Origin: Nitrospinota bacterium
GTDB lineage: Bacteria > Nitrospinota > Nitrospinia > Nitrospinales > JACRGP01
Assembly: GCA_016207065.1 (NCBI GenBank)
Contig: JACQQK010000149.1
Span: 1 to 63,114 of the forward strand
Length of the DNA: 63,114 nucleotides
Direction of reading: 5' to 3'
The notes under the pieces are model-generated. The model ran no database searches. It was not told the origin of the DNA and was given only the letters and a program-made list of their open reading frames with translations. Made by a program: the position numbers and the translations under genes. Below, piece by piece: positions 1 to 63,114 of the stretch. Within the stretch, counting starts at the first letter, position 1, and each line of letters begins with the position of its first letter.

Positions 1-1080
1 AGTGTTGACGTTCATGAAGTTGAAGCGGTCGTCCTCGCGGACTTTAACATATTTGAACGGCAGTTCGCTAATGATACGGGAAAGGGACAGCTCCCGCCGG
101 GACATCGCCTCGTACAGGGGCAGGATGAATTTGGGTTCGTAGATGGCGCACATGGGTTCGAACCCCAGGTGGCCTTTTTGGATGTAACAGGTCCCGTAGC
201 GCAACGGGTCGCGCTCGCGGACGATGGCCGAGAGGTTCTCCTCCCTGAGGAACGGCATGTCGCAGGCGACGACCAGCCACGCCTTGTCGGGGAAACGCCC
301 CATCAAGGTCGCCAGTCCGCCGACCGGCCCCAGCCCGATGTGTTCGTCGTCGATCCGCTCGCAGTTGGGCAGAGGCCCCAGCGCGCTCATGTCCAGGTCG
401 GCGCGGGAGGACAGGAACAGTTTCTCGCCATACTTCCCCAGCAGGTTGACCAGCCGGAGGGATTCCGGCATCCCGTTGTAGCAGAGCATGAACTTCGGGA
501 CGCCCCCCATGCGCTTGCTTTGCCCGCCGATGAATACCGCGCCATACAAAGGACAGGCGCGGTTGAAAAAGTGCGTTTTGACGAAAGCGTAGATCCGGTC
601 GATCTCGTCGCGATGGAAAACCGGGATGTCCGGGTCCTTCAGCCTGCCTTCCGGCAGGGTCCCCATGTGGATGAGGGCCTTGATCCCGGGGGTGTCGTGG
701 GGGATGGGCAGGGCGCCCTCGGCGTCCAAAAACACCACCTTGTCGAACGGCGATTGCTTGTATCCCTCGATCAGGATGCAGTCGCACTGCTCCAGGGCGT
801 GGGTGACGGTGCGTTGCTTGAAGTCGTCGTTGGCCACCACCGCGAAATGCACCGGGTCGTTGATGGTGACGATCCCCGCTCCCGCCTGGGCGCACCGGAA
901 GGTGTCCTTGCCCTCCTTGTCCATGGTGAACCGGTGCGCGTCGTGCTTGTAGTAGCCGATGCGGATGGCGTCCTCCTTGAACCTCTTGATGAGCCGCTCG
1001 ATCAGGGTCGTTTTGCCGACGCCGGAATAACCCGCGAAGCACAAAAAAGGAGTCTTGAATTGTTCCCAGTAACTGTCCAT
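1..1080 (-). CDS. mobA: MobB-MobA fusion (molybdopterin-guanine dinucleotide biosynthesis); C-terminus lies beyond the window edge
   Basis: Absent from the ORF track because it is open at the edge. My reverse-strand translation from ATG 1080 reads MDSYWEQFKTPFLCFAGYSGVGKTTLIERL (MobB P-loop), then GAVFIGGQSKRMGG.PKFML and VVACDMPFL (MobA motifs). The frame stays open to base 1. ORFs 68..1123(-) and 169..1440(+) are shadow frames. Confidence 0.8.
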   Translation of the reverse strand, partial: MDSYWEQFKTPFLCFAGYSGVGKTTLIERLIKRFKEDAIRIGYYKHDAHRFTMDKEGKDTFRCAQAGAGIVTINDPVHFAVVANDDFKQRTVTHALEQCDCILIEGYKQSPFDKVVFLDAEGALPIPHDTPGIKALIHMGTLPEGRLKDPDIPVFHRDEIDRIYAFVKTHFFNRACPLYGAVFIGGQSKRMGGVPKFMLCYNGMPESLRLVNLLGKYGEKLFLSSRADLDMSALGPLPNCERIDDEHIGLGPVGGLATLMGRFPDKAWLVVACDMPFLREENLSAIVRERDPLRYGTCYIQKGHLGFEPMCAIYEPKFILPLYEAMSRRELSLSRIISELPFKYVKVREDDRFNFMNVNT

Positions 1081-1190
1081 GAGTTCCGTAGCCCGAAACC
1101 GCTGTCAACGGCGCGTTTGCCAATATCTAATACATTGAGAATTAAGCCATTATTTCCGATCCAATCCCGCCGTGTCAACCTTTTAGTTCC

Positions 1191-1305
1191 CTCCCCACTC
1201 GCCGTGGGGGGGCGAAGCCGCCTCGCGCTTGCGCCGAGGCGGGAACTGCTTTTCGGCGATCGCGTCAGCGTCATCGCCGCATTGCCCGCCGGGGGCATCC
1301 CCGGC
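1191..1305. repeat. Hairpin-rich intergenic repeat (family B, inverted copy) preceded by a CCCCAC..GTGGGG hairpin
   Basis: The reverse complement of about 1217-1300 aligns with 21900-21975, with identical runs gacgctgacgcgatcgcc and gttcccgcctcggcg. Confidence 0.6.
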
Positions 1306-1420
1306 GCGTTGCTGTTGCAAAACGATAATGTAACAGCCTCCGCGTTTTCGAAGTTGCCTAAAAAAGGTCGGGGTTTTGTTAACCCATTGAAATTGTTTAC
1401 AAGTATTTCTCCCGAGGTTT

Positions 1421-1435
1421 TGGCATCGAATTTGA
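1421..1435 (+). promoter_or_regulatory. Candidate sigma-54 -24/-12 promoter of nirK (TGGCAT-N5-TTGA)
   Basis: The GG and the N5 spacing match TGGCAC-N5-TTGC, but the -12 C is an A. It lies about 60 nt upstream of the nirK ATG, and a sigma-54 activator gene is adjacent. Confidence 0.3.
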
Positions 1436-1495
1436 AGTAGATAGTTTTCGGTTTGGTTTTGGGATGTATCGTATCAACTTTACTGGAGGTAATAA

Positions 1496-2518
1496 ATGAA
1501 CTGCAAGAAATTGTTTGGCAAAGTTGGAGTTGTCTGTTGTTCCGCCGCTCTGTTGTTCCTGGTTTCCAGCAAGGCGACGGCCAACGAAACCGCGCAACTG
1601 ACCGCGGCGCCCAACGTCCCCAGCCCGGTTGCTAAACGGGGCCCGGCGACGGTGGTGGTGAATTTCGAGGCCAAGGAATTCGTGGGCGACCTGGCCGAGG
1701 GCAAGAAATACAAGTTCTGGAGTTACAACGGCACGGTCCCCGGCCCCATGGTCCGGGTGCGGGTCGGCGACACCGTCGAATTTCACTTGTCCAACCCCAA
1801 GACCAACGTCCAGCCGCATAACATCGACATCCATGCCGTGAACGGGCCCGGCGGCGGGGCGGCCGTCTCCACCGTGTCTCCCGGCGAGACGAAGGTGTTC
1901 CAGTTCAAGGCGCTCAACCCCGGCCTGTACATCTACCATTGCGCCGCGGGGGCCATCGTGGACCATATCGCCAACGGCATGTACGGCCTGTTCCTGGTCG
2001 AGCCGGAAAAGGGTCTCCCGAAAGCGGACAAGGAATTCTATGTCTTCCAGAGCGAGTTCTTCACCGACGGCGCGCCGGAAGCGGGGTTTAATATCGAAAA
2101 AGGTCTCGCCGAGCATGCCGACCACGTGGTCTTCAACGGCAAGGCCGGCGCGCTGATGGGCGACAACGCCCTGAAAGCCAAGGTGGGCGATAACGTCCGG
2201 ATCTTCTTCGGCAACATCGGGCCCAACAGCGTCTCCTCGTTCCACATCATCGGGGAGATTTTCGACCGGGTTTACTCGGAAGGGGCCATCGGCGGATCCG
2301 TCAACCACAACGTGCAGACGACCCTGGTGCCGTCGGCGGGCTCGACCATCGTCGAGTTCAAGCTCGACGTGCCAGGGCCCTACACTCTGGTCGACCACAG
2401 CATTTTCCGGGTGGCCAAGGGAGCCATCGGCCAGTTGATCGCCGAGGGCAAGGAGAACCCGGCCGTGTATAAGAGCCTGTCCGACGTCCATGTCGATCCC
2501 ACCAAGGGCGGACATTGA
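1496..2518 (+). CDS. nirK: Copper-containing nitrite reductase (NirK), Sec signal peptide
   Basis: GGAGG lies 6-12 nt upstream of the ATG. PHNIDIHA supplies a T1/T2 Cu His plus the catalytic Asp. YIYHCAAGAIVDHIANGM supplies His-Cys..His..Met type-1 Cu ligands. A C-terminal VDHS His is present. Two-cupredoxin size (340 aa). Confidence 0.92.
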   Translation: MNCKKLFGKVGVVCCSAALLFLVSSKATANETAQLTAAPNVPSPVAKRGPATVVVNFEAKEFVGDLAEGKKYKFWSYNGTVPGPMVRVRVGDTVEFHLSNPKTNVQPHNIDIHAVNGPGGGAAVSTVSPGETKVFQFKALNPGLYIYHCAAGAIVDHIANGMYGLFLVEPEKGLPKADKEFYVFQSEFFTDGAPEAGFNIEKGLAEHADHVVFNGKAGALMGDNALKAKVGDNVRIFFGNIGPNSVSSFHIIGEIFDRVYSEGAIGGSVNHNVQTTLVPSAGSTIVEFKLDVPGPYTLVDHSIFRVAKGAIGQLIAEGKENPAVYKSLSDVHVDPTKGGH

Positions 2519-2540
2519 CATGAGTTACCCTTACCCCGCC

Positions 2541-2619
2541 CTCTCCCGTCAAGGGAGAGGGTGACACAATGCTCCTTCTCCCCTGGCGGGAGAAGGTCAG
2601 GATGAGGGGGATTTGAAAG
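2541..2619. repeat. Family-A-like repeat fragment (two short GC hairpins plus GGGGGATTTGAAAG)
   Basis: Contains ctctcccgtcaagggagag, cttctcccctggcgggagaag and gagggggatttgaaag. The GGGGGATTTGAAA tail recurs at 8733, 11755, 29941 and 51589. Confidence 0.5.
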
Positions 2620-2639
2620 AAGGCGTTCGAAAATAGAAA

Positions 2640-2677
2640 GCCGCCTGGAAGGTTGGTTCTTCCAGGCGGCTTTTTTT
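2640..2677 (+). terminator. Rho-independent terminator after nirK; probably shared with the convergent activator gene
   Basis: A 12-bp perfect stem gccgcctggaag / cttccaggcggc (2640-2651 and 2659-2670) with a 7-nt loop, followed by T7 (2671-2677). The upstream side is A-rich. Confidence 0.8.
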
Positions 2678-2699
2678 GTTTATTGCAGGCGGGACGGTT

Positions 2700-4034
2700 T
2701 CACGCCAGGCGCCATTGCCGCATTTTCCGCCACAAGGTGATCCGGTGCAGGTCCAGGAGATCGGCGGCATGGGTGCGGTTGTTGCCGGTCTGGGTCAACG
2801 CTTGCATTACCATGTCGCGGGTGACCCGGTTCCGCCGCTGTTTCTTCTTCCCGTTTTTCTCGCCGCTGGCGTTCCGGTTGGACAATAGGTAGACCGGGAA
2901 ATCCTCCGGTTCGAGGACGTCCTTGGAGCATTTCACGCATGCGTGCTCGACGGCGTTTTCCAACTCGCGGACGTTGCCGGGCCAGTTGTAATCGGCCAGT
3001 TTCCGGTGGGCGGCGTCGGAGATCCGGGACACCGGCTTGGAGGTCTTCTTGTTCCAGTTGTTGATGAACTGCTGGCACAGCAGGGGGATGTCCTCCTTGC
3101 GCTCCCGCAGGGGGGGCAGGTGGATGGGGATGACGTTCAGCCGGTAATACAAGTCCTCGCGGAACCGCCCCGCCTCGACTTCCTTGAGGATGTTCTTGTG
3201 GGTGGCGACGATGATCCGGATATCGACCTTCCGGGGCTTGTTGTCGCCCACCCGCTCGATTTCCTTTTCCTGCAGGACGCGCAGGAGCTTGACCTGGATG
3301 GCGGGACTCAGGTCCCCGATCTCGTCGAGGAAAATCGTCCCGCCGTCGGCCTCCTCGAATCGGCTGGTCCGGTCCCGTTCCGCCCCCGTGAACGCGCCGC
3401 GGACGTGGCCGAACAACTCGCTTTCCAGCAGGCTGTCCGAGAACGCCGAGCAGTTCACCTTGACCAGATTGTGGGCCGAACGCGGGCTTTCCTGATGGAT
3501 GGCCTGCGCCACCAGTTCCTTGCCCGTCCCGCTTTCCCCCTGGATGAAGACCGTGGAGTCGAAGACGGCGATGTTCTTGATCGTCCCGAACAACTCCTTC
3601 ATCCGCAAGCTCTTGCCGATGATGTTCCGGAACGAATGCTTGCCTTCGCGGCCGTTCTTCAAATTGGCGATTTCCGTGATGTCCGTCAACGCCACCAGCA
3701 CCTCCAGCTTTCCCTCCGGACTTTTCCACAGGCGCCCGGCGTTGAACTCCCCGGTCCGTTCAATGCCGTCCTTGCGGATAAAGGGGGACTTGAAATGGAC
3801 GATGCGCGAGCTTTCGCCGGTCTTCGTGGACATGCACAAAGCGCAGTTGTTCAGGCAGAGGCTTTTGTCGAACAACGCGACGCATTTCTGGCCGATGACG
3901 TCTTCCCTCCTGTGGCCGGTGATCCGCTCCGCGGCGGAGTTGAAATATTTGATCCGCATGTTCTCGTCATAAACGAACACCGCTTCGCTCAGGACGTTCA
4001 AAGCCGTAAGGAGATGGTTCTGCCGGTCTGACAT
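2700..4034 (-). CDS. Sigma-54-dependent transcriptional activator (bEBP) with N-terminal PAS-like sensor and C-terminal Fis-type HTH
   Basis: Walker A GESGTGKE, the GAFTGA loop, ESELFGH and WPGNVRELEN are present, with a C-terminal HAADLLDLHRITLWRKM HTH. The N-terminus is PAS-like (FNSAAERITGHRREDVIGQKC). There is no receiver domain. Confidence 0.92.
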   Translation of the reverse strand: MSDRQNHLLTALNVLSEAVFVYDENMRIKYFNSAAERITGHRREDVIGQKCVALFDKSLCLNNCALCMSTKTGESSRIVHFKSPFIRKDGIERTGEFNAGRLWKSPEGKLEVLVALTDITEIANLKNGREGKHSFRNIIGKSLRMKELFGTIKNIAVFDSTVFIQGESGTGKELVAQAIHQESPRSAHNLVKVNCSAFSDSLLESELFGHVRGAFTGAERDRTSRFEEADGGTIFLDEIGDLSPAIQVKLLRVLQEKEIERVGDNKPRKVDIRIIVATHKNILKEVEAGRFREDLYYRLNVIPIHLPPLRERKEDIPLLCQQFINNWNKKTSKPVSRISDAAHRKLADYNWPGNVRELENAVEHACVKCSKDVLEPEDFPVYLLSNRNASGEKNGKKKQRRNRVTRDMVMQALTQTGNNRTHAADLLDLHRITLWRKMRQWRLA

Positions 4035-4110
4035 GGTTCCTCTTTATAGCGTATATGGAAGGGATTTTTCGGCCCTTTGGCCAGGAAAGCGAAAATTATA
4101 AATAAAAAAC

Positions 4111-4149
4111 GCAACGGTTGCAAATATTAATAATGCAACAATATGTTGC
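4111..4149. promoter_or_regulatory. Two GCAAC-N-GTTGC palindromes upstream of the activator gene
   Basis: GCAAC-G-GTTGC at 4111-4121 and GCAAC-AATAT-GTTGC at 4135-4149, in the AT-rich region 5' of the minus-strand bEBP start (4034). Confidence 0.35.
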
Positions 4150-4205
4150 GAATATGGGGAGTAGGAGGCGAATCCCAGTCTTTTACCGCCTCCGAACGCG
4201 GCTGA

Positions 4206-4544
4206 TTAAAGAAACGTTAAAATGGTTTTATGCAGGAAAAACCCGACCGCCAGCAAACCCAGCCCGGCCAGATAGCATTGCCAGAAGGACAGGCCCAGTT
4301 TCTCCGCCAACAAAAAGGGCACGAAGAACAGCAAGGATACGGGGATGCCGACGAAGACGCTCTTGGCGAACGCGATGGAGGCTTGGGGATTTTCGTGCTC
4401 GGCGTAGGAAAAGGCCAGGGCGACGAGGGTGGCGACGGGCAAGGCAATAATGAAACCCGCGAGGTCGGGCCGCTTACCCGAAAGCCACGAGCAAAAACTG
4501 ATGATGCCGGCGGCGACGGCCGTTTTTAGAATAAACAGGGTCAT
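4206..4544 (-). CDS. Small polytopic membrane protein (112 aa, about 4 TM segments), unknown function
   Basis: The internal ATG at 4544 of ORF 4206..4796 starts the hydrophobic part (MTLFILKTAVAAGIISF...). The upstream 84 codons overlap the csoR-like gene antisense and look like a shadow frame. Confidence 0.6.
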   Translation of the reverse strand: MTLFILKTAVAAGIISFCSWLSGKRPDLAGFIIALPVATLVALAFSYAEHENPQASIAFAKSVFVGIPVSLLFFVPFLLAEKLGLSFWQCYLAGLGLLAVGFFLHKTILTFL

Positions 4545-4580
4545 GGCGTTTTCGAGCGTCCCCCAAATATGTGCGTTCGC

Positions 4581-4616
4581 TTGACATATCCTATCCCCAG
4601 GGATAGGATATGTCAA
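4581..4616. promoter_or_regulatory. 36-bp palindromic operator overlapping divergent promoters (17-bp perfect arms)
   Basis: TTGACATATCCTATCCC-CA-GGGATAGGATATGTCAA. Each arm starts with TTGACA, and TAGGAT lies 17 nt downstream on either strand. It sits in the 75-bp gap between genes starting at 4544(-) and 4620(+). Confidence 0.65.
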
Positions 4617-4619
4617 GCC

Positions 4620-4889
4620 ATGGACAAGCACGAAACGCATCCGGAAATCGTCAAGCGCCTCAAGCGAGCCTTGGGCCACCTGGACAAGGTGGTCCACATG
4701 ATCGAGTCGGGGAAGGCCTGTCTGCAAGTAGCCCAGCAACTGCAAGCCGTCGTCAACGCCATCGCCAAGGCCAAGCAAATCTACGTCCAGGACCATATCG
4801 AAAACTGCATCGAAACGAGAGAAGGTCTGGCGTCCAAGGATCTCGCCCGGCAGGTCAGGGAGTTGAAGGAAATCGCAAAGTATTTGTGA
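4620..4889 (+). CDS. CsoR/RcnR/FrmR-family metal- or stress-sensing transcriptional repressor (DUF156)
   Basis: MDKHETHPEIVKRLKRALGHLDKVVHMIESGKACLQVAQQLQAV..QDHIENC shows the family helix pattern with a Cys...His-x3-Cys fingerprint. I chose ATG 4620 (89 aa) over the track start 4569, which would be encoded by the palindrome. Confidence 0.85.
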   Translation: MDKHETHPEIVKRLKRALGHLDKVVHMIESGKACLQVAQQLQAVVNAIAKAKQIYVQDHIENCIETREGLASKDLARQVRELKEIAKYL

Positions 4890-4938
4890 TGCGAGGACAC
4901 GGCGGGATTTGGACGCCCCTAAATAGTTGCCCAGACAT

Positions 4939-4956
4939 TATAGCATATATGCTATA
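4939..4956. promoter_or_regulatory. Perfect 18-bp palindrome overlapping a TATAAT box; likely HigA operator
   Basis: TATAGCATATATGCTATA at 4939-4956 and TATAAT at 4953-4958, 11 nt upstream of the toxin ATG 4969. Confidence 0.45.
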
Positions 4957-4968
4957 ATAAGACCGTCC

Positions 4969-5295
4969 ATGAGCTGGATTGTCGAGACCCTCAACCAAAC
5001 TGTCGATGATGAGTTGGAAGCCCTTCCGGCGGACATGCGGGCCATGTTTGCCCGCATTGTTGGGCTCATCGAATCCCTGGGATTGGAAAATGCCGGACGT
5101 CCCCACGTCAAACGCCTGGAAGGCCCTCTTTGGGAAATCCGCATGACTGGGAAGGCGGGAATTTCACGGGCGATTTACGTTACGGCGACAGGCCGCCGCA
5201 TAGTTGTCGTTCGCGTTTTCATAAAGAAGACCCAAAAGACGCCGCGCCGTGAAATTGACCTTGCCCTTGAAAGAGCAAAGGAGCTATTGAAATGA
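4969..5295 (+). CDS. higB: Type II toxin, RelE/ParE superfamily (HigB / phage Gp49-like)
   Basis: SWIVETLNQTVDDELEALPADMRAMF...LEGPLWEIRMTGKAGISRAIYV..RRIVVVRVFIKKTQKTPRREI is a typical Gp49/HigB pattern. It overlaps the downstream XRE antitoxin by 4 nt (ATGA). Confidence 0.8.
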   Translation: MSWIVETLNQTVDDELEALPADMRAMFARIVGLIESLGLENAGRPHVKRLEGPLWEIRMTGKAGISRAIYVTATGRRIVVVRVFIKKTQKTPRREIDLALERAKELLK

Positions 5296-5585
5296 CCAAA
5301 GTAAGAGACTTGCATAAAAAGTGGATGAAGGACCCCGGCTACCGCGCCGAATACGAGAAACTGGGGCCCGAATATGGGCTGGCCCGCGCCATTATCGAGG
5401 CGCGGATAAAAGCCGGGCTCACCCAGAATCAGTTGGCGAGGAAGATGAAGACAACCCAATCCGTTATCGCCAGGCTTGAGGGCGGAGACGTTAATCCCTC
5501 GACAAGGACCTTGGAGCGTTTGGCAAAAGCCACGGGCACGCGCCTTAAAATCGATTTTGTGCCGGTGGGCGAGGCTCGCGTTTAA
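5292..5585 (+). CDS. higA: XRE-family HTH antitoxin (HigA-like)
   Basis: HTH GLTQNQLARKMKTTQSVIARLEGG; 97 aa; translationally coupled to the toxin. Confidence 0.85.
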   Translation: MTKVRDLHKKWMKDPGYRAEYEKLGPEYGLARAIIEARIKAGLTQNQLARKMKTTQSVIARLEGGDVNPSTRTLERLAKATGTRLKIDFVPVGEARV

Positions 5586-5663
5586 TGAGCCGGAGGGAAA
5601 AATTCATCCAGAACATGAAATTTCATTTGTCCTCTCCTTTGCGCAGGCGCTCTTTGACGAATT

Positions 5664-6059
5664 CTAGCAGGTTGCTGAAAAACTATTTTTTAGTCTTTTG
5701 CCGTCATTCCCGTGAAAACGGAATCCAGTGTTTTCAAGGGCTTTCTGGATGCCCGCTTTCGCGGGCATGACGATTTTTGGGCGCAAAAGGGACTTTTTCA
5801 GCGCCCGGCTAGAGATTCTCTCGGTTCGTTGGCCCGCGACCGCGCGATCATATTGTATTGACAATTGAAGTCCATCGAGAATGGCGCGCAATGTGCCCGG
5901 CCTGATGGGTTTGCTTCCATGAACGGGAATGACGGCTCTTCGGCTGGGGTCGTCTCGATGGACCATGATCGCATGTCCTCCGGTCAGTCTCTTTACGTAA
6001 AACCCCCATCCTTCAAGAATGCGGATGAGGCGCGGACCGGAGATTTGCGGAAGTTTCAT
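5664..6059 (-). CDS. hicA: HicA-family mRNA interferase toxin with an abnormally long C-terminal extension reading through the MITE
   Basis: MKLPQISGPRLIRILEGWGFYVKRLTGGHAIMVHRDDPSRRAVIPVHGSKPIRPGTLRAILDGLQLS is the HicA pattern. The ATG overlaps the hicB stop (TGATG). The ORF continues about 65 codons beyond the usual HicA end. Confidence 0.7.
   Translation of the reverse strand: MKLPQISGPRLIRILEGWGFYVKRLTGGHAIMVHRDDPSRRAVIPVHGSKPIRPGTLRAILDGLQLSIQYDRAVAGQRTERISSRALKKSLLRPKIVMPAKAGIQKALENTGFRFHGNDGKRLKNSFSATC
5671..5802. mobile_element. MITE-like repeat, family C, copy 1 (about 130 bp, GCTGAAAAA terminal inverted repeats, two 8-bp GC hairpins)
   Basis: Shares a 32-nt identical core tttctggatgcccgctttcgcgggcatgacga and overall colinearity with 20908-21035. 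The ends are gctgaaaaac... and ...ctttttcagc. Confidence 0.7.
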
Positions 6060-6286
6060 CAAACGACGATCTCGATGTCCCGGATGAGGACTTCCGCGCC
6101 GGTTTCGGGGACCGGCAGGCCGTCGTCTTTCAGACTCCAAAGATAAAGCTTGATCGCTTCCTGGATGTTGGCGTTAGCTTCGTCGAAGTTGTCCCCTTGG
6201 GAAACGCAACCCGGAAGGGCGGGGACATGGACGGAGTACCCGCCGTCGGATTCCTGCTCGAAGACAACTTTAAATCGATAGCTCAT
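6059..6286 (-). CDS. hicB: HicB-family antitoxin (UPF0150)
   Basis: YRFKVVFEQESDGGYSVHVPALPGCVSQGDNFDEANANIQEAIKLYL is the typical HicB N-domain; 75 aa; coupled to hicA. Confidence 0.8.
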   Translation of the reverse strand: MSYRFKVVFEQESDGGYSVHVPALPGCVSQGDNFDEANANIQEAIKLYLWSLKDDGLPVPETGAEVLIRDIEIVV

Positions 6287-6488
6287 GTCGCGGTATTCCT
6301 TTCAGCAAGATAGCCGTTAACGCATAACCCAAACCCAGTCTAGACCGGATACCGATCGAGTGGAAGGGGGAAAATTTGGAGTGCAAAGCCTCCCGGCTTT
6401 GCATGCAACGCGAGGACGCGTTGCGCTCCAAAAACTTCCGCTTTGTCCAGCGGTTTTCCCCCTTGTTTATGAATGGGCAAAAAAGCGC

Positions 6489-8636
6489 CTACAGTTGCCG
6501 CAGGGTTTTCCACAGTCCTTTTTTCTCGCTGGGCGAAGGGGAAAGGCCGGCGAAGCGGAGTCGCTCGTACAGGCCGGTTATCTCCTGGACCAGTTGCCGT
6601 TTCTCGGGGGGCAGGGGCTCCAGATGATCAAGGAACTCCCGGTGCGTCCAGTTCGGGCGCTTGCGCAGGCCGGACTTCTCCAGTTTCCGCAACATCGCGG
6701 CGTACAGGGCGACGGCAAAGGGGGGTCGAGAGGCGGCGGACCCCGGCCGCCATGGAACCCTGGCCCACAACGCGGCCAACGCGACGGTCAAGGCGACAGC
6801 GAGGGCATAGCCCCGGTTATCGCGGAGAAATTGCGCGGCGTTCTTCCAGGCGTCCGGCCTCAACGATTTGACTTTGTGGAGCAGGTCGCGTCCGCTCCGG
6901 CCGAACCAGTTGTACATGCGCACCTGGTCGTGCACGGAGTAGCGGATGACGTAGCGTTGCCAGTTCAGGCGGAGCAGGTCGAGGGCACGGGTTACGGGGT
7001 TGTTCAACTGGGTCGCCCGGGCCAGCGGGTCGGGCGGGGTGGGGTCGTAAACGGCCCAGCCTTTTCCCGGTATAAAGGCCTCGACCCAGGAGTGGGCGTG
7101 GCTCTGGCGGACGATCAAGTAGTTCCCCAGTTCGTTCCATTCCCCTCCGGCAAAACCGTTGACAAGACGGGCGGGGACCCCCGCGGAGCGCAAAAGGACG
7201 ACCATGGCCGAGGCGAAATATTCGCAATGCCCCTTCTTGCGGTCGAACAGGAACTCGTCCAGGCCGGGCTTCATGGTCTCCTTGACCATGTCGAGGGAAT
7301 ACTGGAAATTCCCGGCGAAATGATTCAGTATCTTTTCGGCCTTGGCCGATGGGGTTTGCGCGGACCGCGTCAGGTCGCCGGCCAATTGAGCGATGCGCGG
7401 GCCCAGGCCCTCCGGCAACTGGAGGAACCGGCCCATGAACTCCGGCTCGGCGGGCCCCGGAGAAATCAGGTCGATGTTGACGTCGGGATGCCCGATTTCC
7501 GACCGCATGATGAACTTTTTGGGGCCGTACGGGCTTCCCAACAGTCGCAGGACGAAGCTTTGGTCCATTTCCAGCCCGCGGAAATTGCCGTCGATGAACG
7601 CCGGGACGCCGTGCGTGAACACGATGTCCGAATCGAAGGACTCGACGAAAACCTCCTGCTCCATCATTTCCGACGGAGGATCGACCACGAAGAGGTCGAT
7701 CCCCACGCCCGCCCTGTTGCGGGCCTGCCATTCCGTCGGCGCGGTCGCGGTCCATGACTGGCCGTCGTAATGGTCCAGGGCCACCCCCCGCCACAGGATC
7801 CTGGACCTGGGCCGGTAGCTTTTCCCGTCGCGCCGGTACTCCACGCGCATGACCACTTCCGGGTTGAGCTTGATCCTGCCGACGTCGCCCAGGGTGACGG
7901 TCTCGGAAAACCCGCTGATGGGCGAGGACCGGGCGTTCAACGCCAAAACGCCCAGGCTCAACCGCGGGAAGCTGACGAAGATGACGGACGTGAGGACGAG
8001 GCTGAGGGCCACGAGCCCGGCGGACAACCCGAACAGCGAGGCCCCGGCCGTTTCGTTCTCCCCGATGCGTTTGAACCGCGACGGCGGACAATGGCTTCCC
8101 CCGCGTTCCACCATCATGTTGTAAAAGATCAGGCTCCAGCAGAGGACCAGGTAGAACGACAGGAAGATGAAGGCGAACGCCAGGTCGCGGATGTAGATGG
8201 CCCCCAGCAGAAGGCAGATGACGGCGAGCAGATAGCTGTAGAGATAGTCGTTGAGTTCGGTCTTGAAAATGAACCGGGAGAAAAAAAGGACGGTCAAAAA
8301 CCCCACCACCAGTTCGACCAGGGGCAGGTTGAAACCGAAATACAAAACCGGCAGGATGAAAAACCCCCACTTCGACAGCGAGAACCCGGCGAGGGGCTCG
8401 ATGGGGATCTTCCGTTTGGTTTCGAGGACGAAACACGCGCCCAGCAGGACCGCCAGAGCGATATTGACCGTCTCCGGCATGATCTCGCTCATCGTCAGGC
8501 TCGACAGACCGATGGCCCCCAACGCATAGTTGAACAGGACAAAGCAGGAGCGGAGCTTGATCCCCCGCGCGGGATGGGAAAACGTTCTGGCGGCGTTAAA
8601 GAATCCAGTCGGCATTGGAAACTCGTTTCTGGGCAT
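6489..8636 (-). CDS. Transglutaminase-like membrane protein (TgpA-like: N-terminal multi-TM region, transglutaminase core, C-terminal TM/DUF4129-like tail)
   Basis: About 6 N-terminal TM helices. The core reads KKGHCEYFASAMVVLLRSAGVPARLVNGF...HAHSWVEAF..GWAVYDPT (Cys-His-Asp). The alternative start is MPTGFF at 8615. Confidence 0.85.
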   Translation of the reverse strand: MPRNEFPMPTGFFNAARTFSHPARGIKLRSCFVLFNYALGAIGLSSLTMSEIMPETVNIALAVLLGACFVLETKRKIPIEPLAGFSLSKWGFFILPVLYFGFNLPLVELVVGFLTVLFFSRFIFKTELNDYLYSYLLAVICLLLGAIYIRDLAFAFIFLSFYLVLCWSLIFYNMMVERGGSHCPPSRFKRIGENETAGASLFGLSAGLVALSLVLTSVIFVSFPRLSLGVLALNARSSPISGFSETVTLGDVGRIKLNPEVVMRVEYRRDGKSYRPRSRILWRGVALDHYDGQSWTATAPTEWQARNRAGVGIDLFVVDPPSEMMEQEVFVESFDSDIVFTHGVPAFIDGNFRGLEMDQSFVLRLLGSPYGPKKFIMRSEIGHPDVNIDLISPGPAEPEFMGRFLQLPEGLGPRIAQLAGDLTRSAQTPSAKAEKILNHFAGNFQYSLDMVKETMKPGLDEFLFDRKKGHCEYFASAMVVLLRSAGVPARLVNGFAGGEWNELGNYLIVRQSHAHSWVEAFIPGKGWAVYDPTPPDPLARATQLNNPVTRALDLLRLNWQRYVIRYSVHDQVRMYNWFGRSGRDLLHKVKSLRPDAWKNAAQFLRDNRGYALAVALTVALAALWARVPWRPGSAASRPPFAVALYAAMLRKLEKSGLRKRPNWTHREFLDHLEPLPPEKRQLVQEITGLYERLRFAGLSPSPSEKKGLWKTLRQL

Positions 8637-8682
8637 TCATGCCGGGATAACCCGGATATTACATGAGCAAAAGAATAGGATC

Positions 8683-8800
8683 GCTCCCCCTTGCAAAATC
8701 CCCCCTCGCCCTCCTTTGTCAAAGGGGGGATGGGGGGATTTGAAACTCCTGGTCGCGGTCATGGCACGAATCCCCCTGGCCCCCTTTACAAGGGGGGATG
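8683..8800. mobile_element. MITE-like repeat, family A (short form)
   Basis: Left end cctcctttgtcaaaggggggatggggggatttgaaa, right end gaatccccctggccccctttacaagggggg. The ends are inverted repeats of each other and each contains a CCCCC..GGGGG hairpin. Confidence 0.7.
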
Positions 8801-9131
8801 AAGCAAAGACGCTTTTTGCGCCGGGTATTTACGTTTTCCAAAAGATCGGCAAAGCCCCCCGTTCCCAAAACTCGAAACGTCTCCTTGGGACATTCGCTCG
8901 TGCAATATCCGGGACAAGTCGGGGTAACTCCCCGTGACCCTTTTATTGTAACTTCATTGTACCGGGATTTGCCGTCAAAAAAAAAACAAGCCCGTCAAGG
9001 TCCTCTCCGGCCCGTTTACGGTTGCGGAGGACGTTTTTGTTTTTTTACTTTTTGGGCGATAAACGGTACACTTGCGGAAGGTTTCATTTCAGGGCGTTGC
9101 GTCAATATCGCGGCAATCGATAAAATCCCCC

Positions 9132-9959
9132 ATGGACGTCAATACCATCCGATTCTCCGTTTTTCTAGGGGTATTCCTGATCATGTTGCTCCTGGAGCGG
9201 TTGGTCCCGCGTCATCCCCTGGTGGATTCGAAACCCCGCCGGCTGGCGATCAACCTGGCGATCACTGGGCTGGACATCCTCGCGGTGCGTCTGGCGTTCG
9301 GCGCCGCCGCCGTCGGCGCGGCCCAGTTCGCCCAGGAAAAAGGCTGGGGCCTGCTCAATTACTGGGACCTCCCCGCCTGGTTTGAATTCCTCCTCGCGCT
9401 CGTCTTTCTCGACCTGATGATTTATATCCAGCATGTCGTGGTCCACATGGTCCCCTTCTTCTGGCGGTTTCACGTGGTGCACCATTCCGACCTGGACCTC
9501 GACGTGTCCTCGGGACTGCGTTTCCACCCCGTCGAAATCCTGGGCTCCATGCTCTACAAGGCGGGGTTGGTCCTGCTCCTGGGCCCGGCGCCGCTCGCGG
9601 CGATGACGTTCGAGGCGGTCCTCAACGGCATGTCGCAATTCACCCATTCCAACATCCGCCTGCCCGCGCCCCTGGACAACGCCTTGCGCTGGGCGTTCGT
9701 GACGCCGGACATGCACCGGATCCACCACTCGGTCGAGGCGCGCGAAACCAATTCCAATTTCGGCTTCAACCTTTCGATCTGGGACCGTCTGCTGGGCACC
9801 TACATCCACGACGCCGCGAAACCGCAACCGGAGATCGTCATCGGCGTCGAATTTTTCCGGAAGCCCGGGGACGTTTCGTTCCTCAATCTGATGACCATGC
9901 CGTTCCGCGACAACATCACGCAAGCGTACACCAACTCCCCGAGGTCGCGGAGGGGTTAA
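9132..9959 (+). CDS. Fatty acid hydroxylase / sterol desaturase family membrane protein
   Basis: Histidine boxes HVVVH, HVVHH and HRIHH in a polytopic membrane context. I preferred ATG 9132 over the TTG 9072 given in the track. Confidence 0.8.
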   Translation: MDVNTIRFSVFLGVFLIMLLLERLVPRHPLVDSKPRRLAINLAITGLDILAVRLAFGAAAVGAAQFAQEKGWGLLNYWDLPAWFEFLLALVFLDLMIYIQHVVVHMVPFFWRFHVVHHSDLDLDVSSGLRFHPVEILGSMLYKAGLVLLLGPAPLAAMTFEAVLNGMSQFTHSNIRLPAPLDNALRWAFVTPDMHRIHHSVEARETNSNFGFNLSIWDRLLGTYIHDAAKPQPEIVIGVEFFRKPGDVSFLNLMTMPFRDNITQAYTNSPRSRRG

Positions 9960-9987
9960 CGCCAGAACGCCTTACCATGGAGACCGC

Positions 9988-11421
9988 ATGACTACGCCGC
10001 CCCGATTGACCAAGATCATCGCCACGCTGGGCCCCGCCACCGCCAGCAGAAAAGGCATAAAGGAACTGGCCGCCGCCGGGGTCAACGTGTTCCGGATGAA
10101 CCTTTCCCACGGACGCCACGACCTGCTCCGCCAATGGATCTCGTGGGTGCGGCAGGCGGAGAAGGAGTCGAGGACCCACCTGGGAGTCCTTCTGGACCTG
10201 CAGGGGCCCAAAATCCGCGTCGGAAAGTTCGAGAACGGTTTCATCGAGTTGCACCGCGGCGACCATGTGCGGTTCACGACCGAAAAAGTGACCGGCCGGG
10301 ACGGCCTGATTCACGTCCAGTACCGCAATTTCCACAAAGAGGTGCGGGTGGGAAGCCGGGTCTATCTGGACGACGGCAATATTTGCGTCCATGTGACCGA
10401 GGTCAACGGCAGGGAGGTGGCCGCCAAGGTCGAGGCGGGAGGAAGCCTTTCCAACTTCAAGGGGCTCAACATGCCCGACGCGGCGATCTCCGCCAGCCCG
10501 CTGACCGCCAAGGACAAGCGCGACCTGGCGTTCGGCCTGGCGGAGGGCGTCGATTTCGTGGCCCTGTCCTTCGCCAGCTCGGCCCGCGACATCCATCAGC
10601 TCCGGCGGTTGATCCGCAACGCGGGCGGCGACGCCGAGATCGTCGCCAAGATCGAGCGCAAGAAGGCCGTCGAGAACCTGGAGGAGATCGTGGAGGCTTC
10701 CGACGCCGTCATGGTCGCCCGGGGCGACCTGGGGATCGAGATCCACCTGGCCGAGGTCCCCATCGTCCAGCAGAACATCATGCGTCTGTGCGCCGTGCAT
10801 TGCAAGCCCGTGATCGTGGCGACGCAGATGCTGGAATCGATGATCTCCAACCGGCGGCCGACCCGCGCCGAGGTCTCGGACATCGCCCAGGCGGTGATGA
10901 ACTGCGCCGACGCCATCATGCTGTCGGCGGAGACCGCCGTCGGCAAATATCCCGACGCCGCCGTGTCGGTCATGTCCGAGACCGCGCGCAAGATGGAGGC
11001 GTATCAGCGCCAGCACCAGCGGATCCTGCCGTGGAGCTGGTACTTCAAGGAAGACCCGCCGATCAACCTCGGCATCACCTACTCGGCGAACCGCATGGTG
11101 GAACTGTTGAACGCCAAGGCCCTGATCATCTTCACCCTCACGGGGGGGACGGCGCGGCAGGTTTCCGGCCCGCGCCCCATGGTCCCGATCTTCTCCTTCA
11201 CCTCCGACCCGCGGCGGGCGCGGAAGCTGACCCTGCTCCGCGGCGCCGTGCCGTTCCTGTGGAAGCAGAAACGCGACTTCTCGGAGGACGTGGCGACGGT
11301 CTTCCGCATCCTGAAACGCCGCAACCTTCTCGAAAAAGGCGACCGGGCGATCATTACCTCCGGCATCCCGATCGGCATCCCGCAATGGACCAACGTGATC
11401 CGCGTGGAAAAAACGCCGTGA
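9988..11421 (+). CDS. pyk: Pyruvate kinase
   Basis: TKIIATLGPAT...GVNVFRMNLSHG...LLDLQGPKIRVG...VARGDLGIEI...VATQMLESM...RAEVSDIAQAV..GADAIMLSAETA; 477 aa. Confidence 0.95.
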   Translation: MTTPPRLTKIIATLGPATASRKGIKELAAAGVNVFRMNLSHGRHDLLRQWISWVRQAEKESRTHLGVLLDLQGPKIRVGKFENGFIELHRGDHVRFTTEKVTGRDGLIHVQYRNFHKEVRVGSRVYLDDGNICVHVTEVNGREVAAKVEAGGSLSNFKGLNMPDAAISASPLTAKDKRDLAFGLAEGVDFVALSFASSARDIHQLRRLIRNAGGDAEIVAKIERKKAVENLEEIVEASDAVMVARGDLGIEIHLAEVPIVQQNIMRLCAVHCKPVIVATQMLESMISNRRPTRAEVSDIAQAVMNCADAIMLSAETAVGKYPDAAVSVMSETARKMEAYQRQHQRILPWSWYFKEDPPINLGITYSANRMVELLNAKALIIFTLTGGTARQVSGPRPMVPIFSFTSDPRRARKLTLLRGAVPFLWKQKRDFSEDVATVFRILKRRNLLEKGDRAIITSGIPIGIPQWTNVIRVEKTP

Positions 11422-11489
11422 CCGGGACAAAGGCCGTCCGCGATTTATTTTTAACCCTTTTCCGGGATTGTTGATAGAATTCCCATTAC

Positions 11490-11699
11490 ATGTCCCCCCG
11501 CTACTACCTGATATCCGCGATCGTGGTTTTCGTGTTGACCGCCGTCATCAGCGCGGCGACGCAAAAGCGGACGGCGAAGGAAATCCTCATGGTCCTCTGT
11601 TGGGTGGTCTCGGGTCTCTTCCTGATTGTCGGCGCCCTGGTGGGGATCGTCCAGGCGCTGGCGATGTTGGGGATAGCGGAATCGGGTTATTTTTTTTGA
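11490..11699 (+). CDS. Small membrane protein (2 TM), hypothetical
   Basis: Two clear hydrophobic helices and an ATG start. No strong RBS and no family recognised. Confidence 0.35.
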   Translation: MSPRYYLISAIVVFVLTAVISAATQKRTAKEILMVLCWVVSGLFLIVGALVGIVQALAMLGIAESGYFF

Positions 11700-11731
11700 A
11701 AAAGGCCCGCGCAAAAGGCGTCTGTGTTTTA

Positions 11732-11910
11732 TTCCCCCTTGCACAAAGGGGGTCAGGGGGATTTGAAATCCCCATTCGCGCCAGCGTGCCGCTGGACCCA
11801 ACAGGCTTGAATCGGACGGCGAGCGGCGATCATCGAGGGCAATTTGGACCGCGCCAATCCGCCTTTATGTCGAGTAGCGCGAATCCCCCCAGCCCCCTTT
11901 ACCAGGGGGA
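11732..11910. mobile_element. MITE-like repeat, family A (long form, about 180 bp)
   Basis: Colinear with 51569-51741 and highly similar by eye (not computed). It has the same terminal hairpin modules plus a shared core ...cgcgccagcg..cgctgg.cccaacaggcttga.tcgga.ggcg...cgtcgagggcaat... Confidence 0.75.
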
Positions 11911-11932
11911 GAAAAAACATTGAGGAGGTTTT

Positions 11933-12151
11933 ATGGAATTGACCCCGACCGTGGCGCTGGTCTTGTTTTTGGCGTTCCTGGCGATGTCGTTTTTCATGGG
12001 GATGATGATCCACTCCGCCTTCGTCTACGAAGACAAGAACAACTTGAAGAAGGACAGCAAGAAGGCGTGGGTATTGTGCATGTCCGCCGGGCTGGGCATC
12101 ATGTTCTGGATTTTCCTCTACGGCTACTACGCCAACTTCCACCACAAGTGA
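11933..12151 (+). CDS. Small membrane protein (2-3 TM), hypothetical
   Basis: Strong GAGGAGG 5-11 nt upstream of the ATG, and hydrophobic helices (VALVLFLAFLAMSFFMGMMI, VLCMSAGLGIMFWIFLYGYY). Confidence 0.55.
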   Translation: MELTPTVALVLFLAFLAMSFFMGMMIHSAFVYEDKNNLKKDSKKAWVLCMSAGLGIMFWIFLYGYYANFHHK

Positions 12152-12235
12152 TCCCGTCCCGGAGCGTATTTCCTCACAACAGGCGGACTCCTTTGATATA
12201 ATAAAAACATTCAAAATATAACCCGTTGCCGAATA

Positions 12236-14818
12236 ATGCCTTTTCCTAACTTGTTCTTGCGGAGACTCACAGGGCTCGTTTTTCTTTTATTTCTGGCAAA
12301 CCCCTCGATTTCCGCGGGGGAGGCGCCCCGGAACCACGCGATTCCGGAGTCCCTCCAATCCATCCCTTCGCGGACCGACGAACAGATCGACCTTGCCGAA
12401 GTCTTGTTGCGGGTTTCCAAGGAGTGGAACCCTTCCTTGAACCTTGAGCCCTACCGGGCCAGGCTGAATCAATTGACGGAAAAAGTCAGAAGCGGGATCG
12501 CCGGGAAGACGTCGCCCGACGCCGTCGTCGCGATCCTGAAGCAGATCGTCCACAAGGACGAGGGTTACGGCTACACGGACAAGGTGGACCAGGACGGCAT
12601 CCCGCTCGACCCCTCGGAAATTTTCCTGCACGGCCTGCTGGATTCCCGCAAGGGCTATTGCATGAACCTTTCGTTCCTGTACCTCATCGTCGCCGACCGG
12701 CTGGACCTGCCCCTGCGCGGCGTGGCCCTGCCCAACCATTTCTTCGCGCGTTACGAGTCGGGACCGGCGCGCATCAACATCGAAACGACGGAGTCCGGCG
12801 CGTCTTTCCCGGACGCCTTTTATCACGACCGCTTTGGGATTCCCCAGAATCCGCCCCCGGTTTTTTACATGAAGAGCCTAGGGAAGAAACAGTCGTTGGG
12901 CTCCTATTTTTCCAACGTCGGGATGGCTTTTTACAGGAAATCCCAACCCGGCAAGGCCGTCTCGTACCTGGAGCTTTCCGCCAAGATCAATCCCGAATCG
13001 ACCGAGGCCCGGAACAATCTGGGCAACATCTATTCCGAGATGAAGAAGTACAAGGCGGCCATCGACCAATATCTTCTGGCCCTGAAAGCCAACCCGGACG
13101 ACATGGCGACCCTGTTTAACCTGGGCATCGCCTATTCCGAGTCCGGGGACCAAAAGAAGGCCATCGAGGCGTTCCTGCAGGCGGCCCAACTGGACCCGGA
13201 CTACATCCCGGCGCATCGTTCCCTGGCCCAGCTTTACCTCGACCAGAAGAAATACATTTCCGCCCTTCTGCATTTGCAGAAGCTGGTCGATCTGGACCCG
13301 CAAAATCTTCAAAGCCATCTGAACATGGCGTCGGCTTACCTGCTCCAGGGCAATTTCGACCTGGCGCTGGAAACCGCGGCCCGCGCGAAGGCGATGTTCC
13401 CGGAGAACCCGGAAGTCCTGGCAAAGCTGGCGGAGATCAGTTACCGGAAGGGCAACCTGGACACGGCCATCAATCAATACCGGTACCTCATCGAATACCA
13501 TCCCGAGCGCCTGGACGCCTATATTCAACTGGGATGGACTTACTACAAGAAGGGCGATATGAAGATGGCCATTTCCTGGACCCGGCGCGGCTTGTCCAAG
13601 GCCAGGGAACCGGCCCGGTTCGCCGCGTTGGCCTGGATGAACCTCGGCCTGTATCATCTGCTGGAAAAAAACTTCGCCGAGGCCGAAACCTGGTACCAAA
13701 AGGCCTTGTCGTCCGGAAATTCCGCTTCGCTGGACGGGATGATCAAGGACTTGGAGGAAGCCTCGGGGAAATTCCCCCAGGTCCCCGAAGTGGATTATTT
13801 CGCCGGCTGGTTGTTTTACGAGTCCGGGCAGAAGGAAAAAGCCGGACCGTTCCTCGGCCGGTACCTGCAACGGGGGGAAGACGCCCCGTTGGCCGGAAAA
13901 GCGCGGGACCTGCTTGCCCGCCTGCACGGCAAAAACGACGCCTCCCCCGCGCCCAAGTTCAGCGCCGCGCCGGATTCCGGGCAAAACCCCGGCGCGAAAA
14001 TCCCCGACGGGATGGCGAAAGTGCCCGCCGGATTTTTCTACATGGGCTCGAACGGCAAGGGGGACGACGAACGGCCGGAGCACAAGGTCTTTCTAGACGA
14101 TTATTTCATCGACAAATATGAAGTCAGCGCCGGGGAGTACGCGGAATTTTTGAACGCCGTCGGCAACGCCAAGAGATATTACCTGGACAACAAGTTCGGC
14201 CCGCTGGAATACGCGGGAACGTTCCGCGCGCTGGCCGGGCTGGAATCGTTTCCGGTAAACAACGTTTCGTGGTACGGCGCCGACGCCTATTGTCAGTGGA
14301 AGAACAAGCGCCTTCCCACCGAGGCGGAGTGGGAGAAAGCCGCCCGCGGGATCGACCGGAGGATTTATCCCTGGGGGAACGCCCCGCCGGATCCCGGCCT
14401 CGCCCGGCACAAGCAAGTGTGGACGGAGGAAATCCAGTATAAAGTGATGGTCCCCGTCGATTCCCTGCCCGAGGGGAAAAGCGAATACGGGGTTTTTCAC
14501 ATGGCCGGAAACGTGAAAGAATGGGTGGAAGATTGGTACGATAGGGAGTATTATTCCGAATATGAGGCCCAGCTCAATCCCCGCGGCCCCGTTGGCGGGG
14601 AGTTTAAAGTAATCAAAGGCGGTTCGTGGCGAGACCTGCCGGGGTTCATCTATTCTTCATTCAGAAACAACAGCTACCCGCAGACCCGGTTGGACGATTA
14701 CGGTTTTCGTTGCGCCAAGAGCGAAAAGGAAGTTTCCGGCCCGGAAAAACTGATCCGCTTGGAGGAAAAACGGGGCCCGGAAAATCCCGGCGCCCGCTTT
14801 GTTCGCATGAGGCGATAG
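12236..14818 (+). CDS. Secreted tri-domain protein: transglutaminase-like (SirB1-type) N-domain, TPR array, C-terminal FGE-sulfatase (SUMF1-like) domain
   Basis: N-domain: RKGYCMNLSFLYLIVADRLDLPLRGVALPNHFFARYE. The middle holds about 9 TPR units. C-domain: MAKVPAGFFYMGS..ERPEHKVFLDDYFIDKYEVS..YCQWKNKRLPTEAEWEKAARG..GNVKEWVEDWY..VIKGGSW..GFRC. Confidence 0.8.
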   Translation: MPFPNLFLRRLTGLVFLLFLANPSISAGEAPRNHAIPESLQSIPSRTDEQIDLAEVLLRVSKEWNPSLNLEPYRARLNQLTEKVRSGIAGKTSPDAVVAILKQIVHKDEGYGYTDKVDQDGIPLDPSEIFLHGLLDSRKGYCMNLSFLYLIVADRLDLPLRGVALPNHFFARYESGPARINIETTESGASFPDAFYHDRFGIPQNPPPVFYMKSLGKKQSLGSYFSNVGMAFYRKSQPGKAVSYLELSAKINPESTEARNNLGNIYSEMKKYKAAIDQYLLALKANPDDMATLFNLGIAYSESGDQKKAIEAFLQAAQLDPDYIPAHRSLAQLYLDQKKYISALLHLQKLVDLDPQNLQSHLNMASAYLLQGNFDLALETAARAKAMFPENPEVLAKLAEISYRKGNLDTAINQYRYLIEYHPERLDAYIQLGWTYYKKGDMKMAISWTRRGLSKAREPARFAALAWMNLGLYHLLEKNFAEAETWYQKALSSGNSASLDGMIKDLEEASGKFPQVPEVDYFAGWLFYESGQKEKAGPFLGRYLQRGEDAPLAGKARDLLARLHGKNDASPAPKFSAAPDSGQNPGAKIPDGMAKVPAGFFYMGSNGKGDDERPEHKVFLDDYFIDKYEVSAGEYAEFLNAVGNAKRYYLDNKFGPLEYAGTFRALAGLESFPVNNVSWYGADAYCQWKNKRLPTEAEWEKAARGIDRRIYPWGNAPPDPGLARHKQVWTEEIQYKVMVPVDSLPEGKSEYGVFHMAGNVKEWVEDWYDREYYSEYEAQLNPRGPVGGEFKVIKGGSWRDLPGFIYSSFRNNSYPQTRLDDYGFRCAKSEKEVSGPEKLIRLEEKRGPENPGARFVRMRR

Positions 14819-14821
14819 CTT

Positions 14822-15091
14822 ATGTTTGGAGCGATGGAAATATTGATGATCGCGATTATTTTCGGGATCATCTACGGCCGGGACGCCATCGACAGGACGT
14901 TCCGGAAAAACCCCGACGAGGGGACGGTGGAAAGCCTTGCCTGGGACATCCGGGACTATTACAAGGAAAATCCCAAACGCGTGACCCTGATGATCGTCGG
15001 CATCGTCCTGGCGGTGGCGCTGTCCACGTTCGGGGTGTACTGGGTGGTCGCCAAGACCAAATTCCTCCGGAGCATAGGTCTCCAATACTGA
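14822..15091 (+). CDS. Small membrane protein (2 TM), hypothetical
   Basis: The ATG is 4 nt after the upstream stop codon. There are N- and C-terminal hydrophobic helices. Confidence 0.4.
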   Translation: MFGAMEILMIAIIFGIIYGRDAIDRTFRKNPDEGTVESLAWDIRDYYKENPKRVTLMIVGIVLAVALSTFGVYWVVAKTKFLRSIGLQY

Positions 15092-15190
15092 ACCGGAAGC
15101 CCCGGTTGCGCCTGCCTGTAGATTGACTTTTCCCGCTTTTCAGCGTGGGTTCCCCCCTGTTACAAACGCCCGGATTGCCCTTGATGACGC

Positions 15191-16036
15191 TCATTCGCCA
15201 TTTGAGTCAGGCCCGTTGGCTCCGGCGGCGCGCCGGTCGGCGAACGCATGGGGATTCCTGATTTTGTAAACGACCGTAGCCAGGATCGACAGACTGATCG
15301 CCGTCCCGCAGATTCCCAATAGAATTTCCCCGATATAAAACGTGACGGCCAGGTTGAACGCCAGGACGCCGAAATAGATCCCCGGCCCGAACAACGCCTT
15401 CCCCGGGACGTCCCTCATCCCCGCGTCCTTGAAATCCGGCAGGTCCTCCAGCCAGCCGTTCACCCTTGAGAAACAATACAGGATGGCCGTCCCCACCAGG
15501 AACCAGCCGGCGAAATTGGTCAACGGGATGTGAAAATATTCTCCCTCTTCCTTGTAGGTATAGATTTTTCCCAGGAACCAGCGGTCCCCGTGGAACGCCA
15601 CCGGGTCGATGATCACGTCCAGGAGCATGAACAAGACCGCTCCGGTCAAGACGGTCCGCAAGGAAGACTTGACCGGCCCGGTTTCCACGACGCGAATTTC
15701 CCGGCCATTTATTTTCAGAGGCGAGTGGAGCAGGAGGCTCACCGTATAACTGACGTAGGACAAGAACGTGTAGGACAGGGAATCCATGAAAGGGACGTTG
15801 GAGATCCACAGCTCCTGACCGCGGGTGGTCTCGATATAGCTGTAAAACCCGTAGGGGAAGCCGTTGCGCGTGGAGGAATATTCCGATAAAAAGGCGATCG
15901 CGTAAGCCAGGACCGTGAACACGACCGAGCGGACGACGCCCATGTCGAGGACCGCCACGGCCAGATAAAACGCGAGGAAAATAAAAACATAGGGGCGCAG
16001 TAAGACCGTGGCGTACAGAAGCGTCAAGAACTCCAT
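15191..16036 (-). CDS. Polytopic membrane protein of the 'carotenoid biosynthesis protein' family (DUF422/CruF-like); tentative
   Basis: About 7 TM helices. NGFPYGFYSYIETTRGQELWISNVPFMDSLSY and DPVAFHGDRWFLGKIY resemble my recollection of PF04240. It starts 9 nt after the upstream epimerase stop. Confidence 0.5.
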   Translation of the reverse strand: MEFLTLLYATVLLRPYVFIFLAFYLAVAVLDMGVVRSVVFTVLAYAIAFLSEYSSTRNGFPYGFYSYIETTRGQELWISNVPFMDSLSYTFLSYVSYTVSLLLHSPLKINGREIRVVETGPVKSSLRTVLTGAVLFMLLDVIIDPVAFHGDRWFLGKIYTYKEEGEYFHIPLTNFAGWFLVGTAILYCFSRVNGWLEDLPDFKDAGMRDVPGKALFGPGIYFGVLAFNLAVTFYIGEILLGICGTAISLSILATVVYKIRNPHAFADRRAAGANGPDSNGE

Positions 16037-16044
16037 GACCGGTT

Positions 16045-17025
16045 TTATACGTAATTATTGTCTTTGAACCACCGGACCGCGCCTTCCAGGGCGTTCTCGA
16101 CGGCGTTTTGCGGCAAGCCCAGTTCGCGGACGGCCTTGGACGAATCGAAATACATGTGATGTTTCGCCATCTTGACCCCGCCCAGGGGCACGGCGGGCGG
16201 TTGGCCGGTGAAATAATCGGCCATCGTCTCGCAGATCCATCCCGCCGCGTATGCCGCCCAGTACGGCATTTTTATGCCAGGGGCCTTGAGCCCCGTAATC
16301 TTTTCCAAGGTCAACAGGATTTCGCGCAACGAGAGATTGCGGTTTCCGAGGATGTAGCGCTCGCCCGGCGTCCCCTTTTTTTCCGCCAGGATATGGCCGC
16401 GGGCGCAGTCCTTCACGTCGATCAGGTTCAGCCCCGTGTCCAGGTAGGCGGGCATTTTGCGCTTGAGAAAATCCAGGATGATTTTGCCGGTCGGCGTGGG
16501 TTTCAGGTCCCTGGGGCCCACTGGCGCCGCGGGGTTGACGATGACCAGCGGCAGGCCCTTTTCGCAAGACTCGCGGGCGGCCTGCTCGGCCTGGTATTTG
16601 GAACGCTTGTAATCGTTGCACAGGAGGGCGGGGTCGAACGGGGTCCGCTCGTTCCCCGGGACTCCGTTTCCGTTGAGCCCGATACACCCGACGGTGCTGG
16701 TGTAAACGACTTTTCTCAACCCCGCCGCGGCTTCCAGAATATTGCGGGTCCCGGCGACGTTGATGTCATAGATCGTCTTTTTGTCCCTGTCCCACAGGCT
16801 GTAATAGGCCGCCGTGTGATACAGGACGTCGCATCCGTTCAAGGCGCGCTCCAGCGAGTCCTTGTCCCGCAGGTCGCCGCAAACTCGCTCCACGTCCAGG
16901 TCGTCGATGTTCCGGGTGTCGGCATGGGGACGAACAAGGACTTTGACCCGTCGGCCGTCATCGATCAATTCGCGGACCAACGCCGAGCCAATAAACCCCG
17001 TGGTCCCGGTTACCAGAGTTTTCAT
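16045..17025 (-). CDS. NAD-dependent epimerase/dehydratase, HpnA-like (hopanoid-associated sugar epimerase / dihydroflavonol reductase-like)
   Basis: MKTLVTGTTGFIGSALVREL Rossmann motif and YKRSK catalytic motif; 326 aa from ATG 17025. The track ORF start at 17148 lies inside a family-A repeat. Confidence 0.8.
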   Translation of the reverse strand: MKTLVTGTTGFIGSALVRELIDDGRRVKVLVRPHADTRNIDDLDVERVCGDLRDKDSLERALNGCDVLYHTAAYYSLWDRDKKTIYDINVAGTRNILEAAAGLRKVVYTSTVGCIGLNGNGVPGNERTPFDPALLCNDYKRSKYQAEQAARESCEKGLPLVIVNPAAPVGPRDLKPTPTGKIILDFLKRKMPAYLDTGLNLIDVKDCARGHILAEKKGTPGERYILGNRNLSLREILLTLEKITGLKAPGIKMPYWAAYAAGWICETMADYFTGQPPAVPLGGVKMAKHHMYFDSSKAVRELGLPQNAVENALEGAVRWFKDNNYV

Positions 17026-17092
17026 TCGTGAAGTGTTTTCCGAAGGGTGAAAAGCCGGGTCCCGCCACGCTCTGGCGCGGGCAAGACATATT

Positions 17093-17155
17093 AAATCCCC
17101 CCAGCCCCCTTTAATAAAGGGGGGGGATCTGCCCCTCCCCTGTCGCAAGGGGGAA
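17093..17155. repeat. Family-A repeat fragment (solo terminal module)
   Basis: aaatccccccagccccctttaataaagggggggg... matches the right-end module of family A. Confidence 0.5.
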
Positions 17156-17181
17156 ATGCCTGACCAGAGATTGTCCGTCGG

Positions 17182-18240
17182 CTACAAAAACGTCTTTATT
17201 TTCGCCGTCTTCTTCAGTTGGTCCAAATAGGCTTTTCGTTTCGCCTCCACCTCTTGTTTGAGAAGGTAATTGAGGATGTCGGGCTTGGCTTCCGCGAAGG
17301 GAGTCATATGTTGCGGCGTTTTGGACGTCAATTTGACGACATGGTACCCGTAGGGGCTTTTGACCATGTCGCTGAACTCGCCGGGCTTCAGCTTGACCAT
17401 GGCGTCGGCCAGTTCGGGGATCAGGTTGTCCCGCGGCAGGGTCCCCATGGAACCGCCGTTGTTCTTGGTGGACTCGTCCTCGGAGTATTTTTTGGCGAGG
17501 TCGGCGAAACTCTCTCCTTTTTTCAACTTCTGGAGGACGGCGTCGATCTTGGAGCGCGCGGACTGGTCCAACTGCGATAAAATCCGCTGGGCCTTTTGCC
17601 GGGTCGCGGGATCGTCCGCCTTCCCTTCGTTTGGGGCGGCCGCGCTCGCGAAAATATGGCTCACCTCGTACATTTCCGGCTTCATGAAATACTGTTTGTT
17701 CTCGTTATAGAAGGCTTCGACCCGTTTGTCGTCGACGCTGGCCTTGGGGGCTATTTCCCGCCGGATGAACTCCTCCTCGACAAGTTTCCTTTCGATCTTG
17801 GTTTTCAAGGAAGCCACCGTATGGTTCTGGAAAGCCAGCGCGGACTTAAACAATTCCTCGCTGGGGAACTGCGCGCGGATCTGTTCCATCTCCTTGAGCA
17901 CGGTCTCCGGAGAAATCTGGACCTTCATCTCCTTGCTTTTCTGGTGAATCAGTTCCTCGTCGATGGCCCTGCCCACGACGTCCTTGATCAGCTTCTCCTG
18001 TTCCTTGGCATCGATCTCGCGCCCCTGGCGCTCCATGACCATCTTGTACGCCGCCATTTCGCTTTTCAAAGCCTGGGAGGTCACGTCCACGCCGTTCACC
18101 GTCGCGATGATGTCCGGCGCCGGTTTGTCGTTGATCTTCAGATCGTCCCCGGCCTTGGCGGTATCCGCGCCGACGGGGAGGGCGGAACCCATCGCCAGGA
18201 CCGCCGCCAAACCGAAAACAAAACTCATTGCCTTACGCAT
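17182..18240 (-). CDS. Periplasmic parvulin-type peptidyl-prolyl isomerase (SurA/PrsA-like chaperone)
   Basis: Signal peptide MRKAMSFVFGLAAVLAMGSA. The PPIC domain reads FADLAKKYSEDESTKNNGGSMGTL..GEFSDMVKSPYGYHVVKL. Confidence 0.85.
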   Translation of the reverse strand: MRKAMSFVFGLAAVLAMGSALPVGADTAKAGDDLKINDKPAPDIIATVNGVDVTSQALKSEMAAYKMVMERQGREIDAKEQEKLIKDVVGRAIDEELIHQKSKEMKVQISPETVLKEMEQIRAQFPSEELFKSALAFQNHTVASLKTKIERKLVEEEFIRREIAPKASVDDKRVEAFYNENKQYFMKPEMYEVSHIFASAAAPNEGKADDPATRQKAQRILSQLDQSARSKIDAVLQKLKKGESFADLAKKYSEDESTKNNGGSMGTLPRDNLIPELADAMVKLKPGEFSDMVKSPYGYHVVKLTSKTPQHMTPFAEAKPDILNYLLKQEVEAKRKAYLDQLKKTAKIKTFL

Positions 18241-18377
18241 TTTATAATCCCTTTACGAAACGATTGATGGATGAACCATGACGGAAAACTTTTACCACAC
18301 TGGCGGCAGGAAACATAGAACGGAAATTTTCGCGTCCGCGGCCGCAAACGGCCTTTCGGTTTATCGCGGAGCCCGGC

Positions 18378-18878
18378 TTAATTGCGAACGGGGAGATTGT
18401 CCGGCGTTGCCCACCTGACCGAGGCCACGTTGTGTTTAAAGCCGCTGTATGGCCGGTAAAAGACCCGATAGGCCCCGTCCTTTCCTTCCCGCCCCGGGAC
18501 TTCGACCCATGCGTTAGGCGGAAAAGCCTCGATGTCCACGATCCGGACTGGCAATCCGTCCTTCTTGACGATGGCCAGGAACCCCCGGTCCGCGCGGAAA
18601 TCCCGGCCGCCGAAAAGGGTGACCTCGGTCCCCGCCGGGCCCGTCAGGTCCGCGAAGTAATACCCGGATTGGTAGTCCAGGTTATATCCGCTGAAATCCG
18701 CCTTGTCTTCTTTTTCGCTCAGGGAGAGAAGTTCGGCGCAGTGACCGCACTGTCCCGTAAAATACGGGTCCTTCTTCCACAAAAGCAGTTCGGCCCCTTG
18801 CCGGTCCGCCGAAGCCTGGCCCCATACGGCGCCCAAAATAAAAATCGAGAAACACAAAAACAGAACGATTCTCTTCAT
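18378..18878 (-). CDS. Secreted hypothetical protein (166 aa)
   Basis: GGAGGG lies about 8 nt upstream of ATG 18878. The signal peptide is MKRIVLFLCFSIFILGAVWGQASA. No family recognised. Confidence 0.5.
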   Translation of the reverse strand: MKRIVLFLCFSIFILGAVWGQASADRQGAELLLWKKDPYFTGQCGHCAELLSLSEKEDKADFSGYNLDYQSGYYFADLTGPAGTEVTLFGGRDFRADRGFLAIVKKDGLPVRIVDIEAFPPNAWVEVPGREGKDGAYRVFYRPYSGFKHNVASVRWATPDNLPVRN

Positions 18879-19138
18879 GGAGAGTCCCTCCATTTGATTC
18901 GAATGGGAATTTTCGCGACCGCGTCCATCCGCGTTTCCGAAAAACCTTAAAACCTTTAATTCATTATAGGATCGGTCAAAGCGAGGTTCAAATGAAAAAG
19001 GTCCGGGCGGTCCCGGCCGGACCGGTGGACAATCGTATGCGGGCCGGTTCATGGCGATTAAAAAACTTGTCCGGCGGTCGCATAAATCCAGTATAATTTC
19101 CGGCATTGATCAACCATCGCTTTTCGAGAGGCGCAAAC

Positions 19139-20509
19139 GTGAACCCTGAAATCTTTCGCGAATACGATATCCGGGGCCTTGTCGGCAAGGACCTCACCCC
19201 TGAAACGGTCGAACTGATCGGCAAGGCCGTCGGCACCCATCTCAAACGCGAAGGCGGAAAAACGATCGCCCTGGGGTGGGACGTGCGCGCCAGTTCGGTC
19301 CAATTCCGCGACGTCATTTCGAAAGGCATCCTTTCCACGGGATGCGACGTCGTCGATATCGGCCTGGTCCCTACCCCCGTTTCCTACTTCTCGCTCCACC
19401 ACTTGGACCCCGACGGCGGCGTGATGATCACCGGGAGCCACAACCCGCCGGAGTTCAACGGTTTTAAAGTCAGCGTGGGACTTCACAGCCTCTACGGCAG
19501 GCAGATACGGCAACTGCTGGAGTTGATCCAAAAAGGCGATTTCGAGTCGGGGCAGGGGCGGATGACGCAACAGAACGTCGCCGACGCCTACATGGACAAG
19601 GTCTGCGAAAAAATCAAGCTGGCCCGGCCCGTCAAGGTCGTGGTCGACGGCGGGAACGGCTGTTTCGGCCTCGTGGGACCGCGACTGCTCAAGAAACTGG
19701 GCCTGAAACCGATCGAGATATACTGCGAACCGGACGGGACGTTCCCCAACCATCATCCCGACCCCACCATCCCCAAATACATGACGGACCTGGTCGCGAA
19801 GGTCAAGTCCGAAAACGCCGAGCTGGGCATCGGGTTCGACGGGGACGCGGACCGCATCGGCGTCGTCGACGACCGGGGCAACCTGCTGTGGGGCGACCAA
19901 CTGCTCATTTTGTTCGCCCGCGACATCTTGACGCGAATACCCGGGGCCACGATCGTGGGGGAAGTGAAATGCTCGCAAAACCTGTTCGACGACGTCAAGA
20001 AACACGGCGGCGTCCCGGTGATGGCCCCGGCGGGCCACTCGCTGATCAAAAAGAAGATGCGGGAGACCCATGCGGTCCTGGCCGGCGAAATGAGCGGGCA
20101 CATGTGTTTCGCGGACAACTTCTACGGCTTCGACGACGCCATCTTCGCCGCCTGTCGAATCCTGCGGATCGTCTCCTCCTCGACGCAAAAACTCTCGCAA
20201 ATGCTGGCGGACGTCCCGAAAACGTTCACCACGCCCGAAATACGCGTGGACTGCCCGGACAACCGGAAGTTCGCGATCGTCAAGGAACTCACGGAACATT
20301 TCCGCGCCAAATACAACGTGGTCGATATCGACGGCGCGCGGATCCTGTTCGACGGCGGGTGGGGACTCATCCGGGCGTCCAACACGCAACCCGTTCTGGT
20401 CCTGCGGTTTGAAGCCTCGACCCCGGCGAGACTCGCGGAACTGAAGGCCATCGTCCGCGACCGCCTGGTAACTTACGATAGCATAAAGAATTTAAACCTG
20501 GACGTATGA
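19139..20509 (+). CDS. Phosphomannomutase / phosphoglucomutase
   Basis: EIFREYDIRG, active-site ITGSHNPPEFNGFK, metal loop GFDGDADR and GEMSGH. The start is either GTG 19139 (GAGAGG RBS) or the track's TTG 19106. Confidence 0.9.
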   Translation: MNPEIFREYDIRGLVGKDLTPETVELIGKAVGTHLKREGGKTIALGWDVRASSVQFRDVISKGILSTGCDVVDIGLVPTPVSYFSLHHLDPDGGVMITGSHNPPEFNGFKVSVGLHSLYGRQIRQLLELIQKGDFESGQGRMTQQNVADAYMDKVCEKIKLARPVKVVVDGGNGCFGLVGPRLLKKLGLKPIEIYCEPDGTFPNHHPDPTIPKYMTDLVAKVKSENAELGIGFDGDADRIGVVDDRGNLLWGDQLLILFARDILTRIPGATIVGEVKCSQNLFDDVKKHGGVPVMAPAGHSLIKKKMRETHAVLAGEMSGHMCFADNFYGFDDAIFAACRILRIVSSSTQKLSQMLADVPKTFTTPEIRVDCPDNRKFAIVKELTEHFRAKYNVVDIDGARILFDGGWGLIRASNTQPVLVLRFEASTPARLAELKAIVRDRLVTYDSIKNLNLDV

Positions 20510-20886
20510 TCAAAAAATACCTGCATACCCGCTTCCGAGTCGCGGACCTGGACAAGTCCATCCATTTTTACGCCAAAATCCTCGGCCTGAAACTCCTCGA
20601 GCGGAAAACGTCGCCCCGCGGCTCCCAGCTCGCCTTCCTGCAGGCGCCGGGGACCGACAGCGAGATCGAACTCTGCTCGTTTCCGTCCAGCGGGAAGGTG
20701 GAGGTCCCCGAGGACCTCGTGCATCTGGCATTCGAGGTCGACGATATCGAGAAGTGCATGGCGGAACTCAAAAAGGCGGGATACCCCATCACCGACGGGC
20801 CCACGACGACAAGCGGGGGAACGATTTTTATCTTCACGGAAGACCCGGACCGGTACGAAATCGAACTGATGCAATGTCCGCCCTGA
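20506..20886 (+). CDS. VOC/glyoxalase I family protein
   Basis: HTRFRVADLDKSIHFY..LGLK..E..HLAFEVDDI...ITDGP....FTEDPDRYEIEL; 126 aa; ATGA overlap with the upstream gene. Confidence 0.8.
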   Translation: MIKKYLHTRFRVADLDKSIHFYAKILGLKLLERKTSPRGSQLAFLQAPGTDSEIELCSFPSSGKVEVPEDLVHLAFEVDDIEKCMAELKKAGYPITDGPTTTSGGTIFIFTEDPDRYEIELMQCPP

Positions 20887-20907
20887 TCGGAAAACCTCTA
20901 TCAGGGA

Positions 20908-21035
20908 GCTGAAAAACCATTTTATGGTTTTTTTATTGTCATTCCCGCGCATGCGGGAATCCAGCGTTTTGAATAAATTTCTGGATGCCCGCTTTCGCGG
21001 GCATGACGAATTTTGGCAAAAGGGACTTTTTCGGC
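20908..21035. mobile_element. MITE-like repeat, family C, copy 2
   Basis: Colinear with 5671-5802. Hairpins are attcccgc-gcat-gcgggaat and atgcccgc-tttc-gcgggcat. The ends are gctgaaaaacc... and ...ctttttcggc. Confidence 0.7.
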
Positions 21036-21041
21036 AACCCG

Positions 21042-21848
21042 CTATTTCACGATCAACCCGGCGTAGCCCACCACCTGGTCCATGTCGCCGCTGACCTCGC
21101 CCGAGGTCATGTACCTGACCAGTTCGCAGTCCCTGGCCCCCCTGTCCTTGCAACACGCGAGCATGACGGTGACGGGGTTGGCGCCGCACATGGATATGTC
21201 CCGGTCCCGCACGGTCTGGTACAGCCCGAGATCGTCCAGCTTTAAAATTTTATCGATGGCCAGGCGGTCTTTTTGCGAGGCGCTTTCGTGGGATTCGTAA
21301 TGGGTCATGTCGGAACTGGCCACGACGAGGACCGATTTCCTGTCCAACCGCTCGATCGCCGCCGCAATGGCCCCGCCCACTTCCCGGCAAACCTCGTAAC
21401 CGGTCCGCATGAGGCATATCGGGACGAACTTGAAGTCCTTGCGAAAATACTGCAGGAACGGGATCTGCACCTCTATGGAATGTTCGCGCAAGTGGGCCTT
21501 ATCGTCTTCCCGGATCGACGGCGAGGCCTTGAGGATCTCCCGCGCCAACTCCTCGTCGATTTCCACTTTCCCCATCGGCATGGCCCAACTGCCCTTGGCC
21601 ATGAGGGAGATGGGCTCCCCATATCCCGTATGGTTCGGTCCGACGATGACGACGGATTCGGGGACCTCGATTTTGGAATAGACGGAACCCGCGACGTCGC
21701 CCGAATACATGATGCCCGCATGCGGGGCCACCACGCCCATCGCCCGGACCTTGCCGCCGGGTTGCGGCAAATGCTCCTTGATCTCCTCCAGCAGGGCTTT
21801 CGGCTCGTCCGGATAAAACCTGCCGGCTACGGCGGGAGCGCGAACCAT
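21042..21848 (-). CDS. AmmeMemoRadiSam system protein B (MEMO1-like)
   Basis: RAPAVAGRFYP.....L...I......VVAPHAGIMYSG..AG..Y......VVIVGPNHTG....SSDMTHYE; 268 aa. Confidence 0.85.
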   Translation of the reverse strand: MVRAPAVAGRFYPDEPKALLEEIKEHLPQPGGKVRAMGVVAPHAGIMYSGDVAGSVYSKIEVPESVVIVGPNHTGYGEPISLMAKGSWAMPMGKVEIDEELAREILKASPSIREDDKAHLREHSIEVQIPFLQYFRKDFKFVPICLMRTGYEVCREVGGAIAAAIERLDRKSVLVVASSDMTHYESHESASQKDRLAIDKILKLDDLGLYQTVRDRDISMCGANPVTVMLACCKDRGARDCELVRYMTSGEVSGDMDQVVGYAGLIVK

Positions 21849-21885
21849 GACGATCCTCCTTCCCGTTTTCCCAACGCAAACGTTC

Positions 21886-21993
21886 CGGGCAACCGCCCGG
21901 AGGCAACGCGGCGACGACGCTGACGCGATCGCCGGAAAAAGTTCCCGCCTCGGCGTCAGCCGGAGGCGGCATCGGGTCCAGCGTTCACGCTGG
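21886..21993. repeat. Hairpin-rich repeat, family B; its terminal hairpin abuts the pcm stop codon
   Basis: Aligns with the inverted 1217-1300 and with 25375-25440. CCAGCG-TTCA-CGCTGG at 21978-21993 touches the pcm stop (21994-21996). Confidence 0.6.
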
Positions 21994-22620
21994 TTACTTC
22001 CGCACCTCGCCCGTCATGGGGACAAACACCACGCCGGTGATATATTCTTTTCGCACCCCGCCCTTTTCCCGGGTCAGGCGGAGCAAGTCCTGCGAGAACC
22101 AATAACCGCCCACCGGGGCGATCATCCGCCCCCCCATCTTGAGTTGGTCGAGAAGAGGTTGGGGAATTTGCGGGGCCGCGGCGGTGATCAGGATGGCGTC
22201 GAAAGGCGCCGCCTCTTTCCACCCGTGATATCCGTCGCCGTGCAGGACCTTGACGTTTTTATAGCCTAGACGGGCCAACCGTTCCCTCGCCTCGTCGGCG
22301 AGGTTTTTGACGATCTCGATGGTGTAGACTTCCTTGACGATCCCGGCCAATACCGCGGCCTGATAACCCGAACCCGTCCCGATTTCCAACACGCGGTCGG
22401 AGGGTTTCAACATCGCGCTCTGGGTCATGAGGGCGACGATGAAGGGCTGGGAAATGGTTTGGTTCTCTTTGATGGGGAGGGCGGAGTCGGCGTAGGCCCG
22501 TTCGATGTACCGCTCCTCCACGAACAGGTGCCGGGGGGTCTTGAGCATGGCTTTCAGGACCGCCTCGTCGGCGATGCCCCGGCCGCGCAGGTCCTCGTCC
22601 ACCATGCGTTTCCGTTCCAT
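21994..22620 (-). CDS. pcm: Protein-L-isoaspartate O-methyltransferase
   Basis: QTISQPFIVALMTQ, SAM motif VLEIGTGSGYQAAVLA and FDAILITAAAPQIP. It is 208 aa from ATG 22620. The track start 22806 overlaps the upstream gene, and a TTG start near 22677 is possible. Confidence 0.85.
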   Translation of the reverse strand: MERKRMVDEDLRGRGIADEAVLKAMLKTPRHLFVEERYIERAYADSALPIKENQTISQPFIVALMTQSAMLKPSDRVLEIGTGSGYQAAVLAGIVKEVYTIEIVKNLADEARERLARLGYKNVKVLHGDGYHGWKEAAPFDAILITAAAPQIPQPLLDQLKMGGRMIAPVGGYWFSQDLLRLTREKGGVRKEYITGVVFVPMTGEVRK

Positions 22621-22690
22621 GTCGAAATCGACCGGAAAGACCGGTTTGGGCCCCAGGAACACGGCGGAAATCAGGGACAAAAGAATGGCC

Positions 22691-23059
22691 TTATAAGATA
22701 ATCCCGTGGTCCCTGAGCCAGGATTCGTCGTTAAACCGTTCGTTGATGTATTCCTGGAATGCGATTTCGTTCTTCGTAAGCTTTTGGCCGTCGATATATT
22801 GTTCATACTCTGAGGCCTTCTTTTTTCTAGGACGCCTGGATGGTTTCCTGACCGGAGTCTCTTCCGGAGCGTTCGACTCCAAAGCCCCCATTAGGCTTTG
22901 CAAATTGAGGACCAGGACCATGAAACTCCGCGGACAAATATTTTCCTTCTTTTGAATGTCCCCGACAATCTTCCGCACTTTCTCCGATTTCATTACCGCC
23001 TCGGTGATCGCCTTGGATAATCTTTCAAAATCGCGTTCGAAATGGTTGGATTCGGGCAC
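22691..23059 (-). CDS. Hypothetical protein (122 aa), low-GC, basic central linker
   Basis: GTG start preceded by a strong AGGAGG (spacing about 5 nt). Codon usage is AT-rich. No family recognised. Confidence 0.55.
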   Translation of the reverse strand: MPESNHFERDFERLSKAITEAVMKSEKVRKIVGDIQKKENICPRSFMVLVLNLQSLMGALESNAPEETPVRKPSRRPRKKKASEYEQYIDGQKLTKNEIAFQEYINERFNDESWLRDHGIIL

Positions 23060-23401
23060 GAAATCCTCCTTTCTCCCAATGGTCCGTCTTTATTTCAAGC
23101 GTCCAGACAACGTTAAATTATACCTACATTTAAGTTAGACTCGCAAAAATTTATTGTCAATACCGCCCGCCGGTCCGGCTATTCTAAAATGGCCTGTCAA
23201 GCAGGCGGGATTTTTCCGTAGAGAGGAAAAAAAACCACTGAAAGCCGCAAAATTTCAATCACAACGCGGACCGTTTCCTTGAATGTCGCCAAGTAAATGT
23301 TTTTCTTGGTCTTTTTTTTAAATTTATGTTAAAAGTATAGGGGAACATCTTAAAACCCAAGTAACCTCAAAATAATGAACAAGTTAGCGTGTTATTGAAT
23401 A

Positions 23402-25267
23402 ATGCTTAAAGATCAAAAGAGACTCCCCCGTGTACAGGAAAACTTTGCGCGTTTACAAGGTTTGCTCGCCCAATACGCGGAAAAAATCAAGTCCTCTCCG
23501 GATATCGACCCGCTCCACAAGGATTCTCCCGAAGCGGAACGATCCCATCTATTGTCCATTATACAGGGTCATCAAAAAAACCTCGCCGGCATTCTCGACC
23601 TGGTGGAAAAAAAATCCCGGGAGAACCATCAAACGGGCCCCGGTCTCCTGGCCAACCTTTTAAAGATCGACGAAAACCTCCAGCAAACCCGAAGCGATAT
23701 TGAAATGATCGCCGAGAACCAATACGCCTGTAAACTGGAGCTTTATAAACAGGAAATCATCCTCGCGCTGGAGGACCTGACGGAGCAATTCGACTTCATC
23801 GTCCCCGGCATACGCAACGAAATGCTTTACCTGGAAAAACATTACCGAATCCCGGCGAACATATCGAACTCGATTCTGCCCCACCTTCAGGGGTTGCTGG
23901 CCGATTTCGAGAAACGCCGGATCAACCTCAAGGATTTCATTAACGGGTATGAAACTTCCGAAGGCTGGGTTTACGGTTATAACGACCTGAGAAGTTTCAA
24001 CAATGTGTATTCAAAATATCAATATTACGACCACGGCCAGGAAACTTACAAGGAAATCAACAACTGCGTTTATGAGATCTGTTCCGCCATCGAACCCCTG
24101 CTTTACGAAAAGAAAGAAGAAGATGCGGAACTGAAAAAGTTCTTCGTCCAATTGATCGAAAACAAGGGGCAAAAGATCGCCGCCATGAAGGACATCTTCG
24201 AGTATCAGGCGACCTTCCGCTCTCTGCTGGTAAAAATCGGCAGGAAATTTTCCTTCCGCGAGGAATTTAAAAAGGCCAAGTCCCTGATCGACCTGTTTTT
24301 TGCCATGCAAAAGTCCCTCGTCTGCTACAACGACGCCGAACTCGCCAAAACGCAAAACGAACTGGCCCAGGTCCTTACCGGAAAAGAGGAAATAAGAAAA
24401 TCCCAGGCAATCCTGGAAGAGCTAAAAACCTGCATCGAGGAAAAGTCCGCGCCCTTTCACCGCATCGAATCGGCGTTCGCGAAACTGGCCGGCAAGGATT
24501 TCAACATCGTCGTCCAGGAAAAGGACGTGGAGGACCTGACCATCAAAATCACCCCTTACCTGGAGGAAAAATTCGGGAAAAACCTCCTGGAAAGGATCAA
24601 TATCGTCATCCAGGAAATCGACTTCTGGTATCCCTCCGAGAACAAGCAACTCCTGTTCCGGGACCTGGCCGAAAAAACCAAACTGATTCAATCGGGGGAG
24701 GCCAACAAGGAGTTCATCGGGCTGATACAAAAATACGACCAGGAAATAGAAAAGAACATCCGGAAGACCTATCCCAGTTGGATCAACACTCTGAATGCCG
24801 TGGCGGACAATTTTCAGAACGCGTTCGCCGATAAAATCGCCCGCGAACGGCTGGAAAAAAGGCTGGTGAACAAGGAAATCTGGAACGATATCAACCCCAA
24901 GTTCCGCAAGGCCAAGGCCGGCATGTCGATCCTGAGCTCGGACAACGCCACGCTGAAGGAGAACGTGAACAAATTTCCATTCATAAAACAGGCCCTGGAG
25001 GAGTTTTGTCAGTTGTTCTACGACCTGTCCATGCAGTTGTTCGTCCTATACAAGGGGCTGGATCCCAGAAGCATTTTCAACATGACCAACATCCTTTCGA
25101 CGTTCAACGAGTTCCACGACCTCAAAAGCCTGTCGGCGACGTTCAATCATTATTTTCAAAAGGGCGTCATCAATAACTTCCACGTCAACGAACGGGTCCT
25201 GATAGAACAGACGCAAAACCCGTTCTGTAAAGCCAAGCTCCAGAAGATCGTCCCCGAGGACGCCTGA
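23402..25267 (+). CDS. Hypothetical 621-aa all-helical cytoplasmic protein, low-GC, no recognisable domain
   Basis: It is the only long ORF in any frame across 23.4-25.3 kb. It is rich in K/E/L/I/N/F with coiled-coil-like stretches, has no TM, signal or P-loop motif, and its composition differs clearly from its neighbours. Confidence 0.65.
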   Translation: MLKDQKRLPRVQENFARLQGLLAQYAEKIKSSPDIDPLHKDSPEAERSHLLSIIQGHQKNLAGILDLVEKKSRENHQTGPGLLANLLKIDENLQQTRSDIEMIAENQYACKLELYKQEIILALEDLTEQFDFIVPGIRNEMLYLEKHYRIPANISNSILPHLQGLLADFEKRRINLKDFINGYETSEGWVYGYNDLRSFNNVYSKYQYYDHGQETYKEINNCVYEICSAIEPLLYEKKEEDAELKKFFVQLIENKGQKIAAMKDIFEYQATFRSLLVKIGRKFSFREEFKKAKSLIDLFFAMQKSLVCYNDAELAKTQNELAQVLTGKEEIRKSQAILEELKTCIEEKSAPFHRIESAFAKLAGKDFNIVVQEKDVEDLTIKITPYLEEKFGKNLLERINIVIQEIDFWYPSENKQLLFRDLAEKTKLIQSGEANKEFIGLIQKYDQEIEKNIRKTYPSWINTLNAVADNFQNAFADKIARERLEKRLVNKEIWNDINPKFRKAKAGMSILSSDNATLKENVNKFPFIKQALEEFCQLFYDLSMQLFVLYKGLDPRSIFNMTNILSTFNEFHDLKSLSATFNHYFQKGVINNFHVNERVLIEQTQNPFCKAKLQKIVPEDA

Positions 25268-25310
25268 GCCCGCCTTCAAACGGATATTGCGCGACGAAAA
25301 GAATGGAATG

Positions 25311-25540
25311 GCTCCCCCTTGGCTGGGGGGGGGGACTTGCCTTGCTCGCCGAGGGGCAACGTAACAATGGCGCCTCGCATTAGCCGACCGCCTCGGCGCC
25401 AGCCGGAGGCGGCGTTGAGTCCAGCGTCCACGCTGGCCGGGCAACCGCCCGGAGGCAAGGGCTCGGCCCGGATTGCCCTCGATGACGCCTTGAGCGCATA
25501 GAAAGCTTTGCACGCTGGATCCAGCGTCCACGCTGGTCAG
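25311..25540. repeat. Composite repeat cluster (family A end module, inverted family A core fragment, two family B hairpin modules)
   Basis: gctcccccttggctgggggggggg (A-like); ggcccggattgccctcgatgacg, which is similar (2 mismatches) to the inverted A-core motif cgtcgagggcaatccgggc; and ccagcgtccacgctgg twice (25422-25437 and 25521-25536). Confidence 0.6.
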
Positions 25541-26703
25541 TACTTGGGGACCGAGGGGTCGATCCGCTCCGACCATTCGAGGATCCCGCCCTTCATGCTC
25601 TTGACGTTGCCGAACCCCATCTCCTTCAGCGCCAGCGCCGCCTTCATGCTACGGACCCCGGCCTTGCAATGCAGGACAATCTCGTCGGACGGTTTCAAGC
25701 CGTCGAGTTTCTCCAACGACTTTTCCTGGATGACCCCCAGGGGGATCAGCGTCGAGCCGTTTATCTTGCAAATCTGATATTCGAACGGTTCCCGCACGTC
25801 GATCAGCTTGAACTTCCTCTGGGAGTCCAGCATCTTCTTCACTTCCCCGGCGTCGATCTCCAAGGACGCGTCTACCGGCTCTTCCTTGGCCTGCGGGACG
25901 CCGCAGAACTGCTCGTAATCGATCAGCTTCTTGATGGAAGGCGATTCGCCGCAGATCGGGCAGTCCTTGTCCTTGCGCAGTCTCATCTCCCGGAATTTCA
26001 TGGTCAGGGCGTCGAACAACATGAGCCGCCCCACGAGGGTCTCGCCCTTCCCCAGGACCAGCTTGATGACCTCGTTCGCCTGGATCAACCCGACGATGCC
26101 CGGCAGGATGCCCAACACCCCGCCCTCGGCGCAACTCGGCACGAGGCCGGGCGGCGGCGGCTCCGGGAACAGGCACCGGTAGCAAGGCCCCTTCTTGGCG
26201 TCAAACACCGAGGCCTGCCCCTCGAACTTCAGGATGCTCCCGTATACGTACGGCTTGCCCAGCAGGACGCAGGCGTCGTTCGCCAGGTAACGCGTCGGGA
26301 AATTGTCCGTGCCGTCCACGACGATGTCGTAGTCCCGCAAAATGTCCAGCGCGTTTTCCGAGGTGAGCCGGGCGTTGTACGTGACGACCTCGACGGTGGA
26401 GTTCATGTCGGCGATCCGGTTTTTGGCCGAATCCACCTTCAATTGCCCCACGGTCGATTCGCCGTGCACGATCTGGCGCTGGAGGTTGCTGAAATCCACC
26501 ACGTCGAAATCGACCAACCCCAGCCTGCCCACGCCCGCCGCGGCCAGATACAACGACACGGGAGAGCCCAGTCCCCCGGTGCCGATGCACAGGACCTTCG
26601 CCGAACAAATTTTCTCCTGTCCCTCCACCCCCACTTCCGGCAACAGCAGATGACGGCTGTACCGGCTGATTTGATCTCGCGTCAAACTCATGATCCATCC
26701 CAC
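25537..26703 (-). CDS. moeB: Molybdopterin-synthase/ThiS adenylyltransferase with C-terminal rhodanese domain (MoeB/MoeZ type)
   Basis: RYSRHLLLPEVG..GQ.K...AKVL.IGTGGLGSP, Zn motifs CYRC and CPIC, and rhodanese active site HCKAGVRS. Confidence 0.9.
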   Translation of the reverse strand: MGWIMSLTRDQISRYSRHLLLPEVGVEGQEKICSAKVLCIGTGGLGSPVSLYLAAAGVGRLGLVDFDVVDFSNLQRQIVHGESTVGQLKVDSAKNRIADMNSTVEVVTYNARLTSENALDILRDYDIVVDGTDNFPTRYLANDACVLLGKPYVYGSILKFEGQASVFDAKKGPCYRCLFPEPPPPGLVPSCAEGGVLGILPGIVGLIQANEVIKLVLGKGETLVGRLMLFDALTMKFREMRLRKDKDCPICGESPSIKKLIDYEQFCGVPQAKEEPVDASLEIDAGEVKKMLDSQRKFKLIDVREPFEYQICKINGSTLIPLGVIQEKSLEKLDGLKPSDEIVLHCKAGVRSMKAALALKEMGFGNVKSMKGGILEWSERIDPSVPKY

Positions 26704-26786
26704 CGTATGTAGTTAAATTGATATAGCTTATGATGATATTCTAGCAAATAGGGTTCAAGCCGCCAATCGGAAATGGCGGCGGAAGC

Positions 26787-26820
26787 GCTCCCCCTTGCAA
26801 AGGGGGCCGGGGGGATTCGC
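26787..26820. repeat. Family-A solo terminal module
   Basis: gctcccccttgcaaagggggccggggggattcgc. Confidence 0.5.
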
Positions 26821-26823
26821 GTT

Positions 26824-28020
26824 TCATCGGTCGTGAAGCGTCCTTGCCTCTCGGAACGCCGCCTCCAGGCCGGGGACGGCCCCCTCGACGACCTTGTCCG
26901 GGAAACAGTACGACAGGCGGAAATAACCGGGCTTGCCAAACCCCCGCCCCGGCACCGCCAGGACCTTTTTGGACGCGAGGATGCGGGTGAACTCCACCTC
27001 GTCCGCCAGGGGCGACTTCGGGAAGAAGTAGAACGCCCCCTGGGGCTTCACCGTCTCGTAACCGATCCGCGTCAACTCCCGGTAGAGGAAATCCCGTTTC
27101 CGTCGATAGTCTTCCACGTCCACGGCGATGTTTTGCACGTCCCTGATCGCCCGCTGGATGAGGGCCGGGGCGTTCACGAAACCCAGGACCCGGTTGCAGA
27201 AGACCATGCCCGCCATCAGGTTCCTGGCGTCCTCGCACCGGGGATGCACCGCCACGAAACCGATCCGTTCGCCGGGCAACGCCAGGTCCTTGGAATGGGA
27301 CGTGACGTAAATGCCGTGGTCGTAAAACTCGCAGACGTTCGGCGTCTCCGTCCCGTCGAAGGCAATTTTCTTGTACGGATCGTCCGAGATCAGGTAAATG
27401 GCCCGGCCCCGCTCCGCCGATTTTTCCTTCAGCAACGCCGCCAGTTCCTCCAGCGACCGCCGGGAATACACCGCGCCCGTGGGATTGTTCGGGGAGTTGA
27501 CGATCACCGCCTTCGTCTTGTCCGTGATGGCGGCGCGGAGGGCGTCCAGGTCGAGGGTGAAATCCTCATGGGTGGGGACCGCGACGGCTTGCCCGCCGTG
27601 GTTGTCGGCGTAAAAGAAGTATTCGACGAAATAAGGCGCGAAAACGATCACCTCGTCGCCAGGATCCAGGATGGCCTTGAGCGCCACGTTCAACCCCGCC
27701 GCCGCCCCGCAGACCATGATCACGTCGTTGGCCCCCAGTTTTACCTTGCACTCGGGGGACAGGGCCGACGCGATGGCCTCGCGGACGTCGGGGAACCCCG
27801 CGTTCTGCATGTACCGGTGCCTGCCGGGGGCGGGATCGCAGGCGGCCGAGATCAAGGCGTCCTTGACCGCCTTGGGCGGCTCCATCACCGGGTTGCCCAG
27901 GGAAAGATCGAAAACGTTGTCCTCCCCGAACTCCTTCTTGAGCCGGATCCCCTCCTCGAACATCCTCCTGATCCAGGAGGCGTTCTCCATGAACTCGCCG
28001 ATCTTTCGCGAAACCGCCAT
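26824..28020 (-). CDS. Pyridoxal-phosphate-dependent aminotransferase, class I/II (aspartate/alanine-type)
   Basis: LSLGNP....P........Y....G, VNSPNNPTG, the PLP-lysine region SHSKDLALPGERIG and GYFRLSY. Confidence 0.9.
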   Translation of the reverse strand: MAVSRKIGEFMENASWIRRMFEEGIRLKKEFGEDNVFDLSLGNPVMEPPKAVKDALISAACDPAPGRHRYMQNAGFPDVREAIASALSPECKVKLGANDVIMVCGAAAGLNVALKAILDPGDEVIVFAPYFVEYFFYADNHGGQAVAVPTHEDFTLDLDALRAAITDKTKAVIVNSPNNPTGAVYSRRSLEELAALLKEKSAERGRAIYLISDDPYKKIAFDGTETPNVCEFYDHGIYVTSHSKDLALPGERIGFVAVHPRCEDARNLMAGMVFCNRVLGFVNAPALIQRAIRDVQNIAVDVEDYRRKRDFLYRELTRIGYETVKPQGAFYFFPKSPLADEVEFTRILASKKVLAVPGRGFGKPGYFRLSYCFPDKVVEGAVPGLEAAFREARTLHDR

Positions 28021-28278
28021 TGTCCGCTCCCGCGTGAAATCATGAGAAAAACAGGAATATCACAAAGCCCCCCGGCAGGCAAAAAATTTTACGGACAGGG
28101 GCGATTGATCAGGATGGAGAAAAAATCCGCCCTTTCCGGCGGGAGCGCTCTTGCGGGGCAACAGACGAGGACGAAGGGGAATTATAAAACTTTGTCTTTT
28201 TTCCCAAAAGATGAAATCATGGGAGGGAGTAGTTGGGGAAAACGTTTGCGGAATGCGACCCGCCGCTTGACCGGTGTG

Positions 28279-28506
28279 TCAAGCGGCCACATAGTCCCGG
28301 ATATCCACCCGTACGCCCGCCTTTACCGCGGATTCGGCCGTTTCGAGCAGACGCGCGGTAATTTCTTCGCTCACATATTCCTCGCCGCAGTTTCCGCACA
28401 CCATGGCCGGCACGTTCTTAATCACAAACGTCGTTTCGTTGCGATCGAGAGTGATCGTGACCTTTCCGGGAATCGTCTCCCCATGCCTGCAGATCGCGCA
28501 TTTCAT
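28279..28506 (-). CDS. YgiT/MqsA-type zinc-finger antitoxin (75 aa)
   Basis: MKCAICRHGETIPGKVTITLDRNETTFVIKNVPAMVCGNCGEEYV (CxxC...CxxC). The ATG overlaps the upstream toxin stop (ATGA). Confidence 0.75.
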   Translation of the reverse strand: MKCAICRHGETIPGKVTITLDRNETTFVIKNVPAMVCGNCGEEYVSEEITARLLETAESAVKAGVRVDIRDYVAA

Positions 28507-28791
28507 GGTTTTCTCCTTTTCTTGAAACCCGGCTCCCACTCGCGCGGGTCAGGTTCGTATACCGTGATGACAATGGTTTCCTTCGTTTCCACGTTGTCCG
28601 CGACCACCGTATGCAATGGCCGCGGTCCGTGCCCCCCCCAAAACCAGACGGCTTGGATAAGGCTTGTCATCCGGATAGTTCTCAATAATCTCGCCTGTCC
28701 TTAAAATGGTCGAAACGTCCTCGAACCCTATTTTTCTTTGAAACATGCGCTGGATGGCATGGACTCTAAACACCAGGCGATTTAAAACCAT
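28503..28791 (-). pseudogene. DUF4258-family toxin gene interrupted by a +1 frameshift in a G8 (plus-strand C8) homopolymer
   Basis: ORF 28549..28791 gives MVLNRLVFRVHAIQRMFQRKIGFEDVSTILRTGEIIENYPDDKPYPSRLVLGG. ORF 28503..28685 gives ..HGPRPLHTVVADNVETKETIVITVYEPDPREW. Removing one C from 28632-28639 fuses them into one 95-aa protein. Confidence 0.7.
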
Positions 28792-29142
28792 TCAACCCCC
28801 GGGGAAATCCCGATCGTCATTTCAACTCATCATCGCTTCCGCATTCTACTCTTTTCCTGGCGGAATTTCCATCTCCCCCGGCGGGAACGCCCCTGCCGAT
28901 GGCGAGAGCATTCCGTTCGCCCGGCGGAAATGATATGCTTCTTGAAAGGGAGAGCCTCTTTTGGCAAAACCGCGGATATCGAGACGCCACATACATGGCG
29001 CGAGGCCCATGACCATTTTCAACTAAAAATGGGGCTGACCCTCCAGTCGCTTTCTCCCTGATCCAGATTTTCTTGAGTATCACCGAAGGAACGTATTTCA
29101 GGACGAAGCTGTCCGGTAAACTCGAGGCGCATTCGCATCCCC

Positions 29143-29904
29143 ATGTCCGCAACCGATCCGGTCGTCATCAAACTGCAAGGCGTGTCCAAATATTATCAGG
29201 CGGGGACCGCGCGGGTGCGGGCGCTCGCGGGGGTGGACCTGGAATTGAACCGCGGCGACTTCGCCGCCGTCATGGGCCCCAGCGGCGGTGGAAAAACGAC
29301 GCTCCTCAATTGCATCGGGGCGTTGGAGGTCCCGGACGAGGGGGAGATTTACCTGAACCGCAGACCGGTCTCGAAGATGAACGACCGGGAACTCACCGCC
29401 CTGCGCCGGCGGGAGATCGGTTTCGTCTTCCAGTTCTTCAACCTCCTGCCCACTCTGTCGGTCTGGGAAAACGTGGAACTCCCGCTCCTGCTGAACCATG
29501 GGGACGGTCGCGATCCGGGTCCGGAGGAAAACCAGCCAGCCCCGGACGCTTTCGAGTCCCGCTTCTTCGGCGTCGGCTACCGTCAGCGCATCCACAACCT
29601 GCTGGAATACGTCGGCCTCCTCGACCGGAGCCATTCCTTCCCGGCGGAGCTGTCGGGCGGGGAAATGCAACGTGTCGCCATCGCGCGGGCCCTCGTCCAT
29701 CGCCCCTCGGTGATCCTCGCCGACGAGCCCACCGGCAACCTCGACTCGGAAAACGGGACCAAAATCCTCGACCTGCTGAAGCAGGCGTGCGCGGATTTCC
29801 ACGCCACCGCGGTCATGGTCACGCACAACCCCCAGGCCGCGTCCTACGGCAACCGCCATTTCGAGATCCGCGACGGGAAACTGAAGGGAAATATCCGGCG
29901 CTAA
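29143..29904 (+). CDS. ABC transporter ATP-binding protein (LolD/MacB/FtsE-like) with an internal insertion; no permease adjacent
   Basis: Walker [11 protein letters not shown]-loop FVFQFFNL, signature [15 protein letters not shown], Walker [12 protein letters not shown] and H-loop VTHN. Confidence 0.85.
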
Positions 29905-29920
29905 AAGACCTTTGCTTTAT

Positions 29921-30005
29921 TCCCCCTTGCAAAGGGGGTAGGGGGATTTGAAATACCCGTTCGCAGTAAGGACGCGAATCCCCCAGGCCCCCTTTACAAG
30001 GGGGA
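29921..30005. mobile_element. MITE-like repeat, family A (minimal form)
   Basis: tcccccttgcaaagggggtagggggatttgaaa ...gaatcccccaggccccctttacaaggggga. Both end modules are present with only about 25 nt between them. Confidence 0.7.
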
Positions 30006-30190
30006 GTAATTCCTTTCTCTTTCTCATGCGATATCCGGGCTAACCCCATCCTCCGGAACAAGCCAGAACCCTCTTTGCCGGTCTTTCCCATTTTTCCCTG
30101 TAATGGTTTTGCTCTTCCCCCGACCCATGGAATATGGTTAACTATATCGACATATATCAATATATAAATATTTCAACGCGGAGATAAAAC

Positions 30191-31057
30191 ATGGTCCGGG
30201 GAGTCGAGCGGCCGCGTGGATTTTTACTGGCGATGTTGGCCCTAGTTTGGTGCGCGATTGGGACGGCGGCGCCCGGCGGCGCCGCTGAAGAGCAAACGAT
30301 CCGGGTGGCGGGCTCCACGACGGTACTGCCCATCGTTTCCAAGGCGGCGGACCGGTTCAAGGTCTCCCATAGAGGCGCGGCCGTTTCCGTGAACGCGGGC
30401 GGCTCCGGCGTGGGCGTCAACGACGTCGGCAACGGGCGGGCGCAAATCGGCATGCTGTCGCGGGAGCTGACCCGCGAGGAACGCGGACAATTCAAAAACG
30501 CCGGACTCAAAACGCACGCGGTGGGGCGCGACGCCGTGGCCTGCGTCGTCTCCTCGGAGGTGTATTCCGCCGGCGTCAAGACCCTGACCAGGGAACAAAT
30601 CCGCGACATCTATCTCGGCAAGATCGGAAACTGGAAGGACGTGGGCGGACCCGACCGGCGGATCGTCGTCATCGACAAGGAGACGCACCGCGGCACCCGT
30701 CACGTGTTCATGCAGTACGTGTTCGGGGACGAACAGGCGCGGGCTCCCGGCGCGCGGCTGGTGACCGGCTCGAATAACGAAGAGCAAACGAAGGTCGCGC
30801 AGAGCGACGCCGCCATCGGCATGTTGTCGGTCGCCTGGATCAACCCGGACGTCGTTGGCGTCGGCATCCGCGAGGGCGGCAAAGTGATCCAACCCACGCT
30901 GGAGAGCGTCCGCGACGGGAGTTTCCCGATCTCCCGCAACCTCAACCTCGTCACGGCGGGCGAGCCGCGCGGTATCGTCAAGGAATTCATCGACTTCATC
31001 CTGGGCCCCGAAGGGCAAAAGATCGTCGAGGAGAGCGGTTATGTCGCCGTCCGCTGA
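30191..31057 (+). CDS. pstS: Phosphate ABC transporter substrate-binding protein
   Basis: Signal peptide, IRVAGSTTVLP, NAGGSGVG, and operon context with pstCAB. Confidence 0.85.
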   Translation: MVRGVERPRGFLLAMLALVWCAIGTAAPGGAAEEQTIRVAGSTTVLPIVSKAADRFKVSHRGAAVSVNAGGSGVGVNDVGNGRAQIGMLSRELTREERGQFKNAGLKTHAVGRDAVACVVSSEVYSAGVKTLTREQIRDIYLGKIGNWKDVGGPDRRIVVIDKETHRGTRHVFMQYVFGDEQARAPGARLVTGSNNEEQTKVAQSDAAIGMLSVAWINPDVVGVGIREGGKVIQPTLESVRDGSFPISRNLNLVTAGEPRGIVKEFIDFILGPEGQKIVEESGYVAVR

Positions 31058-31952
31058 TCCGCAAGCAAACGGCCCCGAACGGAACGGGAGATACTTCCCG
31101 GGCCGCGGTCCGGCTTACTGGGTCTGCGCCGGTTTCGCGTGCGTTGCGCTTGGCGCGGCGGGAATCCTGCTGGGCTACCTGGTCGCGGAGAGCCTGCCCG
31201 CGCTCCGGAGCCAGGGCTGGCCGTTTCTCCTCGGCAAGGACTGGTTCGTCGGCGAGAACTATGGAGCTCTGCCCATGATTTACGGTTCGGTCATGGCGAC
31301 CGCGCTGGCCCTGGCGCTGGCCCTGCCCTTCGCGCTCGGCGGCGCCGTCTTCGTCGCGGAGTTCCTCCCCGCGCGCGCCCGGCTGATCGTGAAATCGATC
31401 ATGGAGCTTCTGGCCGGGGTGCCGGGGATCGTCTACGGGCTCCTGGGGATGTCCTTTCTCGCGCCCTGGATCAAGGACGCGTTCGGCCTCATCGACGGCA
31501 ATTCCCTGCTCGCCGCCGGAGCGTTGCTGGGGATCATGGTCCTGCCGACCGTGATGACCCTGTCCGAGGACGCCTTGCGAAGCGTTCCCGCCGAGTACCG
31601 CGAGAACGCCCTCAGCCTGGGATTGACGCAAACCGAAGTGGTATTCAGCGTCGCCGTCCCGCAGGCGCTTCCGGGGATCGCCGGAGCGGTCTTCCTGGGA
31701 GTGGGCAGAGCCATGGGGGAAACCATCGCCGTCCTGCTGGTGATCGGCGGCATCGACCGGATCCCCTCGCCCTGGTACGACGTCTTCTCGCCAGGGCAGA
31801 GCATCCCCTCGAAACTCGGGCGCGAAGCCGCGGAATCCCTCGGCTACGGCCTGCATTGGAACGCCCTCATGGGACTGGGCCTGGTCCTTCTGCTGATGAC
31901 CATGGCCGTCGCGTTCGCGGGCAATCTGTTTTTGCGGAGGGCCCGCCCATGA
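31041..31952 (+). CDS. pstC: Phosphate ABC transporter permease PstC
   Basis: Six TM helices and the EAA-type loop EYRENALSLGLTQTEVVFSVAVPQALPGI..G.GRAMGETIAV. Confidence 0.85.
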   Translation: MSPSADPQANGPERNGRYFPGRGPAYWVCAGFACVALGAAGILLGYLVAESLPALRSQGWPFLLGKDWFVGENYGALPMIYGSVMATALALALALPFALGGAVFVAEFLPARARLIVKSIMELLAGVPGIVYGLLGMSFLAPWIKDAFGLIDGNSLLAAGALLGIMVLPTVMTLSEDALRSVPAEYRENALSLGLTQTEVVFSVAVPQALPGIAGAVFLGVGRAMGETIAVLLVIGGIDRIPSPWYDVFSPGQSIPSKLGREAAESLGYGLHWNALMGLGLVLLLMTMAVAFAGNLFLRRARP

Positions 31953-32797
31953 GACGCCGTCTGGTCGATAGCGCGACGCGGGGCTTGTTGTTCCTGACCA
32001 CGCTGGCGGGTTGCTCCCTGCTGGCGCTCATCCTGACCGCCGTCGTCGGGCGCGGGTTCCCGTCCATGTCCATCGAGTTCCTGACGCGGGAGGCGCGCGA
32101 TTTCGGCCTGGACGGCGGGATCTTCCACCAGATTGCGGGGACCCTGATCCTGACGGCCTCGGCAGGCATCGTCAGCTTTCCCATCGCGCTGGGCTCGGCC
32201 CTGTTTCAGACCGAGTTCCTCAAATCGGCTGGGTTGAAACAAGCCCTCCGCATCGCGACTTATACCTTGAACGGCGTACCGACCATCTTGTTCGGCCTGA
32301 CCGGTTACATGTTTTTTGGAGCGCTTCTGGGCATGGGAGTTTCATGGGTCACGGGCGCGTTGATCCTGGCGGTCATGATCCTGCCGACCGTCCAAATCTC
32401 CGTCCTGGAAGCCATCGAGTCCATCCCCGCGCATTACCGCGAAAGCGGGATGGCGCTGGGCCTGACCCCCTGGGCGCAAATCCGGTCCATCGTCCTTCCC
32501 CAGAGTTTTTACGGCATCGTCACGGGGGTCCTTCTGGGACTGGCCCGCGCCGCCGGAGAGACCGCCGCCATCATGTTCACCGCCACGGCGTTTTCCGGGG
32601 CCGGCATCCCCCGGTCCCTGGCCAGGCCCGTGTCCACTTTGCAAACCCACATCCTGGTCCTCGCCCAGGAGGCCGTCAACCCCAAGGCCGTCGCCAACGC
32701 CTGGGGCGCGGGGCTCGCGCTGACGGCGCTCGTCTTCGCGCTCATGCTGTCCGCTCTCTGGGCCCGGTCCCGGTTGCGGTTGGAGTCGCACCGATGA
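31949..32797 (+). CDS. pstA: Phosphate ABC transporter permease PstA
   Basis: The internal ATG 31949 of track ORF 31139..32797 overlaps the pstC stop (ATGA). Motif HYRESGMALGLTPWAQIRSIVLPQS..G..LGLARAAGETAA. Confidence 0.85.
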   Translation: MRRRLVDSATRGLLFLTTLAGCSLLALILTAVVGRGFPSMSIEFLTREARDFGLDGGIFHQIAGTLILTASAGIVSFPIALGSALFQTEFLKSAGLKQALRIATYTLNGVPTILFGLTGYMFFGALLGMGVSWVTGALILAVMILPTVQISVLEAIESIPAHYRESGMALGLTPWAQIRSIVLPQSFYGIVTGVLLGLARAAGETAAIMFTATAFSGAGIPRSLARPVSTLQTHILVLAQEAVNPKAVANAWGAGLALTALVFALMLSALWARSRLRLESHR

Positions 32798-33549
32798 ACG
32801 ACACACCCCCCCCCATCGAGATCCGCGACGCATGCGTCAGCTTCCGCGGAAAAACCGTCCTCGATGAAATCGACTGCGAGTTCCGCCCGCGTTCCGCGAC
32901 CGCCGTCATCGGCTCCTCCGGGTCCGGGAAAACCACGCTACTGCGGACCATTGCCCGGATGAACGACGGGATGGACGGATTCCGGTTCCGCGGGAAATTG
33001 TTCGTGCAGGGGAGCGAGATCTACGGCAACGGCACGGACGTATGCCGTCTGCGCGGAAAAGTGGGCATGGTTTTCCAGAAACCCTGCGTCTTTCCCAAAA
33101 GCGTTCTCGAAAACGCCGTGTTCGGGTTGAAACACCATCAGCCCGAACGGAAGAAGGAATTTCCCGAACTGGCCGAACGGTTCCTGCGCGAGGCGTTTTT
33201 ATGGGACGAGGTCAAGGACCGCCTCCACCAACCCGCCGCGGTCCTGTCCCAGGGGCAACAGCAACGGCTGGCCATCGCCCGCGCCCTCGCCGTCGGGCCC
33301 GAAATCTTCCTGATGGACGAACCCACGGCATCGCTGGATCCCAAGTCCACGCAGGCGATCGAGGAACTGGTCCGCTCTCTGAAACAAAAACATTGCGTCG
33401 TGCTGGCGACTCACAATCTGGGACAGGCCCGGCGCCTGTGCGAGGAAGTCCTGTTCGTTTGCGAAGGCAGGATCCGCGAATCCGGCCCGGCCAGCCGAGT
33501 GTTCGACAACCCGCTCGACGAAGAGACCCGGGCCTATCTGAGCCAGTAA
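32794..33549 (+). CDS. pstB: Phosphate ABC transporter ATP-binding protein PstB
   Basis: The internal ATG 32794 of track ORF 32011..33549 has an ATGA overlap with pstA. Motifs GSSGSGKTT, VGMVFQKP, LSQGQQQRLAIARAL and FLMDEPTASLD. Confidence 0.9.
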   Translation: MNDTPPPIEIRDACVSFRGKTVLDEIDCEFRPRSATAVIGSSGSGKTTLLRTIARMNDGMDGFRFRGKLFVQGSEIYGNGTDVCRLRGKVGMVFQKPCVFPKSVLENAVFGLKHHQPERKKEFPELAERFLREAFLWDEVKDRLHQPAAVLSQGQQQRLAIARALAVGPEIFLMDEPTASLDPKSTQAIEELVRSLKQKHCVVLATHNLGQARRLCEEVLFVCEGRIRESGPASRVFDNPLDEETRAYLSQ

Positions 33550-33717
33550 AATGAAGATAAAGTTTAGTCCGTCATTGCGACCGCGAGCTTGCGAAGCGGG
33601 AAGCAATCCAGAAAGACTGGATCGCCGCGCCGCCTCCCGCGGCTCGCGACGACCAAGCTGACCGTCGCTACAGCGACCGGGATATTCCCAGTCCATTGCC
33701 GCTCAAGCAATGTCCGA

Positions 33718-35460
33718 TCAGATCCTCCGGCGATACACGCCATAGACCTCTTGCAGGGCGCGGGTCCATTCGTCGATGGTCACGTCCTTGACGACCGCCA
33801 GCGTCGCCTCGAAAACGTTTTCGCCCTTTTCGGCGGCGCTCCGCAGGCGGCGGACTCCGTCGCGGACCTTTCCCGGATCTCTCCGCGCCTTGAACCGGAG
33901 CACGTCGTCGCGGCGTTTCCGCTTGACGTCGTCGGGGATCTCGACTCGCGGGACGGCTTTATTTTCCTGCCTCCCCTCGGCATAGCGGTTGACGGCGACG
34001 ATCGCGCGCGTGCCGTCATGGACCTGCTCGCCATACAGGGCCGAGGAGCGCGCGATTTCGTCGCGGAAGAACCCCTCCGCCTTGGCCTGCCGGACGCCGC
34101 CGATCTCGTCGATCTGCCGGAAGTAGTCCAGTATCCCGTCGATCAGACCGCGGTAGATCCGCGTCCGGCCCGATGCGTCGCCCAGGTAGCCCATCATGTC
34201 CTTGAACCCGCCCATCTCCTCGAACAAGATCGATTGCGCGTCGGAGGCGATACGGACGGCGCCCTCCGTCGGCGTGGTGATCGGCTCGTCGTAGGAGTTG
34301 CTGTGCAGGGCCTGCGGATAATTCAGCAGAGCGTAGAACAACTCCAGCGCGGTCCGGCTGATGTTGTCGAGGATTTCGCGCTCGTACAGACTTCGGCCGG
34401 ACGTCTGCACGTGGGCCTTCAACTTCTGCGCCGCGGGATCGTCCGCGCCATAGGCGTCGCGCAGGGCGACCGCCCAAACCCTGCGGACCGCGCTGAGCAA
34501 CGCGACGTACTCGATGTCCATCCCCGACGTGAAAAAGAACGGGAGACGCCTGCCGACGTCGTTGACGTTCATCCCGCGCGCCAAGGCCTCCTCGACGTAC
34601 ACGAAGCCGTTGGCCAGGGTGAACGCCGCCTGTTGCATGGGCGTCGCGCCCTTCTGCTCGATATGGTAACCGCTGACGTTGATGGGGTAATACAACGGCG
34701 CCTCGCGCGCGCACCACTCGAACATGTCCATCGCCAGCTTTATGGATTTGTCCAGCGGGAACAACAACTCGTTCTGCGCGTCGTCCTCCTTGCAGGGGTC
34801 GGTCTGGGACGTGCCGCGGATTTTCCTCCAGTCCTGGCCCCGCTCCCGCGCCGCCTGCAATCGGGCCGCCGTCATCCACAGCGAGGGACCGTTGATGGTC
34901 ATGGAGACGCTGACGTCGTCCTGAAAAAAACCGTCGTACAAGTCGAGCGCGTCCCGGTATGTGGAAACCGACACGCCGCCTTCGCCGACATCGCAAAAAT
35001 AATCGGGGTCGTCGGCCCCCCGTCCGAGGAGGGTGTTCGTGTCAAACGCCGTGCTCAGCCGCTTGGACCGTTGCCCCTGCACGATGTACCGGAACCTCCG
35101 GTTGGTCATTTCGGGAGTCCCCAGTCCGGCGAAAATCCGCGTGGGCTCCTCGTGTTCGCGCTTGCCGTCGACGATGAGAAACGCCCGCGGGTAGATGGAC
35201 AGGCCATACGGGAACTCGCCGGGGAACCCCCATTCGCCCAGGTAGCGGGCGACCTGCGCCGGATGGTCGATATGCGGGACGGCGACCAGCGGAAGCTCGA
35301 TGCCCGTGGGCAACGGCCGGGACCCGATGGCTCCGGTTTTCTCGCGCCAGGCTTTTTGCAGTTCCTGTCGGTAGGCTTCGTCGCGCAGGGCGCGCTCGAC
35401 GGACGCCTCCACCTGGCGGTCGTAATCCTCGTTGGCCTTGACGATTTTGGATAACGTCAT
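33718..35460 (-). CDS. B12-dependent acyl-CoA mutase, catalytic (substrate-binding TIM-barrel) subunit; IcmF/ICM-like rather than classical MCM
   Basis: FPGEFPY...IYPRAF, FAGLGTPEMTNRRFRY, STAFD, SVSMTINGP, RGTSQTDPCKEDDAQNELLFP, SGYHIEQKGATPMQQAAF and LHSNSYDE; 580 aa. Confidence 0.88.
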   Translation of the reverse strand: MTLSKIVKANEDYDRQVEASVERALRDEAYRQELQKAWREKTGAIGSRPLPTGIELPLVAVPHIDHPAQVARYLGEWGFPGEFPYGLSIYPRAFLIVDGKREHEEPTRIFAGLGTPEMTNRRFRYIVQGQRSKRLSTAFDTNTLLGRGADDPDYFCDVGEGGVSVSTYRDALDLYDGFFQDDVSVSMTINGPSLWMTAARLQAARERGQDWRKIRGTSQTDPCKEDDAQNELLFPLDKSIKLAMDMFEWCAREAPLYYPINVSGYHIEQKGATPMQQAAFTLANGFVYVEEALARGMNVNDVGRRLPFFFTSGMDIEYVALLSAVRRVWAVALRDAYGADDPAAQKLKAHVQTSGRSLYEREILDNISRTALELFYALLNYPQALHSNSYDEPITTPTEGAVRIASDAQSILFEEMGGFKDMMGYLGDASGRTRIYRGLIDGILDYFRQIDEIGGVRQAKAEGFFRDEIARSSALYGEQVHDGTRAIVAVNRYAEGRQENKAVPRVEIPDDVKRKRRDDVLRFKARRDPGKVRDGVRRLRSAAEKGENVFEATLAVVKDVTIDEWTRALQEVYGVYRRRI

Positions 35461-35464
35461 TGGA

Positions 35465-36766
35465 TCAGGAGTAATGTTCCGTCAGGAACCGGTACAACCG
35501 GTTGACGCCCGCGTTATCGTGCTCGATGGCCGTGGTGAGGAACAACCTCTCCTCGGCAACCCTGCCCCGCAATAAACTGGAAACATGCCGCGCGCCGGGA
35601 AGCTCGCTTTTATTGAGCGCCACCGTCGCCCCGGGGAGGTTCAACATTTCCTCCTTGGCGATTTGCGCGGCGCCGCCGATGTCCGGCGTGGCGACGAACA
35701 CCGGCTTGTCGACCAAACCGACGATCCCGGAGTCCGGCTGGCCCGTGCCGTATGTCTCCACGAAAATCTCATATCCGGCGGCTTTCAATATCTTGACCAT
35801 GTCGGGGAGGGCGCGGGCGATGCCCTGACCATGACCGCGCGATGCGACGCTCCGGACGTAAGTCCGGCCGACGTCCACCCAGTTCTTGTCCGTGGCGTAC
35901 ATGTACGCGATCCGGTCCGCCAGAAGCGCGCCGCCCGAGCTGTGCGAACTCGGATCGACGGCGAGGATGGCGCACTTTTTCCTCCCGGCGCGGGCGTCCT
36001 TGAAAAACCGCAAGACGAGTTCGTCGATCAAGGCGCTTTTACCCGCCCCGCCGCGCCCCGCGATTCCGTATACCGTCGTCCCGCTTTCTCCGGCGGGGGC
36101 GTCCAACTTCGACAGGAAATCCGAATAGCGCCGGACTTGCGCCAGGACCTCCTTCGCCGCCGGGCCGTCTTTTTCCAAGGGACGGTCCAGCGCCTCCCGG
36201 GCGGCCCGCGAGTCCTCCGGCCAATCCAGACCGGCCTTGATTTTTTCGAGCGCCGACTCCAGCCGCGCTTTCTCCTCGGCGACATTGAGCGCCTGCGAAA
36301 TCGCCAGTTCGTTTCCGTCGAGGACGCCTTCAAGCAAGTCCTCGGGATGGCCGTTGACCGCGGGGAAATCGTAATGTTCGCGAATGAAGGGCGCGACCAG
36401 ATGACCCTCGCCGCTCCGGAAGATTTTATCGATCCCCTCTTCCCGTTCGAGCGCTTCGATCTCCGGCGGGGTGATGGTCGCCCCGCCGCCGCCGACGATG
36501 TGGAGGAAAGGATAGTCCCGCCTCCTCAACTCGTCGCGCACGGCCCGGAAGAACGGCATATGGCCGCCGTTATAGGAACTGATGCCGGCAAAATGGACCC
36601 CCTCCTGCACGACGGCCCGGACGAACTTGTCCACGGTCAAATCGTAGCCGCCCAGGATGACCTCGATGCCTCCCTTTTTCATGATGTCGGCCACCACCAG
36701 AATGGCGGCGTCGTGGCCGTCGTTGCTTTTTACGCCGATGAACCCGCGAATTTTGTTTCCAGGCAT
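35465..36766 (-). CDS. Fusion of a B12-binding domain (N-terminal) with a MeaB/ArgK-type G-protein chaperone (C-terminal)
   Basis: B12 domain: GVKSNDGHDAAILVVADIMKKGGIEV...GISSY..GH...VGGGG. G-domain: GIAGRGGAGKSALIDEL, VDPSSHSSGGALLADR, VETYGTGQ and LNKSE. Confidence 0.85.
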   Translation of the reverse strand: MPGNKIRGFIGVKSNDGHDAAILVVADIMKKGGIEVILGGYDLTVDKFVRAVVQEGVHFAGISSYNGGHMPFFRAVRDELRRRDYPFLHIVGGGGATITPPEIEALEREEGIDKIFRSGEGHLVAPFIREHYDFPAVNGHPEDLLEGVLDGNELAISQALNVAEEKARLESALEKIKAGLDWPEDSRAAREALDRPLEKDGPAAKEVLAQVRRYSDFLSKLDAPAGESGTTVYGIAGRGGAGKSALIDELVLRFFKDARAGRKKCAILAVDPSSHSSGGALLADRIAYMYATDKNWVDVGRTYVRSVASRGHGQGIARALPDMVKILKAAGYEIFVETYGTGQPDSGIVGLVDKPVFVATPDIGGAAQIAKEEMLNLPGATVALNKSELPGARHVSSLLRGRVAEERLFLTTAIEHDNAGVNRLYRFLTEHYS

Positions 36767-36796
36767 AACAGTTGGACGGGGGCATCCTCCCCCGTT

Positions 36797-37984
36797 TTAT
36801 CGCCGTTCCAGGGGAACATAAGTCTTCATATGCTCCAGACCGGGTCCCGTATACTTCTGCGTCGGCCTGTAGAGCGGCCCGTTGACTTTCCTCTGCCGCG
36901 CGTTGTTGGCGATCCAGCCGAAATGCCGGCTCGCCTGGAACAGCGGGGTGTTGACCCTCTTGGGAATCCCGATTATTTTCAGCAGGAGACTGATCGGCAG
37001 ATCGGCGTTCGGCGCCCGGTCTTTTTCCTTCAACATGATCTCGCCGATGATGTCGTAGATTTCAAAATAATGCCCCAGCCCCTTTTTCTCCGCCAGCGGC
37101 CGGGCGATTCCCTCGGCGATCCGCACCCTGGATTCGACCGCGTGTTTGTAATGTTTCAGCCGGTGTCCGAACCCAAACACGATCTCCCTGTTTTTCAGCT
37201 TCCCGTGAATATACGCCTTGGCGTTTCCGGGTTTTCCTATTTCGTCGAACATGTCCGAGGCCATCTCGTTCGCCCCGCCGTGCCGGATGCCCTTCAAAGC
37301 CACGCCCGCCGCCAGCAGAGGGCCATAGGGGTCCGTCAGCGACGACTCCGCCACGAGCGAGGCGAACGTGGAGCAGTTGATGGTGTGCTCCAGATAAAGG
37401 ACGAGGACGGCGTTGAGCGCCGCCACCGATTCTTCCTCCAGCTTTATGCCGAGCATGTTCAGGAAATTCGCGGCGAAGCTCAGCGAGGGGTCCGCTGGGA
37501 CCATCGCTTGACCCGTCAGGATCCGATAGCCCTTGGCGACAATGGCGGGGATCTTCGCCCCGATGCGCGTCCCCGCCTCGACGATGAGCCTGGCGAGTTT
37601 CTCCGGCTCCGCGCGGGGTTTTTGCCATAGCGGATTTTGGTAGTCCTCGTCGAACATGCGGGCGTAGGACAAAACGGTCAGGAGGAAATCCATCATGTGG
37701 GCGTCCTTGGGATAACCGTGCATGTGCTGGAGTATCTGTTTGTCCAGCCCGGAGTGTTGCCTGAGCCTTCGGGAAAACTCCGCAAGCTCGTCCTTGGTGG
37801 GAAGCCGGTCTTCCAGGAGGAGGTAGACGCTTTCCTCGAACGGCCCCTTCGCCAGATCGTAAATGCTGTAGCCCCTGTAAAGAAGGATGGGAGTCCCGTC
37901 GGCCGCCACCGTCGTGAGCGAAATGTCCGAAGTGCAGACGGGAACTCCGTCGAGACCGTTATCCAACGTGTTGGGCGTTTCCAT
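36797..37984 (-). CDS. Citrate synthase family protein (divergent; possibly 2-methylcitrate synthase-like)
   Basis: GLDGV...TSDIS......L.YRGY.I.DL, LYLEHTINCSTFA, GIRHGGANE, GFGHRLKHYK and PNADLP. Confidence 0.82.
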   Translation of the reverse strand: METPNTLDNGLDGVPVCTSDISLTTVAADGTPILLYRGYSIYDLAKGPFEESVYLLLEDRLPTKDELAEFSRRLRQHSGLDKQILQHMHGYPKDAHMMDFLLTVLSYARMFDEDYQNPLWQKPRAEPEKLARLIVEAGTRIGAKIPAIVAKGYRILTGQAMVPADPSLSFAANFLNMLGIKLEEESVAALNAVLVLYLEHTINCSTFASLVAESSLTDPYGPLLAAGVALKGIRHGGANEMASDMFDEIGKPGNAKAYIHGKLKNREIVFGFGHRLKHYKHAVESRVRIAEGIARPLAEKKGLGHYFEIYDIIGEIMLKEKDRAPNADLPISLLLKIIGIPKRVNTPLFQASRHFGWIANNARQRKVNGPLYRPTQKYTGPGLEHMKTYVPLERR

Positions 37985-37987
37985 AGG

Positions 37988-38830
37988 TCAAGGTTTATAG
38001 TCGAGAAGCTGGTTGATCTCGGCCCTGCTCATCATGCCTGGAACAAGGCCCTCCTGCGTTCCGTCCTCTCGCAAGCGCGAAAGGAAAATCCGGGTCTGCC
38101 CCGCGTGGTATCGAAACAGGGAAACGGGGAAAATGACCATGTCGTACCCCATTTCCACGAACTCCCGCGCTGTAATGAACGGCGTCCGTCCGAACTCCGT
38201 CATGTTGGCCAGCAAGTATCCGGGGACCTCTTTCCGGTAGCGGGCGAACTCTTCCCGGCTCCTCAAGGCTTCGGGGAAAACCGCGTCGGCCCCGACTTCC
38301 CGATACAACCGGCCGCGCGCGACGGCTTCCTCGAACTGAACGCCTTCCGCGATATTCGAGGCGCCGCGCGCGTCCGTCCTGGCGACGACGAGGAATTCCG
38401 GACCGTGCCGGTCGCGCGCTGAAGCCGCATCCCTGATTCTGGCGGCCATCTCGTCCGCGGGGACGACCTCCTTCCCGGCCAGGTGGCCGCATCTTTTCGG
38501 AAGGGCCTGGTCCTCGATGTGCAGGCCGGAAATTCCCGCTTCGATGTACCGCTTGACGGTCTCGCCGACGTTTTGAAATCCCGTATCCGCGTCGCAGAGG
38601 ACGGGGACGCCCGCGGACTTGACGATCCAGCCGCCGAGGTAGAGAAAATCATCGATCCCCAAAGATCCGTCGTCCGGAACGCCAAAGCTGTTGGACAGTC
38701 CGGCGCCGGATATGTAAACGGCCGGGAACCCCGCCTGGGCAATCTGCCTTGCCGCGAACGCGTTATAGGCGCCGGGCAGGACCAGGCGCTTTCCGGATTC
38801 CAGCGTTTTTCGCAACCCCCCATTGACCAT
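37988..38830 (-). CDS. Isocitrate lyase/PEP mutase family protein (methylisocitrate lyase PrpB-like)
   Basis: LVLPGAYNAFAARQI..AGF.AVYISGAG, VLCDADTGF, GLHIEDQALPKRCGHL (KRCGH signature) and VARTDARG. Confidence 0.85.
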   Translation of the reverse strand: MVNGGLRKTLESGKRLVLPGAYNAFAARQIAQAGFPAVYISGAGLSNSFGVPDDGSLGIDDFLYLGGWIVKSAGVPVLCDADTGFQNVGETVKRYIEAGISGLHIEDQALPKRCGHLAGKEVVPADEMAARIRDAASARDRHGPEFLVVARTDARGASNIAEGVQFEEAVARGRLYREVGADAVFPEALRSREEFARYRKEVPGYLLANMTEFGRTPFITAREFVEMGYDMVIFPVSLFRYHAGQTRIFLSRLREDGTQEGLVPGMMSRAEINQLLDYKP

Positions 38831-38831
38831 T

Positions 38832-40208
38832 TTATTTCACCTCGCACAGCCGCGCCAGGGCGCCGATGTCCTTGAGTTCGTCGAGGCCCCATACCATCCT
38901 TATAATGTCCTCCTGGCGCTTGCCGCCAAATACCGGAGCGGTCGCCGTCCTGAACTTGTCCTCGATCTCCTTCGGAGTCAAGGGGTTGTTGGGATGGCCC
39001 TTCGGATCGATCGTCTCATGTTCGAGGACGCGTCCATCCGTCAGGGTAACGGCGACCTTGTTGGGAAACGACTTCCCGTAAATGTCCGTGTATTCTTTTT
39101 TTTCCGCCACCTCGACTTTTTGGACAAGGGCCAGCAGTTCCGGGTCCCTGAACCGCTTTTCAGCGAATTGTTCGAGGGCGATGTTTCCGTCCATGAGAGC
39201 GGCCGCGACGATGTACGGCATGCTATGGTCCGCGGTTTCCTTCGTGTCGGGTCTCCACTTGGCGGACTCCCCGCCGATAATGTCGTACGAGTGGAAACTG
39301 GTATCGACGCGGACCCTCGCGATGTCCTTGACGCGCTCCGGGCCGATGGTTTTCCTCAACTCCAGGGCCGACCCTATGGCGCTTTGGGAATGATACTCCG
39401 CCGGGAAATACTTGAGGTAGGTAGAGTCGATTTTGAACGCTTCGCCGTCCTGCCCGCCAAAACGCTCCGCCAGATCGAACTCCCCCTGCGTGATCTGGTT
39501 GATCAACCCGTGCTTGCCGAGGAAGATGTCGCCCGGCCCGGTCATACCGTGTTTGACGTACAGCGCGGCGCGCACGGCGTTTTGCGCGGCCTGGGCGAAC
39601 GCGGCGGCCTTCCATTGCGAGATGGAGCCGATGCGCGTCTGCCGCAGATAATTTCCCGTGGTCACGGCGATGGCGATCGTATCGCGGATGCGCTCCGGCG
39701 GGAAACCCATGAGTTTCGCGGCCGCGGAGGCGCTGGACACGGAACCGTAGGTCACGTGGTCCCACCCCTTTTTCCGTATGCCCGCCGCGTCGCACAACCG
39801 GCATTGCAGTTCGTACGCGACAACGGTCGCCAGGACCAAGTCCTTCCCCGTCTTGCCTTCCGCTTCCGCCAGGGCGAGGCAGGCGGCGATATTGTCGCTG
39901 GGGTGCGCCGGTTCCCGGTTCAGATACGTGTCGTTCCAGTCCAACGCGCGGATCATCGTCCCGAGATAGACGGCGGCGTAATCGACGGGCGCCCTGTGCG
40001 CGGTCCCCAGGACTGTCGCCCCCTTCGCGGACGAAGCTGTCAGGGCGAACCGCCGCATCGCCTCGACCGGCGGCTCGCGATACGCGGCGAACGCGACGGC
40101 CAGACTATCGAGATACCGTTCCTTGGCGGACTGGACGGCGGAACGCGTCAGGCTTTCGCACGTCAAGTCCGCGACATAAGCCGTTATCTGTTTCTCGAAT
40201 TTATCCAT
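38832..40208 (-). CDS. MmgE/PrpD family protein (2-methylcitrate dehydratase-like)
   Basis: 458 aa with family-typical blocks: ..AHPSDNIAA.LA.AE...., GWDHVTYG, YLKYFPAEYHSQSA and DHSMPY.VAAAL.DG. Confidence 0.85.
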   Translation of the reverse strand: MDKFEKQITAYVADLTCESLTRSAVQSAKERYLDSLAVAFAAYREPPVEAMRRFALTASSAKGATVLGTAHRAPVDYAAVYLGTMIRALDWNDTYLNREPAHPSDNIAACLALAEAEGKTGKDLVLATVVAYELQCRLCDAAGIRKKGWDHVTYGSVSSASAAAKLMGFPPERIRDTIAIAVTTGNYLRQTRIGSISQWKAAAFAQAAQNAVRAALYVKHGMTGPGDIFLGKHGLINQITQGEFDLAERFGGQDGEAFKIDSTYLKYFPAEYHSQSAIGSALELRKTIGPERVKDIARVRVDTSFHSYDIIGGESAKWRPDTKETADHSMPYIVAAALMDGNIALEQFAEKRFRDPELLALVQKVEVAEKKEYTDIYGKSFPNKVAVTLTDGRVLEHETIDPKGHPNNPLTPKEIEDKFRTATAPVFGGKRQEDIIRMVWGLDELKDIGALARLCEVK

Positions 40209-40222
40209 ATCAAACCGGCAAA

Positions 40223-41101
40223 TTACAAATCGACGATCTCGCCGTAAGTCCCCAGGGCAACCTGCAAGCCGTTCTCCAGGCTCCGCGAACGGGGGACCGT
40301 GAAGGTCCCGTTGCGCGTCAGGGACAACATGCTTTTGAAATTGCGATATCCCTCGTCGGGATATACGGCGCTGGACCGTTTGACGCTGTTGTCCATTTCA
40401 TCCTTCGCGTAGGAAATTTTTTTTGTCCCCTGCTTGAAAATCTTTTCCGCGGCCACCGTTAGAGGGGTTGCTCCGTCCTTCGCGTCCTGATACGTGTTGC
40501 AGAGAAACCCCTGCCCGAACAAACCGCATTTCACGGAGTAGTCGATGATTTGCCCCGCCGCGCCTTCCGCCCCGTTGCCGAAATTGGCCGGGCAAACCAG
40601 GGCCCCGGACTTCAACCGTTCTCCGTCGAACAACTGGAGCGCGTACAGGTCGGAGCAAATGAAGAAGAACGCGTCGGACTCCTCGCCGTCCTGCCGCAAC
40701 CGGACCCTGTTGAGCCGGGAGTAGGGAGCCACCTCCATCCTCGGGAAAGCCTCGTCGAGATGCCTCATCTCGAACGACTGCGGCGTTATCTTGGCCTGCG
40801 GCGAATGGGTCCGCCCATTCCGCGAAAAAACGAACAGCGCGTTGTAGTTGACGCCGGGCTCCGCATGGGGCAAGCCGGGGGCGGCGAGGTTCAGAGTGGT
40901 GACGACGCTCACCTCCGCCTTCCGGGCCGCTTGGGACAACGCCGAACAAGCTTTTTCCGATCCCTCGACCGTGTACGCGGCGTATTCCGGGAAAAGGACG
41001 GTCTCGCCCTTTTTCCGCTCCGCGACGGTTTTCAGGATTTCCCCCAGTTGTTGGTCCTCGCGGGCCATCCTGAAGGTTTTCGGAATTATTTTCAAAGGCA
41101 T
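40223..41101 (-). CDS. Hypothetical protein with a possible divergent carbon-nitrogen hydrolase (nitrilase-superfamily) fold
   Basis: It is clearly a gene (operon position, unique long ORF). The pattern ETVLFPEYA (Glu) ... NALFVFSRNGRTHSPQAKI (Lys) ... AFFFICSDL (Cys) resembles the E-K-C triad order. This call is weak. Confidence 0.5.
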   Translation of the reverse strand: MPLKIIPKTFRMAREDQQLGEILKTVAERKKGETVLFPEYAAYTVEGSEKACSALSQAARKAEVSVVTTLNLAAPGLPHAEPGVNYNALFVFSRNGRTHSPQAKITPQSFEMRHLDEAFPRMEVAPYSRLNRVRLRQDGEESDAFFFICSDLYALQLFDGERLKSGALVCPANFGNGAEGAAGQIIDYSVKCGLFGQGFLCNTYQDAKDGATPLTVAAEKIFKQGTKKISYAKDEMDNSVKRSSAVYPDEGYRNFKSMLSLTRNGTFTVPRSRSLENGLQVALGTYGEIVDL

Positions 41102-41133
41102 GACGCCGCTCCCGCGCTTCCATCAGCGCGAAT

Positions 41134-42486
41134 TCACAACCCCTTCCGGGCCTGGTACTTTTTCGTCTCCATGTGCGCGACGGTGTTTTCCAGCACTTCC
41201 GGGACCGCCTCGCCGAAATAATAGAGCCAACTGTCCAGGTAATGCTTCATGGAGGAATTTTCCTTCACCACGGCGCTGGCCCCCCAGACCTTGACGAGAT
41301 GATCGGACGCCTTCTGCGCGACCAGCGAGGCCTTGAGTTTCGCCGAATTGGACGCGATCACGTAGTCCCTCAACAAGTCCGGGTTGTCCGGGTCGGCGTC
41401 GAAACGCGTCTTCAGCCACGCGGCGTGGAAGGTCATGTCCCGCGCGGCGTGGACCTCCATCGACATCTCGGCGATCCGGGCCTTGGTCCGGTCGTATTCG
41501 ACGAGGTGTTTGCCGGCGGTCTTCTTGCCCTCCACGACCACTTCCATATACTCGTCGAGGGCCCTCTGCGCCAGCCCGACGGCCAATGCCGCGATCGTGA
41601 TCCGGCCCGAATTCAGCATCCGTACCCCGTATTGGGCGCCGCGCCCCAACTTACCCACCAGGCATTCGGAAGGGACTACCGCGTCCTTGAAGACCAACTC
41701 GCCAAAGGACGAATTCTCGACCGACCGCTTTTCGAAAATCTGCCCCACGCCAAATCCCGGCGTTTCCCGCTCCACCAGGAACAGGGAAATCCCGCTACTG
41801 GGGTCAGGCGAGGTGCGCGCGAAGACGGCGTATACGTCGGCCGTCTCGGCGTTGGTGATCCACATCTTGTTTCCCGTGATGCGATAACTCGCGCCGTTGG
41901 ACGACGGCTCCGCCCGCGTCGTCATCTCCCGCATGATGTTGGAGCCCGAGGCGGAGGCTTCCGTAAGGCAAAAGGCCGCCAGCTTTTCGCCGGAAACCAG
42001 CCGTCTCAGGACATTTTCCCCGTACGCGGACAGGTCGCCCGCGCCGAGGTTGAACCGCAGTCCTTCCGCCACCGTATTCGAGATGGCGAACCGCACCCCG
42101 ATGCTGGGCGACGCCTTGCCCAGGATTTCGAGGAAGGCCGTGAATATCGGGAACGGAATCCCCAGTCCGCCCAACTCCTCGGAGAACGACATCCCGGTGA
42201 GCCCCGACTCCACGATCCGGGCGTAAACCTCCGCCGGGATTTTCTCCTCTTCCCTGACCCTGGCGTAAGTCCGCTCGAACGTCTCCCGGTCGAACTTTCC
42301 CTCCTCCTCCAACAGGGACTTGAAATTCCCGAGAGGGTTTCTGGACCTCTGGTCCTCGGTTTTTTTTTCGGCGGGCAGGACCCTTTGCTCCACCAGTTTC
42401 CCGAATGTCTCCAACATCTCCAGGAAGGTTTCGTCTCCATACAACATGCGAATCCAGTCTCTCTGACCGCTTGCCACGTAGCTCAT
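41134..42486 (-). CDS. Acyl-CoA dehydrogenase family protein (450 aa, with about a 70-aa N-terminal extension)
   Basis: AAFCLTEASASGSN, YRITGNKMWITNAETADVY, LFLVERETPGF..G, GRGAQYG...LN.GRI.IAA.AVG.AQRALD. Confidence 0.85.
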   Translation of the reverse strand: MSYVASGQRDWIRMLYGDETFLEMLETFGKLVEQRVLPAEKKTEDQRSRNPLGNFKSLLEEEGKFDRETFERTYARVREEEKIPAEVYARIVESGLTGMSFSEELGGLGIPFPIFTAFLEILGKASPSIGVRFAISNTVAEGLRFNLGAGDLSAYGENVLRRLVSGEKLAAFCLTEASASGSNIMREMTTRAEPSSNGASYRITGNKMWITNAETADVYAVFARTSPDPSSGISLFLVERETPGFGVGQIFEKRSVENSSFGELVFKDAVVPSECLVGKLGRGAQYGVRMLNSGRITIAALAVGLAQRALDEYMEVVVEGKKTAGKHLVEYDRTKARIAEMSMEVHAARDMTFHAAWLKTRFDADPDNPDLLRDYVIASNSAKLKASLVAQKASDHLVKVWGASAVVKENSSMKHYLDSWLYYFGEAVPEVLENTVAHMETKKYQARKGL

Positions 42487-42553
42487 GCGTCACCCGCGCT
42501 TTCCGCGACTGCTCTGGATTTTGCCGCTCATGTCCTTTTTATCTTTTGGACGT

Positions 42554-43153
42554 TCAGACACGGTAATTTTTACTTTGCACATAGCCTTCCGGCCATCCCT
42601 CTTTTGGCGTCCCTTTCAATACCCACATCGCGTCGCTGGCGCTCGCCCTCGGCGAATGTCGGAATACGGGCCGCAGTTCGTCGCCCTTTTTCAGCCGCGT
42701 GTAATCCTCGACGCGCACCATGCCTGCCGTCAGGGTGTCCAGTTCCGCGCCTTCGGGTCCCGGCAGGACGGCGGAGATCCACGCCACGGTCACCGGCAGT
42801 TGGTCCATGAAACTGATGCCCGCGAGTTCCACGGCGGTGGACAACGTGTTGACGTAAAACCGGGCGCCGTCCGGAAGTTGTTCCCACCGCGTCCGTCCAT
42901 AGCATTCCGGACAGTCGGCGCGCGGCACCTGGAACCGCAAAATTCCGCCCCGGTCGTGACCCCCGGCGTTCTCGCAAACGGTATAGAGCAACCTGGCGTC
43001 CCCGCCGCCCATGATCCCCTTGATGTAGGGCGACATCCCGCCATAACTCTTCTTGTAGCCGATCCTGACCTGGCGGTGCACGATGAGGACCTCGGTTTTG
43101 GCGGGACGGTATGCCTTGTCGCCCGGGTCCAGCGGTTTGTCCTCGACCGGCAT
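42554..43153 (-). CDS. DUF35-like Zn-ribbon/OB-fold protein (partner of thiolase-like enzymes); tentative
   Basis: Sits immediately (2-nt gap) downstream of the thiolase-like gene. It has a CPEC motif followed by an OB-like block ARFYVNTLSTAV...LPVTVAWI...GMVRVED. It is longer (199 aa) than the typical DUF35. Confidence 0.5.
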   Translation of the reverse strand: MPVEDKPLDPGDKAYRPAKTEVLIVHRQVRIGYKKSYGGMSPYIKGIMGGGDARLLYTVCENAGGHDRGGILRFQVPRADCPECYGRTRWEQLPDGARFYVNTLSTAVELAGISFMDQLPVTVAWISAVLPGPEGAELDTLTAGMVRVEDYTRLKKGDELRPVFRHSPRASASDAMWVLKGTPKEGWPEGYVQSKNYRV

Positions 43154-43155
43154 GA

Positions 43156-44568
43156 TCACCAACCTCTCTCGACGGTAGTCACCGTGATGTCGCTCCCGGT
43201 CCCGGCATGACTGTGGAACAGAGCGGTTTTCGGGCCGGGGACCTGCGTCTCCGCATGGCCGTATTTCTCTTTTATTTTACCCTGCATCTGCCAGAGGACG
43301 TCCACGGCCTGGGTGTTGCCCGTCGCGCCCACGGCGTGCATTTGCCCGATCAGGCCGCCGGACGGGTTCACGTACAGCCCCTTCTCCCCGCCTATCCTGG
43401 GATTGATCGGGACACGGCCGTCGGCAAGAGGCAACGCGGAAAACAACTTGCAGGCGTGTCCATAGGGGGCCATGCCCAGGTCCTCCAGGGTCTGGACGAC
43501 GGAAATGACGAACGCGTCGTGGATCTCGATCAGGTCGAAATACTCCAGCGGATTTCCCCGGATGCCCGCCATTTCGTAAGCTTTTCTGGCCGCCCACCGG
43601 CCGGCGCGGAAAGAGTGCAGGCCGGGATATTCGAGTTGGCGGTAATACTCGACCAGGGCGGGGTCCTCGCGTTCGTGGGGAAACAGCAGGCCGTCCGCGA
43701 CCAAACCGCCGACGGTCCGCGGGCGTTCGCCCGTCCGCATGCAATCGGTCCCGTTGCCGATCCCGGTAACGTACACCGGCTGGTCCGTCAGTTGCCGCGC
43801 CAGTTCCTCGCAGGCCAAGACTACGGCCGAGGCGCCGTCCGTCATCAAACAACAATCGAGCCTGTACGAAGGCGTGGCGACGATGCCGGACTTGACCACG
43901 TCGTCGACGGCGATGAAACCGCTCGTCGAGGCGGTAGAGTAGGGATTTTCGCGGCTGGTCTGGGCCCGGCGGTTGAACTGGGCGTTGTTGCGCATCATGA
44001 CCGCGATCTTGGAGAACGCGTCGCGTATTTCGCCGGCGGAAACCGTCCGGCCCACGAACGTATCGAGATACGACTGGGCCATGGCGGCATAGTAGAGCGG
44101 GTAATAACCGCCGTTGGGAAAATCGGTCACCGTATCGGAAGCCAGGGCGATGAACTCGTTGCCTTGAAACGTGTCCACCTCGGACATCTTTTCGTAGCCG
44201 ATGGCGATAACGATGTCGGCCCTTCCCGACGCGATTTTTTCCATGGCCGCCTGCACGCCCAACCCGCCCGTGGCGCCGCCGCCGATTACGCGGCAAGCCT
44301 CCGCGGGGTTGAGCCCCAGGTAGTCCCGCGTCAGGGCCTCCCCCAGCAACTGCCCCGCGAAATGGTCGGCGAAATGGGTAATGACGATTCCGCCGCGCTC
44401 GCGGATGAGTCTCCGGAACTCCTTCGGTTGAAGGCCCAGGTCCGCCACCGCCTCGCGCGCCGCCTGCATGGCCATTTCGAAAAACAGCAAGTCGGGGTTG
44501 GCCTTGGCGAAGTAATCGACCTTCCCCCCGGAAACGAGAGCCACTTTTCTTTGCAACGAGCCGGCCAT
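43156..44568 (-). CDS. Thiolase-fold protein, SCP2/Ltp-type, lacking both catalytic cysteines
   Basis: Thiolase blocks: GYEKMSE, DCCLMTDGASAVVLA, NPSGGLIGQMHAVGATG. The nucleophile position reads RVIGGGATGG and the SCP2-type HDCF motif reads HDAF. The start is ATG 44568 or TTG 44577. Confidence 0.8.
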   Translation of the reverse strand: MAGSLQRKVALVSGGKVDYFAKANPDLLFFEMAMQAAREAVADLGLQPKEFRRLIRERGGIVITHFADHFAGQLLGEALTRDYLGLNPAEACRVIGGGATGGLGVQAAMEKIASGRADIVIAIGYEKMSEVDTFQGNEFIALASDTVTDFPNGGYYPLYYAAMAQSYLDTFVGRTVSAGEIRDAFSKIAVMMRNNAQFNRRAQTSRENPYSTASTSGFIAVDDVVKSGIVATPSYRLDCCLMTDGASAVVLACEELARQLTDQPVYVTGIGNGTDCMRTGERPRTVGGLVADGLLFPHEREDPALVEYYRQLEYPGLHSFRAGRWAARKAYEMAGIRGNPLEYFDLIEIHDAFVISVVQTLEDLGMAPYGHACKLFSALPLADGRVPINPRIGGEKGLYVNPSGGLIGQMHAVGATGNTQAVDVLWQMQGKIKEKYGHAETQVPGPKTALFHSHAGTGSDITVTTVERGW

Positions 44569-44890
44569 TTTCAACAAGTTCCCGCTAGAGATTGAGAGTG
44601 TGAAAACACGGAGCCCCGGAAGGCGCCGCCGATCGGCAAAACAGCCGCAAGCCGCTTACAATCAATATGAACCTTTTGGGCCTGTTTGGCAACGGCCCCG
44701 GAAAATTTTACCGACTTCCGCGCCCGGCGTTCGCTATTTACTTGCTCATTTACCCCGCTAAAGGAGTAAACTATATATTGATATGCGGCGGCCAGGGAAC
44801 GCCTTGGACTTGAAAAATCAACGCCGCGACATCCCGAGTGAAAAAGCGAGTTCAAAACCCGCCGAAAGGGTTTAACACGGGAGACCGTTT

Positions 44891-47800
44891 ATGGGAAATA
44901 TTCCAAGGCATCCGGATTCCCAAACCTGGCGCGCCCAGGCGCCGGTCAGCGCCAAGGGACCTCATTCCATTCTCGATGAAGAACGCTACCTGAACGTCGA
45001 GGGCAATATTCATTTGACGGGGATTCAAGCCCTGGTCCGACTGCCCTTCGACAATCTCCGGCTCCTCAAAAAGATCCACCCGGACAAAAAGTTCGCCTAT
45101 TTCATCTCCGGGTACGAGGGGAGCCCGCTGGGCGGGCTGGACATCAACCTGCGCAAAATCTACCGCCTCCTGAAAGAGTGGAAGATCCTCCATGTCCCCG
45201 GCGGCAACGAGGAGGCGGGCGCCAACATGGTCTGGGGGAGCCAGTTGCACCGGCTGTTCGGCCCCGCCAAGGTGGACGGGGTCATCGGCGCGTGGTACGG
45301 AAAAGGCCCGGGCGTACGGCGGATCGCCGACGTGGAGGACCACATGCAGATGGCCGGGTTGGACAAGCTATGCGCCGCCTACTTCATGAGCGGCGACGAC
45401 CACGCCGGAAAGAGTAGCACCACGCCGCATCAGACGGACCTGGTCCATTACGCCAACCATGTCCCCACGGCCTATCCGGGCAACGTCCGGGAAATCCTGG
45501 AAATCGGCAAGCGCGCGACCCTCGTCTCCCTGATATCGGGGCTTGGCGTCAACCTGAAAGTCGAGACCTGCGTGTGCGACGGCTCCCAGGAATTCGTCCT
45601 TGACCCGGAGGAGGACGGCGAACTGGCCGAACGGTTCCGGAAATTCGCCGCGCGTCACGCCGATTACAAGAGGTATTTCAGCCCCATCCTCCTCAAACCC
45701 CACCTCCTGGCAAACGAGGAGGAACTTTTTTACTCGAAATTACCGATGGTGCGGGAAATCTCGCGGGAATTCGGCTTCGACGTCTGGGACAACCGGCGGT
45801 TGAAATCCGATTTCGGCGTCGTCGCCACCGGGAAGAGCTATTACGACCTCCTCGGCGCGTTGAAGGAACTGGGCGTTTCCGCGGACGAAATCGAAATCTA
45901 CAAACCCATGATCACGTGGCCGCCGGACGCGGACTCGTTCCGGGAATTCGCCCGCGATAAAAAAGAGATCGTCGTGATCGAGGAAAAGCAGGCCTTCTTC
46001 GAGACCCACGTCAAGCAGGAGCTTTTCAACGACGCGCGGAGGCCGTCGATCGTCGGCAAGACCGGCGAGGACGGCGAAACGCTGTTCCGGCAGAACGCCA
46101 ACCTCGACGCGGACATCATCGCCAGGGTTTTGGGCAGGCGGCTACTCCGGCACGACCGTTTCAAAGACCGGGGGATCGACCGCGTCCTCCGCGAACTGGA
46201 GGAAACGGCCGAATCGCCCGCGCCCATCGGCGTCAAGCGGCCGCCCGCCTACTGTTCCGGTTGCCAGCACAGGACGGCGCTGGAAATTTCCGGGAGCCGC
46301 GACGGCGAAGGGGCAGTCGAATCCGTGACCGTGGAAACGCGGGACCTCGACGGCAATCCGGTTTCCATGGAGATAACGCCCAGGCACGTCATGGGAATCG
46401 GGATCGGTTGCTCCACCATGTCCATCATCGATTCCCTGTCGAGCAACCGCGCGGTGGCGGTGGGGCCGATGGAGAGCGAGGGCTTGCTGTGGATGGGCGC
46501 TTCGGCGTTCAGCTACCGCATGCACGCCCACCAAGGATGCGGCGACGGGACGTATTTCCATTCCGCGCGCCTGAACATCAGTTTCATCCGGGACGCCATC
46601 GAGCACTTGAAGGTCCATTACGGCATCGAGGACACCAGCCAGACCCTCCTGTACGTGGACAACAGCGTGGTGGCCATGACCGGCGGCCAGCGCCCGATCG
46701 GACAAGACGACCCCGAAACCGCCATCGCCACGATCAAGCAGGAGGGCATCGAGTGCGTCGCCCTGGTCGCGGAATTCCCGGAGGAATTCAAACATCTCCA
46801 AAAGAAATACGGCGTCCGGGTCTATCCCAAATCCGACACCTTGAAGGTGAAGGAGGAATTTTCCCAAAAACCGGGGCTGAGCGTCATCTGGTACGTGCAG
46901 AAATGCGGCATCGAGAAAAGCCGCGAGCGGAGAGCAAATCCGGAACTCGCCCCGAAAACGCGGGTGCACGTGAACGCGGAGGTCTGCGAGGACTGCGGCG
47001 ACTGCGGCCTGGAGGCCAAGTGCGCCTCGGTATGGAAAACGGACACCGAATTCGGGCCGAAAGTCAGGGTCCACCAATACAGTTGCATCCAGGATTTCGC
47101 CTGCGCCAAGGGGGAATGCCCTTCCTACGTGCGGGTCCATACAAGGTCCGGGAACCCGCTCATCAAGCCAGACTTCAAGAGGATCGCCATCGGGGACGGC
47201 GAGCTTGCGGACCCCGAAAGACGGATCGATCCGGATAAAGTCTTCGAGATTTACTCGGTGGGGATCGGCGGCTGGGGGTTGATGACCGCGTATGAAATCC
47301 TCGCCCGCGCGGCCACGAGCGAGGGACTGAACGTCGTCAAGGAAGACGACACGGGGCTTTCGCAGAAGGGCGGCGAGGTGCGCAACAATATAAAAATCTC
47401 ATGTCCGGGGAAAAACCTGAACGAAGGGTTCAGCATCGAGGCCGGGGGCGCCGACCTGTATATCGCGTCCGACCTGATCGGCGCCGTCAACCCGGAAAAC
47501 CTGCGGGCGGCGTCCAGGCGGAAAACGCGGGCCATCGTCAACACCGCGAAAATACCGACCATGCCCATGATCGTCGGCAAGGCCGTCTACCCGGACCCGG
47601 AGAGGTTGAAGGAAATCGTCGACTCGCACACCGACGGAGAAAACAACATTTACGTCGACGCCACGGACATCGTCGAGAACCTGTTCAAGGACTTCAAGCC
47701 GACCAACCTGTTCCTGCTGGGGATCGCCTTCCAAACCGCCGGGAATTTCCCCATACAGCGCGCGCGGAGCGTCGAGGACGCCATCCGGATCAACGACGTG

Positions 47801-48781
47801 GAAGCGGAGAAAAATGTCCAGGCTTTCCGTTACGGCAGGCTGTTCGCCCTCGACCCGGCGCGGGTCCTTTCGGCGGCGTATCCCGAAACCCAGACGGCGG
47901 AGGGAAAGATCGCGTCGCTCCGCAACCGTACCGGCTTCCTGGACCGGCGCCGGTTCGACCGCCTCGCGAACCGCATCCGGTTTGACGGCGATTATCAAGG
48001 AAAATTCGCCAGGGAAATTTTCGAACTGATTAAATTTCAAAATGCCGCTTACGCCGGGCGGTTCGTGGACTTCGTCGCGAAGGTCCATGACTTCGAAAAA
48101 GCCAACTTCCCGCTGGACCGGTCCCGCTTCACGAAAACCGTCGCCGACAACCTGTTCGACCTGATGGCCTACAAGGACGAGTACCGCGTGGCCGACCTGT
48201 TGACCCGGCCCGAGGAAATCGAAAAAATCGCCGGACAATACGCGAAGGGGGAGATCCTTAAAATCCGCTTCCTGTTGCGTCCGCCCATCCTGGAACTCAT
48301 CCCCTGGGTGAAGGACCTGGGTTTCGTGAAGGCCCGGTTTGAACGAGACGAAAAATGGGAATTCCCGCGGTGGACGCTGGAGGTCTTGAGGCGTTGCAAA
48401 ATATTGCGGGGGACCCCGTTGGATCCCTTCGCCTGGGGCAACGCGGTCAGGAAGCTGGAGCGCCAGGCCATCGCCGAATACCGGCGGAGGATCGACGGTC
48501 TCCTGCCCCTGCTGAACGAAAGCGTCTATCCCGAAGCCTGCGAAGCCGCATCCTATCCAAGCCTGGCCGCGGGGTACGACAAGGTGAAAATGGACCATAC
48601 GAAAAAAGCGGAGGATTTCTGGCGGGAAAAACTCGGCGAGGTTTACAAAACCGTCCGCCAACCGTCCCGGGAAACGCCCGTGAAGCCTGGACACGACAAC
48701 GCTTCCCGGGAAAACGCTGTCGGCCTCGCTAGCGGAGAATGGCCCGGAAGAAACCGTCAAGAGGCGGGAAAGCGGCGATGA
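44891..48781 (+). CDS. Indolepyruvate/2-oxoacid:ferredoxin oxidoreductase family protein (fused alpha-beta, 1296 aa)
   Basis: LTGIQALVRLPFD, ISGYEGSPLGGLD, GAWYGKGPGV, Cys clusters CSGCQHR and CEDCGDCGLEAKC...C..DFAC..GECPS, and a C-terminal IorB-like domain (VGIGGWG). Confidence 0.9.
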   Translation: MGNIPRHPDSQTWRAQAPVSAKGPHSILDEERYLNVEGNIHLTGIQALVRLPFDNLRLLKKIHPDKKFAYFISGYEGSPLGGLDINLRKIYRLLKEWKILHVPGGNEEAGANMVWGSQLHRLFGPAKVDGVIGAWYGKGPGVRRIADVEDHMQMAGLDKLCAAYFMSGDDHAGKSSTTPHQTDLVHYANHVPTAYPGNVREILEIGKRATLVSLISGLGVNLKVETCVCDGSQEFVLDPEEDGELAERFRKFAARHADYKRYFSPILLKPHLLANEEELFYSKLPMVREISREFGFDVWDNRRLKSDFGVVATGKSYYDLLGALKELGVSADEIEIYKPMITWPPDADSFREFARDKKEIVVIEEKQAFFETHVKQELFNDARRPSIVGKTGEDGETLFRQNANLDADIIARVLGRRLLRHDRFKDRGIDRVLRELEETAESPAPIGVKRPPAYCSGCQHRTALEISGSRDGEGAVESVTVETRDLDGNPVSMEITPRHVMGIGIGCSTMSIIDSLSSNRAVAVGPMESEGLLWMGASAFSYRMHAHQGCGDGTYFHSARLNISFIRDAIEHLKVHYGIEDTSQTLLYVDNSVVAMTGGQRPIGQDDPETAIATIKQEGIECVALVAEFPEEFKHLQKKYGVRVYPKSDTLKVKEEFSQKPGLSVIWYVQKCGIEKSRERRANPELAPKTRVHVNAEVCEDCGDCGLEAKCASVWKTDTEFGPKVRVHQYSCIQDFACAKGECPSYVRVHTRSGNPLIKPDFKRIAIGDGELADPERRIDPDKVFEIYSVGIGGWGLMTAYEILARAATSEGLNVVKEDDTGLSQKGGEVRNNIKISCPGKNLNEGFSIEAGGADLYIASDLIGAVNPENLRAASRRKTRAIVNTAKIPTMPMIVGKAVYPDPERLKEIVDSHTDGENNIYVDATDIVENLFKDFKPTNLFLLGIAFQTAGNFPIQRARSVEDAIRINDVEAEKNVQAFRYGRLFALDPARVLSAAYPETQTAEGKIASLRNRTGFLDRRRFDRLANRIRFDGDYQGKFAREIFELIKFQNAAYAGRFVDFVAKVHDFEKANFPLDRSRFTKTVADNLFDLMAYKDEYRVADLLTRPEEIEKIAGQYAKGEILKIRFLLRPPILELIPWVKDLGFVKARFERDEKWEFPRWTLEVLRRCKILRGTPLDPFAWGNAVRKLERQAIAEYRRRIDGLLPLLNESVYPEACEAASYPSLAAGYDKVKMDHTKKAEDFWREKLGEVYKTVRQPSRETPVKPGHDNASRENAVGLASGEWPGRNRQEAGKRR

Positions 48782-48821
48782 TTGTTTTCCCAGGACCCTC
48801 GGGAGAGAAACGGTCCAGCCG

Positions 48822-48974
48822 TTACAGGGTTTGGATCCCGAAGAGCTTCAAAAAGGAAACCGCCGCCCAGATACCGATGCTGGCGAAAAAACCCAGGGCC
48901 ACCGCCAGCAGGATAAAAATAAGCGCCAATTTAGCAAGGCCAATGATACCTTTTGGATACTGATCGTTCGCCAT
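48822..48974 (-). CDS. Possible small membrane protein (50 aa), not in the ORF track
   Basis: My own translation is MANDQYPKGIIGLAKLALIFILLAVALGFFASIGIWAAVSFLKLFGIQTL*. It has two hydrophobic helices and no convincing RBS. Confidence 0.3.
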   Translation of the reverse strand: MANDQYPKGIIGLAKLALIFILLAVALGFFASIGIWAAVSFLKLFGIQTL

Positions 48975-49063
48975 CGTTTTTCCCAAGAAACTTTTCGGAT
49001 TGTCGTTCGACCGATTCGAGCGGTCATTCTACTCCATTTTCAATAAAAAAACCGGCCCTAATT

Positions 49064-49519
49064 TCATGACCGCCCCGACCCCGGCTCTTCGAACCTCAGA
49101 AGGTGCGAGGGGCAACCTTCCCGGCAATCCCCATTTCCGAAACGGGGGATGGGGACCCAGGCCGGAGCGCGGCGCAGGCAAACGCGGACGATCTCGCATT
49201 CCAATCCGGGTTTGTCCGGGATGACAATAATATCCTGGACCTCCGCTTCCCTCCGGTTCGTCAGCCTGTCGATGTGCCAGCGGACCGGTTTGTTCCGCCG
49301 GAGATGGCGGGCAAGGCGGCTGGGCAATCCCCGGGCGGCCCTCCCCGCGTAGAGATAGAGCCCGGGCCCGAAAACCAACAACCCATGCGACCCGGTACGC
49401 GCGCGAATTCTTTTTTCGACTCGCAGGACCAGGGCATACGCCCCCGAGGCGGGCGCCTGCTCTCCCGGTTGCAGGGAAATACCTCCCAGGGAATCGGCCA
49501 GAGTCTGGATTTCGAACAT
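49064..49519 (-). CDS. DUF123 / GIY-YIG (Uri) superfamily protein
   Basis: GAYALVL.......GS.G...F.PGLYLYAGRA.RGL..RL.RHLRRNKPVRWHIDRL ... FG.GDC.EGC.SHL. The start is ATG 49519 or 49564. Confidence 0.75.
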   Translation of the reverse strand: MFEIQTLADSLGGISLQPGEQAPASGAYALVLRVEKRIRARTGSHGLLVFGPGLYLYAGRAARGLPSRLARHLRRNKPVRWHIDRLTNRREAEVQDIIVIPDKPGLECEIVRVCLRRAPAWVPIPRFGNGDCREGCPSHLLRFEEPGSGRS

Positions 49520-49681
49520 GCTATCGGTCCGCGGTTGAAGAAAAAACCGGTTGTGTGCGATCATAATACGGTTTTCTCAATTTACTAACGAGTCCATAAT
49601 AGTACAAACAGCGTTCGCATTGTTTTTCCAGCTTCGTTACCGGACCCGGGGGCGAATGCCATGAACCGTCGCGATGTCCAA

Positions 49682-49705
49682 GTCCCCCTTTCGCAAAGGG
49701 GGGAC
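49682..49705. repeat. Family-A solo hairpin module
   Basis: gtccccctttcgcaaaggggggac. Confidence 0.45.
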
Positions 49706-49760
49706 CCATGGACCCGCTCATGAGCCACGCGTGTCCGCTCTATTGGACTCCCCTATACTT

Positions 49761-50855
49761 ATGATTTCCTCGCGATCCACAACGTCTATCGTCCGCTCCG
49801 CTCTCGCGTCCGCATGCCTGATTCTCGCGCTCGTCATGCCGGGGATTTCGCGCGCTCAATCCGCCGGGGAATGGTACCAACAGGCGTTTGAGTTTTCCCT
49901 GAAGGGAGAGACGGACAAAGCCATCGAGGCCTACCGCCGCGCCATCGAGCTTCAACCGGACTGGGCCGAGGCCCACCACGGACTGGCAACGCTCTATTTC
50001 GAGGCCAAATCGGGAGTCCAGGCCATCGCGCATCTCCGGAAGGCGGAGGCGCTTTACGGACGGCGCGCCGACGACAAGGCAAAAAAGAATCTCGCCATCG
50101 TCCGCAGGAACCTCGACAAGGCCTATCGTCTTCTGAATCTCGGGCCGGAGGATTTTGAAGCGCTGACCCCATTCCCCCCCGAGATCCAATGGCAAGCTAC
50201 GGGGGCGGGGTTCTTGATCGGCCCGGCGGGTTACCTCCTGACCTCCCTCCACGCGGTGAAGGATGCGGACCGGATCCGGGCCAGATTTCCGCGGGGCAAG
50301 GTTGTCTCCGCCGAGATCGTCCGCTCGTTCGTGGTTTACGACGCCGCCCTCTTGAAACTGAAAGACGCTTCCGCCGTCCCGCCGCGCGTTTTATCGTTCG
50401 GGGATTCCTCCCGTCTGCGCCCGGGCGACCCTGTGTACGCGGTCGACCCCGCCCGATCCGGAACGCCTCCCTACCGGGGGTCGCTCCAAACCGTCAACGC
50501 CGTCGAGGACAACGACTCCATTTTCGCCATCGATCTCCCCTGGGAACGCGACCCGGGCGGCGCGCCGGTTTTCAACGAATCGGGAGAAGTCGTCGGCATG
50601 GCGTTTTCCAAGGCCTTCATGGAAAAAAACTTCTCCGCCCTGGAAGCGGAGAAGGCGGGGACCGATTTCGCCCTCAAGGCTTCCTATCTAGCGGGGGTTT
50701 TGCCGGAAATTTCCGGTCCGAACCGGAAAACGCGGAAACCCGGGGAAGAACCGCGGACGGCGGACCCGGCAAAAAGTACCGGAACGTTTTTAGAGGACGC
50801 CCGGCAAAATCTGGTTTCCATCGAAACCCTGCCTAAAGAAGGCCCCGGGAAATGA
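49761..50855 (+). CDS. Secreted TPR plus trypsin-like (S1C/DegP-type) domain protein, apparently lacking the catalytic serine
   Basis: Signal peptide, TPR (AIEAYRRAIELQPDWAEAHHGLATLY) and GAGFLIGPAGYLLTSLHAV (His), YDAALLKL (Asp). The GNSGGP position reads DPGGAP. ATG 49761 was chosen because the track start 49674 lies in a repeat. Confidence 0.7.
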   Translation: MISSRSTTSIVRSALASACLILALVMPGISRAQSAGEWYQQAFEFSLKGETDKAIEAYRRAIELQPDWAEAHHGLATLYFEAKSGVQAIAHLRKAEALYGRRADDKAKKNLAIVRRNLDKAYRLLNLGPEDFEALTPFPPEIQWQATGAGFLIGPAGYLLTSLHAVKDADRIRARFPRGKVVSAEIVRSFVVYDAALLKLKDASAVPPRVLSFGDSSRLRPGDPVYAVDPARSGTPPYRGSLQTVNAVEDNDSIFAIDLPWERDPGGAPVFNESGEVVGMAFSKAFMEKNFSALEAEKAGTDFALKASYLAGVLPEISGPNRKTRKPGEEPRTADPAKSTGTFLEDARQNLVSIETLPKEGPGK

Positions 50856-51541
50856 ACTCCCACGCCGGCAAAACGGAGCTGAGTATCTCTCGCCGGACAA
50901 GGCCGACGCGCTTATTCAGGACCATCTCGTTCGCTTTATTTCTGGCCTTGACCGCCGGAGAAGCGGCGGGAGCCGAAATTGTTTTACAACTTTCGGGAAA
51001 CGCGGAATTCCCCGGCTGGATGGCCTTGCGCGCGGAAGCGGAGGCCATCGACCGCATCTGTTTCCTGGGAAAAAACGCCAGGGGAAATATTGACGGAAAC
51101 TTTCTGGACGCCCTCTCTCGGTCCGGAATCCCCGAGGGCGAATACGCGATTTCCGGGCCTCTGGAGGACGAGCGCTGGCCGTCCAGGACTTTCCAGAAGA
51201 ACGGCGTCCTGCGCCTGAAGGCGGCCAGCGGAGAGACCATTGCCCATTTGGACCGCATGAGGGTTTTGGGGCTGGCGATCCATGGCCGGGACTTCTACCC
51301 CTTGCTGGAAAACCGGGTCAAGGACCCGAAAATGATCGCGTTTTACAACGACGACCTGTTCGAGAGATTGCGGACGCATTGGGGACCGCTCCGCATTTCC
51401 AACTGGGACATGGGCCGCCTGTTCGACTTCTGGGCCAGGTTCTCCGGTCCCTCGCAATGGAAAGTACGGGTGCAAAGCGGTAGCGCCGAGGAAACCGTCA
51501 AAAAGTGCAAACCCGCGACAGCCCAACGTCCCGCGGATTGA
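50852..51541 (+). CDS. Secreted hypothetical protein (229 aa), translationally coupled to the pseudo-protease gene
   Basis: ATGA overlap with the upstream stop. The N-terminal hydrophobic segment is LFRTISFALFLALTAGEAAGA. No family recognised. Confidence 0.55.
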   Translation: MNSHAGKTELSISRRTRPTRLFRTISFALFLALTAGEAAGAEIVLQLSGNAEFPGWMALRAEAEAIDRICFLGKNARGNIDGNFLDALSRSGIPEGEYAISGPLEDERWPSRTFQKNGVLRLKAASGETIAHLDRMRVLGLAIHGRDFYPLLENRVKDPKMIAFYNDDLFERLRTHWGPLRISNWDMGRLFDFWARFSGPSQWKVRVQSGSAEETVKKCKPATAQRPAD

Positions 51542-51568
51542 CCGGCGTCAAGAGCGCCTTGCCTTTGT

Positions 51569-51741
51569 CCCCCCTTGCAAAGGGGGATAGGGGGATTTGA
51601 AAGCTCCTGCTCGCGCCAGCGAGTCGCTGGCCCCAACAGGCTTGACTCGGATGGCGGGCGATGATCGTCGAGGGCAATCCGGGCAGAGCCATGCCGCCCG
51701 GCGAGTAGCAGGAATCCCCCCGGCCCCCTTTACAAGGGGGA
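51569..51741. mobile_element. MITE-like repeat, family A (long form)
   Basis: Colinear with 11732-11910. The ends are ccccccttgcaaagggggatagggggatttgaaa and gaatccccccggccccctttacaaggggga. Confidence 0.75.
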
Positions 51742-51804
51742 GCGATTCAATTCTATTACTCCTGCAATATCCGCTCTAGAGACGCGGACACGTTTAGAAG
51801 AAAT

Positions 51805-52779
51805 TCAAGCATACAACCGGACGACCTGTTCGGCGTAGCCGTTGTAGGACCGGGTCGGGCGCATTTCCTCCTGGCCGAGCGGCCTCTCGAATCTCTGGTC
51901 CCACCGGGCGTAAGGGACATTGGGGTCCACATTCGCCGGGAAATCGTATTCCAGCGGGGAAACGCTCTGCCAGAACGTATCCGGCGGTTCGCGGGTGAAC
52001 TCGATGGCCGCGATGGACTTCAGGCTCTTGAAGCCATACTTCCACGGGACCGCCAAGCGGATGGGGGCTCCGTTCTGCGGGGTCAGGGGGTGGCCGTACA
52101 TGCCGGTGGCCATGAAGGCGAGTTCGTGCATGGCCTCTTCCATGCTCAACCCCTCGGTATAAGGCCAGGGTTCCCAGAACCGTTCCTTTTGGCCGGGGGC
52201 GAGGTTGGGATCGAGGAACGTGGCGAATTTGACGTATCGCGCGGAGGACAGGGGCTCCAGAATGCGGACCAACTCTTTCAACGGAAACCCGGTCCACGGT
52301 ATGACGGCCGACCAGGTCTCGACGCAACGCAAACGGTAAATCCGGTCTTCGAGGGGCATCTTCCGCAACAAGTCTCCGACGTCCAACGTCCGCGGTTTTT
52401 GCGTCAGCCCGGAAACCTTGACGGTCCACCCATCCACGCGCAGACCTTTGGCGAGACGCCATATTTCGGCTTTATCGTCCCCGAACTCATAGAAATTGTT
52501 GTAACGCGTAATCAACCGGTCGGGGGTCACGGCCTCGCCGGAAGGCGGAAGTAGCTTGGCGGAGCCGCGCTTCTTTTTTGCCGGGGTTTTGGCCCCGCGC
52601 GGGGTTTCCGCCCAGGTTCGCGGCAGACCGAACATCCCGGAAGCCAAACACAGCCCCGCGACGGTCATTCCCGTCTCGCCCAGTTTCCGAAGAAACTTCC
52701 GCCGGTTCAGGTAAACCTCTTCCGGAACGACTTCGCTCTCGCGAATGTCCCAAGACCGAGGAATCTTTATACCGAACAT
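51805..52779 (-). CDS. msrP: Molybdopterin-dependent periplasmic oxidoreductase, MsrP/YedY-like (protein-methionine-sulfoxide reductase catalytic subunit)
   Basis: Tat motif NRRKFLRKLG, ITRYNNFYEFG, Mo-ligand Cys block RLRCVETWSAVIPWTGFPL, GAPIRLAVPWKYGFKSLKSI. I preferred ATG 52779 over TTG 52797. Confidence 0.85.
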   Translation of the reverse strand: MFGIKIPRSWDIRESEVVPEEVYLNRRKFLRKLGETGMTVAGLCLASGMFGLPRTWAETPRGAKTPAKKKRGSAKLLPPSGEAVTPDRLITRYNNFYEFGDDKAEIWRLAKGLRVDGWTVKVSGLTQKPRTLDVGDLLRKMPLEDRIYRLRCVETWSAVIPWTGFPLKELVRILEPLSSARYVKFATFLDPNLAPGQKERFWEPWPYTEGLSMEEAMHELAFMATGMYGHPLTPQNGAPIRLAVPWKYGFKSLKSIAAIEFTREPPDTFWQSVSPLEYDFPANVDPNVPYARWDQRFERPLGQEEMRPTRSYNGYAEQVVRLYA

Positions 52780-52819
52780 CGGTCCGTCCCTTTCCAAGCA
52801 AAGGGCGTCCGTACCCGCC

Positions 52820-53563
52820 CTACTTACCCGCTCTCTCTTTCGCGGAGACCGCGCAACGGAAACCCAGGGAGTTCAACCGCGCCGCGGGATCCAGATGGAA
52901 GCGCATACCCGCGTTAATATAGTATTCCGCATTATACCAGCTCCCGCCGCGCAGGACCCTTTCGCTTCCGGACGCCGGTCCCAAGGGATTCACGGACGGG
53001 CCCTTGGGATAAGGAGCGAACCAATCGCCGACCCATTCCCAGACGTTGCCGCTCATATTATAAATCCCGAAACCGTTGGGCTCATGTGCGTTCACGGGGA
53101 CGGCTCCCGCCGCGAACGGTTCTCCAAAACGGGCTTTCGTCTTGTCCGGTTGACGGCCAAAAGAGTAGTCGTTGCCTTCGGGTCCGCGGGCGGCCCTTTC
53201 CCATTCCGCCTCGGTGGGCAGGCGCGCGCCCCGGCTTTTGCAGTAGGCGTCCGCCTCCATCCAGTTCACCAGGGTCACGGGACACTCGTCGCAGGCCGAC
53301 CGGTCGCTACGCGCGCGCGAGGGTTGAAAAGCCTCGTATTCCCTAGCGCTCGTTTCGTAACGGTCGATATAGTAAGCGTCCAGGCGGACTTTGCGGACGG
53401 GCAATTCGGCCTGGGTCCCTTGCCTTGCGCCCATGAGAAATTCTCCCGCGGGCACCAGGGCCATAGGGTCCTTGTTCAACCCAGCCGCGTCTCCGGCCTG
53501 CGCGCCGGCGGCTGAAACGACCATCATGAGGAGCGGGAGAATGCGGAGCGTTCCGTAATCCAT
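52820..53563 (-). CDS. Secreted FGE-sulfatase (SUMF1/formylglycine-generating enzyme) family protein
   Basis: Signal peptide, then MALVPAGEFLMG, VRLDAYYIDRYETS, YCKSRGARLPTEAEWERAARG, GNVWEWVGDWF, LRGGSW and GFRC. Confidence 0.85.
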   Translation of the reverse strand: MDYGTLRILPLLMMVVSAAGAQAGDAAGLNKDPMALVPAGEFLMGARQGTQAELPVRKVRLDAYYIDRYETSAREYEAFQPSRARSDRSACDECPVTLVNWMEADAYCKSRGARLPTEAEWERAARGPEGNDYSFGRQPDKTKARFGEPFAAGAVPVNAHEPNGFGIYNMSGNVWEWVGDWFAPYPKGPSVNPLGPASGSERVLRGGSWYNAEYYINAGMRFHLDPAARLNSLGFRCAVSAKERAGK

Positions 53564-53593
53564 GCGATTGATCCATCGATTTGCATTACCGGG

Positions 53594-55159
53594 TCATTCC
53601 ACGACCAATGTCCGCCAGGACGCGACCGACTTGTCGGCGTTCTTGTTCTTGCCGGAGCCGTCCCAGACGGCAAAAGCCAAAAGGAACCGGTTGTCCGCCT
53701 TAAAATCGACATCGCTTTGCCATCCGGTTTTCAGATCGCGGAGGAAAACCGCCGTCCAGCGTCCGTTTTCCCATTTACCCTGGCCGCGGACATTCTGGTT
53801 TTCCAGGGACTGAAAGGACAGGGTCCCGAACCCGCTGGAGTTGAGCTCCTCGACCGGCGACTCGCTGAACGGGTTCAGGCGAGGACTGGCGGGACTCTCC
53901 TCGGCGCTTGCCGCGCCCTCGCGGGGGCCGGCGATTTCCTGCCCCGCGTCGGCCTTCCAGTGCCAGATGTTGACGGGCTTGCCGCGCTCCCCCATCCCGA
54001 AAAAGGGCGCGTCGAAAGCGTTCCCCCGTTCCAGGGCAAACTGGATGGCCGCGGAGTCCAGAAAACCGCTCGTTCCGTATTTAGCCCTATCGGGCGATGG
54101 GTCCTCCCATTGCAGGCGGAACGCGATTCGATTCTCGTCATGGACCGATTGGACCGTCAGGGCCGCGGGAGCGCCGCGGTTCCCGGCCCGGAGGGGAGAC
54201 AACGGTATGTTGGCGGAGGGGATTTTGTCCCAGACGGGGTTGTCCGGACGCTCGTCAAAAAGCTCCCTGGTCCGATAAGAGGTCAACGGCGCGGCGGAAT
54301 CGGATGGGGACTCCTCGCCCTGGAAACGCGATTGCAGATAATGCGCCAGCCGCCACCGCTCCGCGTCACTCAGATAATCGTAAGCGCTCATGGAGGAGCC
54401 GTCGATCCCCGCGGCCAGGGTCTGGTAAATCTCGTCGCCGGCGGAACCTCCCTTGTAGAGGGCGGGCCGGCGGATATCGTAAACGTATGCCGTCTGCCCC
54501 CAACTGTCCTCCGATTGTCCTTCAAGGAGCCCCGTCTTTTCCCCTTCCTCGCCATGGCACTGGCTACACCGCAGTTGCCGGTACAGGCTCCTCCCCTTCT
54601 CGACCGACAAATCGTCGAACGGGGGTTCCAGGCCGATCTCGATCTTCAAGCCGGGGGTCTCCCGGCCAAACCGGCCGGAAAACGTTTTGACGTATTCGAC
54701 GACGGAGCGGACCTGCTCGCCGGACAACGCCTGTCCCCAGGCGGGCATGGGCGAGCCGGGAACGCCGCGCTTGACGGTCCGGGCGATGTCCTCCTCCGTC
54801 GGCAGGGCGCCGGGCTGGGTGGAATGGAATTTGAAAATACCGAGGCCCAGGTCCCGCGGCCGGGGATACAGATAACGGGACGCCGGGCCGTCGCCCTTTC
54901 CCCCCGGACCATGACAATGGACGCAAAAACGCTGAAAAAGCGCCTTCCCCTCGTCAAGGACTTTTTGCCGTTCCCGCGCGCTCGACGCCCGTTGCTCCTC
55001 CGGCTGGGCGGCGTCGATCATTTTTTCGATCTTGCGGGACTCGGCGGCGGAGCCGGCGCGGACCCAGACGGAGGACGCGCAGAAAACCGCCAAAACCCAA
55101 AACGGCGCCGGGCCAAAAAAACGGCGTCCCGGCGACCGCGACCGCTTTTTTTCAACCAT
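53594..55159 (-). CDS. Periplasmic dihaem cytochrome c fused to an EB_dh/DOMON-type haem-b domain (ethylbenzene-dehydrogenase gamma / NxrC-like)
   Basis: Two CxxCH motifs (CVHCHG, CSQCHG). The C-terminal part reads LTVQSVHDENRIAFRLQWEDPSPD..DSAAIQFA..GKPVNIWHWKA..GKWENGRWTAVFLRDL..LAFAVWDGS..K. I preferred ATG 55159 over TTG 55177. Confidence 0.78.
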   Translation of the reverse strand: MVEKKRSRSPGRRFFGPAPFWVLAVFCASSVWVRAGSAAESRKIEKMIDAAQPEEQRASSARERQKVLDEGKALFQRFCVHCHGPGGKGDGPASRYLYPRPRDLGLGIFKFHSTQPGALPTEEDIARTVKRGVPGSPMPAWGQALSGEQVRSVVEYVKTFSGRFGRETPGLKIEIGLEPPFDDLSVEKGRSLYRQLRCSQCHGEEGEKTGLLEGQSEDSWGQTAYVYDIRRPALYKGGSAGDEIYQTLAAGIDGSSMSAYDYLSDAERWRLAHYLQSRFQGEESPSDSAAPLTSYRTRELFDERPDNPVWDKIPSANIPLSPLRAGNRGAPAALTVQSVHDENRIAFRLQWEDPSPDRAKYGTSGFLDSAAIQFALERGNAFDAPFFGMGERGKPVNIWHWKADAGQEIAGPREGAASAEESPASPRLNPFSESPVEELNSSGFGTLSFQSLENQNVRGQGKWENGRWTAVFLRDLKTGWQSDVDFKADNRFLLAFAVWDGSGKNKNADKSVASWRTLVVE

Positions 55160-55335
55160 CGGGAGACCCCTTTTCAAACTCGAGTCCGGGAAGACGCAAA
55201 CGCTTTCCCGGCGCTCTTATTTTGTAACATAACCGCGGGTCGTGGAGAAAAATTTTGCATGGGCGGGTTTCCGTTCCGGCGTTTTTGCGTCCATGTTATT
55301 CTAAACGGGTCGAACTTGCGCGAGGAGAAATCGTC

Positions 55336-56469
55336 ATGACCATCGCCGGACGCGCCACGCCGGAGGGGACGGAACGCTACAAAAAAAGAATGGCGGGGAC
55401 CTGCTCCGAGGGGCGCTTCCGGCAAGCGGAGGGGCTCTACTGGTCTTCCGTGGGCATGGGGACTTACCTGGGGGCCGCGGACGCCGCCACGGACGAGATG
55501 GTAACGGAAGCGGCCGTCAACTCCGTATGCGGGGGAATAAACGTCCTCGACACGGCCGTCAACTACCGGCGTCAACGCGCGGAGCGGAGCGTCGGCGAGG
55601 CCCTGCGCCGGCTTCTGGACAGCGGCAAGGCGGAACGCGCCGAAATCGTCCTGTGCACCAAGGGCGGGTTCCTGCCCCATCCGGACGGACCCCGCTGGTT
55701 CCAGCGCGAATACGTCGATAGCGGAAAAGGCGGCGCGACCCTGGACGACCTGGCCGACGACTGTCATTGCATGCATCCCGACTACCTGGCGGACCAATTG
55801 GACCGGAGCCGCGCCAACCTCGGGGTGGAAACCATCGACCTGTATTACGTCCATAACCCCGAAACGCAATTGGAGGCCGTCGGCCCGGACGTGTTTTACG
55901 CGCGGCTGGAGGCGGCCTTCGGGGCGCTGGAACGGGCGGCGGACGACGGGAAAATCCAATATTACGGGATGGCGACGTGGAGCGCGTTCCGCGTCGCCCC
56001 CGGGAGCGCCAGGAGCGTCTCGCTGGAACGGGCGCGAATAGCGGCGCAAGGCGCGGCGGCGGACGGCAAAGGCGCCCTGTCGCGACGGCGAGACCGGTTC
56101 CGTTTCATCCAGCTTCCCTTCAACCTGAACATGCCCGAAGCGATGACCTCGCTCACGCAGAGCGCCGGAGGGACCTTGAAGGCCGCCATCCCCGCCGCCG
56201 GGGAACTGGGACTTCACCCGGTGTTGAGCGCATCGTTCGCCCAAGGCCGAATCGGGGGACTGGACGCCGGCCTGGCGAAACTGTTGGGAGCCGGTCTCAA
56301 GAGCGACGCCCAACGCGCCCTGCAATTCGCGCGCGGCGCGCCGGGAGCGCTCGTTGCATTGATCGGGATGAAGGACCCGGGCCATGTGGAGGAAAATCTG
56401 GCCTTGTGCCAGACGCCCATCCTGGACCGCCAGGTTTACGGGGAAATCCTGCGCAGGCTTGAGGGGTAA
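55336..56469 (+). CDS. Aldo/keto reductase family oxidoreductase
   Basis: GAGGAG RBS before ATG 55336. Motifs GMGTY.G, LDTAVNYR...ER.VGEAL, TKGG, IDLYYVHNP and YYG. Confidence 0.85.
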   Translation: MTIAGRATPEGTERYKKRMAGTCSEGRFRQAEGLYWSSVGMGTYLGAADAATDEMVTEAAVNSVCGGINVLDTAVNYRRQRAERSVGEALRRLLDSGKAERAEIVLCTKGGFLPHPDGPRWFQREYVDSGKGGATLDDLADDCHCMHPDYLADQLDRSRANLGVETIDLYYVHNPETQLEAVGPDVFYARLEAAFGALERAADDGKIQYYGMATWSAFRVAPGSARSVSLERARIAAQGAAADGKGALSRRRDRFRFIQLPFNLNMPEAMTSLTQSAGGTLKAAIPAAGELGLHPVLSASFAQGRIGGLDAGLAKLLGAGLKSDAQRALQFARGAPGALVALIGMKDPGHVEENLALCQTPILDRQVYGEILRRLEG

Positions 56470-56508
56470 CTTTTTGTCCGGCGCAGGCGGAGCGGAATCG
56501 CCCGGACG

Positions 56509-56548
56509 AAAAAAAAGGGCCGCTTCCCCCGGCAGGGGAAAGCGGCCC
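56509..56548 (-). terminator. Rho-independent terminator (minus strand) downstream of the small secreted peptide gene
   Basis: On the minus strand, gggccgctttcccc-tgcc-ggggaagcggccc is followed by T8 (A8 at 56509-56516 on the plus strand). Confidence 0.6.
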
Positions 56549-56604
56549 ACAAGGGAAGACCGGGGTGAAAAACGACCCGGCAAAACCAAAACCCGACCGG
56601 CTAC

Positions 56605-56754
56605 TTAATTGTGGGGAGCAGGAGCGGGCTCGGCGGGAGCAGGTTCAGTGGGCGCCGCGGGTTGTTCCGGGCTGGCGGGGTCGGAAGCGAATACGGGATG
56701 AGCCAAGGCGGCGACAAACAAGAATGCAATGAAGGAAGCCATTATTTTTTTCAT
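56605..56754 (-). CDS. Small secreted Pro/Ala-rich peptide (49 aa)
   Basis: AAGGAG lies about 10 nt upstream of ATG 56754. The signal peptide MKKIMASFIAFLFVAALAHPVFA is followed by SDPASPEQPAAPTEPAPAEPAPAPHN, and a terminator lies downstream. Confidence 0.5.
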   Translation of the reverse strand: MKKIMASFIAFLFVAALAHPVFASDPASPEQPAAPTEPAPAEPAPAPHN

Positions 56755-57450
56755 AATCAAAATTACTCCTTGATAGGTCAAGCGTATTGTTTTTAATGTA
56801 AATCCATTCACAATAAAAAAAACGACCGACAGAGTAATTTTACCGTCGCATCCTACGGCAATTTATCCCGCCCGTTGGAGGACAGCGAGTCCACCCCTCC
56901 TCCTTTTCCACAAAGGTTGATCTGGAAACAAAAATTCGTTCCGGATTTTCCCAAGCGTTGGCTGGCGGGGGAGATGGATATATCCTTTTCCCCGCATGGC
57001 GTCGCATACGCCAGAGAAAAACGCGACGATCATATCTTGGAGATCATTAAAAACGAATTAACGGAAAATTAATAATTTTTAATCTTCCTTCCGCTTGCAT
57101 GTTACGATTTAATCTGTTATGATTTAAAAATCACCGGCGTCAGGAGGTTCATAACCCACGTTATGCGGTTGAAGCCGGTTCCGCTCCAGATGTCCTCGTT
57201 CAACGAGGCTCCCGGATTTCCACGAGCGTTGTAAATATTTCGCCATCCACTAGTCCCTCCCTTAGTTTGGCTTTCCATTAAAAGACGCATTTTTGCCGTC
57301 CGTTCAAGAGCTGTCCGGCTCTGAAAAGCCGTCGTCCGGACTCCATGCTCCAAACGAACAAGATTGTTTTTGCCTGGAATCCCAGGCCGATGTCCCCGCG
57401 GCTAAAACATCGGGGACAAGTTTTATAACATTTCATTAAAGGAATACATT

Positions 57451-58833
57451 TTGACTCATTCATCCACCGCTCACGCTCACGCCCCCGCCCTCGACCGCGT
57501 TCCAGAGGGATTCGAAACCCTGGGCCTCATCGAACCTCTTTGCCGCGCGGTACGCGACGAGAATTACGTCGTCCCCACGCCGATCCAATTGCAGGCCATC
57601 CCGCATCTGTTGCAGGGCCGCGATCTCATCGGTTGCGCCCAGACGGGGACGGGAAAAACGGGAGCGTTTGCCCTGCCCATATTGCAGAGGCTGGCGCAAG
57701 AACGAAAAACGCCCGGCCCCAAAGGCGCAAGCGCCTTGATCCTGACCCCCACGCGCGAACTGGCCATGCAGATCAGCGACAGCTTCCGCGTTTATGGCCG
57801 CCATGTGAAACTCAGCCATGCCGTCGTTTTCGGGGGGGTCGGTTACCCTCAGCAGATCCGGACGTTATCGCGCGGCGTGGATATCCTCGTGGCGACCCCG
57901 GGAAGACTGCTTGACCTCATCGAGCAAAGGCACGTACGCCTGGACAAGGTCGAGGTTTTTGTCCTGGACGAAGCGGACCGCATGCTGGACATGGGTTTCC
58001 TGCCCAGCGTCCGGAGAATCTTTTCGGCGTTGCCTTCCGGCAGACAGTCCATGCTGTTTTCGGCGACCATGCCGGAGGAGGTCGCCCATCTCGCCAAAAA
58101 CTTTCTTGTCAACCCGGCGCGGGTCTCCGTCGCTCGGCAATCCACCACGGCGGAGAACATCGAGCAGAGGGTCTTGTTCGTGGACCGGGAGAACAAAAGC
58201 GCCCTGCTCGAGTCCGTCCTGCGGGATGAAAGCGTCGAGCGGGTCATCGTGTTCACGCGCACCAAACACGGGGCCAACAAGATCGTCAAGAACCTGAGCA
58301 AGAGCCGGATCCCGGCCGAGGCCATTCACGGCAACAAATCGCAGTCGGCGCGGGTCGCGGCATTGAAGAAATTCCGCTCCGGCCAGTCGCGCATCCTGGT
58401 CGCGACCGACATCGCCTCCCGCGGGCTGGACGTCGACGGGATCACGCACGTCATCAACTACGAACTCCCCAACGAGGCCGAAAATTACGTCCACCGGATC
58501 GGGCGGACGGCCCGCGCCGGGGCTTCCGGCGTGGCGATCTCTTTTTGCGACGCGGAAGAACGCGCGTATCTGCGCAATATCGAGAAAACGATCGCCCGCG
58601 CCGTGACGGTGTTCGAGGACCATCCTTTCCACTCCCACGCCGTCGCCTCCCATGGCAAACGCCGCGATGCGCCGGCCCCGGGAAATGCGGGCGGGAGAAG
58701 GACCGCAAACCGGAAATCGGGCGCCCAGCCCTCCGGGAAGAGCGGCGCCTCGCGCGATCGCTGGAACCATCCGGCCGGCGAGACGCCTAAAAGCAACACG
58801 GGCTTCCGGCGTTGGTCCCGAAGACCCCGTTAA
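57451..58833 (+). CDS. rhlE: DEAD-box ATP-dependent RNA helicase (RhlE-like) with a basic C-terminal tail
   Basis: Q-motif [25 protein letters not shown] and [10 protein letters not shown]. The TTG start is preceded by AAGGA. Confidence 0.9.
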
Positions 58834-58846
58834 GCGATAACAAAAC

Positions 58847-58899
58847 GAGATCCTTCGCTGACGCCCGGAATGGACGGCGGAGCGAAGGGTCTCTTTTTT
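58847..58899 (+). terminator. Rho-independent, probably bidirectional, terminator between the helicase and the convergent gene
   Basis: A 13-bp stem gagatccttcgct / agcgaagggtctc (one G-U pair) followed by T6 (58894-58899), with an A4 run on the other side. Confidence 0.75.
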
Positions 58900-58950
58900 A
58901 TTGCGCGGGAAACGGTATGGAGAAGAGGGGAGTTTGCCGTTCCAAAAGGA

Positions 58951-59613
58951 TCAGGAGGACAACTGCTTGATGAGTTTTTCCCAATCGGTTTCCTCGATTT
59001 CCTTTTGGGTGATGGGCCCGAATTTTTTGAACCTGGACATGTCGTCCTCGGGCAAGATGAAGTCGTCGTCGTAGGCGGGTTCCTCCTCGCCTTCGTGGTC
59101 GAGGGAGGCGAGTTCTCCCATCGATTCCGGAGGATCGTCCTTCCGGCTTTTCTGGATGAGCTTTTCCTGCGCCTGGCGCAAAACCTCGAACGCCTGGTTG
59201 AAATTCTGCGTGATGGTTTGCCCCATGACTTCTATGCCCCGGTTGACCGATTTCAGGTATTCCCGGTATAGATCGTAGTGGATAAACCGGTAGTGGCTGG
59301 TTTGATTGGCGCGGATGTAGTCCTCGGAAGCCAGTTGATACCGGCCTTCCTGGATGTAAATCCTTCCCCTGTAAACGCGGGCGAGGAAGTGGCCTGGGCT
59401 CAGACTCAATACCATGTTCAAGTTGAGCAGGGCGCCCGGCATGTTGTTATTTTGAATATTGACGAGGACCTGGTGGAAATGCTTCCTGACCTCGGGATTC
59501 AGATTCTCACGGACCCTGAAAACCGGCTCCAGAAACGGGAACACGAACTCCCCCACCTTGAATTGGGCCAGATTGATCCACTGACTGATTTTCTTTAAAC
59601 TCACGTCCACCAT
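58951..59613 (-). CDS. Hypothetical protein with a TPR-like unit and an acidic C-terminus
   Basis: The only coherent frame across this span. It has a TPR-like stretch ALLNLNMVLSLSPGHFLARVYRGRIYIQEGRYQLASEDYIRA and an acidic tail. Confidence 0.6.
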   Translation of the reverse strand: MVDVSLKKISQWINLAQFKVGEFVFPFLEPVFRVRENLNPEVRKHFHQVLVNIQNNNMPGALLNLNMVLSLSPGHFLARVYRGRIYIQEGRYQLASEDYIRANQTSHYRFIHYDLYREYLKSVNRGIEVMGQTITQNFNQAFEVLRQAQEKLIQKSRKDDPPESMGELASLDHEGEEEPAYDDDFILPEDDMSRFKKFGPITQKEIEETDWEKLIKQLSS

Positions 59614-59902
59614 GGGGAGTATCCGGAAATTCCAAACAAACGATCACCCTCGCAGACTTTCTCATGTGGTTCAAATTCTATCCGAAATAGGGCAACCCGT
59701 CAAATGTTATCAAAATTTTTTCATCCACCCAAGTCCGCTTCTTTTATTCCTCCCGCCCCGCGAAAAAAGTTATCGCCGACACCGTTTTTCACCTTCCGCC
59801 GTTTTCAATCCCATTAAATTTCCGCCGTTTCCCAGAAACCCAGAAACTCCGTAATCGCTTATTTTTCTTGACTTTAATTGATTCTAGCGCTATTTTTTAA
59901 GT

Positions 59903-61012
59903 ATGCAATGTCCTAATTGTGGGATTATCAGCTTCAAGCTGGCCAGGAAATGTCCCAGTTGCGATACCGACCTGAAAAATCTTCCCGTAGGCGCCGGGCA
60001 ACTTGCTGAGGGAGTTCCTTTTACCATCTACTCGCCGCCGGTCGCCGTATCGCCAGCTCCCGCCCTCAAGGAATTCGACTTTCAAGTCGAGGATGAAAAC
60101 CATGCTCGCCAGGAAGTGGACGCCTTTAAAGCTTACGGGACGGAGGAAGGGGGCGCGCCGGGTGTCGATTCCGGAGATTTCGAACTGGATCTTTCCGGCG
60201 CGGACAGTTTCACGGGCCGCGCTTACGCGGGGGACGAAAACCTTGTTACTTCCAAACCCCTGGAAACGGGAAATGGGAGAAAAATCGACAAAACCCCGGA
60301 CTCTCGATTCGACACGGAAAAAGGCGCCGAGGATGACGAGGAGATAGAGGTCGAGGGTTTGGGGATCGAGCCCCTCGCCCATGAAACCTTTTCCGAGTTG
60401 GAAATCGAAGAGCCTTCCGTGAGATTGGACTTGGAACCGGAAACCGGGGACGAAACCGTTTCGGCGCTGGATTTGACCGACGAGACTCCGGAGGGACCCC
60501 GTCTCGAGCTTGATGAAACTCCATCCCTGGAGACCCTACTCGAATTGAGTCCGGCGGAATCTCTGGAAGTCGGGCCCGAACCCGCATTGGGTATTGAGCC
60601 CGAGCCCGCGTTCGAACTGGAGCCGGAACCCGCGTTCGAACTGGAGCCGGAACCCGCGCTGGGCATCGAGCCGGAGCCTGCGTTCGAACTGGAACCGGAG
60701 CCCGAGCTTGAAATCGAACCCGGAATCGCTTTCGATCTTGTTGCGGACGAGGAAAAATACGGCCTGCCTGGCGAGGAACCGGCCCAGGAAATCGAGCCCG
60801 CCGCGGATTTGGGTATCGAACCGGAATTGGAACTCGGGGAACCGGAAATCGAGTTCGAACTGGAGGATTCTTCCGGGCCCTCCCATCCGAGCGGCGAAAC
60901 CGGGTCCGCGAAACCGAAGGAAATCGAACTGGAGATCGACGGGATCAAGCTGGAAATGGAAGACGACGAACCTGATGAGGGTCCGGACGCTCTCCCTAAA
61001 GAGAACAAGTAA
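59903..61012 (+). CDS. Zinc-ribbon protein with a long, highly acidic, tandem-repeat (EPEPAFEL) disordered region
   Basis: The N-terminus MQCPNCGIISFKLARKCPSCD carries CxxC..CxxC. The remaining ~340 residues are visibly dominated by Glu/Pro/Asp/Leu/Gly, with octapeptide repeats. Confidence 0.7.
   Translation: MQCPNCGIISFKLARKCPSCDTDLKNLPVGAGQLAEGVPFTIYSPPVAVSPAPALKEFDFQVEDENHARQEVDAFKAYGTEEGGAPGVDSGDFELDLSGADSFTGRAYAGDENLVTSKPLETGNGRKIDKTPDSRFDTEKGAEDDEEIEVEGLGIEPLAHETFSELEIEEPSVRLDLEPETGDETVSALDLTDETPEGPRLELDETPSLETLLELSPAESLEVGPEPALGIEPEPAFELEPEPAFELEPEPALGIEPEPAFELEPEPELEIEPGIAFDLVADEEKYGLPGEEPAQEIEPAADLGIEPELELGEPEIEFELEDSSGPSHPSGETGSAKPKEIELEIDGIKLEMEDDEPDEGPDALPKENK
60571..60738 (+). 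repeat. Seven tandem 24-nt units inside the coding sequence (octapeptide EPEPAFEL / EPEPALGI)
   Basis: Units start at 60571, 60595, 60619, 60643, 60667, 60691 and 60715. Example unit: gagccggaacccgcgttcgaactg. Confidence 0.85.
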
Positions 61013-61203
61013 CCAATACCGGCTCGCCTCAAATCAACCGTTCCAAACTCCTCGCGAAACGCGAAAAACGAAAGCCATTTTCGTCCGTTTTTTCGGCGGA
61101 CGCCCCGTAAAATCTCAACATTTTTGCGGAAAATTTCCTGTTCTTGGAATATAATTACCCTTTTCGCCTTCAGGGCATCTCCTTTGAAATAAAACCCAAC
61201 CCC

Positions 61204-61668
61204 ATGGAACCCCCAAAAGCCGGTTTCTTCCGTCGCTTTTTTGCCTTGGGTGTCGATTGTATCTTGCTGGATATCGTGGGGGAGATTGTCTCGTACCCAT
61301 TGGAGAAAAAATTCGGCCTGTCAACCAGGGAAATCCTTGAGCAATTGACCTCCGGGGGCGGGGAGGCCAAGCAAGCGTTGACTTACGTTTTACTCTACAC
61401 AACCCTTCTCACGGTGTTGTGGGGGCTTTATTTTACCTGCTTCCTGGGGGTTGACGGTCAGACGCCGGGCAAAAAACTGTTGGGCGTCAGGGTGGTCCGC
61501 GTGGACGGCAAACCCATGGACTACAAGACCGCCTTCAACCGGTTCGCCGGTTATTCCATTTCCGGAAGCGTTTTCTTTCTCGGATTCATATGGGCCCTGT
61601 TTGACCGGAACAAGCAAACGTGGCACGACAAAATGGCGCATACGATCGTCGTCAGGAAACCATCTTAA
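61204..61668 (+). CDS. RDD-family membrane protein
   Basis: AGFFRRFFALGVDCILL..., ...GQTPGKKLLGVRVVRVDG... and WHDKMAHTIVV. I preferred ATG 61204 over TTG 61144. Confidence 0.8.
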   Translation: MEPPKAGFFRRFFALGVDCILLDIVGEIVSYPLEKKFGLSTREILEQLTSGGGEAKQALTYVLLYTTLLTVLWGLYFTCFLGVDGQTPGKKLLGVRVVRVDGKPMDYKTAFNRFAGYSISGSVFFLGFIWALFDRNKQTWHDKMAHTIVVRKPS

Positions 61669-61691
61669 AACCCATACATAGGAAATCATTG

Positions 61692-62837
61692 ATGAAAAAG
61701 AAATACCTGTTGGCTCCCGGACCCACGCCGGTCCCCGAACACGTGGCCCTTGAAATGGCCTATCCCATGGTCCATCACCGGACCCCGCAATTCAGCCAAA
61801 TCTTCGCCGAAGCGGCGGAAGGCGCAAAATACGTTTTCGAGACCCAACAGGACGTCCTCCTGCTGGCGTCCACCGGCACGGGGGGCATGGAAGGGTGCGT
61901 GACCAACCTGTTCAGCCCCGGCGACAAGCTCCTGGTCATCAACGGCGGCAAATTCGGCGAGCGGTGGGGGAAAATCGGGCAGGCGTACGGCATGAACGTG
62001 GTTTGGCACAACGTCGAGTGGGGCAAGGCCGCCGACCCCCAGGAGGTCAAAAAAATTCTGGACGGCGACAAGGACATTCGCGGAGTCCTGGTCCAGGCCT
62101 CCGAAACCTCCACCACGGCGGCCCATCCAATAAAAGAACTGTCCGAACTGACCCGCGGCCGGGAAGACGTCCTGCTGATCGTGGACGGGATCACCGGGGT
62201 GGGCGTTTTTCCGTTGCCCATGGACGAATGGGGAATCGACGCCATGGTCACGGGCTCGCAAAAAGCCCTGGCCCTGCCGCCGGGCCTGGCCCTGGTGGCC
62301 CTGAGCGGGAAGGCCTGGCGGGCGGCGGACAAATCCAAATGCCCGCGTTTTTATTTCGACTTCAAGAAGGAGCGGAAAAACCTCGCCGACAAGACTTCGG
62401 CCTACACTCCCGCCGTGTCCCTGGTAATCGGCCTGCGCGCGGTGCTGAAGGACATCAAGGCCGAGGGGCTGGCGAACGTGCACAAGCGGCACAACCGCCT
62501 GGCGCGCGCCACCCGCGCCGCCGGCAAGGCCCTGGGCCTCAAGTCGATCGCGCCGGACGCCCCGGCGGACAGCGCGACGGGCCTCTTCGTCCCCGAGGGC
62601 ATCGACGGCGGGAAGCTGGTCAAATTCATCCGGGACGACCTCGGCGTCACCCTGGCCGGCGGACAGGACCACTGGAAGGGGAAGATCGTGCGCATCGCGC
62701 ATCTCGGTTATTTCGACACTTTCGACATCGTCATCGCCATCTCCGCCCTGGAAATGGCGCTCAAAAAATTCGGCCATAAAGTAGAGCTCGGGAAAGGAGT
62801 GTCCGCCGCGCAGGAAATTCTCATGGAAGCGTATTGA
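61692..62837 (+). CDS. Class-V aminotransferase (serine-glyoxylate/alanine-glyoxylate or alternative phosphoserine aminotransferase type)
   Basis: LLAPGPTPVPE.V, TGTGGME, LIVDGITG and the PLP-lysine block TGSQKALALPPG. ATG 61692 is internal to the track ORF, and serA lies downstream. Confidence 0.9.
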   Translation: MKKKYLLAPGPTPVPEHVALEMAYPMVHHRTPQFSQIFAEAAEGAKYVFETQQDVLLLASTGTGGMEGCVTNLFSPGDKLLVINGGKFGERWGKIGQAYGMNVVWHNVEWGKAADPQEVKKILDGDKDIRGVLVQASETSTTAAHPIKELSELTRGREDVLLIVDGITGVGVFPLPMDEWGIDAMVTGSQKALALPPGLALVALSGKAWRAADKSKCPRFYFDFKKERKNLADKTSAYTPAVSLVIGLRAVLKDIKAEGLANVHKRHNRLARATRAAGKALGLKSIAPDAPADSATGLFVPEGIDGGKLVKFIRDDLGVTLAGGQDHWKGKIVRIAHLGYFDTFDIVIAISALEMALKKFGHKVELGKGVSAAQEILMEAY

Positions 62838-62942
62838 ACTTGGTCCCTCTTCAAACCTCGTTAACGGAGGAAGGACGGCTGGGTTCGCCATTTTATAAAT
62901 ACAAGCAATCGCTTTTCGCGGGATTCGATCGGAGTTATCGAA

Positions 62943-63114
62943 ATGAAAATTCTTGTCAGCGACAACCTCTCCAAGGTGGGGATCGAGATCCTCAAGAAGG
63001 AGAGCGGGATTGAAGTAGACGTAAAGACCGGCATGACCAAGGACGAGTTGATCAAGGCCATCCCCGCCTATGACGGCCTGCTCGTCCGAAGCGCCACCAA
63101 GGTGACGGCGGACG
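62943..63114 (+). CDS. serA: D-3-phosphoglycerate dehydrogenase, N-terminal fragment (runs off the window end)
   Basis: Not in the ORF track. My own translation from ATG 62943 is MKILVSDNLSKVGIEILKKESGIEVDVKTGMTKDELIKAIPAYDGLLVRSATKVTAD, a typical SerA N-terminus. Confidence 0.8.
   Translation, partial: MKILVSDNLSKVGIEILKKESGIEVDVKTGMTKDELIKAIPAYDGLLVRSATKVTAD

Follow-up and report, generated by a model that had tools for sequence, protein, structure and literature searches.

A sigma-54 activator with a four-cysteine PAS domain and its predicted link to nirK in Nitrospinota

Introduction

Nitrite-oxidising Nitrospinota are aerobes that account for a large share of nitrite oxidation in the sea. 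The nitrite reductase NirK makes NO, which is both a signal and a precursor of N2O. What NirK does in nitrite oxidisers, and how it is regulated, are considered unresolved, as stated for Nitrospira (PMC6606698). The locus analysed here raises the question of how nirK is controlled in a Nitrospinota bacterium, and by which kind of sensor. It lies on contig JACQQK010000149.1 (assembly GCA_016207065.1), of which a stretch of 63,114 nucleotides, called the window below, was analysed. In this window, nirK is convergent with the gene of a sigma-54 activator whose sensor domain contains four closely spaced cysteines. An earlier note on the same DNA had drawn attention to these cysteines, and had suggested profile searches, structure prediction and a comparison of homologues for conservation of the cysteines and co-occurrence with nirK.

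Results

Domain architecture of the regulator

The regulator gene and the parts of its product are located as follows.

2700..4034, minus strand: sigma-54 enhancer-binding protein gene, 444 amino acids, with PAS, AAA+ and HTH_8 domains (ORF translation and Pfam)
3672..4007, minus strand: N-terminal PAS sensor domain, residues 10-121 (Pfam, AF2 model and fold comparison)
3834..3884, minus strand: Cys4 motif C51-x8-C60-x3-C64-x2-C67, putative Fe-S ligands (translation and homologue conservation)
3120..3623, minus strand: sigma-54 interaction AAA+ domain, residues 138-305 (Pfam)
2712..2819, minus strand: Fis-type HTH_8 DNA-binding domain, residues 406-441 (Pfam)

All the parts of a sigma-54 activator are present. 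Pfam scores were 237 bits for Sigma54_activat (PF00158), 92 for AAA_lid_14, 43 for HTH_8 and 37 for PAS_9, and the AAA+ domain contains a Walker A motif (residue 166, GESGTGKE) and, at residue 213, GAFTGA (3381-3398), the loop that contacts sigma-54. The genome also encodes RpoN (Sigma54_DBD, 201 bits, contig C95). As the earlier note had described, a PAS module directly precedes the AAA+ core: the Pfam PAS match ends at residue 121 and Sigma54_activat starts at residue 138. Its statement that a receiver domain and a nearby histidine kinase are lacking was borne out by the Pfam search of the regulator, in which no receiver domain was found, and by the scanned ORFs of window 1-12000, which included no histidine kinase. 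A two-component input through a receiver domain was rejected on the basis of the same Pfam search. A NorR-type GAF sensor was also rejected, since no GAF domain was found by Pfam and the NorR model NF003451 matched the regulator with 344 bits, below its cut-off of 476, and over residues 130-441 only. The conserved neighbourhood also includes a TgpA-like gene on the upstream side of the regulator.

Conservation of the four cysteines

The translation reads K50-C51-VALFDKSL-C60-LNN-C64-AL-C67, and residues 51-67 map exactly onto 3884..3834, which confirms the C-x8-C-x3-C-x2-C cluster first noticed in the sequence. The cluster is included in both Pfam PAS matches (PAS_9, residues 17-121; PAS_4, residues 12-121). 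The whole protein contains 8 Cys among its 444 residues. C51, C60, C64 and C67 are invariant in 54/54 full-length homologues (55-69% identity), in which three cysteines outside the PAS domain are less conserved (C320 in 1/54, C366 in 37/54 and C369 in 47/54). This conservation extends to greater distance, all four residues being retained in a distant family (f5) with 44-46% identity over the full length and 30-34% in the PAS region. Furthermore, in a PAS alignment of 37 sequences (A1), which takes in distant homologues with 30-34% identity across the PAS region, no sequence departs from C51, C60 or C64, and conservation of C67 is 90% or more.

Among the fetched proteins, 362 G-x2-C-x8-C-x3-C motifs were found, 301 with three cysteines and 61 with four. 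Asp or Glu occupies position C+2 in 234 of the 301 three-Cys motifs versus none of the 61 four-Cys motifs, where this residue is always T, A, S or K; the fourth cysteine is found instead of the acidic residue.

Four-Cys homologues of a Nitrospira type were also found (P0043, P0045, P0049, P0050 and P0058-P0060). A metagenome scan queried with one of them (P0058) did not find close relatives; most matches were PAS activators of other kinds, in part with different Cys patterns. When the PAS domain was used as query, a contig scan returned only 3 loci.

The predicted cofactor of the PAS domain

OrpR (DVU2106) of Desulfovibrio vulgaris Hildenborough is a sigma-54 activator with a redox-sensitive [4Fe-4S]2+ cluster in its N-terminal PAS domain; the conserved PAS cysteines C52, C61 and C65 are required for sensing, and the fourth ligand proposed by its authors is an acidic residue (Asp/Glu) at C+2 (PMC8359166). 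The earlier view that the architecture of the regulator does not correspond to a characterised kind has therefore to be abandoned, OrpR being a published sigma-54 activator with a [4Fe-4S] PAS domain and the same Cys spacing. To judge from the sequence, the PAS domain of the regulator resembles the OrpR Fe-S sensor, of which it would be an all-cysteine variant. OrpR was not recognisable among the 120 listed profile-search matches, which were mostly multi-PAS activators of about 800 residues, nor among the 150 listed representatives.

A second reference is given by the histidine kinase NreB, in which the PAS domain holds a [4Fe-4S] cluster through the motif CX2CX11CX2C in Staphylococcus carnosus and a [2Fe-2S] cluster in Bacillus licheniformis, the latter known from crystal structure PDB 9WEX (PMC13478379). 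The family profile of the regulator matches this structure with E = 2.5e-7, and the alignment places C51 opposite ligand Cys63 and C64 opposite ligand Cys78. The NreB ligand motif itself, CX2CX11C(X2C), is not found in the regulator, which has C-x8-C-x3-C-x2-C instead.

The AF2 model (mean pLDDT 80, pTM 0.74) is a confident PAS fold except at residues 51-70, where pLDDT falls to 54-66, as expected for a cofactor site that is empty in the model. The modelled Cys cluster is at the cofactor site, in the pocket of the PAS fold. Fold comparison gave Z values of about 15 to the DosP/FixL heme PAS and LOV domains; 9WEX was not among the fold-search matches in a library of solved structures reaching April 2026.

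As DosP and FixL are the best PDB matches by both sequence and fold, it could be asked whether the PAS domain binds heme in their manner, with the heme iron as its sensor of O2 or NO. We consider this very improbable. In heme PAS sensors of this type the proximal His is on the F-alpha helix. The leading His of PAHPEY in DosP, taken here as this proximal ligand (His77), aligns one residue ahead of C64, that is, with N63, and the regulator has no His at or near this position; moreover, His is conserved nowhere in residues 51-75. A His-ligated heme PAS of the DosP/FixL type was rejected for these reasons. A c-type heme bound by CXXCH at C64-C67 was also rejected, the C64-A-L-C67 segment being followed by M, Q or L and never by H.

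The four cysteines could also bind Zn, in a Zn(Cys)4 site of structural or redox function, or C64-x2-C67 could be a thiol/disulfide switch that senses oxidants directly, in both cases without Fe-S. Zn binding is common for Cys4 sites with a CXXC pair, thiol switches would be robust in an aerobic host, and the computed evidence does not separate one metal from another. We nevertheless regard this as unlikely: three of the four cysteines match the spacing in OrpR, where they are required for sensing and Fe-S binding has been shown; two of them align with crystallographic Fe-S ligands of NreB; and the site lies within the PAS cofactor pocket, not in a separate zinc-ribbon-like element.

The earlier note had offered an Fe-S centre, a metal site or an NO/redox-reactive thiol switch. 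From these, the OrpR spacing and the alignment with the NreB ligands favour the first, and an Fe-S centre is the best reading of the cluster that the sequence allows. The PAS domain would be an Fe-S sensor module of the OrpR type in which the ligands are all cysteines, with a [4Fe-4S] cluster most likely held by C51, C60, C64 and C67. A labile Fe-S sensor is less expected in aerobic nitrite oxidisers than in sulfate reducers.

Linkage of the regulator to nirK

The two genes converge on a common terminator.

1496..2518, plus strand: nirK, copper-containing nitrite reductase, predicted target gene (TIGR02376, 316 bits, cut-off 296)
2640..2677, no strand: hairpin followed by a T-run, bidirectional terminator common to the convergent nirK and regulator genes (sequence)

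With nirK on the plus strand and the regulator on the minus strand, the convergence reported in the earlier note is correct, and it is not particular to this window. The two genes are adjacent and convergent in 28 of the 30 close-homologue loci on contigs of sufficient length, and in two further genomes the contig ends within the regulator gene, directly beside nirK. In genomes G075 and G076, the regulator and nirK are unlinked, yet nirK retains the promoter and enhancer described below. In a distant genome (G003, 95% complete), a four-Cys homologue was found but nothing matched nirK at E <= 1e-20. The connection with nirK proposed in the earlier note survives the comparison of homologues, which showed conserved cysteines and linkage to nirK.

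Predicted promoter and enhancer upstream of nirK

Three elements are predicted upstream of nirK.

1308..1334, no strand: putative enhancer (UAS) situated about 100 nt ahead of the promoter, made up of the half-site GTTGCT and then the palindrome GTTGCA-N9-TGTAAC
1380..1392, plus strand: weak IHF-like site TAACCCATTGAAA between enhancer and promoter (similar site in 8/36 loci)
1421..1436, plus strand: sigma-54 type -24/-12 promoter TGGCAT-N5-TTGAA, 75 nt before the nirK ATG (cross-genome motif comparison)

Across the window, a strict TGGCAC-N5-TTGCW search gave 22 matches against 19 expected from shuffled sequences, that is, no enrichment, and the case for the nirK promoter thus rests on the comparison between genomes. 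A TGGCAC-N5-TTG(T/C/A) promoter was found in 36/36 nirK loci from regulator-bearing genomes (35 in the main promoter and enhancer scan, plus the proximal copy of locus L039) and in 0/20 from genomes without the regulator, the background rate of the -24/-12 motif being 0.08 per 330 nt. In nearly all loci compared, the motif stands 46-104 nt ahead of the nirK start. At the -12 element, most of them read TTGT or TTGA (TTGA in the window), not the canonical TTGC. Similarly, the GTTGCA-N8-11-TGCAAC palindrome, with at most 2 mismatches, was present in 30/36 regulator loci versus 2/20 controls. The promoter and the enhancer co-vary with the regulator, although these counts overstate statistical independence because the compared genomes are mutually related. 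In the 2.96-Mb genome, 14 palindromes with at most 1 mismatch were found, two of them at the regulator-nirK locus, and only the nirK copy is paired with a sigma-54 motif.

A putative promoter of the regulator gene

The same repeat is found ahead of the regulator gene.

4095..4123, minus strand: regulator promoter of the sigma-70 type (-35 TTGCAA at 4123..4118, 17-nt spacer, -10 TATAAT at 4100..4095)
4110..4150, no strand: half-site cluster CGCAAC, GTTGCA-N11-TGCAAC and GTTGCG upstream of the regulator, predicted autoregulatory operator

A comparable TTGCA repeat was seen by eye 60-110 nt ahead of the regulator start in nearly all of 32 loci, and the TTGCAA-N17-TAnnnT layout, also by eye, in several inspected loci besides the window (for example L036, L040, L043, L047 and L054). 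A convincing sigma-54 promoter was not found upstream of the regulator gene. The -35 box of the sigma-70 type promoter sits within the palindrome, and this overlap implies autoregulation.

The adjacency of the two genes might reflect conserved synteny only, the real target of the regulator lying elsewhere and another activator serving the nirK promoter. A convergent layout is indeed unusual between an activator and its target, and the TgpA-like gene upstream of the regulator is conserved as well. Against this, the presence or absence of the sigma-54 promoter at nirK follows that of the regulator in four families of the phylum, the nirK repeat recurs upstream of the regulator's own gene, the sites are retained at unlinked nirK copies, and nowhere else in the genome is the palindrome paired with a sigma-54 motif. 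Synteny without function is scarcely credible in view of these data, and the comparative sequence evidence argues strongly for a functional link between the regulator and nirK.

The proposed circuit and its signal

Taken as a whole, the locus is probably explained by a one-component Fe-S PAS sigma-54 activator which acts through GTTGCA palindrome enhancers, activates nirK and is autoregulated. The Fis-type HTH would bind the GTTGCA-N8-11-TGCAAC enhancers, which are presumably the sites actually occupied, and the protein would activate the sigma-54 promoter of nirK from about 100 nt upstream. By also binding the copy of this palindrome that covers the -35 box of its sigma-70 promoter, it would exert negative autoregulation. 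ATPase activity of the AAA+ domain would be gated by the state of the cluster via the helix that links PAS and AAA+ (residues 120-132). Possible states are an intact cluster, one oxidised or degraded by O2 or a high redox potential, and one nitrosylated by NO; we infer both the nature of the signal (O2/redox or NO) and its sign.

With the same regulator and the same target, the signal could be NO, or NO derived from nitrite, and nitrosylation of the PAS cluster the switch, in which case the regulator would be a functional analogue of NsrR. NsrR is an Fe-S NO sensor of the Rrf2 family and represses nirK in ammonia oxidisers. NO is the product of NirK, and Fe-S clusters react readily with it. 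Furthermore, in Nitrospinota without the regulator, nirK is accompanied in 10 of 20 loci by a divergently oriented gene of the Rrf2 family (NsrR-like) together with the palindrome GATAAAAATATCTTTTTATC. This palindrome was found in 0/35 nirK loci of the activator type, from which it follows that the Rrf2 and activator systems are mutually exclusive at nirK. However, the genome of the window retains an Rrf2 protein, 52-57% identical to the nirK-linked ones, and an NsrR-type site precedes a ScdA/YtfE-like gene (identified by eye from its N-terminus). The genome thus probably has an NO sensor already, which would make a second one at nirK partly redundant. In addition, sensing of redox potential or O2 is what is known of the characterised relatives, OrpR and the NreB of S. 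carnosus. NO as the signal is thus possible, if rather doubtful, and the Fe-S PAS activator of nirK described above could respond to O2 or redox potential instead.

Discussion

The wider proposal is that nitrite-oxidising Nitrospinota control nirK by a dedicated sigma-54 activator with an all-cysteine [4Fe-4S] PAS domain, which would report O2/redox or NO and take the place held by an NsrR-type repressor in sister lineages. We give this proposal an even chance of being right. If true, and as far as could be found, this would be the first nirK regulon to depend on sigma-54, and strict anaerobes would no longer be the only known hosts of Fe-S PAS enhancer-binding proteins. The occurrence of a fourth Cys in exchange for Asp/Glu would also speak indirectly for the proposed fourth ligand of OrpR.

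The prediction provides a concrete, testable circuit made up of a sensor, a DNA site, a promoter and a target. Since this circuit is conserved in genomes resembling cultured Nitrospina, when and why NO is produced becomes experimentally approachable. The clade would also offer a natural all-Cys counterpart to the three-Cys-plus-carboxylate site of OrpR, and a comparison of the two sites could reveal how the ligands tune the sensitivity of PAS-bound clusters to O2, NO and redox potential.

Comparison with known systems

OrpR shares with the regulator the one-component PAS/AAA+/HTH architecture and the C-x8-C-x3-C spacing (residues 52/61/65 versus 51/60/64 here, compared by published residue numbers and spacing). 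The promoters controlled by OrpR depend on sigma-54, are close to the OrpR gene and carry a palindromic enhancer (PMC8359166), and a sigma-54 type target promoter with a palindromic enhancer is likewise predicted close to the regulator gene here. The two differ in the fourth invariant cysteine (C67), which is found here without the OrpR-type Asp/Glu at C+2; in the predicted target, nirK instead of the orp operons; in the predicted site, GTTGCA-N9-TGCAAC as opposed to GGGCGYRTTTTGCGCCC for OrpR; and in the host, an aerobic nitrite oxidiser versus a strict anaerobe. As its predicted target is nirK, the regulator would not be an OrpR orthologue in function.

The likeness to NreB lies in the Fe-S cluster in a PAS pocket, putative in the regulator, and in C64-x2-C67, which resembles the second CX2C of the S. 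carnosus motif. In contrast, C60 has no counterpart in NreB and NreB Cys66 has none here, and the output of NreB is a histidine kinase whereas that of the regulator is an AAA+ activator.

NorR is a sigma-54 activator for NO detoxification genes and has a GAF domain with a mononuclear non-heme iron. The regulator shares with it the AAA+ sigma-54 activator type and, putatively, a response to an N-oxide by direct sensing through metal chemistry. The likeness to NsrR would lie in the gene controlled, the Rrf2 gene and palindrome being found at nirK in activator-less Nitrospinota. NsrR has an unrelated fold and is a repressor of sigma-70 promoters, in contrast to a sigma-54 activator, and in the genome of the window an Rrf2 homologue co-exists with the activator.

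The regulator and its cysteine cluster

The four-cysteine PAS activator encoded beside nirK, the gene of a copper nitrite reductase, is a real feature. Its elements are as follows.

4034..2700, minus strand: sigma-54 activator gene (P0001, 444 aa), from the translation
3884..3834, minus strand: cysteine motif C-VALFDKSL-C-LNN-C-AL-C, residues 51-67, mapped exactly from the translation
P0001 residues 17-121 (PAS_9) and 12-121 (PAS_4): PAS module, Pfam
P0001 residues 138-305: Sigma54_activat, 237 bits, Pfam
P0001: AAA_lid_14, Pfam
P0001 residues 406-441: HTH_8, Pfam

The activator core retains an intact Walker A motif (GESGTGKE, residue 166) and GAFTGA loop (residue 213), and rpoN is encoded in the same genome. 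Pfam detected no receiver domain in P0001, and no histidine kinase was found among the scanned ORFs of window positions 1-12000. Translation and Pfam thus bore out the earlier note, which had placed a cysteine cluster inside a PAS-type module at 3834-3884.

A word-indexed search with the query limited to P0001 residues 1-135 returned about 60 proteins sharing this architecture (identity 55-69%), whose source names were Nitrospinaceae and Nitrospinota, with one Nitrospira cluster. The four PAS cysteines were kept in 54/54 full-length homologues; cysteines elsewhere in the protein vary (C320 in 1/54, C366 in 37/54). The PAS module was present in 42 of 120 genomes of the phylum, 36 with close and 6 with distant homologues. 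Among the distant families, f5 retains C-x8-C-x3-C-x2-C despite 44-46% full-length and 30-34% PAS-region identity, and f6 has the first three cysteines only, with an Asp two residues past the first. In G003, a 95%-complete genome, a four-cysteine homologue (locus L067) lies between VTT-domain and PriA genes and no nirK match was obtained at E <= 1e-20, which points either to a different target in that lineage or to an unassembled nirK. Besides its complete nirK-linked copy, the genome G090 has a truncated regulator gene at a distance from nirK (L066, G090:C1:1481839-1482228; 282-aa open frame, four cysteines kept).

Fold and probable cofactor of the PAS module

From an alignment of 37 sequences, AF2 modelled residues 1-135 as a PAS fold (mean pLDDT 80, pTM 0.74). 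In this model C51 starts the E-alpha helix, C60 is part of the short helix that follows, and F-alpha carries C64 and C67. Low confidence was limited to residues 51-70 (pLDDT 54-66); this is common at empty cofactor pockets. The top fold matches, at Z about 15, were all PAS sensors that bind a cofactor: DosP and FixL (heme) and LOV domains. When the profiles were aligned, the PAHPEY histidine of DosP, which we take to be the proximal heme ligand His77, falls beside C64. As no His is conserved at the aligned site in the regulator PAS, a heme PAS is unlikely.

Among stand-alone PAS-domain entries, the best match of the profile search (E = 2.5e-7) was 9WEX, an NreB PAS crystal structure containing a [2Fe-2S] cluster (PMC13478379); the ligand alignment pairs C51 with Cys63 and C64 with Cys78. 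The regulator is not an NreB-type kinase, and NorR was excluded since the regulator has no GAF domain.

The Desulfovibrio vulgaris sigma-54 activator OrpR has a PAS / AAA+ / HTH architecture, and its PAS domain holds a [4Fe-4S]2+ cluster, converted to [3Fe-4S]1+ upon mild oxidation (PMC8359166). Its C52, C61 and C65 are fully conserved and needed for function; the fourth ligand was left unassigned by the authors, who proposed the conserved Asp/Glu54 at the C+2 position (PMC8359166). By the published residue numbers, these cysteines have the same spacing as C51, C60 and C64 of the regulator, with the numbering off by one. When 362 motif instances among the fetched proteins were compared, C+2 was D or E in 234/301 three-cysteine motifs versus 0/61 four-cysteine motifs, where it is T, A, S or K, a contrast that is a pattern rather than statistical proof, the four-cysteine set coming essentially from one or two clades. 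On this comparison, the Nitrospinota clade seems to carry the OrpR site in an all-cysteine form. The suggestion of an Fe-S-type cofactor for the cluster gains support from the OrpR precedent, the cofactor itself being inferred, and the same precedent contradicts the earlier view that no comparable architecture had been characterised (PMC8359166).

When the PAS domain was used for an exhaustive HMMER search, G-x2-C-x8-C-x3-C proved common in other PAS domains, often as tandem copies in multi-PAS proteins. A further profile search showed that such a module is also carried by hundreds of sigma-54 activators of about 800 aa, those with names belonging to Desulfobulbaceae and related sulfate-reducing lineages. 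The fetched proteins P0074 and P0216-P0334 are activators of this size with several PAS regions each, and P0074 has the three-cysteine motif in each of three tandem modules; if each such module binds a cluster, these activators would be multi-cluster redox integrators. Other PAS sigma-54 activators of about 440 aa, from metagenome loci (L094-L123), have other cysteine-rich patterns at the corresponding PAS site, for instance C-x7-C-x4-C followed by further cysteines. To judge from these sequences, cysteine decoration of the PAS pocket seems diverse across activators.

Linkage of the regulator to nirK

1496-2518, plus strand: nirK (TIGR02376, 316 bits, above the 296-bit cut-off)
2640-2677: hairpin terminator common to nirK and the regulator
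1421-1436: predicted sigma-54 promoter of nirK, TGGCATCGAATTTGAA, from comparison between genomes
1308-1334: GTTGCA/TGCAAC half-site cluster (predicted enhancer), from comparison between genomes

The TIGR02376 score identifies the product of 1496-2518 as a true copper nitrite reductase. nirK is the convergent neighbour of the regulator in 28 of the 30 close-homologue loci with enough contig. In two further genomes (G049, G037) the contig ends within the regulator gene, directly beside nirK, and in G075 and G076 the two genes are unlinked. Tandem nirK duplicates adjoin the regulator at L039, L044 and L059 (G043, G020, G023), with a sigma-54 promoter before one position only of each pair. In the window, the nirK stop codon is separated from the common terminator by a repeat-like element (about 2525-2620) that ends in GGGGGATTTGAAA and resembles a MITE family noted elsewhere in the window.

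The motif TGGCAC-N5-TTG(T/C/A) stands about 46-104 nt before the nirK start codon in nearly every locus. With a few start codons corrected, the predicted promoter was found in 36/36 regulator-bearing nirK loci (35 by scan, plus the proximal copy in L039), at a background rate of 0.08 per 330 nt. The half-site cluster lies about 100 nt further upstream, typically as GTTGCA-N8-11-TGCAAC plus one extra half-site, and the palindrome was present with at most two mismatches in 30/36 of these loci. Both elements are retained by the unlinked nirK of G075 and G076. In 20 control nirK loci, from Nitrospinota genomes lacking the regulator, the promoter motif was absent (0/20) and a weak palindrome occurred in 2/20. 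A scan of the window's 2.96-Mb assembly (about 80% complete) yielded 14 palindromes with at most one mismatch, two at the regulator/nirK locus and the others inside long ORFs; only the nirK palindrome was paired with a sigma-54 motif. Conserved adjacency and the promoter and enhancer comparison between genomes hence support the proposed link of the regulator with nirK.

Predicted promoter and upstream genes of the regulator

4110-4150: repeat upstream of the regulator, read by eye
4123..4095, minus strand: predicted sigma-70 promoter of the regulator, TTGCAA-N17-TATAAT
6489-8636, minus strand: TgpA-like transglutaminase (TgpA_N, Transglut_core, DUF4129), upstream of the regulator and on its strand

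Read by eye, the repeat of the nirK enhancer also sits 60-110 nt before the regulator start codon in nearly all of 32 loci. In the window's copy, the TTGCAA half is also the -35 box of the predicted sigma-70 promoter, and no convincing sigma-54 promoter was found upstream of the regulator gene. Binding at this repeat would repress the regulator's own gene; self-repression is common in activators of the sigma-54 enhancer-binding class.

Further upstream in the window (4545-4620 and 4569-4889), a gene for a CsoR-family repressor and, divergent from it, one for a small membrane protein (end 4206) flank a long perfect palindrome bearing TTGACA boxes. The regulator is separated from the TgpA-like gene by this unit together with two toxin-antitoxin pairs (Gp49/HTH_3 at 4927-5585, HicA at 5664-6140). 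At L064:4543-6597, the other locus examined, where nirK is unlinked, the TgpA-like gene lies immediately before the regulator and in its orientation; at L065, an ORF of matching length and position is a candidate counterpart.

A probable second regulatory system at nirK

A 20-bp palindrome, GATAAAAATATCTTTTTATC, stands before nirK, or before a ScdA-nirK pair, in 10/20 control loci (L075:3893-3955, L077:2952-2971, L087:2835-2854, L090:2908-2927 and six more); it was found in 0/35 regulator-type nirK loci. Most loci with this palindrome also have a divergently oriented gene encoding about 145 aa, and the four such genes tested were all (4/4) members of the Rrf2 family. Rrf2 proteins of the NsrR type sense NO through an Fe-S cluster and repress nirK in ammonia oxidisers. 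The mutual exclusivity of the two systems suggests that they do the same job at nirK.

Outside the window, the same genome (G000) encodes an Rrf2 protein (C2:14157-14573) 52-57% identical to the nirK-linked ones, and has a ATATCCTTTTATC half-site near position 6694 of contig C100, before a gene that looks ScdA/YtfE-like from its N-terminus, by eye. On these sequence matches, an NsrR-type NO regulon probably co-exists with the activator, which would then not simply be a substitute for a lost NO sensor. The retention of this Rrf2 protein and half-site tilts the choice of signal slightly towards O2 or redox state, which we tentatively favour over NO, itself only a little less likely.

Proposed mechanism and comparison with known systems

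We propose that the regulator is constitutively bound to the nirK enhancer and to its own promoter. The state of the PAS cluster would be relayed via helix 120-132, and this relay would permit or block AAA+ oligomerisation and the ATP-driven opening of the nirK sigma-54 promoter. If OrpR is a guide, the active form may be the one with an intact [4Fe-4S]2+ cluster, both sign and cofactor being inferred; nirK would then be on at low O2 or low redox potential.

The regulator would be OrpR-like in its working, with the defining cysteine spacing of OrpR and a putative cluster as cofactor. However, the C+2 carboxylate, a hallmark of OrpR, has no counterpart in the regulator, and the predicted target and DNA site differ from those of OrpR. 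Unlike the OrpR host, that of the regulator is a nitrite oxidiser, presumably aerobic. Literature searches returned no description of the regulator, nor any account of nirK being under sigma-54 control in Nitrospina; sigma-54 regulators are reported to adjoin nxr in Nitrospira (PMC6606698). OrpR-type Fe-S PAS activators are known, and what is new here is the four-cysteine variant, nirK as the predicted target and a different predicted DNA site.

Follow-up and report, generated by a model that had tools for sequence, protein, structure and literature searches.

In the genome of a groundwater Nitrospinota bacterium, as in many of its relatives, the gene of the periplasmic protein-repair molybdoenzyme MsrP adjoins those of a soluble cytochrome with three haems and of an FGE-fold protein with altered cysteines in place of the usual membrane partner MsrQ, an arrangement that, from its sequence, suggests a different way of powering MsrP. 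We assign a probability of about 50% to the reading that these genes encode a periplasmic module for sulfoxide repair, which works independently of MsrQ and obtains its electrons from the soluble cytochrome. The trio is located on the minus strand of the window, i.e. the complete 63,114-nt stretch of DNA analysed, in the order cytochrome, FGE-fold protein and MsrP. A sequence-only reading had proposed three closely set minus-strand genes for a dihaem-c/EB_dh haem-b protein, a secreted FGE-like protein and a Tat-exported MsrP; the open reading frame coordinates, with intergenic gaps of 30 and 40 nt, agree with this layout, and Pfam and NCBIfam searches bore out the three identities. For MsrP, two start codons come into question, ATG 52779 (324 aa) and TTG 52797 (330 aa), of which the ATG was preferred based on the N-termini of orthologs (MFGIKI...) and a GGGA/GGA Shine-Dalgarno-like site. 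The sequencing runs that contain this stretch are all DNA runs.

Analysis of the last gene of the putative operon (51805..52779, minus strand) revealed an MsrP/YedY-type molybdoenzyme with 45.7% identity to E. coli MsrP, a match to E. coli YedY (1xdq) at E 6e-81 and a score of 390.5 bits against the NCBIfam MsrP equivalog model NF003767 (cutoff 207). Its sole Pfam match was PF00174, Oxidored_molyb being the Pfam domain of MsrP, and no Mo-co dimerisation domain was found. The protein carries a twin-arginine motif (RRKFL, residues 26-30, 52690..52704, minus strand) with an RR pair invariant in orthologs, as well as the motifs NNFYEF (52483-52500, minus strand; E. coli Asn45/Tyr47) and RLRCVE (52318..52335, minus strand), the latter comprising the Mo-ligand Cys (E. 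coli Cys102) and Glu104; both motifs are invariant and align with 1xdq. Models of SorA, SorT and SoxC were not reached, with 33.5, 28.5 and 23.9 bits versus cutoffs of 600, 570 and 420 bits. With 390 bits for MsrP against 33 bits for SorA, the proposed MsrP-like nature of the enzyme stands, and identity as a SorA-type sulfite dehydrogenase was ruled out by scores far under the family cutoffs. The catalytic subunit is therefore assigned as a genuine MsrP/YedY-type Mo enzyme with predicted export by Tat. It shares the catalytic family, Tat signal, Mo-ligand Cys and NNFYEF/RxRCVE motifs with E. coli MsrPQ (YedYZ), but is accompanied here by an FGE-fold protein and a soluble cytochrome with three haems, and lacks an adjacent MsrQ, the Ferric_reduct membrane flavocytochrome of the E. 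coli system.

MsrQ, a quinol- and flavin-linked membrane protein, is the usual partner of MsrP. None of the six polytopic membrane ORFs in the window matched Ferric_reduct (PF01794), and an E. coli MsrQ query yielded zero tblastn matches at E<=10 in 1.03 Mb of sequence around 27 MsrP genes. Likewise, no Ferric_reduct or MsrQ was present among the Pfam-annotated neighbours of seven MsrP loci. The claimed lack of an adjacent msrQ hence holds for this locus and for 27 related ones, and the same tblastn search speaks against the explanation that msrQ is adjacent in relatives and was merely lost here.

The first operon gene (53594..55159, minus strand; 521 aa from ATG) encodes a secreted tri-haem cytochrome of the 'alt_NxrC' type, which combines a dihaem cytochrome c module at its N-terminus with an EB_dh/NxrC-type haem-b domain in one polypeptide. 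Pfam analysis gave two matches to Cytochrome_CBB3/Cytochrom_C and one to EB_dh (PF09459) at 111 bits (cutoff 33.3). In PDB profile searches, residues 64-281 matched the Kuenenia dihaem cytochrome c 6h5l_B (E 2e-57), while the C-terminal part matched NxrC 7b04_C (E 7e-40) and EbdC 2ivf_C. The signal peptides of orthologs close with AxA directly ahead of an invariant ESRKIEKMIE, and the cytochrome is predicted to be Sec-exported and soluble. Both haem-c sites appear intact: the attachment motifs CVHCH (residues 79-83, 54911..54925, minus strand) and CSQCH (residues 198-202, 54554..54568, minus strand) are paired with the likely axial ligands Met138 in PGSPM (54746-54760, minus strand) and Met257 in DGSSM (54389-54403, minus strand), respectively. 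Among 23 orthologs, C79, C82, H83 and M138 never vary, and C198, C201, H202 and M257 are invariant as well. For haem b, the predicted ligands are Met389 in GMGE (53987..53998, minus strand), which aligns with Met108 of 2ivf_C, and Lys510 in NADK (53630..53641, minus strand), aligning with Lys201; the Met/Lys pair of EB_dh domains is kept, both residues being invariant.

The cytochrome shares the EB_dh fold and Met/Lys haem-b ligation with gamma subunits of type II DMSO reductases (EbdC 2ivf_C, NxrC 7b04_C), but differs in the fused dihaem cytochrome c and in a neighbouring enzyme of the sulfite-oxidase fold family. It did not reach the cutoff of TIGR03477, the model for type II DMSO-reductase gamma subunits (123.9 versus 169.85 bits), and genes for alpha (Mo-bisMGD) or beta (FeS) subunits are absent from the window region and from orthologous loci. 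The N-terminal 220 residues are homologous to Kustc0457 (PDB 6h5l), which docks as a dedicated haem wire to a reductase of periplasmic type, the reductive HAO Kustc0458; the two form a stable complex, in which Kustc0457 lengthens the haem wire of the reductase (PMC8042395). Here, in contrast, the dihaem module is continuous with a haem-b domain, and its partner is a Mo enzyme instead of an octahaem HAO. The same overall architecture is encoded in Nitrospina gracilis as alt_NxrC2-4, with c-haem sites and a DMSO-reductase-type haem-b domain, for which a hypothetical role with nitrite oxidoreductase was suggested; alt_NxrC2 and alt_NxrC4 were predicted to be periplasmic, and alt_NxrC3 is a split gene given no location (Lucker et al. 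2013, PMC3578206). The dihaem-c/EB_dh architecture is thus already described and, as a multi-paralog 'alt_NxrC' family, not unusual in Nitrospinota. While the NXR link of the N. gracilis proteins is hypothetical, the orthologous clade found here is tied to FGE-MsrP in an nxr-free vicinity.

The redox chemistry of such haems bears on the direction of electron flow. In characterised relatives, c-haems with His/Met ligation and the b-haems of EB_dh proteins normally have high potentials of about +200 to +300 mV, compared with values near +160 mV for sulfoxide couples; catalysis by E. coli YedY reportedly requires low-potential reduction. The high usual potential of His/Met c-haems and a Met/Lys b-haem therefore makes a reductive role thermodynamically uncertain, and electron flow in this direction may be unfavourable unless the haems of this cytochrome are unusually low in potential. 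Alternatively, the locus could encode an oxidative module, in which the YedY-like enzyme oxidises a periplasmic substrate and passes electrons via haem b and both c-haems to a high-potential respiratory chain. Where EB_dh subunits and His/Met c-haems occur, they usually act as electron acceptors of dehydrogenases or work with reductases of very high potential; pairs of a SUOX-fold enzyme and a soluble cytochrome are known, and any periplasmic electron donor would benefit nitrite oxidisers. The logic would be that of dehydrogenase EB_dh subunits and of the SorAB and SorT-SorU sulfite dehydrogenases, which likewise combine a SUOX-fold Mo enzyme with a co-encoded soluble c-type cytochrome. However, the Mo subunit analysed here scored 28-34 bits against SorA and SorT cutoffs of 570-600, lacks the dimerisation domain and falls into the reductase (YedY) clade, and the cytochromes of the Sor systems are unrelated in architecture to the tri-haem protein. 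As the enzyme passed the MsrP model and retained Asn45, Tyr47, Cys102 and Glu104, and as YedY-type enzymes are, to our knowledge, known solely as reductases, we consider an oxidative module distinctly improbable.

Comparison with other genomes showed that 20 or more Nitrospinota loci have orthologs in the conserved order cytochrome, FGE-fold protein and MsrP. Spacing is operon-like, with gaps of -20 to +57 nt (median 6) between cytochrome and FGE-fold genes and of -4 to +53 nt (median 17.5) between FGE-fold and MsrP genes, overlaps included, and the genes beyond the block vary from locus to locus. The MsrP-linked cytochromes form one monophyletic clade of 22 rows, in which the single row with no visible link stops at a contig end; FGE-linked MsrPs also form one clade, with sub-clades that parallel those of the cytochrome tree. 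By contrast, at least four loci have an operon of FGE-MsrP-Lcl_C with no cytochrome, and the orthologous cytochrome is located elsewhere. Apart from MsrP, the latter occurs in 13 genomes between the gene of a 2-TM protein and FA_hydroxylase/pyruvate kinase genes, which indicates that the linkage is dispensable at the level of gene order. Where the cytochrome is unlinked, an Lcl_C paralog comes after MsrP, and more than 45 paralogous cytochromes are accompanied by Lcl_C lectin-fold genes, which provides an indirect cytochrome link in the variant operons. FGE-MsrP is the invariant core, with the cytochrome heading the operon in one major lineage that includes this genome.

This distribution could also be explained if the cytochrome were a general periplasmic carrier or an NXR-associated 'alternative NxrC' that merely lies beside FGE-MsrP in one lineage; MsrP would then receive its electrons from elsewhere, e.g. 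from an unlinked MsrQ, a different cytochrome or an FGE-fold/Lcl_C partner system. The placement of this cytochrome type with NXR by Lucker et al. 2013 (PMC3578206), the several family members that each genome carries in unrelated gene contexts, and the 13 genomes in which the ortholog is unlinked while FGE-MsrP stays paired are all consistent with this explanation. Yet the adjacency persists across deep Nitrospinota lineages at near-zero or overlapping spacing despite changing surroundings, the loci inspected have neither nxrA nor nxrB adjacent to a cytochrome of the MsrP-linked clade, and MsrQ is missing near all 27 MsrP genes, which together render such a bystander role rather unlikely. Given the MsrP type, the intact haem ligands, the absence of an adjacent msrQ and the conserved gene order, the earlier proposal of a soluble cytochrome input to a YedY-type enzyme is retained as a reasonable inference, while the link to the cytochrome proved not to be universal.

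The constant partner of MsrP, as the FGE-MsrP-Lcl_C operons devoid of a cytochrome suggest, is the FGE-fold protein. Its gene (52820..53563, minus strand) immediately precedes that of MsrP in all loci with an FGE-linked MsrP. It encodes a secreted, minimal FGE-fold (C-type-lectin-like) protein of 247 aa that matched FGE-sulfatase (PF03781) at 163 bits; its AF2 model (pLDDT 91.7) gave a Foldseek TM of 0.76 to human FGE. In the counterpart of the FGE active-site loop, RGGSWYNAEYYINAGMRF (52898..52951, minus strand), both copper-binding Cys are missing: upon alignment to wild-type human FGE (1y1e), Cys336 faces Asn and Cys341 faces a gap or Tyr, and the pair is absent in all orthologs aligned. 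The protein thus falls outside the formylglycine-generating enzymes (FGE/SUMF1), the fold being present but the catalytic Cys pair missing. The protein carries instead a CDECP motif (Cys91-x-x-Cys94-Pro, 53279..53293, minus strand) just ahead of a PVT strand, and S-x-C-x-x-C-P is invariant among the MsrP-linked orthologs; this CxxC is kept in relatives of >=44% identity and missing in those of <=43%. The partner of MsrP is thus best described as a secreted FGE-fold protein in which a CxxC has been acquired and the Cys pair for copper binding has been lost. Other FGE-fold proteins lacking this Cys pair are pFGE/SUMF2, PvdO and PorK/GldK, from which the present protein differs in its minimal 220-residue form, the subfamily-specific CxxC and its invariable gene position upstream of MsrP.

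As the FGE-MsrP pair is the sole invariant association and the CxxC is specific to this subfamily of FGE-fold proteins, the two proteins might already constitute a complete two-subunit enzyme, in which the CxxC supplies or relays reducing equivalents or binds a metal, while the cytochrome and the convergent genes are co-regulated stress genes that are physically uncoupled from it. A periplasmic CxxC would, however, have no obvious reductant absent a DsbD-like partner, none of which was seen nearby. MsrP2 paralogs also occur without FGE, and of the CxxC-bearing relatives examined, the two that diverge most lie on short contigs and have no adjoining MsrP. We therefore regard a self-sufficient pair as improbable.

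In the preferred reading of a cytochrome-fed repair module, the locus would represent a Nitrospinota-specific form of a periplasmic methionine-sulfoxide (or related S-/N-oxide) reductase system. The tri-haem cytochrome would stand in for MsrQ, docking on MsrP and handing over electrons from a periplasmic or membrane electron pool in a manner resembling Kustc0457, the homologue of its dihaem module, which feeds electrons to a reductive HAO; the FGE-fold protein would serve as an accessory subunit (non-catalytic, or thiol- or metal-dependent) or as a substrate adaptor. More speculatively, and with clearly less than even confidence, Nitrospinota may have exchanged the membrane-bound, quinol- and flavin-dependent MsrQ for a soluble cytochrome with two c-haems and one b-haem, and MsrP may here be bound obligately to a CxxC-bearing subunit of the FGE fold. 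Periplasmic sulfoxide repair would in that case be wired straight to the periplasmic cytochrome pool, one long-unexplained 'alternative NxrC' of nitrite oxidisers would gain a role as redox partner of MsrP, and lectin-fold proteins (FGE-like, Lcl_C) would, more broadly, act as generic adaptors of EB_dh cytochromes.

Downstream of MsrP, the sequence-only reading had noted one convergent gene; this gene is present, but it is not incidental, as both of the convergent genes found here are conserved in the blocks of relatives. The first (50852..51541, plus strand) encodes a secreted YkuD (L,D-transpeptidase)-fold protein that is found in each of the 16 linked loci whose flanking sequence was long enough. 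Its assignment is based on hhalign comparison with proteins passing Pfam YkuD (probability 99.1%, E 1.6e-18) and on Foldseek, with Tlde1a and DpaA as the best matches. The nucleophile Cys is replaced (WGPLRISNWDM): the catalytic Cys of (S/T)xGC is missing where THGCLRLSN aligns with HWGPLRISN, and Pro or Ala is found in all 17 orthologs. The protein is rare, with 39 cluster representatives among 1.84 billion. The second gene (49674..50855, plus strand), whose stop overlaps the start of the YkuD-like gene, occurs in the same 16 loci and encodes a secreted TPR and trypsin-fold protein (Pfam Trypsin_2, TPR) that is HtrA-like and has no PDZ domain. Its catalytic Ser is Gly (DPGGAP), and His, Asp and Ser of the triad are lost in differing combinations across orthologs; an intact HtrA/DegP-type serine protease was thus dismissed. 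The Cys-less YkuD fold and the decaying triad of these neighbours suggest that the five-gene block as a whole may act in quality control of envelope proteins and the cell wall during oxidative or chlorine stress.

The MITE proposed downstream of the operon is real, as judged by its inverted termini and related ends within the window. The MITE-like repeat (51570..51740) occupies the convergent intergenic region, and its 28-nt inverted termini (51570-51597 and 51713-51740) are 86% complementary. Related repeat ends occur at about 8.8, 11.9, 26.8 and 29.9-30.0 kb of the window, with ~0 expected by chance. The gap between MsrP and its convergent neighbour measures 263-267 nt here and in one related locus (L007), versus 13-101 nt in the other orthologous loci.

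The operon at 51805–55159 consists of three minus-strand genes, encoding a tri-haem cytochrome (53594..55159; 521 aa from an ATG preceded by AAAGGGG), an FGE-fold protein (52820..53563; 247 aa) and an MsrP enzyme (51805..52779; 324 aa; a GGGA/GGA site precedes the ATG, and ortholog N-termini read MFGIKI). The ORF coordinates leave gaps of 30 and 40 nt between the genes, as the sequence-only reading had stated, and its description of the products as a dihaem-c/EB_dh cytochrome, an FGE-like protein and an MsrP-like enzyme was correct, because the Pfam domains (two cytochrome c domains plus EB_dh; FGE-sulfatase; Oxidored_molyb) and the NCBIfam MsrP score agree. This spacing suggests that the three genes are co-transcribed; a consensus scan revealed no promoter-like site, and it returned 7 terminator-like sites versus 6.0 in shuffled sequence, i.e. 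no excess. A cytochrome gene on contig JACRGP010000085 of a groundwater Nitrospinota MAG encodes a protein with 96% identity, and the only sequencing runs containing the sequence were groundwater DNA metagenomes.

Comparison of the third gene product with family models yielded 390.5 bits against the NCBIfam MsrP equivalog (cutoff 207), whereas the SorA, SorT and SoxC models gave 24–34 bits (cutoffs 420–600). The protein also matched the E. coli YedY/MsrP structure 1xdq (E 6e-81), with 45.7% identity to E. coli MsrP, and the motifs NNFYEF (E. coli Asn45/Tyr47) and RLRCVE (Cys102 Mo ligand, Glu104) as well as the twin-arginine RRxF motif were invariant among 19 MsrP orthologs. By these sequence measures the enzyme belongs to the MsrP family; a SorA-type sulfite dehydrogenase, the alternative which the earlier reading had named, is ruled out by the scores, and SorAB of Nitrospina gracilis is a separate 435-aa enzyme. 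In a tree of MsrP sequences all FGE-linked enzymes grouped together (SH-aLRT 91), apart from E. coli MsrP and an FGE-less paralog, MsrP2, and the sub-clades paralleled those of the cytochrome tree.

The canonical partner MsrQ is absent from the locus, as proposed earlier. No Ferric_reduct protein was detected in 7 MsrP loci whose neighbouring genes were annotated with Pfam, or among the window's six polytopic membrane ORFs, and tblastn with E. coli MsrQ gave no match at E<=10 across the window plus 91 loci, 1.03 Mb in total, the same sequence in which E. coli MsrP finds 27 genes. The possibility that msrQ stands adjacent in relatives and was simply lost here is thus not borne out across these loci.

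A profile built from 23 cytochrome orthologs was used to search the PDB. Residues 64–281 matched the dihaem cytochrome c 6h5l_B (E 2e-57), which is Kuenenia Kustc0457, and the C-terminal part matched NxrC 7b04_C (E 7e-40) and EbdC 2ivf_C. Kustc0457 associates stably with the reductive HAO Kustc0458, whose haem wire it extends (PMC8042395). Both CxxCH motifs, Met138 and Met257 were invariant among the orthologs, and inspection of the EB_dh haem-b ligands, as the sequence-only reading had advised, found them intact, with the invariant Met389 and Lys510 aligning to Met108 and Lys201 of EbdC. Since the ortholog signal peptides end in AxA immediately ahead of an invariant ESRKIEKMIE, the mature cytochrome is predicted to be soluble. 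Its homologs come nearly all from Nitrospinota, and the same architecture is found in the 'alternative NxrC' cytochromes alt_NxrC2-4 of Nitrospina gracilis, which were tentatively tied to nitrite oxidoreductase (PMC3578206).

Conservation of the neighbourhood was surveyed by tblastn of five window proteins, namely the operon products and those of two convergent downstream genes encoding a YkuD-like protein (50852-51541, +; 229 aa) and, just before it, a TPR/trypsin-fold protein (49674-50855, +), against 86 fetched loci. The order cytochrome>FGE>MsrP was kept in at least 20 loci, and both convergent genes were present in 16/16 loci with enough flank, while outside this five-gene block the genes vary from locus to locus. 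Maximum-likelihood analysis placed the linked cytochromes in one clade of 22 rows, whose lone 'unlinked' member is cut at a contig end. Ortholog spacings are operon-like, with gaps of -20 to +57 nt (median 6) from cytochrome to FGE and of -4 to +53 nt (median 17.5) from FGE to MsrP.

Thirteen further cytochromes make up a sister clade, whose genomes do not overlap with those of the linked clade, and its members are flanked by a gene for a conserved two-TM protein on one side and by FA_hydroxylase and pyruvate kinase genes on the other. The window carries the FA_hydroxylase/pyruvate kinase pair at 9132-11418 (9.1-11.4 kb), syntenic with the sister-clade genomes and with no cytochrome upstream, which together with the non-overlapping genomes suggests that each genome has one cytochrome ortholog and that this ortholog has moved between two sites. 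The small two-TM protein, encoded directly upstream of the sister-clade cytochromes (loci L016:5118-5798, L021:5316-5822 and L035:5332-5856), shows 53–58% identity between loci, has no Pfam family and may serve the cytochrome as a partner or membrane anchor.

Three sister-clade genomes and one further contig contain the arrangement FGE>MsrP>Lcl_C without a cytochrome, the MsrP being 55–56% identical. As the FGE-MsrP pair is kept where the cytochrome is absent, gene order marks this pair as the invariant core of the operon. The variant operon (L087:6216-8541, L088:6172-8544, L089:6212-8472) sits downstream of MacB-type ABC transporter genes, and in L088 and L089 the MsrP stop is overlapped by the Lcl_C start. 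Among the dihaem-c/EB_dh cytochromes, the main clade of paralogs (L006, L040-L086) is 37–42% identical to the window protein, and an Lcl_C (PF07603) lectin-fold gene lies almost always just upstream of its members, in more than 45 loci. Lectin-fold proteins are thus recurrent companions of this cytochrome family, the Lcl_C-cytochrome pair forms, as judged from gene neighbourhoods, another cytochrome module conserved in Nitrospinota, and the MsrP-Lcl_C operons are linked to such cytochromes indirectly, through the shared Lcl_C companions. One example of the pair is L042:4976-5485 and 5695-7446; in L006 and L042, the two loci inspected, ORFs lacking annotation (391 and 451 aa) come after the paralog cytochrome. 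MsrP2, the second paralog in some Nitrospinota (47% identical; L042:1148-2107, also L040), lies about 4 kb from the Lcl_C-cytochrome pair beside CutA-like, DedA/VTT and thioredoxin-NHL genes, with no FGE or MsrQ neighbour. A small ORF upstream of MsrP2 in L042, considered as a cytochrome, appeared by eye to be a CutA-type cytoplasmic protein instead.

The AF2 model of the FGE-fold protein (pLDDT 91.7) superposed on human FGE with a TM of 0.76. A true FGE or copper oxidase is ruled out, as the copper-binding Cys336/Cys341 pair is missing (RGGSWYNAEYYINAGMRF aligned against ...GGSYMCHRSYCYRYRC... of human FGE). All MsrP-linked orthologs share an invariant S-x-C-x-x-C-P (CDECP here, residues 91-95), and this CxxC motif is confined to relatives with about >=44% identity. 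Because Cys108 and Cys237 occupy the canonical structural pair positions, the CxxC is a putative disulfide, redox or metal site apart from that pair. Beyond the close subfamily, the two most divergent CxxC-bearing relatives examined, P0327 and P0333, adjoin PMT_2 and LRR genes and not MsrP, on contigs of only ~2.2 kb.

Sequence and comparison yield a Tat-exported MsrP-type enzyme with a constant secreted FGE-fold partner and no msrQ nearby, and in one major lineage a soluble tri-haem cytochrome as the operon's first gene. We propose, at about even odds (roughly 0.5), that the cytochrome serves as electron donor to MsrP and stands in for MsrQ; it might dock as a haem wire, by analogy with Kustc0457, and the FGE-fold protein could act as an accessory or adaptor subunit. 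The main caveat on this donor model is thermodynamic: His/Met c-haems and EB_dh b-haems typically lie at about +200 to +300 mV, compared with values near +160 mV for sulfoxide couples, and low-potential reduction is reportedly needed for YedY catalysis, so that either the haems would be unusually low, or the substrate a stronger oxidant, or electron flow oxidative.

To our knowledge, no system other than MsrPQ is known to repair oxidised methionines in the envelope of Gram-negative bacteria, and MsrQ is considered the specific electron donor of MsrP. If the model is true, a phylum-wide MsrP operon without nearby msrQ and with a dedicated soluble cytochrome and a constant FGE-fold partner would represent a second way of powering MsrP, would give a testable function to one alt_NxrC cytochrome, a type annotated in marine nitrite oxidisers as a nitrite-oxidoreductase subunit since 2013, and would add a role for FGE-fold proteins with altered catalytic sites, of which there are many. 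Most important among nitrite oxidisers in the sea are the Nitrospinota, and since their NXR faces the periplasm and can produce chlorite from chlorate, envelope repair is physiologically relevant for them. In the literature searched on MsrP in Nitrospina or with cytochrome partners, neither such a cytochrome nor an FGE partner of MsrP was described; Barnum and Coates (2022) tied MsrP to chlorine stress in general, not to this operon.

Taken together, the five genes of the block resemble an island for repair and quality control of the envelope. The 229-aa YkuD-like protein belongs to a tiny family, with just 39 cluster representatives out of 1.84 billion. Its distant profile matches pass Pfam YkuD (hhalign probability 99.1%), and its best Foldseek matches, Tlde1a and DpaA, have the L,D-transpeptidase fold. 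The YkuD catalytic Cys is replaced by Pro or Ala in all orthologs (Pro here), while in the TPR/trypsin-fold protein the catalytic Ser is Gly here and orthologs lost the triad in differing ways; both genes encode apparent pseudoenzymes. The YkuD-like family is almost restricted to the five-gene module, and in one of its representatives, P0367, the domain is joined to TPR repeats in a single protein. Elsewhere in the window, a 196-aa ORF (4206-4796, -) has about four hydrophobic segments and no Pfam match at E<=0.01.

The intergenic region between MsrP and its convergent neighbour measures 263 nt here versus 13–101 nt in other lineages, and within it lies the MITE noted earlier beside the convergent gene, a MITE-like element at 51570-51740 with 28-nt inverted ends. 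Related ends are scattered in the window at 8769-8796, by the FA_hydroxylase/pyruvate kinase genes, and at 11894-11908, 26790-26817 and 29923-30003, and the termini of this MITE/REP-like family read CCCCCTT(G/T)NNAAGGGGG.
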